From positions 1,333,378 to 1,397,377 of the forward strand of contig BDGG01000014.1 of NCBI GenBank assembly GCA_001949185.1: a stretch of DNA of 64,000 nt, in the 5' to 3' direction. Numbering within the stretch: position 1 is the stretch's first letter; each line of letters starts with the position of its first letter. The notes below the pieces were generated by a model, which worked only from the letters and a program-made list of their open reading frames with translations, was not told the DNA's origin and did not search any database. Source of the stretch: Ramazzottius varieornatus (Eukaryota > Animalia > Tardigrada). Position numbers and translations under genes: made by a program. Positions 1-64,000 of this stretch are shown one piece after another.

Positions 1-32
1 TTGACTTCCCTTCCCTTCTGGGGCACTTTTAG

Positions 33-3000
33 GTCTTGCCGTACGACATGACGGCAGGCTACATTGATGCTCAAGAAACGCCGCTCTTCCGTGAAGAAAA
101 GATGGCGGTGGACGATAGCATCGAGGACAACCATGTGCCCATCGAGACGGGCACTTCGCGCCCACTGTACACGGTCCACCCGGCCAAGCACAAGCTGGTC
201 CTTCGCCTCAAGAACTACATGGACGTGGACTGGGAAGGCTCCGTCCTGTTGAGCGCCCTCAAGGAGGAGTTTACCCCCATGGTGCTGGCCAGTCGTCCCA
301 GCAGCCAGCTGGAGCCCAACTCTGCAGCCAACGAGCACGACACAGTCATCCTCGGTAAGTTGGAGAAGGCGACTGGCAAGTCAGCCGTAATGGAGTGAAG
401 TTGACTGTAATGGTTTTCTTTGCAGGTCTGCGTATGCTGAAGGAAGACGGGACTATGTTCTTGACCGTCTACTCGCCCTTCTGGATGTTGAACAAGACGG
501 GCCTGGCCTTGGCCTACCGCAAGCCGGAGCGTGAGCATCGGGCCGACTTTGTCCAGCCCTTGCTCTACGCCACCTCCTCCTCCCATCTGCAGGAGAAGCG
601 CAAGATCTCCATGCGCGCTGTCAACTCGGAATGGTCCAAAAAGTTCAGCCCCGACGCTGTGGGCAGCAACGGCTTGCTGGTCTGCCAAACCAACGACAAC
701 GAAGGTATATAGAGTAGGCCGCCATCGTGACCACTTTGCCAATTGACCCTTCAGCTTCATCTTTGTCATTAGGGAGAAGAGCCTACGAAATTGGTATGCA
801 GATCAAGGCCAGCTCGACGGTCATGACCAAGCTGGTCGTCTTTACGCCTTACTACGTCCTCAGTAACGTCTCGGAAAAGGTACAGTATGTGTGTGCCCTC
901 CTTCTTCTGACTTTGATAGTTGGCCACATTTGCCATAGTGGTACGCCTTGGCTAATATAGGTGGCCATCGAAGTGCGGGAAGACAATGCGGCGGCTACGT
1001 GGATCCTGCTGGAGCCCAAGACGACGCTGCCCTTCTGGCCGCTCTTCAACCAAGTGCATAGTGACAAGGAGGATAAGAAGGACAAGGAGGGTGATGAGGA
1101 AGTGGCTGGTCCCCCGGCCAACCGTCTGGTCTGTCGCGTGGCCGGTACACTGGAAGAGTCGTCAGCTTTTCCCTTCAGTGTCCTGCAGGCCAACCTGCTG
1201 GCGCTGGACAACCACTTTGGCGGTGTCTATGTGGAGACGCAGGTTAGCGAGTGCAACGCCATCACCACCCTCCAGCCCTTCCATCCTGGCCGCCAAAGCA
1301 ACAAGCTCATCAACTTGTCACGCTACCCCGTCTATTTCCGCCAGAAGGGCGACCCCCAATATCACGGTACAAAGCAGGGCCTTGCAGTATCTCTCGATAT
1401 AGCAAGATTAAGAGGTGGGACTGTAATTACAGGCTTGAATGGCAACATGGAGCGCATGTTCACCTACCCGCTACCCTTTGCCGAGAAGAAGCTAGAGTGG
1501 TTCCTGCTGGACGACCATGAGCACCTCAACGAGACAGAGCTGGATCAGGATGACTCGGGGCTGGTCAATGTGGAGAAGGAGACGGTCTACTGGGTGTCCT
1601 TCTATCATGAGAACCAACGGACGCTGCTCTTTACCCAGGAGGTGGAGATGGCGCTGAGGGTGCAGCAGGCGGTGGAGCTGGAGCCCACTTCCTTGGAGCT
1701 GCTGGCTTCCATCGAGAGTATCGGCCTGTCGCTGGTCAACAACCTCTCCAAGCATGAAGTCCTCTACGCCGGCATCGTCAGCGGCGGACCAACCTGGCAG
1801 TGGCGCAAGCTGACGGCCAACAGCAAACGCTTCCACACCTTCAAGGTAATAAGAAGCCTTTTGCACTGTACCCTGCTGTGACAGTCCTGGCCAGTTGCGC
1901 TTTCATTCTTGACACAGGGTAAGGAGGCGCGGCTGTTGGAGATGACCTTTCAAAAGTACAAGGCCAATGTCGAGGCTGAACTGCATGTCGATGGCTTGAC
2001 GCAGATTGAGCACAGCGACATGGAAGTGGACTTTAGCAGCATGATGATGACCAAGCCGCATCGTCGTCAGCTACAACGTATCTACGAAGACGGTGAGAGC
2101 TAAACCCGCCAGAGGTCGACTCAAATTGATGTCATAATTATGCTGTGACGTTGTAGGCTTCTGGATGCGCGCCAAGACGTCGGCCAGCCAGTACCAAGTC
2201 CATCTTAAGCTGCAGAAGGTGCAGATTGACAATCCCAACCCGCTGTCGCAATACCCGGTGGTGCTGGTGCCGGTGCCGCTGCCGGAGAGTGTCGGCCCCA
2301 AGCCCTTCTTCGAAGCCAGCCTGGTGGTTCGGCAGACGCAGCACAGCAAGAACCCCCAGTACAAGTTGATCGAGGCCCTCTTGCAAGAAGTAGAAATCTC
2401 CGTCGATCAGGGCAAGTCTCGCCTGCTCATCTCTCCCCCATCATACCATAATATGTCTTTGTGGCCCTTCTGTCTGTAGGCGTCATCAATTCCATCGTGG
2501 CCATCATTCAGCCTGAGCAAGAGAATGGCTTTGTGGCTCGCCAAAAGATGCTGGAAGACTTTCACAAGCAGGACGGTGCCGAGGTGCGACGGACGCTGGC
2601 GGAAACGGTGGCCTCCAATACGGGCACCGAAGAACCCATCCTCTTTGACCACTTGGTCATTCATCCCCTCAAGTTGCACATTAGCTTTTCCATGACTGGT
2701 GCCGAAAGTAGGTGCTGACCTTGCCGTGACGGCTCCTTTAACCCGCCTCCTTTTGCAGCCTGTGTCTGCTATCTGCTTGCAGATGACGCCCAGTCGCCCT
2801 TGGCCATGTCTTCCGAGTTTTTGTCCCTCTTCATGAAGACAATCGGAGTGGCCGCTTCCGAAGTCAACGACGTCCTCATTCGTCTGGCGACCTTTGAGCG
2901 TCTGCACAAGACCTTCACCAACAATCAGATTGCTCAGCAAGTTCAAAGCCATTACACTTCGCAGCTGCTCAAACAGTAAGTGCAGAGACAAGGGTTGGTG

Positions 3001-4397
3001 TTCATTGCGTGGCTAAAGCAGCGCCTGTCCTATGGTAGGATTTATACCATCGCTTTGGGCTTGGATATCATTGGCAATCCCTTTGGCCTGATTCGAGGTA
3101 GGAGAAACATGTGCTCCAACGGCCGAGATTGTGTCTTTGAGGCTGTTGGCTGCTATGTAGGTATCGGCTCGGGAGTTCGTGACTTGTTTTATGAGCCGTA
3201 CGAGGGCGCCGTTGAAGGGCCAGACGAGTTCTTGTCTGGACTGGGCACTGGTGTACAAAGCCTGGTGGGCAAGTCGGTCGGTGGCGTTCTCGGCACAGGT
3301 AACGCCATCTCTTCAGACACGTCCATCATTCCATAGGAAATTATAGGAAAATGGTGGTCATGTGTGTATGTGCCTATGTTGCAGCGAGCAAGATTACGGG
3401 CAGTGTGGGACGAGCCATAGCCACGGTCAGTTTTGATGAAAAGTTTATCCGCAACCGCCAACGGGAGAAGAACCGCACACCCACCGACTTGCCGGGTGCA
3501 CTGGCCCAATCGACAAAGACGCTGGGCATGGGTATCGTCACCGGTGTCACCGGCGTCGTCAAGCAGTAAGTCACCTCTGCCATGGAACTCCTTCTCTGAC
3601 AACAATCTGCCCGTCCATGTGTCCTGCAGGCCGATGGATGGAGCGCGAAAAGAAGGTGCCGTCGGCTTTTTCAAAGGCATCGGCAAAGGCCTGTTGGGGG
3701 TGGTGGTACGCCCTTCCGTCGGCGTCATCGACTCGGTGACGGGCGCCATCGAAGGCGTCAAACGGGCTGGAACCGGTGAGGTCGACCAGCTGCGCATTCG
3801 ACCAACTCGCCATAGTACGTCATAACTATAACACTGAAGCATAGGCAGTACGTGTATAGCCCATCCTTGCCCTTCATGTCCTTGTTTTGTTCTTGACCAA
3901 CAGTCTCACCGGACGGCGTTGTTCGTCCCTACAATCTGCACCAAGCCGAAGGGGCCTACATCTTTCGGGACATTCAGAAGAAGGAGCTGAAGGAGGACGA
4001 GTATGTGACGCACCTGGTGACGACGCGCGAACGCCGTCATGTCCTGCTGCTGACCACCAACCGTGTCATCTACCTGGAACGCGGCGAAGTGCTGCAGAGC
4101 CGCTTCACCAGCCAGTGGATGTACTCGTGGGACAACTTCCTAGCTGCCCCTTCCATGTCCGACAAGGGCATCATGTTCCCCGTCTTTGAGCCCCAAGAGA
4201 AGGGCCTCAAGGGTATCCTCCACTTGGAACGCCAAGACAAGCCACGCTATGTCTTTGTCGAGGTAACACAGGATTCTTCCCCCCCCCCTTCTTCAGCTAG
4301 ACTACTGTACGCTTATCTGTCCTTGTAGGATGCCGATTCGGGCGAATGGTTCATTCGCAAGGTTAAGTCGGTGATGGAATCGATGCGAGAGAAATAA
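33..4397 (+). CDS. VPS13: VPS13 (A/C-like) lipid transfer protein, 3' portion; multi-exon, 5' part outside window
   Basis: Spliced fragments give TVYSPFWMLNKTGL, SEWSKKFSPDAVG, TKLVVFTPYYVLSN (VAB repeats), GLDIIGNPFGLIR, GVRDLFYEPYEGAVEGPDEF, GARKEGAVGFFKGIGKGLLGVVVRP (ATG2_C-like) and a C-terminal PH-like region. Stop TAA at 4395-4397. Confidence 0.93.
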
Positions 4398-6951
4398 GGC
4401 TGCAGACGTAGCATGCATAAGACAATTCATTCTCTTCATAATTCATCCATTCTCTCGCTTTTTTTAATCTTTCCTTCTAGTTTTAGGGGCCAGACTTGAC
4501 GGTACCGTACACGTCCTTGACCTCTCTGACTGTCTGTCAAAGCGATTGCCATAATATACTGTAATGACATGTGTTTTGCAGCCGCTATTGTGCTTTGTGA
4601 GAGAGGAGACCGTCTTGCCCACGGTCGACTTTGCCTTTCTTGCGCGCCAAAGACTCTTTCGTCAATCAATGCGTCAGACGTCATTAAAGTTGACTGTTCA
4701 TTCAGCCTGGGTACTTTGCTGCTACCTACTGAAGTCAGGCTGGCTGCAGCATGAGCGGGCAGGCGCAGCTGGGTGATGTGTCTGTGGATAGCCAAGTCTT
4801 AGCCGGTATTGGCCGATTGAAACCTTACTGGCAGCCTGTCATCCCACAAGACTCCGGCAGCTGCAGCTAAGCCGTGGCTCTTCCAGCTATCGGTCGTACG
4901 CGTACCGCAAGACGTGTCGCACTGGTTGTAACCAGTAGTCGTACCGCTGATGTGGGTGGTGCTTTGAGGACTGGCTGACGCACATTTTCTCTTGTAATCC
5001 AAGCTTGCTTGATCTTTCATCTTTGCACAATTGCTGCTTCTTACAGGAAATCCATTTGACGCTTTCCTCCTGCGACTTGTATGCGGTCTAAGGAAGTCAT
5101 CCTTCACATTTCGCGGCTCAGACTAGCCACATGCGCAGTTCGCCGAGTAGTTGTAGGTACGTAAGACGGACATCATCATCTTACCGGCCAAGATGATTAC
5201 TACGACTGTTGCTTTTCCGGTTTATGTTGGTCAATTTTCTCTAATTGGCTTCATCTGTTTTGACAGATTTGACAAGCGTAGCTGGAGGGAAGAAGAGATT
5301 TCCGTTACTCGTAGGTTATCCTTTTCCCGCGGACAGTAAGTCGGATACGCCGCCGAAATTCCGAATAACGCTCTTCAGTTAATCCGGTAAGATGCCAGAA
5401 ACAGAATATGGATACGTACGATGCGCAGGCGAGTCGGGAAATGGACTTTGCCAGTTTTGGGATGAGGTGGGGATATAGATTGTTGGGAGAAGAGTAATAG
5501 CGAGCTTGATGGATGCTTGGACGTAGCGTACGTCGTACATCCAAGCTTGCCGTTCATGCAGTGATCAATGACCGAATAGGGGATGCATCTACCTGCAGGA
5601 GGAAGCAACCTATATCCCTGCTAGTGCCCTTTTGCCTTTCCCAGTAATTGCATCATCGCGCTTCCTCGTTCCAATCGATGGGGATACGTGCGGTCCCAGC
5701 GGCATATAGTATATGAGGTCCGCTCTACATCTTCCGGCCTGATGCTGCCTCTCACTTCCGCAAATTAATTAAATTGCTTCCCACCATTCAACACACTGTA
5801 GCCGGCAGTCAGGATAGTGTCAAGAAAGTTGTTACTTGTAGGCCTTGAGCTATAGGTCAGGGCCATATTCGCAAATGACCGTCGGATGGCGCTCTTTCTC
5901 GTGGCGCTTTGTCTGCAAAGTGTTGCCTGTTGGAGAAGGCTTCTTCTTCGTGGCATTTCATATCAGCTAGCACCAGGTGTCGCACTGTATAATGATCATA
6001 TAGCGAAATACGTAGGCAGAGCGGCGCAACTTGAAGAGCGAGCCAGCCCGAATGTGGAGGATAAGGGTTATTGCACAAAAAGTGCATTAGCCCCAGGCAC
6101 GCTATCCGCTCCCCAAGCAGCCTCTTGGCCCTTCTTGGTATGTCATCAGTCCTTGATGATTATCCCAGGACCGAAGGTGAGGGCAGCTACCATCTCTGGC
6201 GCTAGGTCGAATGGAAAGCCAGCATAATATGTATGAAGGCTTTTACCCACCAATAGCCACCATTAGATTCTCACTTGAGCGGCAGTTGAGCCCAGTACCG
6301 TACTACAGCTGCCTTCACGTTTGCTGCTTGTTAGAGACTTTTTCAGAGTTTCCGGACGTTACTGATGTACCGGTGGTGTATGGCTTATCTTCCGCAGTTG
6401 AGGTTTCTTTTGTTGCTGGTGATGAAGCTGTAAGAAAGTGTGGCTTTGCGTGTGATGGATATTGACAGACTTTCTCTTGCTGTTGTCGGGCAGGAGCTAA
6501 GGGAAAGCCTACCACATCAATGGAGTGTATCGGCCAGAGCAGAGAAGCATGTCAAAAGCCATCAGGAGAAGGTGACTGGTCCTAAGTTACTTTCCTGGCC
6601 ACATGCTTCCGGTGGACGTGCTCTTTGACACCTCAATTCCCAATTAGCGCCTAACCGTACGTACATTACTGGTAGGCTGACTTACCTTCCTTGAGAAAGT
6701 TAGTTGGTTGACGGGAATGAAGCGTTACACTTGTTACATGCTGAGCTGGTCCCTTGTTGTTACAGTGCGGCATGATGTTGCAGTCGTTAGGCAAGAGCCA
6801 GCCGCAGCCGCGGCTTTGTCCTTTCCACGCGCAACGACAAGTTTCGCCCTTGGCTCTTCCTCCCTCATTTCCAGCCGCAAAGATGACGGAAAGCCGCAGT
6901 AGCTGGCCAAAGCCCAGGAACTGTTGCATCTCTTGGCGAACTTATCTGCAG

Positions 6952-11635
<4,684 letters not shown>

Positions 11636-12533
11636 CCTCCCTGCCAACCCTTCAATTCGTCAATTCATTCGTTCCAGTAAGCGCACTCTCCCCTTGCTTT
11701 TTCCACTGAACTCGGCCTTGCCTCGTTGAAACTGACCGAAATTTGCCTTTCAGATGAGCCATAGCCGCCCTGTGCTGCTTCCTCACAATGATCAAGACTT
11801 CCACACATACATAGACCTTGTATCAAGAGCAGATTTATCGTCTTTATAATATCATTTTAAGAGTAGCAGATTTACCATATTTGCTGGCGCCATCGCTCTA
11901 GGCTGCTGACCAACCTTTTGGTCTAACAGATCGACCGCCTCAGACGCCACTGTGACACTACTCTTCTCTCACATTTTTACTCTTATCCTTATTTCAGTTT
12001 TTGTTCGACATTTCTCTTCAATGTCTTTTCCCTTTGAGCGATAGAGAAAGAACCGACCGTTAGCTTAGACAGATGCGATGGAAGATCAACGAGTAAAGAT
12101 CAACGACTTCACTTCCGCCGGAATTTATCGGTGTTCTCGAAAGATCACTTCACTTCCGCCGGAAGTTGCAGGAAGGTTCTTGCTGTATCGTGGCCACGGA
12201 CAAAAAACGGTTCGGCTAGCTTAGTTGTTGAATTAGGTCAGTTATACTTTATAGTGAAAAAAAGGTTTACAAAGGCTTCCGAGTTTCACGCGAGCTAAAG
12301 CATGCAGGTAAAACCATAATCATTCATCAGCTAAAGGAGAATCGTCAATGCTAACGTTAAAAGGATAACTCTGACTAAAAGTATTGCGGCTGCTGACAGG
12401 GCGTAAGCATAGTCATAATGAGATATATGTTCTGTGTTGTAAGAAGCAGTAAGTGGACTAGGCAGACCGGAAATGGCAACGTAATCTTCGCTATAGCAAG
12501 CGTGCAAGGAAAGCAGAGAAAGACAACCTGTCC

Positions 12534-13853
12534 TCAAGCAGTGGTGGTGTAGACTGGGGGCGCCGTCTTGTCCTCCTCGGGCACTTGCGAATAGGCCGGA
12601 GGCGGCGATTTCTGCACAACAAGGAAGAAAGTCTTGTATCAGACGGCTCACCAGTGTAGCCGACCATCGTCAGTGCTTACCTTGACGACACTTCCGTCAT
12701 CCTCGAACATGAAGAGAGTGGTGTAGTTGTTTGGTTGGGCGCCATCAGTCATGCTGAGGCTACTGTCGTCCAGGTAGATGACTTTGGGCTGGCACTCTTC
12801 ACGAGCTCGGCGTATCTTCTCTTCGCGAATGTACCGGACACACATCCATACAATCTGGATGAAGTAGGCCTATCAAGAAAAAGTGAGGCTTTGTACAGGG
12901 GAACTTCTGGCGGGAATATATGTGGAGGGCGGTCCATACCTTGACAAAGACGATGGCCATGACACCGAGAGCCAAGAAGAGCGTCACCCATTCATTGTCC
13001 AACTGGGCAATCTCCTCGTGGAAGGGAAACTGCTCCTGCAAGCCAGTATGATGAAAAGACAGTACCATCGAGGATAGACAAGCCAAGTCAATGGACAACT
13101 TACGTCGCTGAGAGCGTACTGCTTGATGGCCGGTCCGTAACAGACCACCCCTGCCACCGTCAAGCACGACACCAGCAAGTCTCCCCACTGATAGGCCAAA
13201 AAGGGCAGAATGTAGCCGGGTTTACCCTTGACAATACCCAACACCATCATGAGGGCTAACAGAGCCGTCAGCGAGGCGTAGATGAAGGCCATATTCAGGT
13301 CGCGTTGCGTCACATAGGACGACTTGTCAGCGTTCAAGCGCGAGCTGTAAATATAGCTGGACCAATACCACACCACCTTGTTGCCATCCTCTTGCTTGGA
13401 CTCGGCAGCCGTGGCCACCTCCTTGTCCACCACCAAGGGCTTGCTCAAGTCCATATCTGAGGCGATGGAGCCAGCCGTGTTCTTGGCTTGGGCCTGCGAC
13501 GGCAGAGCGATGGGCTCGTCGCTCTCACTAGCAGACATGCCTTGGGGGTTGCTTCGACGGATGTAGATGGTCAACGAGTTGACGTTCTGGTTGATCTCGT
13601 CCAGGTTGACGCTGACATAGGCGATCATGAACAATGCCAGCATGTGCACCGTCTACAAGACAAGACAAGACGATCGATAAAGCATAATCATTATACTCAT
13701 CATGACGTCAACGAGGAGCTACCAATCAATCAGCCAATCGACCGTACTGACCAAGTGCCAGGTCCCCAAGGCCAATGCGCCACTGCGAACGTGGAAACAT
13801 CCGAAGCAACGATACATCTTCTGGCTGTTCTTCCGAGCCATCCCATGACGCAT
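12534..13853 (-). CDS. LAPTM4: Lysosomal-associated transmembrane protein 4-like (LAPTM4/Mtp family)
   Basis: N-terminus MRHGMARKNSQKMYRCFGCFHVRSGALALGTWHL matches the family's C-x-C-x-HVRTG pattern. Four hydrophobic segments (e.g. GKPGYILPFLAYQWGD, YKASLFL) and C-terminal PY motifs PPAY and PPVY. Stop TGA at 12536-12534. Confidence 0.8.
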
Positions 13854-14759
13854 GGTGACCTAAAGGCAAGACCAAGGCCTTCGTTAACCACGGCAGTCAA
13901 ACAGAAGGAGGTGGATACACGATAAGAAAACGCTGGAATCCACGCAACGATAAACACGTTGTAATTGCGCTGTGACCTCTGTCCCATCCCACTTGGCGCT
14001 GACAAGAATACTCCCATATTCAAGGATCCAACCTCCCTTCACTTACCGTCAGTTGTACTTCCAATATCACAACGAATAAAGTAGATCAAATACGTCGAAC
14101 TAGACTCCGGGAAGATGTTCAAAGGTGGACGAAAGTACAGAAACTGATTAAATTTTCTGTTTGGAATTGGAAAACTGGGATGGTGGCATAAGTTTCAGTA
14201 AGTAATACTTGTGCACTCCACGCTTGGTACTTTAATCGATTGTGCTTCCGGCTGGCGTCATGATAAGGTAAGGCAGTGGCAAACTGCTTGCTATGGTATT
14301 CAGAGCAGGCGTATGACGTAAGTTAGGGCTTTATTCCAAGTGGCTCCACCTGCGAAAGTTAGTGCAAGTTCATGATAGATTGCGTAGTTGTACTTTTCAT
14401 TCTGTACGTACGTGTCAGCAATGAATTGCAGCGTGATAAAGAGAGACAGGCCGGAGAACCCGAGTGACTCTTGGATTGAGTCGGTTCTTGCCAAAGCCAG
14501 AAAACGCTCCTTCATTCGCCGGAAAGAGTTGATCAGACTTTCTCCTTTTCCCCTTCCTTCGTTGGAAACCTCTCCATTTATGTGAGCCAGGAGGACTCTT
14601 CGACGAGAGCAGGCTTTTGATATTTCGGTGTCATTGTAAGTCGAGCTTGAGCGATTCTTGGCGTGATCATTCCTTTGCTGCTGCTGCTGCTGTAGATGTG
14701 CTAGACCATTCTTGCTTCTTTTCTTACCCTATACAGGAGGACTTCCTTGAATATTCACC

Positions 14760-15665
14760 ATGTCTGATACGGAAAGGTATGCAGTAGACCTGTTCTTGTT
14801 GTGGAAGCAGGGTAGCCCTGTGGCAAAAGGTTGGGTATGCTTGCAGAGATGACACCATGGAGAACGACGCCGCAGAAGAAGGAGCAGTCGCGGCGACTGG
14901 CAGTGCCGTCCCATCAGCTGGAGGAAAGATGGATACCACCACAGCACTCCAAGAAGTACTGAAGGGAGCTTTAATTTATGATGGCCTTGCTCGTGGCATC
15001 CACGAATGCGCCAAAGCTCTGGACAAGTAAGTGAAAGCTCCAGCTGGAGAATCTAGACTAGTTGGGAAATTTGGTGGTTGGTGGGCCATGGGGTGGTGAA
15101 GAAGCGCTGATTGCTACTACGTTTTGAACTTTGTCTGCGCAGGGTGGCTTACCATAACTGTCTTTTGATTTCTTGCGTAGTTTGAATGATGTAGGAGTAC
15201 TTGATTGAATATCGAGTGTTGATTTATCTGTTTGCAGGCGTCAAGCCATGCTCTGCGTCTTGGCCAAAAATTGCGATGAACCGATGTATGTTAAGCTGGT
15301 GGAAGCCCTTTGTAAAGAACACTCCATCAATTTAATCAGAGTAAGTACTCCATAAACCATCTCTGGAGCTGGTGGAGGTATAGCAAATGTGGTTTGCGTG
15401 TTTGCAGGTGGACGATAACAAGAAGCTGGGTGAATGGGTCGGTCTTTGCAAGATTGACAAGGAAGGCAAGCCCAGGAAAGTTGTGCGGTGCAGTTGCGTC
15501 GTCGTTAAGGTAAGACTTGAACTTGATTTCTCGCGAACAGTAAGACAACACGGGAATGCTGTCGTGTTGTAGGATTACGGCAAGGAGACAACAGCGCATG
15601 AGACGCTGAAACAATATTTCAAGACTCAGAAAGGCGGTGGTAGCACAAATGATGATGAAGATTAG
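14760..15665 (+). CDS. RPS12: 40S ribosomal protein S12 (eS12), 5 coding exons
   Basis: [28 protein letters not shown] / [28 protein letters not shown] / [34 protein letters not shown] / DYGKET. Confidence 0.96.
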
Positions 15666-16211
15666 TAAACAGCTCTTTGGCTGCCTTCTCTTTTTCATTC
15701 TTATCGAAAATGTGCTTCGACTTCTATTTGGCCAGGAAGTAATAAAAGACGCGACTACGGTTTCCTAATAAAGTTCATTTAGAAGTCACTGTTTTGTCAT
15801 TCCTTCCGCGCTCTGACTAACTCTCTCCGTCTTTAAGAGCATCGTTACGGTCTACAGGTGAGGAGGACATGATAAGAAAAGTCAGGGAAGAAAAGAAAAC
15901 GGTGATAGTTTCAAAAGCAAGGGCTTTCTCTGAGAAAAAGTAGGTGAGGTACACGCCTACAAACTAATCCGAGGAACGATTGATACTTTTTTATTTAAAG
16001 AGCATTCCGCAATGGATATTGCAAAACTGCACTGACTTCGACCAGTAAAAATCTCGGAAACTAGAAGAGCAAAAGCTCGGTTGAAATGTTGAAAAGAGAT
16101 GGAAGTGTGACGCCGGCAAGAAGAAAAGGAACGAATTGATATGGAAATACTGTAAAACCAGGAAGAGAACATGGTAACAGCAACAAGTGGAAAGCTTTCT
16201 GCCAAAAGCAA

Positions 16212-17726
16212 TCAGAGGTTCTTGTCGTGAATGGAATCTTTGGTGGCTGGTGGAGGATTGTGCCGTTGGTGGCGGCGTTTGATGTAGGCTTGGACGTAGA
16301 AGTTGGCGAAGAGAACAAAGAGGGAAGACAAAAAGCCCATCTGCAGCCAGGCCAGCCAGGCAGGATAGTCGCAGCCGCGAATCAAACTGACCGTCGTGCA
16401 GGTTAGAACACAAGCAAACTGTGCCTGTCAATAGCACAATAATATAATAGTAACTTACATGTACCCTCTACTTGAAAGACAGTCTCTTATCAACATGTTG
16501 CTTACCAGTTGACCCATGGTCAAATACTTTTTCCACCACAGGTAGGGATGTAGAGCGGGGAACATGGAGAGGAAGTAGTAGGCGTACATGAAGACATGTA
16601 TTAAGCAGTTGAGCATGGCTCCAAGAACCGCTGAAACCACCGGATTATCAAGTTTGGGAGGAATTTCCAGCGAGGTTTTGCGACCATCATTATCGTACCT
16701 TGACAGCAGGGAGCTTCCATCATGACAAAGTACCACTGTGAAAGAAGAAAGATTTTCAATTGCATTAGCCGCCGTTTCATTCCTCGTAAATTACAGAAGC
16801 GGCCTTCACGCCACGCGGTAAGGTCTCACACACCAAGGGGAACATGACGGCATGATGGTAAACATGCAGGAAGGTGATCTGCTTGTACTTCTTCTTCAAA
16901 ATCATGAAAACGGTGTCGAGGAACTCCACCGCTTTGGAAACATAGTAAATGTACAATGCGTACACAATCTGTAAAGAGGCATTGGTAAGGTAGGATTTAA
17001 ATTATGGTACTGGCGCTCTCCAGCACACAACTTAACCTAAGGTCGATTGTAGCAAAAAGGGGCCGCACAACCAAAAAGCCAGTCACCAAAGTGATGACAC
17101 GAGCAAGGTTAATTTGTTGCTTGATGTTAGCTTACGCGCAAGTCGGCCGGTGCATAGGATACCGTGTAGGGGATGCAGAAAAAGTTATAGCCCGACCTTT
17201 GAGTGTGGATGAAGAGCTGTGGCAAACAAGGAGGCAAAGGTCAGTCATGGTGCCAGGTTCAAAGAGCAAAGTGGCCGGCATAGGCTGCAACGGGCAATTG
17301 ACTAGGTAAGTACCTCCAGAAACATCCAGAGGGACAGCAAGACCAGACAAAAATTGTAGACTCCCTTGAATGCTTTCAGCTCGATAGGTTTGCGGTGCTT
17401 CATGAAGCGCGGTCCGAAGGCCAGGAAGGCAAAGTAGGCCATGGTCAGCACCAGCATCGTGTCCGTTCGACCCAGCAATGGCAAGTCGCGCGAACGAACG
17501 TCTACAACAAACAACCTCTCGCTCGACCAATAGCAGATAGTGCACAACCCCCCTGGACAATCTCACCGGCAGACTGGTATGTCCGCGCATTGAAATCGTT
17601 ATATTTCTGAAGCAACGACGCAGTGTGCGACTTCATCTGCTGCAAGGAGGCCGACTCGCTGCCATAGTTTGCCGAAGGAACCGGCAAGTCTCCTACTTCA
17701 CTATCGACCGACAAACTTTCCGCCAT
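16212..17726 (-). CDS. ELOVL: Very-long-chain fatty acid elongase (ELOVL/GNS1-SUR4 family), about 7 exons
   Basis: [43 protein letters not shown] (HxxHH motif), [19 protein letters not shown] and LFANFY. Confidence 0.93.
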
Positions 17727-18853
17727 TCTCCGGCTCTCTGTCTCCGTCTAGCCAACAGAGCACTGTTGCTGAATGCACAGCGTCCAATCTGCAAAAACAC
17801 AAGGACCAGCTAAGAATGACCAACTAAGCGAGCATGGTCATGCTGCCATGACGTCATGCGGCTACTGATCCAGCATCAAGAGTTCAGTACCAAGATCATC
17901 GCATCTCAAACGAAGACGTTACTGGCCGGAAGAAAACTTACCTTCGTCAAAAGGGTATCCGAAATGATGCAGCACGGGACGTCGTGGAGAGGTAACTGAG
18001 CTAGGAAATAATTAGGCCGACATCAGAACGCTGATTTAGGGCCCAGACGATAAGCATCTCCAGAGGCGACGCTGCGGCGCTAGTCATTGCTGCTCAGCCA
18101 TGGACTTCGCTCGGTGGTCCAAAGTCCAGAGTGTCCGTCAAACCGTACAGACTGCCGTCTTTTTTCCGAATATCCAGCAGGAACATGTGCAGTACACTGA
18201 GTAGACCATTCGTTCAACTTCAGTCGAGAATCAAGATAAGACTGATTTCAACGTTTCAACTAGGTTTCCAGTGATCGAAAATTAAAAAAAAGGACCAGAG
18301 TGCAATCCGGTCATGACTTTGCGCCTCGGAGATGGCGGCCCGTGTGGTCACAAAAGATGTGTTCAATTGATTGAAGGTGCATAAGAGATTTGATTGGCCA
18401 AGCTTCAAGTAGGTACAGATAGACAACGATAGACAGATGATTTTGCGAGAGCTCCGCCCAAAAGACTGTCCTTCCAGCGGAGCTTAAAATGAATCATAGA
18501 CCGTTTGAGTCATCACAGAAAGCTGCTCTAGCAATCTGAGCCCTTAAAATTGGGAAAACTATGGCAGGCGTGAGTCTATGGCGGAAAGACCAAAGGATGG
18601 GACTGCAGGTTCATTCACTTGTGGTGTGACTCAACTGGGTTGAGTTCGTACGTGATTGATGTACGTTGAATGCTGTTCGTGCTGTCTGATATTCGGCGTC
18701 AATATTCACTGTTATGCGCTTTAGGTTTGAGTGGAGTTGTTGGGGCTTGGGTTTCATGATAACCAGTATGTGTTGTTGGATTTCATTTAGGTTTGAGCTT
18801 TAGTTTTCGGGTAAGTAGTTTGGGAATATGGGTTTTTTTGGTCCGAAGGGATA

Positions 18854-19022
18854 CAGTGTACGACGAAATTGACCGTCAAAGATGAGCGTAACACTCCCGC
18901 TGGAGCTTACTTACCCCTCAGCCAATGAGATTTAGATTTTGCTGTATGCGCAAATTTCATTGGCTTTAGCCATCTAGTTCCATCCGACACCCCTTTTTAA
19001 CGGTTTATTTTGTCGTACACCG
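18854..19022. mobile_element. 169-bp Tc1/mariner-type MITE
   Basis: Imperfect TIRs CAGTGTACGACGAAATTGACCG and (reverse complement) CGGTGTACGACAAAATAAACCG, flanked by TA on both sides. Internal inverted repeat AGCCAATGAGATTT...AAATTTCATTGGCT. Confidence 0.7.
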
Positions 19023-21547
19023 TATCAGTGAGATGTCTGGGAGAAGATTGTTGGGTGTGGGTACGGTTACAGGTGGAGTGCAACCCGAAGGTTCTTGTCC
19101 TGTTTCCTGATGATTCAGGAGGTAGAGAGGACTGGTTGCGTAGGTTGAATATAGCGGTGAAGTTTTCCGGTCAGCAGTCAATTGGTTCGGACCATTTCGA
19201 TTCATTGTGGATCAGTGGTAGCAGACAGGGAAAAATGATTTGTGGAGCGGTTCCGTTGGAGTGTGATGGATTGTGCCAGTTAAAGGGCGAAGACAGAAGG
19301 GGAACTCAGCCCTTAAAGAGTGGAGACAGCGAGGCGGTTGAGTCTTCAAAGGGTCAAGAAAGCGATAGGGCGATTTTTGAAGAAGATGGAGAAGCTATCG
19401 ATTCTGCGATGACAGATGGCGCTGTACTCCCTGTAAGGAACGGTGACACTCCGTGGGCCGAGGTATGTACTGGTAAGAATGAAGGCGTCGTGGAGAGTTT
19501 TAAGATTGGGGATAGAAGGAAATAAAAAAAGGATAAGGTATCCGATTCTCTTGAGCAGGACTATAGGACGCGAGTCTTTGTTGGATGGGATTATTGTAAT
19601 TTCTGTTTCGAACTGTGTAGGCGTGGTCATTCGCGTGTCGACGGATGTGGAAACGACGCCGAATTGAAAGGGACTGTGTTAAGATGGTCGGAAGTTCCGG
19701 AGATGTGATGAGTACGACTGCAAGTATGTATTTTTCCGATCATTTTGAATCCCGGACCGGCGCCGCCAGAGCTGAATCTTGGGTATATCGAGCTTTAAGC
19801 TGCCTGGATGATTTTGCTGTTCGTTAGCACGGTGATATGTTAATTCCTGCCGATGCCTCAAGTGGAAGGCAAGTCTGTTCATAACGCTTCGTCAGTAGAG
19901 CGCAGCGTTGTTAGCTTAAGTAGACCTTGTTGTTCATTGTTGGTCGTATACGGTGTACGAACGACAGGCTTTGCAGACCCGGTGTAAAATGGAGGGAAGA
20001 ACCGTGCTTTCTGACCGTAATATTTTTAGAAAATGCCCGGATTGTGGAACGATAAAGAATCGATGTTTGCTGATCTACATGGGTTTCAATTCGTTCGCGG
20101 TCCAGTAATTTTCCAAATATCATATGCTTTGAAAACATGGGTTATCCGTGCTTTCGAGACCGGGCGTGCGTTTTTGTCGTTCGTATCGTTGTACGGTCGA
20201 CAGGAATGGCATGTCGAACCACGTGTTCCAATGTCAAAGCATGGTTGAATTTCTTTTTCAAGGGTTAGGATCATCTGATGGAACGCCGAGAACTTCTCCC
20301 TACGAAGTCAGAAAATAACTTACAAGTCAGTGTTGAACCCTCATCGTGATAGAATCAGTTTCAAAGACGAAACTCGCTTGGACTTTCCTCCGACAAAAGA
20401 ACGGTGTTGCCGAACACCAGCAGGCGCAGCCTAAATGAGAGACAAACGGCGGGTTTCCAAGGTTAAATTATGAGTTTTGGAGCCTTTGGACAGCGTCAAC
20501 TGTCAGCACATACTATGCCTGTTTCGTGCTCTAGACGATACTGTGAACGTGTTACGTGCAGCAATCCTCGAACACAGCTGTCAGAATTTGTTGATTCAAT
20601 TTCACCTCGAAACCACGCAAAACAGTGCTCAGGTGTCACGCTCTTGCAACCAGCGATAAAGAATAGATATTGCATTCCCGCGAATCAATAATTAGAAAGC
20701 TTAGAAAATCAATAGTTAATCGTTCTACAGGTTAAGCGATGTAGAGTAGGAGCTTGACCGGCAATGACTCGCGAAAACGCACGCAAATTTTCTCTGATTT
20801 GTATGTCACCACGTAATGGGTACCGTTTCGGAATGATCGTATTCCTTCTCCAACTGCTTTTGAAATCACTCTAGTCATGTATGTCATGCGATGTGTCATG
20901 TCATATGTTATCAAGTCACACAACATAACGTATCTGTACGATGACGTCCGATCATGCGGTTCATGTGTCACCGTTTACACTGAAGAGCTGGGGTGAGCGA
21001 CATTCAATTATCAGTCGGAAGTTACGGCTGTCCTGTAGTCGCGCTGGGGCTACCGTTGACGCAGGTCAAGCAACCAGCGGAAAATGTCTACCGCTAAGAA
21101 GGTGGAACTGACTAGGTATTGAACTTGCGCACTCATGTACCACAGAGTAACACTTCGCACACAATGTCACAACACGTCAATAAAATAACGCGTCGACTTC
21201 GTCAGTTTGTGCAATACGAAAATTTATTCACCGCGGTTACCTAACGGCGAAAAACTTCATCCAAACCAGAGTAGATACCTCTAAATCTAGGTCTTTCTCA
21301 CTGTGTTAAAATTTCTTTTATATGAATGCTTCGGTGGTCTCACTCAGTCCCTACTGATCTCTCAACTTTTCTCTTTGGTAATGCGAGCGCTTGCACCACG
21401 GTTCGAATCTGCAAAGCATGCCGTACCAGACAAGATTGTGGCAGCCACTGAGCCATACAGTTCCCCTCCCTCATAAATATATACCTATCTGTACTCGGAC
21501 CTCTCGAAATGTCTGATAAGGTACGATTCAGACTCTCCGAGTCTCCG

Positions 21548-21816
21548 GAGGATTTACCCAGCCTAATATCGAAAATCATGCAGTTGTCGCCTACGACCTG
21601 CCAAGGAAAGCTGGAACTGGGAGATTGATCATGGGTGCGGAGATTTTTATCTTTACCAGTCAGGAAATCCAGTTCTCGAACAACATTCAAAGCGGCTTTC
21701 AGGATTGAAATCATGTTGATCGATTGATTGCCGGTTGCAAGTTGGGCTGTACTTGATCATGGAGAGCCATTCTGTGACTTCCGTATTTCGCTGGGTAAAT
21801 CACCCGTCCATCGCTG
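21548..21816 (-). mobile_element. Diverged copy of the MITE family at 28405-28696
   Basis: Reverse complement begins CAGCGATGGACGGGTGATTT and shares collinear internal blocks (TCAATCGATCAACATG, GGCAGGTCGTA, TTCGATA..AGGCTGG) with 28405-28696. Confidence 0.7.
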
Positions 21817-22137
21817 GTTACAGACTGACTGTAATGCTTCATGAACTTCACGTAGTACGTCATCATACCCGAACAGTTGAGCCCTGGTCCAAGAATTTCC
21901 TACCAACCCCCTAAGGGATGTTTCGCATGTATAATGACGTACTTCACGAGTTCTCGAAGCATTAAAGTATTCTGTGTAAGTTATTTTGAGAACCTCTTAG
22001 AAGTGAGAATTCCAATTTCCAAGCTGTCCACTGTGTCCAGTCCAGCTGCTGCATTTAGAACGTTTCCATGCTTCTTCGTTTTCTTGTTCCTTTCCCCTCT
22101 GGCTCCGGACGACGCAGGAGCGCGTTGTGTCGAGAGA

Positions 22138-23920
22138 ATGACGGCGGGCTTATTGCACATCGATAGTCGACTGGTCAGCCAGTCTGCCAGTGCCACCTTT
22201 TCTATTGTGACCAAGTGCCTCGAGCATCGTCCTTCCCTCGACCGTCTGTATGTTCTACTCCGACATCCCCAAAACAATACCAGCAAAGATGTCGCCGTTT
22301 CTGCATCATCGTCTTTCTTCGAGCAGCTGACGACACTGTATAACCAAGCATTCCGTATTAGTTCAACTCTCGATCTACGCGTCCTTCTGGCCAATGTTAA
22401 CCACACTTCCATCAGTGACCAGTGGCTCTCTTCGTTGGACCTTCAAGTCGTCTTACAAGACACTCCGCACTCTTTACCAGCAGTTCTGCAGTCGTTACCT
22501 GCTGTCAATCTACATTTTGCCTCTCCCCATACGCTAGAAACCACGCATGGAGCCAAGTGGACAGTGTATAAGAAGGTGGTCATTGGCGGGACATTTGACC
22601 ATCTTCATGCCGGCCACAAGCTGCTCCTTAGTAACGCCATTCTCCGGTGCTCCCAGTGCCTGACTATTGGAGTAACACGACAAGAGATGCTGGAGAAGAA
22701 GCGTTTAGCAGACCTCATCCAGCCCCTTGCTGTCCGCCAAGAGAGATTGCGAGGATTTTGTCAAGAGGTGAACCCCTTCATTGACTATAACATTGTCCCC
22801 ATCTCCGATCCATTCGGCCCGTCCACCGTCGATGCTGATTTAGTTGCTATTGTCGCCAGCGAAGAAACGCTGGATGGAGCTCGCGCTGTCAACGTTGAAC
22901 GAGCCAGAAAGGTGAGTGGGAGAGCGATGCTCTATTCAACTTCCGGTGCGGTTGTCTATATGATTATTATATAATTATTATATAATTATTATTATATAAT
23001 GCATAGTTTGCCCTTTAGGGTTTGAAAGAGCTGGCCGTCCACACCTTTCCTCTCAACGACGTTGAAGGTAGTACAGCAGATTTACGGACCATCAGCTCCA
23101 GCTATGCACGGCAGCAGATGCTGGGGAGACTTCTGAAGGCACCCAACGACAAAGTCCTTCCACGTCGGCCGTACTTGATCGGCATCACAGGCGGAAGTGG
23201 CAGCGGGAAAACCTCCATCAGCAAGTACCTGGCCACCAAGCCCGACGTCATGGTCATCGACTGCGACAAGGTAGCCCACGAAGCTTACAAGAAGGGCACC
23301 GCGTTATATCACCGCTTAGTCCAAGAATACGGCCAAAGCGTTCTCCATGCGGAAACGGGAGAGATTGCGCGCAGGGAAATCGGCCGCATTGTCTTTGGCA
23401 ATGAGGTTTGCCTTTCCGCAAAGTTTATATTCGAAATTTATTCCCAATTGATGAATGCTCAGCTCTTGCAGCTGTTTTGTAGGAGGCGCGGAAGAAACTG
23501 AACTCGCTGATTTGGCCGGCAGTGCGGGATTACTGCCTGGCCAATGTCAAGGAGTCTAACCCGAAAGTAGCCTTCTTGGATGCAGCTCTCTTGCTGGAGG
23601 CCGGCTGGGCTGACGCCTTGCACGAAATCTGGGTGACATTCGTCCCCGAAGAAGAGGTATCTAGTCTTTCTGCGCTGTAACTAATCACTTGCACAGGAGC
23701 TTTGTGAATGATCTTGTTTGCTGTCTGTCTGCAGGCTGTCAAGCGCATCACGGAAAGGGACAGCGTGACCAAGGAAGAAGCTCTTCGACGGCTGCACACT
23801 CAACTGTCCAACCGACAGCGCATTGACCAAGCTCACGTCATCTTCTCCACTCTGTGGGATTATTCAGTCACCCACGCGCAAGTAGATCGAGCCTGGCAAG
23901 AACTCACTCAGCGTCTGTAA
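22138..23920 (+). CDS. COASY: Bifunctional coenzyme A synthase (PPAT + dephospho-CoA kinase), 4 exons
   Basis: VIGGTFDHLHAGHK (HxGH nucleotidyltransferase), PISDPFGPS, IVASEET, TISSS, then IGITGGSGSGKT P-loop, IDCDKVAH and DAALLLEAGW. Confidence 0.94.
22959..23000. repeat. AT-rich ATTATTATATA tandem microrepeat in COASY intron 1
   Basis: TGATTATTATATAATTATTATATAATTATTATTATATAAT. Confidence 0.8.
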
Positions 23921-24440
23921 AGGGCAAAACTTTGACAGTACGAACTGAAATGCGTCGCAATTATGTTGACATCTTTTGGGGTTCGGTGCTCGTACTGCGA
24001 ATTATTTCAGTTAGGGGTTCTTCGTACGTACTGTAAACGGACAAAACGTACTCATTGTTCGAGCGTCGAGTCTTTGTGATATGGGATTTTCCGGTGAACC
24101 TGAGTATTTGATTTAACGGTCTGAGATGTGGGACTTCCGGTTAGAGGGCGACATCTGTGGGCAGGAAGAAAATAGGCTTATGGTACTTTCGGTTGATTGA
24201 CTCATCTGTTATTTTATTGATTGGAGAAAAATGAAGTTGGCTGGAAGCTGTCGGGTAATTGGCATTTGGGGTTTTCCAGTTATAAGCTGCTACAGTCTGC
24301 AAAATGCAAACAAAGCAGTTGTTCGTTCAAATCCTTCGTTCAAATCCTTATTACCCGGGGAACTGTCTGCAGTCGGCCAGCACTGCAATTGCAACGGGGA
24401 TTGCCATTAGCTGACGGCGAGAGCGTCAAGAAGGAGGAAG

Positions 24441-25427
24441 ATGATCAGCTTAATGTCGCAAGTGGCTACGGCTATCGATGACTGGTCTTCCAAGACGACG
24501 GGCATCCTCTTTCCCGTCTCGTCCTACCACCGGACCATCCACTACTCCATGGTGGCTGCAGCTGGCTTGACGGCCCTGGCTACCTACCTCGTCCAGCGGA
24601 AAGTGCCCGCTCCCTACGGAAAGTTGCGCAGGAGACAGCTTGGGGTCGATAGCAAGCAGGAGAAAGCTTGGGGTCCAAAGATCATTCCCACCACACTGGG
24701 CCACACCATTTCCGATGGACCAACGGGCACTTTCCTCTTTCTCTACATCTTCCTCAAAGGTACAAGCATGTCCTGCTTAGCTCTCTGTAGACATTAGCTA
24801 ACTTGGATGTCGCTGTTATAATGGACGGACACAGAGGTGGGCGTATGATCGATGGCTTCTGTAGGTGCGCACTATAATTACGCGGCCAACTGGACGCTGG
24901 CCGGTCTCTTCATGTTGCATTTCTTCCAACGCGGCTTCATCCATCCCTTCATCATGAAGTACGGCGACACGCACATCCGGCTGGGAGTGTGGCTGGGTGC
25001 TTGCGGTCCCAACATTCTCTTCCATGTGGCCATTGCCGACTGGGTGGCCAATGCCGTCTATCCTCGTAATCACCTGCAGAAACCCCTGGTCATGGTCGGC
25101 CTGGTACTGTACGCCGTGGGCTTCGTCGTCAACCGCGCGGCGGATTGGCAGCAGGCACAGTGGAAGAAGCAGCTAAGGCAACGCGAAGATTACGCCTACC
25201 CCAAGGGTTGGCTCTTCAATATGGTGGCCAACCCCAACTACTTTGGTGAGTTTGTGGAGTGGACCGGCTATTTGTTGGTGTCCCAAGCTCCCATCTGCCT
25301 CATGTGGTCCCTCTTCACCGCCGCAACCTGGTTTACACGCGCGGGCTTTAATTTGGAATTCTATCGAAAGAAGTTTTCCGATAACTATCCGCGACATCGA
25401 CGAGCCCTTGTACCCTTTGTATACTGA
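24441..25427 (+). CDS. SRD5A1: 3-oxo-5-alpha-steroid 4-dehydrogenase (SRD5A1/2-like), 2 exons
   Basis: APYGK, HFFQRGFIHPF, YAYPKGWLFNMVANPNYFGEFVEWTGY and FYRKKFSDNYPRHRRALVPFVY. Intron about 24760-24864. Confidence 0.85.
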
Positions 25428-26802
25428 CTTGTTCTTGCTGCTACGTTTGCTGTTGGAATGCGCGATCTTTAATGAAAATAGTCTGTGTTTCATCTTGCCG
25501 TCGTCCTGTCATTCTGCATGAGGAAGTGCATTAGGATATCGAAGCCTGCAAACTGCGATCGTGCACAGCTTCTTCATGTTTCGTTTTATTCCTCTTAACA
25601 TTCTCGTTTGACCTGCCATTGTGTTTTAATACTTTTTCTACAGCCCAAGTAAACCGTGGGAACACAAAAGAAGGCCCTCTGTGTTGAAAGTCACAAGGTA
25701 CAACTAAGCATCGGTGGACGAATGTCCGCTACAGTTTCAAACGTCACAGTTAAAATACAGACATTAAGTTGCCACCACCAGATGAAAGTCCCACTGTAGC
25801 TAAGATGACTTGCAACGTCACTCATAAGCGCAGCAGCTGATCAGAACTTTGAATAGTTGGACAGCCACCATGCTTCCCAATGCTAGCCAACCGCAACTCC
25901 GATTACGCTATTTTGCGAAAATAAGGTGAGCTCCGGAAAGCAAAATGTGGTTACACGTCACGAAAGGGGCGGAGCAAGGCCGTAGCTACAGTTGCATAGT
26001 GAACGGGAGTGGCAACTTAATCTCTATAATGTTGCACCTGCATGGTGGTTAGAGTCCTGCACTAAGCTCTTCAGATCGGCACTCGAAAGGAACTGGTTGC
26101 TTGCCATGTTTATCGGAAGGTCCAACGTGATGCCGCTGGTGCGCGATCTCGTGCTTCCCATTTTTCCAGCACTTAATTCGCATTAGTATTTTACAAATAC
26201 TGGCAGTAACGAATTGTCTGCAGGCTGGCATGGATGTAACGGTAGAAAACATGGAATGGTTCCACAAACAGTATTGCGGAGGGCAAAATTTGGCAGGCCC
26301 ATACAAATGACTCTGGCGGTACATCCATGCCAGCAAGGAATTCTCAGAAAATGAAGCTGGATACTTAGTTATCTTGATGATACGACCGCTGATGTCACTG
26401 ATGGAACTCCTATCCCTCTGACGATTCTGAACTTTTGAATTCTGATCGATGCAACAGTACGGTGGGTGCACAGTGTACAGTGTACACTGTACAGTCAGTA
26501 AAGCAGGCAAAGCAAACGTAGGAAACTCTGGGCGGTATTTGGTGCAGGGAACAAAAGGACCTTAGAATGTTGGCACATCGCTGATTGCTTTTGTTCCGAT
26601 TATACTTTGTATGATTGGTCAGGAGTTCTAAGAGCAGGTCCTTGAATCCCTATGGCGAAGAATGGTCAGTCTTGTGTATAAAAGTTGCTGCAAGAGATGG
26701 GTAGTTTCCACAGTCAAGGTTTTTCTGGCGTAGCGCACCCTCATCCTCTTTTTTATTTCCTCCTGTTTTTCCCGTCTTGATTTTCCGACAGGAAGCATCG
26801 CC

Positions 26803-28075
26803 ATGAAGGTTCTGATGTTCACGCTGGGCTGTCTAGCTCTCAGCGTCAATATGGCCAGTGCGTGCCAAGGCCACGGTAAGTGCTCTGCAGCATTCCCTGC
26901 TGATTAAGGAACTGTGCATCTTGTCTTCTAGCAAAGCTGTGGATCCAACCTTTGATCCAACCTTCCCTTTGCAGATTCGACCTGCCGTGGCGACAACGGT
27001 GCGCAAGGTGACTGCTGTGCAGGGATGTACTGCCAGAAGAACGATCCATCTTGGGCCGAAGGTCAGTTTCCCCGCATTTTCCACTTGTTGTCTTCCTCTT
27101 TGGAATTATAGACCCGATGGAAAGTGTCGTATTGTCCTTGCAGGCCGTTGTTTCTACAATCCTGGCCGCAAACGTCGAGAAGCCCTGTTGGAGGATGAAG
27201 ACACGCCCGCCTCGATCAGCAGCACTTCCTCCTTGCCCAGGTCCAGCTGTGACTCCAGCCTCGGACTCCTCTGCCTTCCCGATGCTTGTCAGAAGAAGAC
27301 GTGCACTCTGATGCCGCAAGCCATCTGCCTCGCTGACCGATGCGGATGTGAAGCTCGCTTCTTCAAGTGGAACCCACAGGAAAAGGCCTACCAGGACTAC
27401 AGTCGTCTGTGCCACATTGCTGAACACTTGACCAGTAGGTTACCCTTCATCTACTGTACTTCCTGGTCCACAGACTTTCCACACACAAAGTTGCTCAGTG
27501 CTGATCTTCTGCTCTTTATATCCTTGTAGAGGTCGAACGGTTCGCCAACGAGTCTAAGCAGAACGATGAAGCTACGGGAGTCACCGCGGGAGCGACGACG
27601 CCGCCCAACAACGCTGCCAACGTGGGGCTTCTGCGGAGCTGGAACCGTCTGATTGTGGAGGTACTGCTGGACCTGGGCCGATACCTGCAAGATGTCGTCA
27701 AGACCGATCCCTCGCAGAAGAACATTGACAAGCTGCGCCTGGTCTTCGAGACTGTCGAAAAGCTTCGAGCGTCCAGCCCTTCCGGTGCAGTCAGCGATGA
27801 AGGTATCCCCTCGGAGCGTGCTTGGAGGAGAGCGGTCAAGACTGGCAGCCGCCTGATAAACACAGCTATCCAAAAGCTCCTGGACGAGGACGGCCAGTTT
27901 GCCGACGAGATTGCCAGCGGTAAGTCGTCATTTCCTACCGTTTAGTTTTGAACAGGGTATGAAGTATGGTGGTAATTTGTTTTCCTCCGGTACAGGTAAG
28001 GTGGCTATTTCCGACAAGAACGTGCGAGAGCAGCTCCTCCTGACGAGACGTTTTTGTTTGCTTGTCTGCTGGTAA
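26803..28075 (+). CDS. Uncharacterised secreted precursor (~306 aa): signal peptide, ICK/knottin peptide, G-RKRR, 8-Cys module, helical region, probable C-terminal RR|FCLLVCW
   Basis: Exons 26803-26875, 26975-27061, 27144-27434, 27530-27919 and 27996-28075, all GT-AG and all phase 1, give one open frame. Last exon less certain. Confidence 0.8.
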
Positions 28076-28404
28076 TACGCTATCGTGCTTGCTCTGATTG
28101 TCGAATCTGTTTCACAGGTTAAGTTTTTTGCCGGTTTTTAAATAGCAGATCTTATCTCGTTTGAGCTTATCCTGCCTTATCAGTAGGACGAATAGAACTG
28201 TTGTTCTCTCCCCCCCCCCGCGTTTTGACATAAAGTCGAAGAGTGTTCCTCTGCGGAAGGTATCCAGGTCTGTGGTGACTGGCTCGTGTAAGTGCAGTTC
28301 AGGTGGATGAAGTTCGAAGAATGGCTAGAGGAGCGGAAGCGATCGAGTTTGAGAATTGTTTCCGCCGAACTTCCGGCTCCCTCTGTTGGACTTGGACACC
28401 GCAC

Positions 28405-28696
28405 CAGCGTTGGACGGGCGATTTTCGCAGCGAATTAACCGGAATTACCGAACACACAGAACGGCCTCGCAACATCCCAACCCAGGAACGCAAGTCAATC
28501 AATCAAAATGTTTTTCGTCTTTGAAAACCGCTGCAATCGTTATTCGAACACTGGTTTAGCAGTTGATAAAGGCAGAATTTGTGCACTGATGATAAATTCC
28601 CCATGGCATCCAGATCTAGGCAGGTCGTATGTCACAGCTGCGTAAAATTCGATACCAGGCTGGAAATTCATTGCGAAAATCACCCGTCCAACGCTG
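28405..28696. mobile_element. 292-bp MITE with ~32-bp TIRs
   Basis: CAGCGTTGGACGGGCGATTTTCGCAGCGAATT versus reverse complement of the right end CAGCGTTGGACGGGTGATTTTCGCAATGAATT (29/32 identical). Second copy at 21548-21816. Confidence 0.8.
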
Positions 28697-28936
28697 TACG
28701 GTTGTACCGCACTTGGTCAGAATTCACAATTATAATTTCCTAACAAAGTGTTATCGCAGGCTTCGAAGCTGAATATACCACTCCCAAGTATCTAGATCTT
28801 TCGTCTCACCGGAGTGTCCGGTGTCGAGAAGCTGAACCTAGAGAATACCAGTCGGAACCGGGGGACAAGCTTACGTCCGGATCAGCCTCCCGTCTGAATG
28901 CACAGTGGAATGAGTGGATGATACTTACCGGAAGCG

Positions 28937-30282
28937 ATGGATCAGCCGTTCGACTTTTCCAGCTTTGGAGACGATGGACACGGTGCTCGCACTGGAACAT
29001 CCACCACTTTCGCCTCGCACTCAACGGCGGAACAAGGGGCCTACCCTTACCACGAGACGAGCGCTGGAGACAATGACTGGCAGCTGCTCAATCTGTCAAC
29101 TTCCAGTCCTGCTCACCACTATAGCCACACCTTGTACAGTCACGCCGCTGAAGAACAAATGCCCGACTACTACCAAAACCTTTTGACGGATGGAATCACG
29201 GGTCAGGAAGCAACAGTGGAGCAGCTGATAGAAGGAAACGAAGAGGAGGGCGAAGCTGCGGTCGAGGAGAAACCCATGGCTGAATTTGCTTCACAAAGAT
29301 TCAAGCGTAAGCCCAGAAAGAAGAAGGTGGACGATTCTAGAAGCGAGAAGAAGCGGCAGAAGCGCAAGGTGCAGGATGATACCGAGGAGAGTCAGAACGC
29401 CAACGAGGTAGTTAGTTTAATAACCGCCTGAGCCACCGCCATCGAGTCGCGCACCAGGTTTTTTTGGATCAAGTGACGCATTTTCGTACTTGTTTATCAG
29501 TGATACGGTGCGCAGGTTTGATGAAGACTTGGTGTGTTTGTGGCTTACTTGTGATAATCCTGATGTTACTGTAGGAGGCTGAACAGTCAGCTGCGGTCGA
29601 TGCGTTAATAGCTGACGAAGGAGGTGGGGAAGAGTTAGCAGCTGTCGAGGAGGAAGAAGAGCTGGACGAAAGTGAGCAAGCCGCCGCCGATGACTTTTAC
29701 AGCCAACTGCTAGACTGGCCGGCCACTGTGCCACTCAACGACGACGCCGTGCTGGCGCAGTCTGGTCAAAGCATGGCGGCGCGAGGACTGAAACGGGTTC
29801 GCTGGCATATGGAGGAGATTGCCTTCTTCCAACGCTGTGCCTCCTTGTTCAACTGTAACTTCAACATGATCCAGGATTTGCTTCCTCATCGGACCCTGGC
29901 TGAGCTGAAGAAGCAGTATGATAAGCAACGGCTGCTGTATCCTTCGCTGTACGGCTCCTTCTCCACTTCGCCGCGCTTTCATACGGTGGAAGAGTACTAC
30001 CAACTGCTGGACGATCTGCAGAAGGAAAAGGAGGACCTGGAGAACAGGATGATAGAGCTGGGCGTCAAGCCCTGGTCTCTCTTCAACGCTCAACCAAAAG
30101 TCACAGAGGACCAAGCACCACAAAGTATCGCTGCCGGTGTACATGCCGAAGTCGAAGATGAAGAGGATTCCAACGCTCTCTACACATTAGGATCAAGACC
30201 CAGGGTAAAATGCAACACCAATTCAACTTTTACGATACGCATAGATGATAGGTTCGTCAAGCATAATTATGATAATAATTAA
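28937..30282 (+). CDS. Small SANT/Myb-domain protein, Bdp1 (TFIIIB B'')-like; 3' end uncertain
   Basis: Exons 28937-29407, 29575-29671 and 29714 onward. VRWHMEEIAFFQRCASLFNCNFNMIQDLLPHRTLAELKKQYDKQ resembles the Bdp1 SANT pattern (W..EET..F......GTDF.MI..LFP.R...EIK.KFK.E). Basic NLS-like KRKPRKKK and acidic stretches. Confidence 0.6.
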
Positions 30283-30323
30283 TTCGTCAAGCGTAATCTA
30301 TTCGTCAAACATAATTCACCAAG
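30252..30323 (+). repeat. Short imperfect tandem repeat TTCGTCAAGCATAAT, about 3 copies
   Basis: TTCGTCAAGCATAATT..TTCGTCAAGCGTAATC..TTCGTCAAACATAATT. Confidence 0.7.
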
Positions 30324-30345
30324 TACTGTAGTTATTACTGATTCA

Positions 30346-30894
30346 CAAGGGATTTACGCCAGTCGGTCCACTCCAACTTTAAAGCAATAAGATGGAAAAA
30401 TAGAAAAGGGTTCACTCCATAAAACAGAGCAGACGGTATCGGCGAAACTAATTCCTGGACGCCATTGCGAAATTTGGAAACAGGAACTATTGTGCTGCGA
30501 TGACGTAATACTCTTGATTGAGACTTTTTCATTGACAATGAGGTGAACAGCTGATTGGATTTGACGTCGTTGCCGCTCCAAATTGCGCACCATGAGGTAC
30601 TACAGCTACGAGACAGCAAGTTGTCTGGCGAATCATACACACTCTTCGCCGATCAACTGATCGCCTCCTTGTCAATCAGGAATCAAATCAAAGTGCATTT
30701 ACGTCAAAGCGGTTTGGTTACGTCATTGGGACGGAGCCGTACGGCCATTGTATCCCTGTTCCCGAATTTTGTAGTGGCGTCCAGGAATTATTTCCGCCGA
30801 TGCTGCCTGCCTCTGTTTGTACAGTGAACTCTCATCTACATATATCGCGAATTGGTTTCAGAGTTGGTGTGGACCGACTGGCGTAAATCCCTTG
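30346..30894. mobile_element. 549-bp MITE, PIF/Harbinger-like (3-bp TCA target-site duplication)
   Basis: Near-perfect TIR CAAGGGATTTACGCCAGTCGGTCCAC(T/A)CCAACT at both ends. Direct repeat TCA at 30343-30345 and 30895-30897. Confidence 0.85.
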
Positions 30895-31568
30895 TCAGAA
30901 TGGAGATGGATCTTTCGGTGTTGACCGCCGGTACTGAGCGGGTACTCAATGTTGCGTCTATTCGGCAGGTTTTTTAGTGGAGATGCAGTCGTTCGAGTGC
31001 GACGATGTGCAGAGGCCGATACAGGGCTAAAACGGCTGTTGCGCATAACTGCGAAAGCGCAGAAGCTGTATCGTTCCTAAAACTTTGTTGTTGGGTTCAC
31101 TTTAATAGTATAAATACTGGGCAGTAGTAACAGTGCTTTTGCTGTTCTTTCGCATTCCGATCATCATGTGCCACAATGCTAGCTGTTCACTTCAGCTCGG
31201 TAACATAAACTCGATAAAGTCGATACCCGTATAAGTCGCCGGAAGTGGCCCTTCGCCGCTTAACGAACTTTCTCGGACTAGACGGCGATGCTTTACCCAA
31301 CTGGTATCGAGCTTCTCCGCAGCAAGAGTTCAACTTTTTGGCCCGAAACAATCTCATTTCCAGTTTTCTGGTTATTTATGTCTAGTCAGAGACTCAGAGC
31401 TGTGGCATAGTAAACATAAAAGATCAACAAGGTAACTGTTACTGTCGAGAGGGTTGGGAAAACAGCGAGCTCAGCTATTCCTCAGAGTAGTTACAAAAAG
31501 AACAGAGTGAAATATCAAAAAAGCGGACTTATGAAATGTCATTATCGACTAGTTAGAAGCCAAAAAGC

Positions 31569-34023
31569 TCAATCATCCTTCATGGACTCTTCGGTAGGCT
31601 GGCTCTGCATCTGTGGTCCTTTGGGCTTGTCGGCATCCGACATCTTCTTCGTACCGGAGACAATGTCGTCAATGCGTAACAGCAGGATGGCCGTCTACAA
31701 CCGCAAACGTTTTATAAAAATATTCCTTGGTGCTATGGGACAAACAGTTTCAATGTTACCTCGACGGCCGTCTTGTAGGTTTGCATCTTGACAGCAGCTG
31801 GCTCCCAAACGCCAAAGTCCTTCATATCGACCAGCTCGCCGCTGCTGCCATCAATGCCCCACGAGCTGTTTCCGGTGGTGGCATGCTTGGCCTACAATAG
31901 ACAAGACACAAAGGTTCAAGCTCGTAGGAGTGAGAAGGGACAGAGAGGGCACTTACGCGTAAGGCTGTAAGCGTCCGAATGGGGTTTGCGCCGCAGTTTT
32001 GGGCTAGCGTTCGCGGTATAACTTCCAAGGCACGGCCGACGGCAGCGTACGGTCCTTTGCGCACACCAGTGATGCCATCGGCTTTCTTGCCGATTGCCTG
32101 TTGGTGTCAACAGACGCCCCATGTCGACAAATATATACCAAGGAAATGAAGGCTATACTGTGTGTACCTGTGAAAGAGCCATCTCTACGGCGCCTCCACC
32201 GGGAACAATACGGGGTTCCAGCATGACATTACGGGCCACATTCATGGCGTCATGCATGTTACGCTCCACCTCGTTGAGGACGTCTTTGCTGCCACCACGT
32301 AGTAAGATGCTGCAGGCCTTGGGCTTCTTGCATTTGGTCACAAAGGTCCAGTATTCATCACCAATCTTCTCAATGTGAAAGAGGCCGGCTTCCGTCCCCA
32401 CATCCTCTTCACGGAGCTCGTCGGTCCGATTGACAATGCGACCACCACAGGCTCTAGACAACAAGTCTTTAGTGCTCGACTGCTCAAAGCGACAAGAGGG
32501 CTAAAAGGTACCTGGCCAGGCGGTTGTTGTCGGTCTTGCGCATGCGGCGAATGGCGCTGATGCCGGCCTTGAGGAGAAAGTGCTGGGCCAGGTCGGAGAC
32601 GCCCTTCTCGGTGAAGACCACGTCGGGCTTGACTTTGATAATGTCGTCGCACATCTGCTTGATATACTCTTCTTCCAGCTGCAGGATACGCGTGAAGTCC
32701 GCTTCGTTGCTGATCTCAATGTTGGTCTGGCTTTCGGCCTTCTTGTACTCCAAATTGCAGTCCAGCATGACAATGCGCGGATTCTCGATTCGCCTACACA
32801 ATACACTCAAAGTAATGTAGCCATTGTTGAAAGGGATAAAAGGGACAGACAAGGAGGCTCCTTCCTACCGTTTCATGCGGGCGTGCGTCACATCTTTATT
32901 GATCATGACACCATCCAGGACGCGCGAGTCTTCCACCGCCCCACCCGGTACCTTCTCAATCTTGGCATACCGCTTAATGTCCACTTCGCGTCGTCCACCG
33001 CCATCCTCCTCAATCAGCACCGTCTTGACAGCCTCGTAGGCCAACTCACAAGCTAACCTTCCCCTGCAAGCACACCAAGAGTATCTTCACGCCAAGTTTC
33101 GGTCTATAACAACAGCGCTCATTCGCTCACTCACTCACCAATTGCCCAGCATTTTGGTCCCTAAACAGGTGCCGATGATCTTGAGCATTTCTTCCCTGCT
33201 GGCCGTGTTGACCGGCGCACTCATATCGTCCCGCACCATGACGATCATATCTTCCAGCGCTTGGCGAAAGGCGCTAATGATGATGGTCGGGTGCATTTGC
33301 TCCTTGAGGAAGGGCTCAGCTGCCGTCAACATTTCCCCCGCTGCCAACGTCACAACCAGGTCTTTTTTCACGATACTCACAAGATGACAAAACGATTAAG
33401 ACAACTGACCTAGGACGATGACGGAAGTGGTGCCGTCGCCGACTTCCTCGTCCTGAGTTCGACTAATCTCAATCATGGACTTGGCTGCCGGATGCTGCAC
33501 TGTAATCTCTCGTAAGATACAGTTGCCGTCGTTGGTAATAACGATACCACCCGTCGGATCCATCAACATCTATGGACAACCAACAATTCAAATCAATTTG
33601 GAAAATTATTCCACGCCTCCTTCCAAGGCTTCCATAAACGCACCTTCAACATTGCACGAGGGCCCAGGCAAGTCCGAATGATATCGGCCACATTCTAGAG
33701 GGGTGAAAAGGACAATGTGGACGACGAGTATGTCGATGAAGTTAACAAACAAAGAGCATTCACAGCGCTGATGTACAGCAAAAGTATAGCTCCAATCAAC
33801 AATCAACGACCAAACTGGTCACCGGTGACTTGACGGTATCCTTGCCAAACTCGATGCCTACCTTTGCGGCGCTGATGTTGCCCAACTGAACCTTCCGTCC
33901 AGACTCGCGCTTTGTGTTCTGATCTGTAACAGGCCGATTCCCATATGATGGTCAGCAGATACACTGGAGAGGAATTGCAGGTAGCTTACTCAAGACCAGA
34001 ATTGGACGATTTCCCAGCATCAT
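31569..34023 (-). CDS. CCT3: T-complex protein 1 subunit gamma
   Basis: [82 protein letters not shown] and [10 protein letters not shown]. Confidence 0.97.
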
Positions 34024-34702
34024 TTTCGCCGCTTTCCGTGTCTGTTCACCCTTTCCGAGAGACTAATCCTCGCAGCACAAAGAACAACTTGCACTCCACG
34101 ACGTCCACCAGTTCCCTGGAAAGTCGAGATGGAAGAAAGAGGATTGTTACTGGAAAGCGCGTTAGATTCATCAGGAAAAGTCTTCCAGTTCTGCAGTTCG
34201 GGAGGTCAATTTATCTGGGGGTCTGACCTCAAGCGCTGAGGGTTGTGTTAGCTCCGCTGAAGGGACCGAAGGATTTGGTCTCAGTGTACACGGAAGACCT
34301 TGCTGTTTGCTGTGGTGAGGGGACCAAATCCCATCGCGTGGCTGACGATTGCGTTCTGTACACAGATCTTTCCCCTCAAGGGGCAAGACAGCAGAAATCT
34401 GAACTTCGAAAGAATCCCGATCAAAATTAAAAAAACTTGGAAAAATTCCGATCATTTTTCCAGATTCTGCAGTTCTTAAACGACAAGCACCTCTGTCCTG
34501 TCCTCTGTCTACGAAAGCAGCGCAGGACGACGACTGACGGAAGAAGATCTCTTTACATCCGGCCTGCACCGACCAACGTTGAAGGCGCATGACAGGAAAC
34601 CGGTGTATCCGACGGCAGCTTATTCCAATCTTCCCTTCAGCCCACTGCGATACTGTGTCGGGACACTCGAGTGGAGACTGAAGACGGCTCCACTTTTATA
34701 GG

Positions 34703-37100
34703 ATGGGGAATCATCTTGTAGTGGAAGCGGCAGCAGCGCCAGCCAGTTCAGCGACGATGGCTGGTGCGGGTTTGATGGCACCTCCGCCGGTTGCCGATCT
34801 TCCCTCCAAGCATATTTCGTCATCACCCCTTTCAAGCAGCAATAGGCTGGGAATACTGGCCAATATTCCTGGCAGTCGCCTCTTACTCACCAATCCTGGG
34901 TCTTTCGAGGATATTCACAAAAGAGCCAAAGGTAAGTGAGCTGCTGAAAGCACACAGGCTGATGGACAGCCGCTTTACCAGTACGCCATCGGTGACGACA
35001 TCGCTTTTTGCACTTCGCTGATGACCATACGGCGGATTTCATTGGCTCTTATTACGTCATGCGCGACTTGATCCGATCAAATCAATACGTGAATCTGCAG
35101 CAATCACCGCTGTAATACTTTGTGCGCTGGATGTTCGATGTTCTGCGTGTTGCAGATGTGTTTCCCGTGAATTTCGAAGGCTTCCGGTTTGTGTTGAACA
35201 AGCCGCTGAGTAACCATTTCCAAGTGAGCCACACGGTGAATGTGGGAATGATGCAGAATGGATACCGCTTTGGAGCGACCTATATCGGCCACAAAATGCT
35301 CTCCCCTTCCGAGGTACGGTGCCTTTCTTTTCTGTGAACTTGCAGTTTTAACTGGTTTTATTTCTAACCATATGTGGCTTTATTGTAGGCTTATCCCGTT
35401 ATACTAGGCGAGATCGAACCGAATGGAAACCTTAACGCACAGCTAATTCACATGTTCGGAAAGTCGCTCCGTTCGCGGCTCATTGCTCAGGTACCTGGCA
35501 GCACGGATATAGTAGAGAGGTTGATACGGAACTCGAGCAGCGTAAGAAATCCGAGTAGCGTAAGACTTTGGCCCCTCCCATTCGTTACTCTAATCGGCTG
35601 AGGTTGAGACCCGCTACGCGGTCCAACCGATTAGCGTAACTTCTCCGGAAGGTTTTGCTAAACTTCCATCAAATTTCGTAATTAATGACTTTTTGGTAAG
35701 ATGCGATGTCAAATCACGCGTAGTTTCCAGTTCTGATACAGCAACGGAAAAAGTGATTTCCAGTTCCGACTGCTTAAAGCTCAAGTGAATCTTGATACAA
35801 AAAGCAGCAGTTAAAGGCAAAGTAGATTCCAGGACGTGGCAAAAGCCAGATTTAGAGACACAGTTCTTATTTTGGCAAAAGTCACAGTTGAAGTTGCAGT
35901 CCCATCGAATTTTCGAAAGCCACAGTTACACCCACAGACAAACTGAGATTTTCGTTGTTTTCTAGGTTGACAAAGTCGCAGTCAAGCGTGCAGTCGTTGC
36001 TACAGTTTGACGAATAATTAATAACCGACGTTAAACCCTGAAAGATGCAGTTAGAGGGGCAGTTGGCACCTCCGTGGGACGTCTTGAAAGCAAATCTGAG
36101 GTTTTGAAAAACTTTTAGGAGGAAATACCCACAGAAAGCTTAGTTGGAACGTTTCTCGGATTTCTAACGCACTCGAGTAACGGCCCATATGCCTTACTCG
36201 GGAATTAAGCACCGAGCACATTAGTGAATTCAGTCGGTTCGGCTCCGCCCACGTGCTCTCTTTCATCCGGCTCATTCCTACGCTAATCCGATCTCTTGCT
36301 CTGCTCGAGTGCCGTATCAACCTCTGGAGTATATCATTGGAAAGTTGTGAGTAGGGTACATATTAGGCACATTCGTTATGTAGTATGACGAAGGGAAACT
36401 GGCGGGGATGCAGCTGACGAACGACTACCGCGGTCCAGACTTCACTGGTTCGCTGACGTTGGGCCAGCTGGACATTGTCCGCAATTCCGGCATTGTTGTC
36501 GGCCAGTATCTCCAGTCACTGACCAAAGGCTTAGCGCTCGGTGCAGAGCTGATGTATCAAAAAGGCCAACAGATACCCGGTGGACAAATCTCCATTCTAA
36601 CCGTCGGCGGAAAATACACCGGTAAGAGAGGTCTAACTGACTAAGCCACTCTCTCGCCAATGATATTCTTCGTTTATATTTTCGTAGGCTCCGACTTTCA
36701 AGCAGCAGCATCTTTAGGCATGTCAGGACTGCATGTCTCGTACTATCAGCGATGTAGTGAGCAGTTGCAAGTCGGTGTCGATATGGACACTAGTTTACGG
36801 AGCGGTGAAAGTGTCGGCAGCGTCGCTTACTCCATCGACATACCCAAAGCTAACGTTACCTTTAAAGGTACAGCACCTTGCTCTTTCTCCATGCTTGTCG
36901 CGCCTTTCTTTCGTATCGAATTTTCTGGTCAGTGACGAGCACGTTATGTCGTTTCAGGTTCGATAGACAGCAACCTTTCGGTGGGAGCCGTATTGGAGCG
37001 GCGTTTGTTTCCTTTGCCGGCTTCCTTAGCGCTTAGTGCCATGCTGAATCACAAGAAGACGGCCAGCCAGTTTGGTATTGGTTTGATGATCGGCAGTTAG
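34703..37100 (+). CDS. TOMM40: Mitochondrial import channel Tom40
   Basis: NPGSFEDIHKRAK, DVFPVNFEGFRFVLNKPLSNHFQVSH, GYRFGATYIG, YLQSLTKGLALGAELMY and C-terminal FGIGLMIGS. Confidence 0.95.
35506..36335. mobile_element. ~830-bp non-autonomous DNA transposon inside a TOMM40 intron
   Basis: ~50-bp TIRs AGAGGTTGATACGGAACTCGAGCAGCGTAAGAAATCCGAGTAGCGTA versus AGAGGTTGATACGGCACTCGAGCAGAGCAAGAGATCGGATTAGCGTA, with TATA flanks and internal CAGTT-rich repeats. Confidence 0.82.
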
Positions 37101-37804
37101 TGATCGAATTCTGTGCCATGAAGTTTCCTTCTGTGTTGTGGGAGCAAGTCCAAGTTTGTCTTGGCAAGACACACCTACTATTTGGACGGTGCGCGTTTTG
37201 TTTTTTAATGTTTAGTGACTTTAGCATTGTTGGTTCATTCTCGATAAGTTCGCTGCTTCTGACATTTTTGGCTTTATCGGTAAATATTGTGCGCGGGAAA
37301 CTCGTGTGTATAATAACGCATGTTCAGTAACCGGTCTTGCATATGTTTGGTGCGTCGTCGGGACCTCGTGGAAGCCAGTTGTCTTTCGTCAACCGTTTCT
37401 TTGTGAATCGGTACCAGATTTTATTGTAGTCGCGAAGACGACAACCACTAAGCAGCGGAGGTCTTCAGCGAACCAGCATGATCATCAGCCGGATTCTTCA
37501 CTCTTCAGAAGGGAGAACCACGAGGAACATTACCAGATTCGCCAGTGATCTGGAGTAACTGGAGTGACTCGGCAGAATATTGTGCTTAACTTTTTAGCAA
37601 GCCTTGCTGTGTCTATGCAGAGCAAGCTGTATTGTGAGCTGTTCGAAACATAAATTACAACACCTTCCAGTCTTTCCTTTGCTGTTTTGTAGCTTTCCAT
37701 TATTCTTTCTGCACTGTCCTTCTAGGTCCATCTGCCGCTCGGAAGACGCTGGAAGCGACTGGGCTAAGGGGATCTTCGTAGGATTAGCTACAGCAAGCAG
37801 CAGA

Positions 37805-39516
<1,712 letters not shown>

Positions 39517-40005
39517 TGGTCGCTATCTTTGCCCCTATAGCCATCCCCTCTAACCATGTATCTTTACATTAGCTTCGAACTACCCTGTAACTGAATCTTT
39601 ACGCTTATGGATATAAGATTCTGTTGAGGAGAGCTGCGAAGCACAGGGACTTTCGGCACGAGCTTTTCTTTGTCACTTTTTCCTCGTTTCTCATTCTAAC
39701 GACAAAATTAAATTATCCTAGTATAGTGGTCGGCTGACTGTCTCGCCTGGGAATAAGAGGATCTTTAGTTAGATTGAATATTGGTGTAAACACGCAGCGG
39801 CCCAGCTAAACTGAATTGCGGCACATCAAACTGCGCAACAATCACAAGTACATGGTATTACTCTTTTTGTCGGGTCGCACAGTTGAAGGCTATAAGTAAT
39901 GAACAATACAAGATGCGAAAAGATGTAGAATAAACAAACCTTAAGTGATCAGACGGGGTTTCTGAATAACGAATTCGCAAGGAAGAGAGCAGAGTAGAGA
40001 GTCGC

Positions 40006-41288
40006 TTAATTGAAACCCGGAATAATGTGCCCCTTTTTGATGAGTTTCTTGCGTTTGTTATTCTTTTTGGTATCTTGTCGAGCTTGGAGGTTCTTCTGGC
40101 GTTTATCCTGCCTTTGCTTCTTCTCACTCTGGATGTTCTGCTTGCGTTCGTCCCACTGCTTCTTGGACTTGTCCTTGCGTTTGGCCTGTTGCTTGATAGC
40201 TTGCTTGAGCTTGGCGGGGTCATTCTTCAGCTTAACACCCTGGGCCTTTAAGAGGGCTTCCTGCCAGGCCTTCTTCTCGCGCCCTTCGGCGTCCGTCTTG
40301 TCCAACTTCTTTTTCTGAGCTTCGGCTCTGTTCAGCAAGTGATGCAGGTTCTTACCGGCTGGCTGAGCGGCATGTGGCGTGGCGCCGTTGTGGTCGAAAA
40401 AGTCAAAGCGGCTAAAGATCATTTTCCCCTCTTCGCTGACGACGCTGGAGGAGCGCGAACTGCTGTTGGTAGCCGGCACACCCACTTTGGCTCCACTTCC
40501 CTCGGCCTGCCCATTCTGCGTCTTGTCACCGGCCTTCTTCTTCTTGGCCTTTTCCTTCTTCTTTAGCTTGTTCAACTTCTTTCGCAGGTCTCGCAGCTGT
40601 GAGGCTTCTCCCGCATCCAGCGTTACTGCTTTCCGTTTCGCTAAAATAAGACATGACACGTTCGCCAGTGTTATAATATCATTATGAAAAAGAGCAGATA
40701 CAGTTACTCGATATACACACAACAAGAGCTTCTGTAATACGTCGTCAGCCGACTCTTTGACAGCAGCAAAGTTATAAAGTTATGGCAGATGTACCTCTGA
40801 AGTTCTGGAGTTTGGCTTGAAGGCGACTCTTAAGGTCGTCCGCCGAGGACAAGGCTGAAGCGAGGCCATTACTCGTCACTTCCACCTTGACTTTCTTAGC
40901 AGCGTCAGACCAAGAAGATTTTGTACCAAGACCAAGCGGTCGCTTGAACTGACCCTTGGAAGGAGGATCGGGGGAGGTGTGAAGGAAAGCTTCGAGGTGC
41001 GACAGAACGACGCTGGCAGGCATGTACTGCGGTGGAGACTTTTGCTGCGACTCTGCAACAGCACATCATTAAAGGGTAAATTGTCACTTTATACCAGCAT
41101 GACGCGCCTAACCTACCACAATATGCCGTGAAGGATGGAGACTTGATGCTAGTCATAACATCTTCGGCAAAGAGAACATTGTGAGGTAGCTTGTCGAACA
41201 AGGGCAAAAGGTGCTGCATGGCCTGCCGCGTCCTCGTGGACAGGCTATCCTCCTCTCGGGGTTCCGTTGATATCTTTCCCTCCTCCAT
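40006..41288 (-). CDS. SURF6: Surfeit locus protein 6 (nucleolar)
   Basis: LKSRLQAKLQNFR, MIFSRFDF and KAQGVKLKNDPAKLKQAIKQQAKRKDKSKKQWDERK...KRQKNLQAR...IPGF. Confidence 0.9.
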
Positions 41289-42420
41289 CTTAGCGCTCTT
41301 CTTGGATGCGGATATCTGAACGTGTAGATAGATCGGAAGCAGATCGTTGGTCGTCCAACCACAGCGGTAGTTAACAGAGACCTATCCGCGGCGGTGGTAC
41401 CCGTGAATAGACTCTTCGGGCTTAGCAGCAAACGATGTCCTTCTCCTTAGCTCATCTCCTCGATAACCGTACGTCGTAACCTGTAAACATAGAACGGAAG
41501 CCGCTCTTCTTCTCAGACAGAGACGACGGAATATATATTGGATGCTTACAGCTGGCTACTGTTATTACGCAAGGTCTTTCTTGTGCCGACTGCAGCCTGT
41601 GACATCCAATTTCAACAGCATTAAAGCCTTGATTGTCGTTCACTTGATTCACCGGAATTTGTTTGGTTATGTGACGTACTTCCGGTGCGGTCAAACTGAA
41701 TCACCGGATGGCCCACCAAGAACAGCCAGCATCACTCAGATACAGTACGTAATTTATTACTCTGTCAGAACTTGAACCTTTTCATCTCAGAATTTTCCCG
41801 TTTTATTTCTTGGCAGTTGGAATGCCTGGACTTTGGGTCTTGCCTCGATCGCGAATGTCTAAGCAACACAATTAACTCTTTATTGTCGTAGCTTTGTATT
41901 CTGTGGTCTTTGGTGCGAATATGGCATGCGACAAGCGTACGTCGGTTGGGCCACGGCAATGGATGGATCTGATGGGATCAACAGGTGAGCTAATCAACCT
42001 TTTGTGTAGTCAGGCTGGGTTCTTACGATAGTTGACGGTACATTCCTTACCCCAGGTTGGACTTATTGAGAAATCAGCGCAGCAGATCTTTCGGGCATTG
42101 GGGAAATTGTCTGTTTGTGCTGCCAAGGCTGAGAGTCTAGGACGGTACGGAATCATGCGCTCGGCCCAAAGAACTTTTCCAATGTGAGGTTTATAATAAG
42201 GTAGGTAAGAACGAGTGCGACCGGTAAGAGTACGAGTACAGACGGCGCTCCTGTAATCTGCAGCTGTTTTGAGTAAGGACATGAATCGTCAGTCAAGTTT
42301 AGTAAAGGTATCTGGAGCGGGATAATTATAACAGGGCCGACAAGACATGGCGAATGTGCATAGCCGTTGGAAGAGTAAATGGATAGGGAGCGGATGGACA
42401 CTGTCCGGTCGGATCTGGCA

Positions 42421-44059
42421 CTACTCAACTGAGCAAAACTGCAGGAGTCCTCCTTTGCACCTGTAGATAAAAGCGCTTTTGTTTGTTGCGGCAGATCAAT
42501 GACCAAGGCGGCAGACGTCAAATGGCAAAGGAGGAGGACTGACCCAACGACGACGACTTTACCGTCAGGCGACAGGACAATGGTCATGGCATCATCGACC
42601 AACTCGGCACGAGCAGGTGATTCTTTCAAATTCTTCATGTCCAGACTCCAAATGCGCAAAAGCCTGTATAGGTAAAGGGTGGTTGATTAGGGCAGTCAGG
42701 ACTTGAGCTTAGTGCGATGAGACATAAGGGTACCCATCTTGGCAGAGCGTCACCAGACGATTCATGCGAACATCCATGGCCAGCACTTCGTGGTCATTCT
42801 GGCCGCTGGCAAAGATCTTGCTGGGTGTCGGCGACATGTGTTCAAACTTGTAAAGGATTTCTCCCCTGTCGACATCCCAGCAGATAACACGGGTATCAAA
42901 GCTAGAGGTGAAGAGTTTAGTGCCGTCGTGGGAGTAGCGGCAGGAGGAAAGGGCGTTCAAATGAGCGGATAGCCTCTTGTCCACCTTCCTATGCCCATGT
43001 GCCTCCCAGATGAAAACGTCTCGGTTGCTGCCCACCACGGCCAAGTGATTGCCATCGGGCGACCAGCCCACCGACGTCACCGTATCCGAAGGACCCGGCA
43101 TGGTCAAGGTTGCCATCATATTACCATCGTCGGGCAAATCCTGCCAAAAACCTAGCATGACGGCTAGTTTGAAATTTGTGCGGTAACAATTTTGCGCACC
43201 CACAGCTTGACCGTTCGGTCCTTGGATGCTGAGGCCAAGACCATGCTGCAAGAAGAAGAAGAAGAAGAAGAAAATTGGCATTGTAAAAGGCGTTCCTTTT
43301 GCAGAAGCGCAAAAGGATGCTGACCTGCCATCGGGCGAAAAGCTAAGACTGTTGATGGAGTCGGTATGGTCTTGCAAGTATAGTGCCATTCTCCCTACCA
43401 AAGTCCTGCTGGGTTCAAAGTAAGACATCTGGCTGGTCAGAGGAAAGATTGCACTGACCAGGATCTGCCATGTCATAGATCTTGATATCGCCGGTTGCCA
43501 GTCCCACCGCCAGAACAATATCGCCTTTGGTGGTGAAACGGGAATATTTGACTTGCGATCCACGGCGTTTTTCTTTGGGGTCCACCGGGTCACCTTGGGC
43601 GCCGAAAGCCAAGTGTCTTACTGCCCCACCACAGTCCTGTTAAATATTCAACTATCATTTCCACAAGGCCTTCCGTATGTCAACCTTGAACCATGAAAGG
43701 GACCATGACCAACCAGTTCCAGCAGCTTTCCAGCCTCGCGTTCCATATCGTTGTTTCTGCTCTCGTTGGCAAATAAGGCGGGGAACCTCGTTCTGAAATA
43801 TCCCTCACCGTAGTTTAAACTGATGTGGCCTACCAATGGTCGATACGTACCGGCTCTCCTTGCCCAGATCGCCGTAAAGAGTGGGCAACAGCTTGGTGGT
43901 ATCATAGATGGTGACTGTGCGTGTACCCACCGACCAGGCAAAGAGGGAGTTATCAGGGGAGAAGGCACAAGAAATCGTCTCTTGGCCAAACTTGAGTTGG
44001 GAACTGAAGTCCACATCTTCTCCCGTCAGTGTCGAAAACTTGCGGTAGACATTAGCCAT
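42421..44059 (-). CDS. WSB1: WSB1/2-like WD40-repeat protein, apparently without SOCS box
   Basis: GQETISCAFSPDNSLFAWSVGTRTV, VLAVGLATGDIKIYD, LQDHTDSINSLSFSPDG, ASASKDRTVKLWDLPDDGNM and HMSPTPSKIFASGQND are collinear with WSB1. Predicted end ...GCKGGLLQFCSVE-stop. Confidence 0.8.
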
Positions 44060-44187
44060 GCTCTTCAGCTCGCGCAAAACCAACAACTCTTCTGCAAAGC
44101 CAACAGCGTGTCATAACGCCCCTTCAATCTCTTATATTGTAACAGGAGTAGGATACAGAAAGAATGTCCGACTTACCGCAGTCCGCC

Positions 44188-44228
<41 letters not shown>
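44188..44228 (+). repeat. (GAT)n microsatellite
   Basis: About 13 GAT/ATG units just upstream of the WSB-like coding region. Confidence 0.95.
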
Positions 44229-47200
44229 AGGACGAAGTCAAGTGGCGCAGTCAGACCTGGAAGGAGCAAAGCTAACCTCTCGCCTTATACTCTGCAAACG
44301 GAAAGCTGCATTAACAAGTGTCAGTATAGTGCGGCACAGGCAGCTTGTAATCAGATGGATGGCTTACCAGTATACAAGCAATATTCTGCCAGAGAAGAAT
44401 GTTGCTGGCACGAAGTCAGCTGATTGAAGAAGGTGTATACTTCTGCCGGTCCTTTAAGCTAATAAAAGTCAGGACGAACGACGGTGGCTATGAAAAGTAG
44501 CTGGACTGGTTCGATGGCAGTCAGGCTTGACTTTTGGCAGCAGGAAGGCTATTAGGACACGACATTGTGGTGGTGGTGGTGGGTGGCTGGCGGCCATCAG
44601 CTTGTTCCAGCCCACATACGACGACTACAACTAGGTCTAACCGTCTTTGTGTGTTGCAGATCGAGCTGACATCCGTAATCAGAAGGACCTATGGACCGTA
44701 CAAACACTGGCTGCCTGGACCGACTGCTTCTCAAAAGCCCAGCAAAGTACCTTCCGTCTGCCTACGTCCAGCAAAGAGTCATTCACCAAGTAAGGACAGT
44801 GCCTCACGAACAGCGCCAATTAATCTGACGCGCTATAACTAACGATTACCTAGTGCGAGGGAAGCGCATATATTGTAAGGTGGACACCGCTGCATGTCGC
44901 TAGTTGAAGAGGCAGCAGCAGTCAACAGGTGCATTTCCAGCAGCGCCATCTTTAGAGAAGCTAGTCTTGTACTATAAAGCAAACTAAGTGGTACAATCAT
45001 GAGGAAAGAAGGCACAGGGTTGTTGGTCCCTCCCCTAATTGCATCTTGCAATATAGGTATCGGCGTTGAGGGCTGTAGCCGCTGCTTGTTGGATAAGGAT
45101 GGATCGAGGATACCTACATGGAAGAATAACGGCCAAGATGGACAACTGACGTTGAAGTAGGTGGTGACGGCCGGGGTTATTGCGTAGTAAAGTACTGTAT
45201 GTTGGAACTTTGAGCTGAGCGCTGGATCTTGGCCATCAGCAGGTCGTCCACAGTAAGACGGAGAGAGCAAGAGATGGCCGAGCGAACCACTTGGACATTG
45301 ATAGTGTCTGGCTATAACATATTATGGCCTGGCAGGGCACTATATGAATAGGGTCTTGGCTGTTGGGGTCGGATGGTGGCTGATGATGTGCACGTGGGTA
45401 GGTCGGCAGTCGGCAGCTTCTTTTGGTGCGAGCGACACTTGAATAACGCTGGCTAGCCTAGCGTAAAGAAATGCTTTCTTTGACTGAGACAGAAACCATT
45501 GAAGAACCCTTTGCTTATCATAACAGCCGGCCGCGGCATATCGATTAGGTGCGTTGCGGCTCATTTGCTCCATCTGCCTACTGTGCTGAAGTGTTGCTCC
45601 CACCTCCCACCCTCACAGTCATAAGCAACGCACCACCTCTGCTCAGCAGATCATCTTGGCCTTTGAGTTTTGCGTCCATCGCCGGGCTTGCGCTTGGTTT
45701 GCCAAGCTGCCTTGACGTTTAAGCGTATAGAAATGACTTGGGAGTGGGCAAGGCTGTGGTTGAGCGGCCCACCAATATTCCGCCCGGGGACATGATCGAA
45801 GTGCGCCACATAGGGAGACGGACGTGCTGCGTGCCGACAAGTGTCAGGGTCTTGTGATTGGAAGGTGTTACAGACGAGCGTCATGTTTACCTTAAACCTT
45901 CGAGCTGATGGAGCTCTGTCCACAAGAGGCACATTGAGCTGGTGCTTGCGACAGAGGAGTGTCTGTCGTTATTGAACGGCGGGCCTGCCGGAAGTGCTTG
46001 ACTTCTTGATGCCTCCTTGTTCGTCCGTCCGCCTTGTAGCTCCGTCATGACGCTTCATCCTTTGTTGTCATCTCTGCGCTCTGTATCGTACATCCTTTAA
46101 GGGCCAACTTGGTCGTACTTTGGCCCTTCATACAAGACCTGCTGCATTTTCGACAACGAACGCCGTCAGCGCCACGGTGTTTACTATAACTTAGCTGTGT
46201 CTCCAAGTGTTATACTACTGCGCCCCTTCGGGTATAACCCATAGCAGTCACTGGTATTCTCTGTGCTACGTCTGACTTTGTCCGTGTACCCAAGTAATCA
46301 AATAAGCTTCCAGCCCCGCTGGTGTTAGTAGAAACTTGGCATTTCTTGCATGGTGGATGCGTTTCCCTCAGGACTCTGTGGCTGTCTAACTGCCGCTGCA
46401 TCGACAAGTCGTCTAGCTTTCCCGTCCAAGTGTTGCTATACTATCACTGAGCGTGTCAGAAAGCTTTCCAGACACTGGTCCAGGAGGGCATGTACCGTAG
46501 ATCGAGCTTTCTACGGCTTCCTAACGATGAGATAATGGTGGTTTCTTCGGTATAAAGGTGGCCTAGCTTTGAAATGGAGAAACCATCAAGTTTAGTTGAG
46601 CGGCATGTGTTTCAGAAGTGCAGTTGGTTGTAAGATGAGGTGTTTACCAAGACATTAACACTGTGGTGTTGTTGCATTTTGGGCCAAGTGTAGTTTAGTC
46701 AACAGTGAAAAGTGGCGGCTGACATAACCATTGGGGGGCGGTGGAGGGCGGACCTTGTGCTTTTCTTTTCCTGTTGCAAGTACGGACTAGGGAGCCGTGG
46801 CGTCAAAACACAAGACAGTAGATATACCGGAATAGGTATCCTAACTACATTATAAAAGATGCCGATGCAGCACAGGCAAATCTTTAATCCCTGCTTGCTT
46901 TTGTCAATTTGATGTCTGGGCGACTTTTTGCAGAAGAGAATATGTAACGTTTCGGCTTAGTGTCGTCGTGTGCTGTTACGTGAGGTGTTGATGATTAGCT
47001 GGCTGCCGTTAAATAACCAACCGGCTCTTCCGTGCGCTGTTCGGAAAATGCGCTCTACACGGCAAAGATTGACTGTTGGAGCTCTTACCTGTACCTGTCT
47101 TTCACTTCTGTGCTGCTCAAAACTCCACAGGAGACTAGAGACGCAACAAGTCGACATCATTGTGTAATTTATATGGCACTGCTTCTGTCCTTGTCTTACG

Positions 47201-47976
47201 TCACTCCGGACTCTAATCACGGTCACTTTGGCCGAAACCTTGCTTTGTGTGTTGACCACTGAGCATTGGCCTCACACTTCTTGGGATATTCTTCTTTCTT
47301 GTTCTCTCTTGCTCTTGATCTTGCTGCCTTGGACTTTTACCCGTCCTGAATTGGCTAATCATATCACGGCCTGGTCAGTTTTCTTGGTCACTGTACCAGT
47401 GGAATATACTCTTATTGAGCGGAAGTCCAGACAGGGTTCCCCATTCTCTAGGGTTCCCTCCCTCCCTCACAACAGCCTTGGAGTTTTGAGGGGAGTCCGA
47501 TGATTGGCCTTTGTCAGCGCTATCCTCCTTGCAATTAGCAACGAGGCTGCACGTCATCACCAAGGATGATTTGGAGGTTTTGCCAATGGTCATTCTTCCT
47601 CTCAGGTATTCAATTAGGTCTTTTCTTGGGCTTTTGACCCTACGATGTTCAGGTAATTTCCTGAGTGCGTAAGCGGCCAGCTGTTACCGAGTCTGGGCTA
47701 TTATTAAAGTGCAAAGTGCCAAAAGTTCTCACGCAATCTTGAGGCCACACGCCGTCACGCATGTTTGCATGTAGTACCAGCAAGCGCCTGCATGCTTAAA
47801 TATATGACAATGGGTAACGGACCAGGCTCTTTGGTGGGCTCGGTGACGATCTAGGTGCAAAGTGAACTGTAGCTGGCCTGCATACAGCCCACTACCCACT
47901 GATGTACCACTAACAGAAAACAGACAGTCAAGAAGAGGAAACCGTGCAGATGTAGCTTAACGGAGACTTTATACAG

Positions 47977-50900
47977 TTTTACTGCTGCTGCTGCTGGACG
48001 ATGGCTGGCTGACTGAGCGGAAGTGGCATGTGCTGGTGACTGCTGTGGAGGTGGATGACGGTGCTTGGCGCTCGACGGAGAACGCCGCTTCTAACGATGA
48101 AGTAGGCAAGAAGCCGCTACACTACACAGGCACTGAAAGGCAAGAAGCGGTGGAATATCAACGCTACGATGGATGGTACAATAATTTAGCTCATCCCCAA
48201 TGGGGCTCTGTCGGTAAGGCCTTTACTTATAGCCTTTAATTTCCATCAAGTCGAAGAGGTGCTGTACTGTTATATATGATGTTTTGTAGATTCGCATATT
48301 ATCCGCAAAGCCGAGCCGTCCTACACGGACGGTGTGTACATGACCGAGTCGTCTTCGACGACCAATAAGCCCAGCCCGCGTTTGCTCAGTCAAAAGTTTA
48401 TGCGAGGCCGCGATGGCATGCCATCAGCCCGTAACCGCAGCACCCTGCTGCCCTTCTTTGGTGAGTTCCTGGCCTTTGATATTCTGCAGGGGACGGAGAA
48501 TGCCTGTCCCATTGAAATCTTAAAGATTGCCATCGAGCAGTGCGACAGCACCTTTGACCGCCACTGTCTGGGCCGGCAGAGTATGCCGCTGCTGCGTACC
48601 CGCTATGACCGTAGCAGCGGCCAAAGTCCCAACAAGCCCCGTGCCCAGCTCAATCTGATGAGCAGCTGGATCGACGGCAGCACCGTCTACTCCACCAAGG
48701 ATGTCTGGCTGTCGGCCATGCGCTCCTACAACAATGGCACCCTCAAGGTCGAGGCGGCCACCAACCTGCCGCCCTTCAACACCATTGGCGCACCCATCTC
48801 CAACCCCCCACCCAGCCATATCAACAAGGTCCTCGATCCTGCCCGCCTCTTCCGTAAGTTACTCCATCTCCCTTGTCCTCCCCCAGCACTGAGCCTCACT
48901 TCTTTTCTCTTACAGTGCTGGGCGATGGTCGCTCCAACCAGCATCCGCCCATTCTGGCCATCAGTATCCTCTTTTACCGTCTACACAACGTCATGGCTGC
49001 CCGTATTCAAGCCCAGCATCCGCAGTGGCGCGACGAGCAAATCTTTCAGCGAGCTCGACGCTGGGTCATTGCCATCATGCAGAATATCGCACTGTACGAG
49101 TACTTGCCGGCCTTCTTGGATATCCAAGTTGCACCATACAACGGTAAGGAGCAAGCCCGGCCTAACAAAGCTTGACGCAGTGGCCACGTTAAATGTTCAT
49201 TTGCAGGTTACCAAGCCGATATCCACCCGGGTATCTCGGACGTCTTCCAGGCTGCCGCCTTCCGTTTCGGCCACACGCAGATCCCCGCTGGCATCTTTGT
49301 CCGTGATACACAGTGCCACTTTAAGAGGACCGACGAAGGCTACCCGGCTTTCCGCTTGTGCAACACGTGGTTCGACTCGCAAGCCACACTGCAGAAGGTG
49401 GGCGGTATAGAGCCCATCATTATGGGCTTGGCCTCGCAGATTGCCGAGAAGGAAGACGCCATCATCATTGACGACCTGCGCGGTAATGGCCCACTTATGA
49501 TCGCTGGTTACAATTGGCAATAGAGGCTAATTATTTTGTAGAGCACATCTTTGGGCCGATGGAGTACTCTCGTCGTGACTTGGCCGCCGTCAACGTGATG
49601 CGAGGCCGCGATTACGGCCTGCCCGACTACAACAAAGCCCGTAAAGCCTACAAGTTGCGCGCCATCGACAAGTGGAGTGACATTAACCCCGAGTTGTACA
49701 ATGAGAAGCCGGAGATGTTTGAGGAGCTGCGGCAGCTGTACCAGGACCAGCTGGACACTATTGACTTGTACGTCGGGGGCATGCTCGAGTGTGACGGCAA
49801 CAAGCCGGGCCCCCTCTTTACCGAAATTATCCGCGAGCAGTTTCTGCGCTTGCGCGACGCCGACCGCTTCTGGTTCGAGAACCGCGACAATGGCTTCTTT
49901 AACGAGCAAGAGATTGCCAGCATTAAGGCTACAACGCTGCACGATGTCATCGTGGCTGCCTCGGACATTCCCGCCTCGGCCATCCAGAAGAATGTCTTCT
50001 TCTGGCGCGCCGGTACGTACACATCCCTTCCCTCTTCTCTCTGACATTTCCCACTTGCCTCCTTGGTCATTTCTCTTGTTATCCTTGACAGGAGATCCAT
50101 GTGGACAGCCGTTCCAGCTGACAGGCAGCATGCTGGAACCCTGTGTCTCTTTGGGCGCTGTCAGCCGCGATGTTTTTGCCGGCAACGAAGTCCTGTTCCT
50201 TTTGACATGCTTCATCCTTTTCTGCATCATCCCGGCCTGTACGTGCAGTAGATCAAAAAGGCCCTTTTCTTGTCGTAGAATAATTATCCGTCATTATTTA
50301 CAGTGGCCTGCTTGTCGGCCTATCTGCTGGTCAAGTACCGTGGCCACAAGCGCCGCAAGTATATTAAGCATCATGCCGATCAGCTGTATTGGTCAGCTAA
50401 CAATGCGCCGCCGCTGCCGCCGAAAAATGAGCAGTTGAAGGCAAAGAATAGCAGCAGCAATTTGCCTCACTCCGATCAGATGACGCACAACCACGAATAT
50501 AACCCCAAATACAGGTATAATGATGGTTGTAGACTATGGAAGTGAGTAGCATCTTGAGTGATGGCGCCTGCTCTATCATAGTGTGGGTAACCTCGCTGTC
50601 AAGGGGCTGGAGAAAGGCAGCTGGGAAAAAGTCCTGGCTACCGAATGGCTTCACCGCTATCAGAGTCGACCGGTCAAGTTGAAGTTTGGCAGCGACGGGC
50701 AGATTCACGTCGAGAACCGCAAGGGCGATCGTCTACGGACCATCAAGACCAGGTCGGTCAATGCCATGATGCTGGAAGTGACGGAAGATGCCTCTCAAGA
50801 ACCGCTGGCGCTGCTGCGCATCCACAAGGAGCACGACTTGGTCCTCGCCTTTGATAACATTGCCTCCTGTAGCAAGTTCCGTAACCTTCTCAAGCACTTC

Positions 50901-53900
50901 CTGGAGGCCCAAGACAAGGACTTGGTGGTGTCGCCCACTTCTCACGAGCATATATACACTACAGCCGAAACCAAGGAGAAGCGCCAAAGTCGGCTGGAAC
51001 GCTTCTTCAAGATTGCCTATGCCAGAGTAAGCACCTCATATCATTAAGCTTGGCTTCCTCAACCTGCATACCGGGCGCAGCTTAGTCCACGCCCAGCCCC
51101 TGGTATGCAGGTTCTCGATCCGTTACATGATAGTCATCAACTGTTGTTGTCGGCTTGGTTGTGCATGTGTTGGCTGTGCCATAGGCTTTTGGCTTGGACC
51201 GGCGAGAACGGTCAGAGGAAGAACTACGAGACTGCGAGGAAGCCATGCAGCTGAAGCTGACACGGCTGGACTTTGCCGAAGCACTAGCCATGAAGCCCAA
51301 TTGCGCCTTTATCCAGAAGATGTTCAACTGCATCGACAAGGACGGCGACGGCAAGATCTCTTTCCAGCAGTTCTTGGACCTTATTATCCGCTTCTCGTCA
51401 GGTAATGCCCAAGACCGGCTGCGAGTCTTTTTTGACATGTGCGACGTCGACGGCACCGGCCTCATTGAGCATACGCAACTCTTCCATCTCCTACGGTAGG
51501 CAACGCATGCCTCATAATTATGTCAACGCTACATGTTGGCAATAAATATTGATTGCAGGAGTCTACTGGATATGACGGCATCGCAAAAGGGGACAGCCAG
51601 CATGGATGCCGTCAACGTCTGGAAGATTTTTGAAGATCTGGGCTTGAAAGGCAAGAAGCGTCTGTCCTTTGAGGACTTTCTGTCCATCTTTATGGACCAT
51701 TCGCAAGACTTGTCCCGAATGGGCTTGGACTTCAAAGGTAAAGCTCCCCCTTCCCCGTTGACTTATCAAGTGTCTCAACAGGTAGCTTTTATCTGAACTT
51801 TGGCAGGAGTGCGTCAGACCTTCCTGGAGCCAGAGTGTCAAAGCGAACGCTTACCAGGTGGCGTGGAGGGAGAGACGTCAGAGGGCGCTAGCGGCTGGGC
51901 AGCTGCTTTCCACCGCAAACGGCTGTACTGCCTGACCTTGCTGGAGGAGAACAAGCAGCAAGCCTTTTATCTGGGCTTGTACTTTGTGGCCGTCCTTGGC
52001 GTCTGGCTGGAGCGATTCAGCTGTAAGTTGGCTGTACTGTACTAATAAATGGGAAAAGAAGGGGAATGAAAGAGAGTGCTGTGCTCTTGGATAGTTTACA
52101 TGTTCTTGAACGAGACCAACAACTTGCGACAAGTGATGGGCGTCGGCATCGCCATCACGCGCGGCTCAGCTGCTGCCATGAGCTTGTCCTTTGCCATCCT
52201 GCTGCTGACCGTCTCCCGCAACGTCATCACGCGTTTACGGGAGACCTTCCTCTACCACTACATTCCCTTCGATTCGGCGCTGGCCTTGCACAAGATTGTG
52301 GCCATGACGGGCGCCTTCTTCGCCTTGGTTCACAGCGTTGGCCATGTCATCAACTTTTACCACGTCTCCACCCAGCCCATCACCCATCTGAAATGCCTCT
52401 TCAAAGAGATGTCCTTCCCGCCCACACCACCCTCCTTCGCCTTCTGGGTCTACAAGACCCTGACCGGTAAGTGCCTCTTCCCCATTCCGACCTCTGCACT
52501 ACCAAAGCAGTCTTTGTATGATTGCAGGGCTGACCGGTGTCCTATTGGTCATTGTCCTCTGCGTCATGTTTGTCTTTGCCTTGTGGCCGCGCATCCATCA
52601 GCACGCCTACCGCTACTTTTGGCTCACCCATCGTTACGGTTACATCCTCTTTTACATCCTCTGCATTCTCCATGGCTTGCCGCGTCTCACTGGGGTAAAG
52701 TCGATCACCCCCTTCCTTTCTTCTAGCGGCGAGCATTATTCGACGTAACAAGGAGTTATCTTTGCAGGAAGCCCGTTTCCCGCTGTACTTGATCGTGCCC
52801 TTGATTGTCTTCATTATCGACCGCCTAATGGGCATCAAGCAAACGGCGCTGGAACTGGAAGTTATCGAGGCCGAATGTCTGCCTTCTGGTATGCCATATT
52901 CTTACTCCGCCAGTCCATGTTAATAAAGAAAAGAGTAATGTGTCACCTTGTGCTCTGTATAGATGTCATCCATTTGAAGTTTGCCCGTCCGGCGGACTTT
53001 GAGTATCGATCGGGGCAGTGGATCCGGCTGTACTGCACCAGCTTCTGCCAGCACGAGTCTCATCCCTTCACGCTGACCTCCATGCCGCACGACGGCTACC
53101 TCAGTGTCCATGTCAAGGCCCAAGGTATCTGGACCTGGAAGTTGCGCCAAGCCTTTGAAGGGCTGGAGCAGCATCAGCTGCCCGTCCAGCAGCAACTGCA
53201 GCCCAAGCTGCGCATCGAAGGTCCCTTTGGTGGCGGCAACCAGGACTGGTACAAGTACGACGTGGTAGTCATGGTGGGGGCCGGCATGGGTGTGACGCCT
53301 TATGCCTCCATCCTCAAAGACCTGGTATGTATGTCCCTCTATCAACTGCAAGAAGCACGTGGCCTTGCATCTCCTTTATATAGGTCTTTGGTACTTCCAC
53401 CAATCGATTCTCGGGTTTCAACTGCAAGAAGGTCTACTTTGTCTGGATATGTCCTTCGCACAAACCCTTCGAATGGTTCGTCGATACCCTCCATGACATT
53501 GAGAAGCGCGACGTCACCAAAGTGCTGGAGATGCACATCTTTGTCACCCAATTCTTCCACAAGTTCGACTTGCGCACCACCATGCTGGTATGTCACGCCT
53601 TGCTTTTTTTCTTTATTGTTATAGCCGCAGCTGGCTGGGGGATTATCATGTTTTTTTTCTTGCTTCTTAGTATGTTTGTGAGAACCACTTTCAGCGCTTG
53701 TCGAAGAAGAGTCTTTTCACCGGCTTGAAGGCCATCAATCATTTCGGTCGTCCCGACATGCCGGCCTTCCTCCAGTTCGTCAAACAGCGCCACTCTCATG
53801 TAAGAAGAAGGCTTTGGCCTATAGTCAATATGAGGCATTGTTTTGGTCATAAAGCCAATGGGGCGGAAATCATTGCTCTTCTCTCCACTGTATAGGTGTC

Positions 53901-54021
53901 GACAGTGGGCGTCTTCTCCTGCGGTCCGCCGCAGATGACCAGGAACGTTGCCAAAGGCTGCGAAGTGGTCAATCGCCAGCGAGCTTATCCACGCTTCCTC
54001 CATCACTACGAAAACTTTTAA
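47977..54021 (+). CDS. DUOX: Dual oxidase (peroxidase-like domain, EF-hands, NOX); first coding exon not located
   Basis: [62 protein letters not shown]-hands [13 protein letters not shown] and [15 protein letters not shown] (FAD), [22 protein letters not shown] and C-terminal HHYENF-stop. Confidence 0.96.
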
Positions 54022-55667
54022 ACAATGAGACTTTTTGCATCCACCGACCAGTTGCACTCTCTTTCAACTTTGTGATAAGCAGATTTGACTTTCTTTATAA
54101 ATATAGCTTTGTACTTTTCTGACCGGCGCTCCAGAAATACTTTTGCTAAAGAGCTGATTTGTACCTTTTACCACCTCTGCTTCTAAACAGTTCTTTTATA
54201 TGGCTGTACTTTGGGCGTCGAACAAACTGGAAAGCAAGTTGGCAGCAAGAACCAGGGGACGAATCGATGCCATTCAATGGTGAGATTGATGGGAAAATGA
54301 AGGACTGGATGGTAGTTGTGCATGCGAGGTGTAAAACTCTTCTTGCGGAAAGACGATGCTAGTTGTTTGATTGTCGCTCTTGCAGTCTCCATGTGACAGA
54401 CGGAAGCAACGTTCATGCCCGATCTTGTTGCCTCATGCTTTGCCTTATCAGCTTGATAGTTACGCGCGTACAGCTAACAAGACTAATCAGATTCTATAGC
54501 CTAGTTAAAGAGCTGCTTACTGTCTAGTCTTCGTCCAACCGAGCTTTCATGACTTGATTTCATGCTTGACCACCTATCCGTAGCGCTCAAGACTTTGCTT
54601 TATGCAGTAACCAGGAGGTACCTTCGGGCTCTAGCTGGCCAAGTACGACAGCGGTCCACGCTGAGCGTCCGCCAAGTAAAGTTCGCCATTAATTTCTCTC
54701 TCCATCACAATCGGCAAACACCATTGTGTTTTTATCGCTTGTACCCATTGGTGGGTAACAAGTTGGTCCATTGAGAAAAGATGAATGAGGTTCCATGCCT
54801 GAGTTCCTCAGTGTGCGCTGTGCTGCTGAAGCGTCAGTGCGATCTGGCCGTTGAAGAACACCCATGACGTCAGACAGCGGTCTGAACAGGTACACAACAG
54901 GCAATCACCATAGCTCGAAGTAATGACGTCAAGGACGATAAAACGAAGAAAGCCTTTTCCCCGTTCCGCTTGATGTTAAGGCGCTCCGCTGTCTCAGCTT
55001 GACCACCGTAATACAATGAAAGTGACCACTGGAACCAAGCGGATTTACATTAACTTGTTCTGAACGGAGCGGGCCGCCAGATGATGCAGCGCTGTGTGAT
55101 AACTCAATATCAGTGCAATCTTGGTGATCAGATTCAAGTGCAGAATGATGGTGATGAGCGAGTTTAGTCACTGTGTTTTGTTTTTGGTCCGCCAGCTACT
55201 GTTGACTGTTGAGCTGTATCGTCGGTCGCCATCATCAAAGAGCAGAGTGTGGCTTTGATCATTTGGTGTTTTCGTCAGTGTGTTGCTGTCCACATGCGAG
55301 AAGCAAGTATTGGACGTACGTCTACGCTGCGCCATCGCTGCTTCTTCGGATGCTATCAAGCTGAACGGAAGGTACATAGTACAGACGACATTATAAATGA
55401 TGTTGCTTTTTATCCGTAATCAGCATTCTTCGTTTTAGTGGTCGATGCATCGTTAAACTGCGCCGCAGCGTACGGCGTACGTGCTGATATTTTAGCGCCG
55501 TCAACAGTATGTTGATATCCGAACAATGCCAAGAATGCTTGACATTGCTCGTCCCATTATCCGTGCTGCCGTGTGAATATTTTGAACTGAGGATTTAGCG
55601 ATGGAATGTTTTTCTGCTTGTAGCGTGCGCAATATTTTGTTGTGATCTGCTGCGTAAAATGTGAAGA

Positions 55668-58573
55668 ATGAGCAGCAAAGTTCAGCCTCCTCTGGCGAAT
55701 GGCAGTGGGTCATTCCATCCTCATCTGACCACGGCCCATTCTCCCACCAAAGCCTCCTTCAACCTAACGTCCTTCCAGGATCCCGCACATCAGCATGTCC
55801 CGCCGGACGATGCGGAAGTCGAGCGCCGTCTCAATGATATCCTTGTAAGTTCCGAAGGTTTCGGTTTCGAAAGTGATTGTGTGTGACGTCAAGCGTACGC
55901 TCTGTCACCCCACTGGCTAATCGATACCATGTGGTATGGAGTGAGTGTACATGGACCACGTGGCACCATTTCGCCTGGTGGAAACGATGACGATAGTTCA
56001 CGTTGATAACATTGGCGTTGATTGGCTTGATTTATTGTTGATATGATATTGTTTGTAGAAATCGATGGACCTTCCGCCGGACAAGGCTAAAATTCTGCGT
56101 GGCTATGATAGCAAGAAGAAATGGGAGTTGATTTGTGATCAAGTAAGTGGCAAGCGTGATGTAGATGGATGTGTTCGGGGGCTTAACAAGTGAGCAAACC
56201 AATGGTCAGTGTGCAAAGTGTGAAGACGGACAAAGAGCGCGAGGAGGATTGTGTAATCGGAGTGGGCCAAGTGGGCCTTCCTGGCGGAGGGCTCACTTCC
56301 GGTTTGTTGGTCACACTTGTTGTGGCGTTGACGATCCCTGACGATGACGACCGCGGAGGCTGTTATTATTCCGTTTAATGCTCTTCGAGCAATCCGCCCA
56401 GCATTAAGCCAAGCACAGCGCGGTAACCTCGTCTTGATAACACGTTACTTGAATATCTCGCACCTTTTCCTCGCGCCATCTTTTCTGGGCCCTCGCTGGC
56501 CCATTGTGTGTCAGCCAAGAAAGATGCCTTATCGATCGTTTGGCTCTTCTTTTCTGCTCGTGCTTGGCAATTAAGCCTTGATAGAACTAGGACCAAAATG
56601 ACAAGATTGATGAGTTTAGCCCCAACAAGAGATGTACAATCAGCTTCGATCGAACACCACAGTCATCTCCTCACAAGGAACTGTGCAATACGTTGCTGAA
56701 TTGTGGCTAAGTTCAAATCAATTACAGAAGGGCTGATTGCTTTGCGATGCAGTGGTTTGTTGGTGGAACGAGTCTGGCCGCAATGACACTGTCGGACCAT
56801 TAAGGGTCATAACTAGTTTATATAGCCTTTTGCTATATTGCATAATAATGCTGTGCGTATATGCGGTGATGGTCGAGCGCTTGACTAGCATTGTTTGCTG
56901 TTGGACAATAGGAGCGTGTCATTGTCAAGGATGCACCGTCGGTTTATTTGCACCAACTGCGCCACTTCGTCGATCCCAAATCCTTCACGGCTCGCGCCGC
57001 CAAATCCCTGGCTCTTACTTCCAAGGTACTTTGGCCAATTCCAATGACGATTTAATGTTGTCATCTGCCTACCATTATCGAGCCGTATAATTAGTGGCAT
57101 TTGGTTATAGAGCAAAAGTAAGAGCGAGCATGTCAGCGGCACATCGACACAAACACTGCGCAATCTGGAAACTTCACTTCGGACTAACAATATCGAGTAA
57201 GTCAGCTGTTTTCTTGGGATACTATCCTGTTACTTGGGTTGGGCCGCATGGTATTTGCAAGGGTGAGATTCGGTTGATGAAGGTGCTGGGCCTGCTGGCT
57301 GAGTAGGTTATTTAAGTCTGGCTGTTGCAGATGGGTGCGGGAGTTCCTGAACGAAGAGAACGGCGGCCTGGATGTCCTCATTGACTATTTGGCTTCCCGC
57401 CTGGCACAAATCAAGTAAGCGCAACTTGCCCACCCCTTTTCCCTATAGTCGGTGCGCGATGTGATGAGGGGGGTGTGGGCGTTACAGGAATGAAGTAGGC
57501 AATGGAGCCTTGTCTTCGTCCAGCAGTATTAGCAACGGCACCAGCCTGAATGGCCATGACAAGACGCCTGCCTCGTCGGCCTCGTCGCCATCCAACGGCC
57601 ACTCGGACCACCACATTTCCAGCTTTGCTCACAAGTCTCTGCGCCTTAGCCGTTCGTCGGCCGCCAAACGCTTAGGGCAGCCGCAGGACGATGTCCATGT
57701 CTGCATCCTCTGTCTTCGGGCCATCATGAACAACAAGGTAGGCCACTTCCATGTCCTCACTGTGGCTGCTGCTCCTTGATTACATCTGCCTCTCTGTCGG
57801 TAGTTTGGCTTCAATATGGTCATTTGCCGCTCTGACGCCATCAACTACATCGCCCTCAGTTTGGTCCACAAGAGTTTGCGGACCAAGGCCCTGGTCTTGG
57901 AACTGTTGGCGGCCATCTGCCTGGTCAAAGGTGGCCACGAAATGATCCTGCTGGCTTTTGATAACTTCAAGACGGTCCACCATGAACGCCATCGCTTCCA
58001 GACATTGATGTACTACTTTCGCAACTACGACGACTTTAACATTGACTTTATGGTTCGTAGCATTGGCTAGCTTTTCTCCCTTCATCAAAGCACGAAAGCA
58101 CCTGTGATCGTTGGCGGAAGAATATGTCCTTTCAGGTGGCCTGTATGCAGTTCATCAATATCATCGTTCATTCCGTCGAAGATATGAACTACCGTGTCTA
58201 TCTGCAGTATGAGTTTACCGTTATCGGTCTGGACGAATACCTTGAGGTACCTCATGACCAAATATACATTAGCGTGAATTGAGCGCCTTGCCTGATCTCT
58301 TGGGCAAGCTCTTGTCTCAAGTCTCACTTCGGTTCTTGAGTCAGTCATTGTTTTGTTACAGAAATTACGGCACCACGAAAGCGAAGAACTGACAACACAG
58401 ATAGCAGCCTATCTGGATAACGTCTTTGACGTGACAGCCTTGATGAAAGATGCAGAAATTAGTCATGCGGCTTTGGAACGCGTCCAAGAAGTCGAAGAAC
58501 AACTATCACATGTAAGTGTCTCACTACTTGTCATTCCAGTCATCCCTGGGAGTGGGCCGATGAGTCTTGATGG

Positions 58574-58606
<33 letters not shown>

Positions 58607-61600
58607 GCTCACGAGAGGGTGCGCAACACGGAGAACGCGGCGCTGGGGCAGATTTCCCAGCTGGAAAGCCGCATCAACGACATTTGCCGCGAACGGGACG
58701 ACCTGCGGGCACTGCGCGAACAGAACGACCAAGAGCTGAGCACACTGCGCCGCACCATGTCCCAGAGGGAAGAAGAATCGCGCAGACGCCTCAGCGAACT
58801 GGAACATCGCTCAACACGAGGTACGTACTGCATTCTCAACCTCTCTTCTTGACAGAAGGAACAAACAGCAGAAGGGGAAAACAGTTTGTAGGCGCTTAGT
58901 CTTAGCAACACAGCGCCCAAGTTCATTTCTGACAAAATATACAAGATTAAAGTCAGGCTAAAGGGGAGGTGAAAATGCCAGGAGTTAGATGAGGTTCACT
59001 CCATGATTATATGGATGTTGTAGTACATTGGCCACTGCCGCTGTAGTAAGGTGATATCAGCGTGTCTTTAGCTGTACTACATTGAGAGATGAATAAGAGG
59101 GTGGCCAGAAGGCTGATGCTTGACCATGACGACCCTTCAGGCGCTCCGCATCAGTTGCGCTTGAATGTGCTGGTGGAAGATGGTAAAGGTGATGTGGACA
59201 GCTGCATTACACTGAGTGTACCGGCAGAGAATCAGCAGGAATGTAGTTGGGATTTCGATGTGCTGTCGGTCGTTTATAGCCTCCGTCAGGCACTGACATC
59301 TTCCAACAGCCCTCCACCTCACCAAGCATGTATAGTGGCTGCTAGAACCTAGTACATATCATATGATAACTGTTTGCACCTTGATATGAGAAGAAGTGAC
59401 TGTTAACTTGTGCATTACTTACGGTAGATGCATCAGGCCTGACGGGTACACCAGCTGGAGCGCGGTTATGCGTAGCCGCAGGGGGAGGAGCAGCGCCTCC
59501 GCCCCCTCCCCCTCCGCCGCCGCCGCCCAACCTCCCTCTGGGACGACGGGCGGTTGTGTCGGCCGCACCGGCCACTCCTGCTTCGTCATGGATGCCACCG
59601 CCTCCTCCCGCTCCACCCGCCGCACCTGGCATGGCTGAAGCGCCACCTGGAGGTACTACAGCCTTACCCAGTATGCATACGCTGTCTTTGCTCCTGACCA
59701 CATTCTTTCCTGTCCTTTGCAGCCTTGACCATCAAGCGAAAGGTCAACACCAAGCACAAGCTACCTGTCCTCAACTGGATTGTTCTCAAGCCAAACCAAG
59801 TCAAGGGGACAGTCTTCAGTGAGCTGGATGATGAGAAGATCCTCTCGGTAAGCAACAGAAAGGCATATACTCCTCGTTGTTTATCCCCTTTGTCTTGCTG
59901 CTGCGCATTAACTATAGCATCTGTCTTGGCGGGTAGTCTTTGGACTTTAGTCAGTTTGAGGAAAGCTTCAAGACGGGTTGCAGTGGACGAAGCATGTCGA
60001 TGGTCAAGAGTGGCCAAGAGACGGCGCTGGCTGCTGGTGATCCAATGGACAGCAATGTGGCCGACCAGGACGGCCGGCCCCGCTTCCGCAAGGTGGAGAA
60101 GGTCTCCCTGTTGGAAGCCAACCGCCTCAGAAACCTCGGTAAGACAGTGTCCAACAAGGTCACATAGTTTCGTAGTAGGCAGCTTCTTTTGCCCTGTCTT
60201 TATTAGCCATCATGCGGCGCAACATTGAGCTGAGCACGGAAGAAGTGGTGGCTGCGCTCAACAACTTTGACATGGAACGGCTGCGCCAAGACTATATTGA
60301 GGTCTTGCTGAGGATTATGCCGGCCGAAGAAGAGATTAAAAAGTACAAAGATTATGATCGCGAAAAGAGGCCGGTGGACGTTTTGACCGATGAAGACAAG
60401 TTCCTCCTACAGGTAGAAAGACATGGCCATATAACGTTGGCAATAATTATGGCTGAGCAATAATATATGTTTGTGTTGCAGATGATCTCGCTAGTAGAGC
60501 GGCTAGGGCAAAAGTTACAGATTATGAACTTTATCAACACCTTCCAAGGCAGCATCGCCATGCTGACGCCGCAACTGCAGGCCATCTTTACGGCCTCGCG
60601 GGCTGTCAAGAAGTCGGACAAGTTTCGCAAAATCTTGGAGCTGGTGCTGGCCTTCGGTAACTACCTCAACAGCAGCCGCCGAGGGCCGGCTTACGGCTTC
60701 AAGCTCCAAAGCTTAGAAACGGTACTTCTCTTCAGGACCTACACTTGTCATGTTACAGGCTGTCCCCTCATATCTTTGCCTCTTCTTTTTCATAGCTGTT
60801 AGACCTCAAGTCGACGGACCGCAAAACCACACTGCTGCATTATATTGTCCAAACCGTCAGCGACAACTTCCCCCAACTGCTGCACTTTGACAATGAACTC
60901 ATCTTTATTGATAAAGCAGCAGAGGGTATATTAGTAGTAGTGTTTCGCTTTGTGGAAATAATTCGATTATTATACTCAGGCCTTTGTAAGAAGTCATGGG
61001 GTGCCGTATGTTTAGCCGACTGTCGTGCACCTGCATACATGGTCGGCCCTGACACTGGGTGCTAAAGGAGTATGCAGGTGGACAAGGTTGGTCGGACTTG
61101 GGCTGTAGCCAGTGTCTGATTGTTGCAGTGTCGTTGGAGAATGTCATCACGGATATCCACGAGCTGGACAAAGGGATGGAAATGACGCGGCGGGAATGCG
61201 AGCTGGGTATGAAGCATAGCGTTGGCTGGCAGCTGCTGTCGGACTTTGTGGGTCACAACGAGCAGCGTCTCAGTCAGCTGCAGAAAGAGCAACGCATTGC
61301 CGTCGAGGCTTTCGCCGACGCCGCCGAGTACTTTGGCGAGTCGCAACGCACCATCCAACCCAAAGACTTTTTCACCTCCATCCTCCGCTTCACCAAGGCC
61401 TTCCGCGCTGCCGAAGAGGAGAACCAGCAGCGACTGCTCAAGCTGAGGGAAGCCGCTTCGGCCCATCAGTCGCCCTCTCATGGCAGCCGCACCCGCTCCA
61501 AGAAGAACCAGGTGAGCAAAGCTGCCTGCCTTAACACTTTGTTTGCTAAGCTGAATGTTGGCCTACTTGCTTTCTTCAGGAAGCCGTCATGTCCGAACTG

Positions 61601-61855
61601 AAGAACCGCACCAGCAATATCAAGGACAAGAAGATTATCGCACAGGAAGAAGTCTATCATGGCGCGCTGGAAGACATTCTTCTCGGTATAAGCCCCCAGT
61701 CTGTTTTTGTTTTGTTGGTAGCAAACTGACCGCTTGCTGAATGTTTTGCAGGGCTGAAAAGCGAGCCTTACCGGCGAGCCGACGCTTTACGGCGCAGTCA
61801 AAGGCGGAGGGAGGGCGCGACACTGTCGCAAGCCATCAGTGAGTTTGACTTGTGA
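55668..61855 (+). CDS. FMNL: Formin-like protein (FMNL/FRL; GBD/FH3-FH1-FH2-DAD)
   Basis: [62 protein letters not shown], polyproline FH1, [40 protein letters not shown] and GALEDILL (DAD). Confidence 0.95.
58576..58604 (+). repeat. (TG)n microsatellite abutting an FMNL splice acceptor
   Basis: About 14 TG units followed directly by AG|GCTCAC. Confidence 0.95.
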
Positions 61856-62529
61856 TCCAACTGTGATAGACGCACCCCTTGGACGCCATGGACCAAGGCA
61901 GATGACTAGTGTAGCTTCACTCAAGAATGCATCTCATTTGTCACAACAATTCTCTTCCTCCTTTCAGTACTGTTGTCTTCTATAGAGAGAGGCCACACTC
62001 CTCTTCTTTTGTACGATGTATTTATTTCTACTATTTACTGTACTTTCATGCAGCTGGAAGGCTGACTGCTTGCCACCGTGTGCCCCACTCCCAACACGGT
62101 TCTTCTTTTCCCTTTGTCTAGCTGGGTCTTCTCCTGACTCTTCCCCGTGACAGACCTTAGTTACTTTCTTGTTGAATGTTCGGCCTTTCGGTAAAACATG
62201 GAGTCCGTAACGGTAGAGAGCAGAAAACTTTATCGCATTCCTCCGTCGCTTCTTCGAGAAACAGCTGCTAGTCCCCTACGATCTGAACTCCTTGTTTTTC
62301 CACGGTCGCTGGACTAGGGAATGATTTACGCCTTGCCGACGAACTATATGCTTAGTAGGCGCTGAACCTATCGTTCTTGAACGTTTGCCGGATACTTCAC
62401 ACTTTTCGAGTGTGCGATTCGCCGATCCTTGACAATGATTTTTCGTACGTCTTGCAACAAGTCATCAAGCCACGATACGATTACGGTACATTTAGGATAC
62501 TTCATGGATTGAAGGAACCGAAATCGAAT

Positions 62530-62835
62530 TCTCTGGCCGGAAACCAACCCGGAAGTCGACGCGGAAACGATCATTACTCCACTTTTTTAATACAAAGTAT
62601 CCATCAAAAAATAGTTTTAGCATTCTCTCGCTGTGCTCTATCGAATGATCAGAAAAAACAGATCTCGGACCCCAAACTTTCTTGCGATCTGGGGGTCCGA
62701 GATGTGTTTTCTTTGACCATTCGATGGAGCACAGCGAGAAGATGATAAAAATATTTTTTGATGGATACTTTGTATTGAAAAAATGGAGTAATGATCGTTT
62801 CCGCGCCGACTTCCGGGTTGGTTTCCGGCCGGAGA
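62530..62835. mobile_element. ~300-bp foldback/palindromic element between convergent FMNL and PAK
   Basis: Arms of ~145 bp (62530-62673 and 62691-62835) are near reverse complements along their whole length, separated by a ~17-nt loop. Confidence 0.85.
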
Positions 62836-63401
62836 GATCCCATGTTCATTGCCTTGTATTCTAGAGCGAACCATTTGCAGTGGTGTTTACCCTGGTATAT
62901 TGACATCAGATTTGTCTGCTCACGGGGTAACAAAGTCATTAGGGACCTTAGATCGGACAGAGCGGTCCGGCGTTCGAGGAAAAGTGTGCTCGGAGTCTGC
63001 GGTTGAATATTCTACTAGCCTTGCCAGAAGCGTGCGTCTGCCGTCGACCACCGTATGCCTGGAAGCCTGGCTTCAACCAGCACAATTATACAGGATCAAT
63101 ATCAGATGGTGTCAACTCAAGGTGGGATTACAAACGGTAGAAAAACTTGGAGATTGAGGGATTCAACTACGAGCAAAGAACCCACGCCACTTTAGGTCCA
63201 ATAGAGTTCAAATCGATGAGATTACAAAAGAGACGGAGTAAAACTTCCTTATTATCGATTGATAAAACGGAAAGTGAGACATTAGTAGAAACGAAAGTCT
63301 GCAAAAATAAATAGCATAACAAAAAAAGCGACGGAAAAGGTGGCTTTGCTGAAAGAAGAGATAATAAGATCAAAGGTAAAAAGTGAGCAAGGTAAAATGG
63401 T

Positions 63402-64000
<599 letters not shown>

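Follow-up and report, generated by a model that had tools for sequence, protein, structure and literature searches.

A knottin fused to a second, cysteine-rich family in a predicted secreted polyprotein of the tardigrade Ramazzottius varieornatus

RvY_17070 (product GAV07199.1) of Ramazzottius varieornatus is a real, spliced and expressed gene in which two protein families that are otherwise found apart, an N-terminal knottin and a second family with an eight-Cys module and a helical hairpin, are fused. The gene is located in a window of 64,000 nucleotides (contig BDGG01000014.1, positions 1,333,378 to 1,397,377 of the forward strand), and all positions given below are those of this window. 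With modest confidence we read the product, annotated as a hypothetical, uncharacterised protein, as a secreted host-defence polyprotein that is predicted to give an amidated knottin and a cationic helical peptide; this is preferred over a feeding secretion, an uncut structural protein and a signalling or channel-directed toxin, in that order of confidence. No paper on RvY_17070, its families or tardigrade knottins was found among the matches listed from the open-access literature. According to passages of a 2020 survey (PMC7056985), tardigrades are without the canonical Toll-pathway repertoire, and the question of novel tardigrade antimicrobial peptides was raised there. RvY_17070 and its family provide concrete, cheaply synthesised antimicrobial candidates with predicted masses, and gene editing and expression vectors already work in this species (parts of PMC11175437 and PMC9945988). 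Two uncurated families are also defined, namely the knottin, a possible new chitin-binding module, and a precursor of pro-domain and cassette with an unusual C-terminal cleavage signal.

The features of the gene are listed in Table 1. The spliced sequence of 921 nt encodes 306 residues and a stop over five exons without internal stops, and all four introns are GT..AG and of phase 1. Seven distinct public runs out of the 24 listed, none of which is recorded as RNA, were compared, and RNA contigs carrying all four exon joints were present in six of the seven (four of four runs in the first set, then three of four in the second, in which one run was repeated and one was without any match). Precisely these four introns were skipped, with no intron cover in the contigs, and no single contig from the seven runs spanned the whole CDS. 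The five-exon, all-phase-1 splicing read from the sequence in the earlier note is thus borne out, and its junctions are confirmed by the contigs. The 5' end at 26710 was marked in two of four runs by a loose sequence that we take to be the template-switch adapter, no upstream ATG occurs in the sequence 26710-26802, and the poly(A) tail at 28248 was seen in one of four runs. Every compared residue of the product is the same as in GAV07199.1, the four junction residues being excluded. The predicted N-terminal signal peptide, also proposed earlier, is supported by a hydropathy peak of 2.48, an A-x-A site and a helix modelled at residues 2-15.

Table 1. Features of RvY_17070 and their positions in the window
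Feature	Position	Strand	Basis or remark
TATA-like box TATAAAA	26677-26683	+	sequence; some 30 nt before the 5' end
5' UTR	26710-26802	+	contigs start at 26710-26712 in 4/4 runs; adapter loose end in 2; ATG absent
Coding exon 1	26803-26875	+	predicted signal peptide and first knottin residues; RNA contigs, sequence, model
Predicted signal peptide, residues 1-20	26803-26862	+	within exon 1
Knottin, residues 21-60	26863-27163	+	over exons 1-3; net -2; predicted amidated mass 4336.6 Da, three disulfides
Intron 1, 99 nt, phase 1	26876-26974	+	interrupts knottin; joint in RNA contigs
Exon 2, knottin core	26975-27061	+	RNA contigs; PDB matches 6/6 cystine-knot peptides
Intron 2, 82 nt, phase 1	27062-27143	+	joint in RNA contigs
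Exon 3	27144-27434	+	RNA contigs, sequence
Predicted Gly amide donor and RKRR convertase site, residues 61-65	27164-27178	+	sequence; stand-alone relatives share Gly-basic end
Acidic Ser-rich linker, residues 66-88	27179-27247	+	low model confidence
Eight-Cys module, residues 89-143	27248-27412	+	each Cys retained by 15-21 of 21 relatives; distant likeness to P0051 repeats
Conserved helical part, residues 144-232	27413-27774	+	helices 140-166, 178-209, 213-232; holds intron 3
Intron 3, 95 nt, phase 1	27435-27529	+	joint in RNA contigs
Exon 4	27530-27919	+	RNA contigs, sequence
Glu-Arg processing-type motif, residues 244-247	27808-27819	+	meets the spider PQM definition (as in part of PMC8290080)
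Putative cationic amphipathic cassette, residues 248-268	27820-27882	+	net charge +5, mass 2394.4 Da, hydrophobic moment 0.66; proposed as a linear antimicrobial peptide
Acidic spacer with the spacer motif conserved in the family, residues 269-291	27883-28027	+	holds intron 4
Intron 4, 76 nt, phase 1	27920-27995	+	joint in RNA contigs
Exon 5	27996-28075	+	ends with stop; RNA contigs, sequence
RR, C-x3-C tail and stop	28046-28075	+	sequence; release as peptide doubtful
3' UTR to poly(A) site	28076-28248	+	CATAAA at 28229; poly(A) tail in contigs

Several other features of the window were recorded. The gene is flanked by a steroid 5-alpha-reductase-like ORF (24849-25427; PF02544) and by a gene with a Myb-like domain (28922-30282; PF15963, below cut-off), and the ORFs at 48280-53624, about 20 kb downstream, presumably belong to a dual oxidase gene. 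A MITE-like inverted repeat of about 306 bp with arms 88% identical lies at 62530-62835, smaller inverted repeats lie at 30345-30895 and 35506-36335, and the stretch 28403-28663 is a dispersed inverted copy of 21558-21818 (67%).

A phmmer search over 1.84 billion representatives returned 52 matches, which together with the query fell into 28 proteins with the knottin motif only, 20 with the Cys-module motif only, four with neither and the query alone with both (RvY_17084 was not counted with both motifs, as its record starts inside the knottin). The knottin profile and the second-family profile did not match each other, and at the Pfam cut-off no family ran through either module in the window protein or in 50 relatives. 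The earlier note did not recognise the architecture, and in Pfam no curated family was matched by the window protein. Word-indexed searches found 2, 0 and 3 proteins. Two candidates were rejected, a disintegrin (Pfam E 0.011-0.065, below cut-off) and a CDKN3 match to exon 3 (E 0.12, taken as chance).

The Cys spacing of the N-terminal module is C-6-C-9-CC-4-C-11-C (6-9-0-4-11) and recurs in 25 of 26 complete cores, the remaining core differing in loop 2. Its identification as a knottin in the earlier note stands, since all six PDB sequence matches of exon 2 are cystine-knot peptides, including Hi1a (E 0.007), psalmotoxin and Xt3a. With the whole protein as query the sole PDB match was Alo-3 (E 0.26), and a profile of 12 knottin sequences placed Alo-3 best (E 0.008) and spider toxins at E 0.25 or worse. 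The region was modelled from a 22-row alignment at pLDDT 92-96, with strands 27-29, 42-45 and 53-58 as a small beta-sheet with a C5-C6 hairpin. Foldseek gave no structural match with E < 0.001, all being weak, tachystatin B (probability 0.80, TM 0.62 over the target) and tachystatin A (probability 0.35) among them; by likeness of fold, the disulfides may be connected C1-C4, C2-C5 and C3-C6.

Six Cys, Asp25, Trp51 and Gly54 are invariant in all 31 equal-length cores (44 extracted), aromatic positions with Tyr/His and with Tyr/Phe are conserved in addition to the invariant Trp, and 22 cores of the family out of 26 are neutral or acidic in net charge. The seven nearest relatives by core sequence (26-30 of 38 residues identical) are stand-alone peptides, and the module is found in tandem repeats in a Thrips palmi protein; two of ten knottin proteins looked up carried an organism name. 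Close relatives were also found at nine metagenome loci (L002-L010) on low-GC eukaryotic contigs (32-35%, L006 40%), one of which, L007, holds two knottin copies. Two further loci, L012 and L013, were rejected as bacterial chance matches, and one 15-residue match in a scan of prokaryote genomes was likewise taken as chance. None of 13 pattern matches was confirmed in viral contigs, none of 100 stretches in a scan with the whole protein, and the viral fold library gave no match with E < 0.001. In the ESM Atlas, exon 2 matched CBM_1 at 0.79, which is a lead only, and the whole protein gave no usable match. Judged by its sequences, the knottin is a widespread, strongly conserved and uncurated family.

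Two of the 28 knottin-only matches are fusions with glycoside hydrolases: the knottin is N-terminal to a GH19 domain in RvY_16177 (P0038) of the same species and C-terminal to a GH18 domain in P0045. RvY_16177 is chitinase-like, with the knottin in place of a hevein domain, and its best PDB matches are plant and bacterial GH19 chitinases. Chitin-binding modules normally sit at such ends of GH19 and GH18 chitinases, and the fusions therefore point to chitin binding, which we predict as the probable activity of the knottin. Its conserved positions and its mostly neutral or acidic charge fit a module that binds polysaccharides better than a cationic peptide acting on membranes or a toxin under rapid evolution. 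The likeness to spider and cone-snail toxins drawn in the earlier note is restricted to the knottin core; the conservation of the core and its fusions with chitinases favour a role in binding or defence over one as a neurotoxin. GH19 also includes endolysins (part of PMC8547705), so the ligand could be peptidoglycan.

All seven closest knottin relatives stop at Gly-Lys or Gly-Lys-Lys, and a candidate last exon ending in Gly-Arg-stop is present at six of the nine metagenome loci; owing to these shared endings, the Gly-basic signal is regarded as a family trait and not as chance. Since the closest relatives are stand-alone peptides ending in this manner, amidation is supported, and the amidation and convertase signal of the earlier note holds as a predicted motif. 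The features of a prohormone type (signal peptide, Gly plus polybasic site, Gly-basic end kept in relatives) are present, and with the RKRR site and the family motifs they support, as a prediction, the secreted multi-product precursor suggested before. Two other suggestions were corrected or are poorly supported. The position of the knottin immediately behind the signal peptide, taken as an oddity, is the usual one in this knottin family, and Alo precursors are likewise short (parts of PMC10051947); the true oddity is the fusion of the knottin to the second family. The seven-residue C-terminal disulfide peptide is poorly supported, as the RR and C-x3-C tail is shared among relatives only with the near-identical paralogue RvY_17084 and falls within a helix in the model; we doubt that it is released as a peptide.

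In the second family, Cys 97-143 are kept in 18-21 of 21 relatives and Cys 89 in 15, so that the eight-Cys module, first noticed in the single sequence, proves to be conserved. Members share the signal peptide, the Cys module and the helical hairpin and diverge downstream. Twelve members were looked up, and the seven with an organism name are all from eutardigrades (Ramazzottius, Hypsibius and Paramacrobiotus); the family appears to be undescribed and has so far been named only in tardigrades. Its profile found nothing under E 0.18 among PDB sequences. The automatic UniRef name of EB-domain protein found no support in Pfam, where the EB model did not match the window protein at E 10 or any of 50 relatives. 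A further protein, P0051, has ten Cys-rich repeats distantly like the eight-Cys module, a likeness which hints that the module derived from a wider uncurated repeat family.

The region of about 130 residues described as helical in the earlier note is indeed helical, but a cationic cassette at residues 248-268, the likeliest second product, had been overlooked in it. Its hydrophobic moment exceeds that of 99.9% of shuffles (p 0.001), and its flanks are net -2 and -5. In the divergent part of some members there are one to three amphipathic cassettes of 15-30 residues, in which Gly, Lys, Leu, Val, Ile and Ala are abundant; Glu-(x)-Arg/Lys stands before each cassette and Asp-Glu after it. A fixed rule applied to 23 family proteins (5,517 residues) picked out 14 cassettes, spread over 8 of them, and one cassette lies in a conserved helix and is probably false. 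Shuffles gave 0.12 expected cassettes and a maximum of 2, with 0 of 500 reaching 14, in a test that is partly circular because the rule was drawn from the same proteins. The rule found no cassette in 159 other window ORFs (many of them non-coding frames, hence a weak control), none in 30 other phmmer matches and none in 15 of the 23 family proteins, the Hypsibius member included and several being fragments. Cassettes vary in number and place, P0040 having one before and one inside the Cys module, and that of RvY_17084 has a net charge of 0 and a predicted mass of 2239.2 Da. Two or three cassettes are found in P0010, P0011, P0016, P0040/P0058 and P0003, some followed by two-Cys peptides, and P0003 has a long Gly/Ser/His-rich insert. 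These proteins would be better candidates for multi-peptide precursors than RvY_17070; the richest arrays (P0010, P0011 and P0040) are records without an organism name.

A first model of RvY_17070 from a 2-row alignment had a pLDDT of 42, and its fold matches barely covered the Cys module and the knottin. In both models the helix of the cassette is part of a bundle of four helices, for which the fold matches are generic (Z at most 10.5). The cassette may therefore be structural, and its modelled position would fit masking by a pro-domain or a plain structural role alike. A predicted complex of pro-domain and cassette scored 0.02 (alignment not used). No basic residue follows the cassette to account for its proposed C-terminal cut.

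Paralogues are known through protein records and RNA contigs, and no second gene copy lies within the window. RvY_17084 is on the same scaffold and the opposite strand about 45 kb downstream, beyond the window, as judged from neighbour-gene coordinates in part of the PMC11654893 supplement. It is identical to RvY_17070 at residues 42-143 and 176-220 and has diverged at residues 144-175 (20/32 alike), 221-247 (9/27), 248-268 (14/21) and 291-306 (9/16), and its variant stretches were found in RNA contigs. Because the contigs are unbranched from 26710 to 27434, we infer that its record is probably a truncated model. A single contig of run X7 matched both exon 2 and the Cys module at 80% likeness, and additional contigs matched only exon 2; this one run thus suggests that there is a third copy of the fusion and that more knottin genes exist. 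In a midpoint-rooted FastTree phylogeny of 21 second-family regions, the gene pair groups with P0003 and RvY_16545 (support 0.97); RvY_16545 carries a signal peptide of its own but lacks the knottin, and the fusion is therefore probably lineage-specific. In the Ramazzottius lineage, a stand-alone knottin gene ending in Gly-Arg-Lys was probably joined before a cassette-family gene, and the fused gene was then duplicated. RvY_17084 has a base mean of 17,717 in a cDNA library from unchallenged active adults, above all eight listed neighbour genes and 20 of the 23 first rows, and no RvY_17070 row was among the matches listed in that table (parts of PMC11654893). These counts passed through E. coli and do not show the site of expression; they give a biased hint of strong, constitutive expression of RvY_17084.

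In the mechanism that we favour, signal peptidase would cut after residue 20, and a furin or prohormone convertase would cut at RKRR, after which a carboxypeptidase would trim the end and PAM would amidate Pro60. Convertase cleavage, carboxypeptidase trimming and PAM amidation form an established pathway. A trypsin-like protease would then cut after Glu-Arg 247 and another protease before Asp269, freeing the cassette. The eight-Cys module and helical hairpin would act as a conserved pro-domain and, with the acidic spacers, would mask the cassette until its release. The 40-residue amidated knottin would probably bind chitin-type cell walls, and the 21-residue cationic helical peptide would likely damage microbial membranes. 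We infer all of these processing steps; what is observed is the transcript, the fusion of two families, and motifs that recur among relatives. Against the defence reading stand the net acidic knottin, the small number of glycoside hydrolase fusions (2 of 28), the packing of the cassette helix in both models, the neutral cassette of RvY_17084, the lack of cassettes in 15 of 23 family proteins and the weakness of all structural matches.

The same processing could serve feeding instead, with peptides from the salivary glands or gut that would attach to algae or microbes taken as food and lyse them, in the manner of a spider venom cocktail in which a knottin is paired with a cytolytic peptide. The layout is like that of spider linear-peptide precursors, and the PQM is present at residues 244-247 and, among 14 cassettes listed by hand (the rule matches with one dropped and one added), before eight; RvY_17084 is also abundant in unchallenged active adults (the library of PMC11654893, in part). 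We regard this as unlikely, since the nearest characterised knottins, Alo-3 and the tachystatins, are immune peptides and counts obtained via E. coli say nothing of the expression site. Less probable again is release of the knottin alone, with residues 89-306 remaining as one folded secreted protein in a structural, carrier, egg or cuticle role and the cassette as an ordinary bundle helix. The models that place helices 246-267 and 287-305 in the bundle, the full-looking P0021, P0034 and P0035, which end soon after the hairpin and are cassette-free, and the missing basic site after the cassette all agree with this, but the helix of the cassette shows little conservation, is present in up to three copies, shifts its position among relatives and always lies between Glu-Arg/Lys and Asp-Glu, and the matches to the bundle are generic ones (Z no higher than 10.5). 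A precursor of neuroendocrine type or directed at ion channels, its knottin resembling an agatoxin-like neuropeptide or a spider toxin, is improbable, for in spite of the amidation and convertase site and the exon 2 matches to Hi1a, psalmotoxin and Xt3a, the family profile ranks Alo-3 before the toxins, the knottin loops are highly conserved, the module occurs in fusions with chitinase domains and in tandem repeats, and the window protein reaches no toxin Pfam cut-off.

The preferred reading as a defence polyprotein can tentatively be extended, with less confidence than the reading itself. Eutardigrades may possess an unrecognised family of antimicrobial polyproteins with swappable cassettes, convergent with spider precursors and cathelicidins, the cassettes being cut at Glu-Arg/Lys and before Asp-Glu from a conserved disulfide-rich helical pro-domain; in Ramazzottius a knottin that binds chitin may have been joined on, and a single transcript would then deliver a wall-binding and a membrane-lytic peptide together.

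RvY_17070 would work like the Alo and tachystatin knottins and like spider linear-peptide or cathelicidin-type precursors, but it lacks defining features of each. Among known systems, Alo-3, psacotheasin and collembolan Alo share with the window knottin the six-Cys spacing, G-x-CC, P-x-W-x-x-G-x-C and a place near the signal peptide. They differ in the motif C-6-C-(7-9)-CC-3-C-10-C (parts of PMC10051947), as against 4 and 11 in 25 of 26 cores here, and in that the window knottin sits in a 306-residue precursor; the Pfam antifungal-peptide model did not match the window protein or 50 relatives at E 0.1. Charge differs as well, Alo-3 being +5 and psacotheasin +2 in passages of PMC11685209 and the window knottin net -2. 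Tachystatins, the antifungal knottins of horseshoe crabs, bind chitin (PMC11685209, in part) and are alike in the weak fold match to B and A, but there is no Pfam cut-off match, and binding by the window knottin is predicted from the chitinase fusions only. In comparison with GH19 (class I/IV) and arthropod GH18 chitinases, the knottin stands where the binding module would be in RvY_16177 and P0045, whereas the window protein is without a catalytic domain.

The linear-peptide precursors of spiders (cupiennin, latarcin and lycosin) also combine cationic amphipathic peptides, anionic linkers and a PQM, a quadruplet that precedes the peptide and has Arg at -1 and Glu at one of positions -2 to -4 (parts of PMC8290080 and PMC7889660). 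They have a short acidic propeptide, whereas the window protein has a folded eight-Cys and helical pro-domain. Further differences are that the inverted PQM (Arg then Glu) is absent here, with Asp-Glu directly after the cassette, that Lys stands at -1 in 5 of 14 cassettes, that no sequence homology was seen, and that an N-terminal knottin is in the same chain. Cathelicidin and BRICHOS precursors combine a conserved folded pro-domain with a variable C-terminal peptide. The window protein shows no cathelin or BRICHOS Pfam match and a different Cys pattern; the pro-domain logic is alike. The gene and its families are undescribed, and they relate to known multi-peptide precursors of defence or venom.
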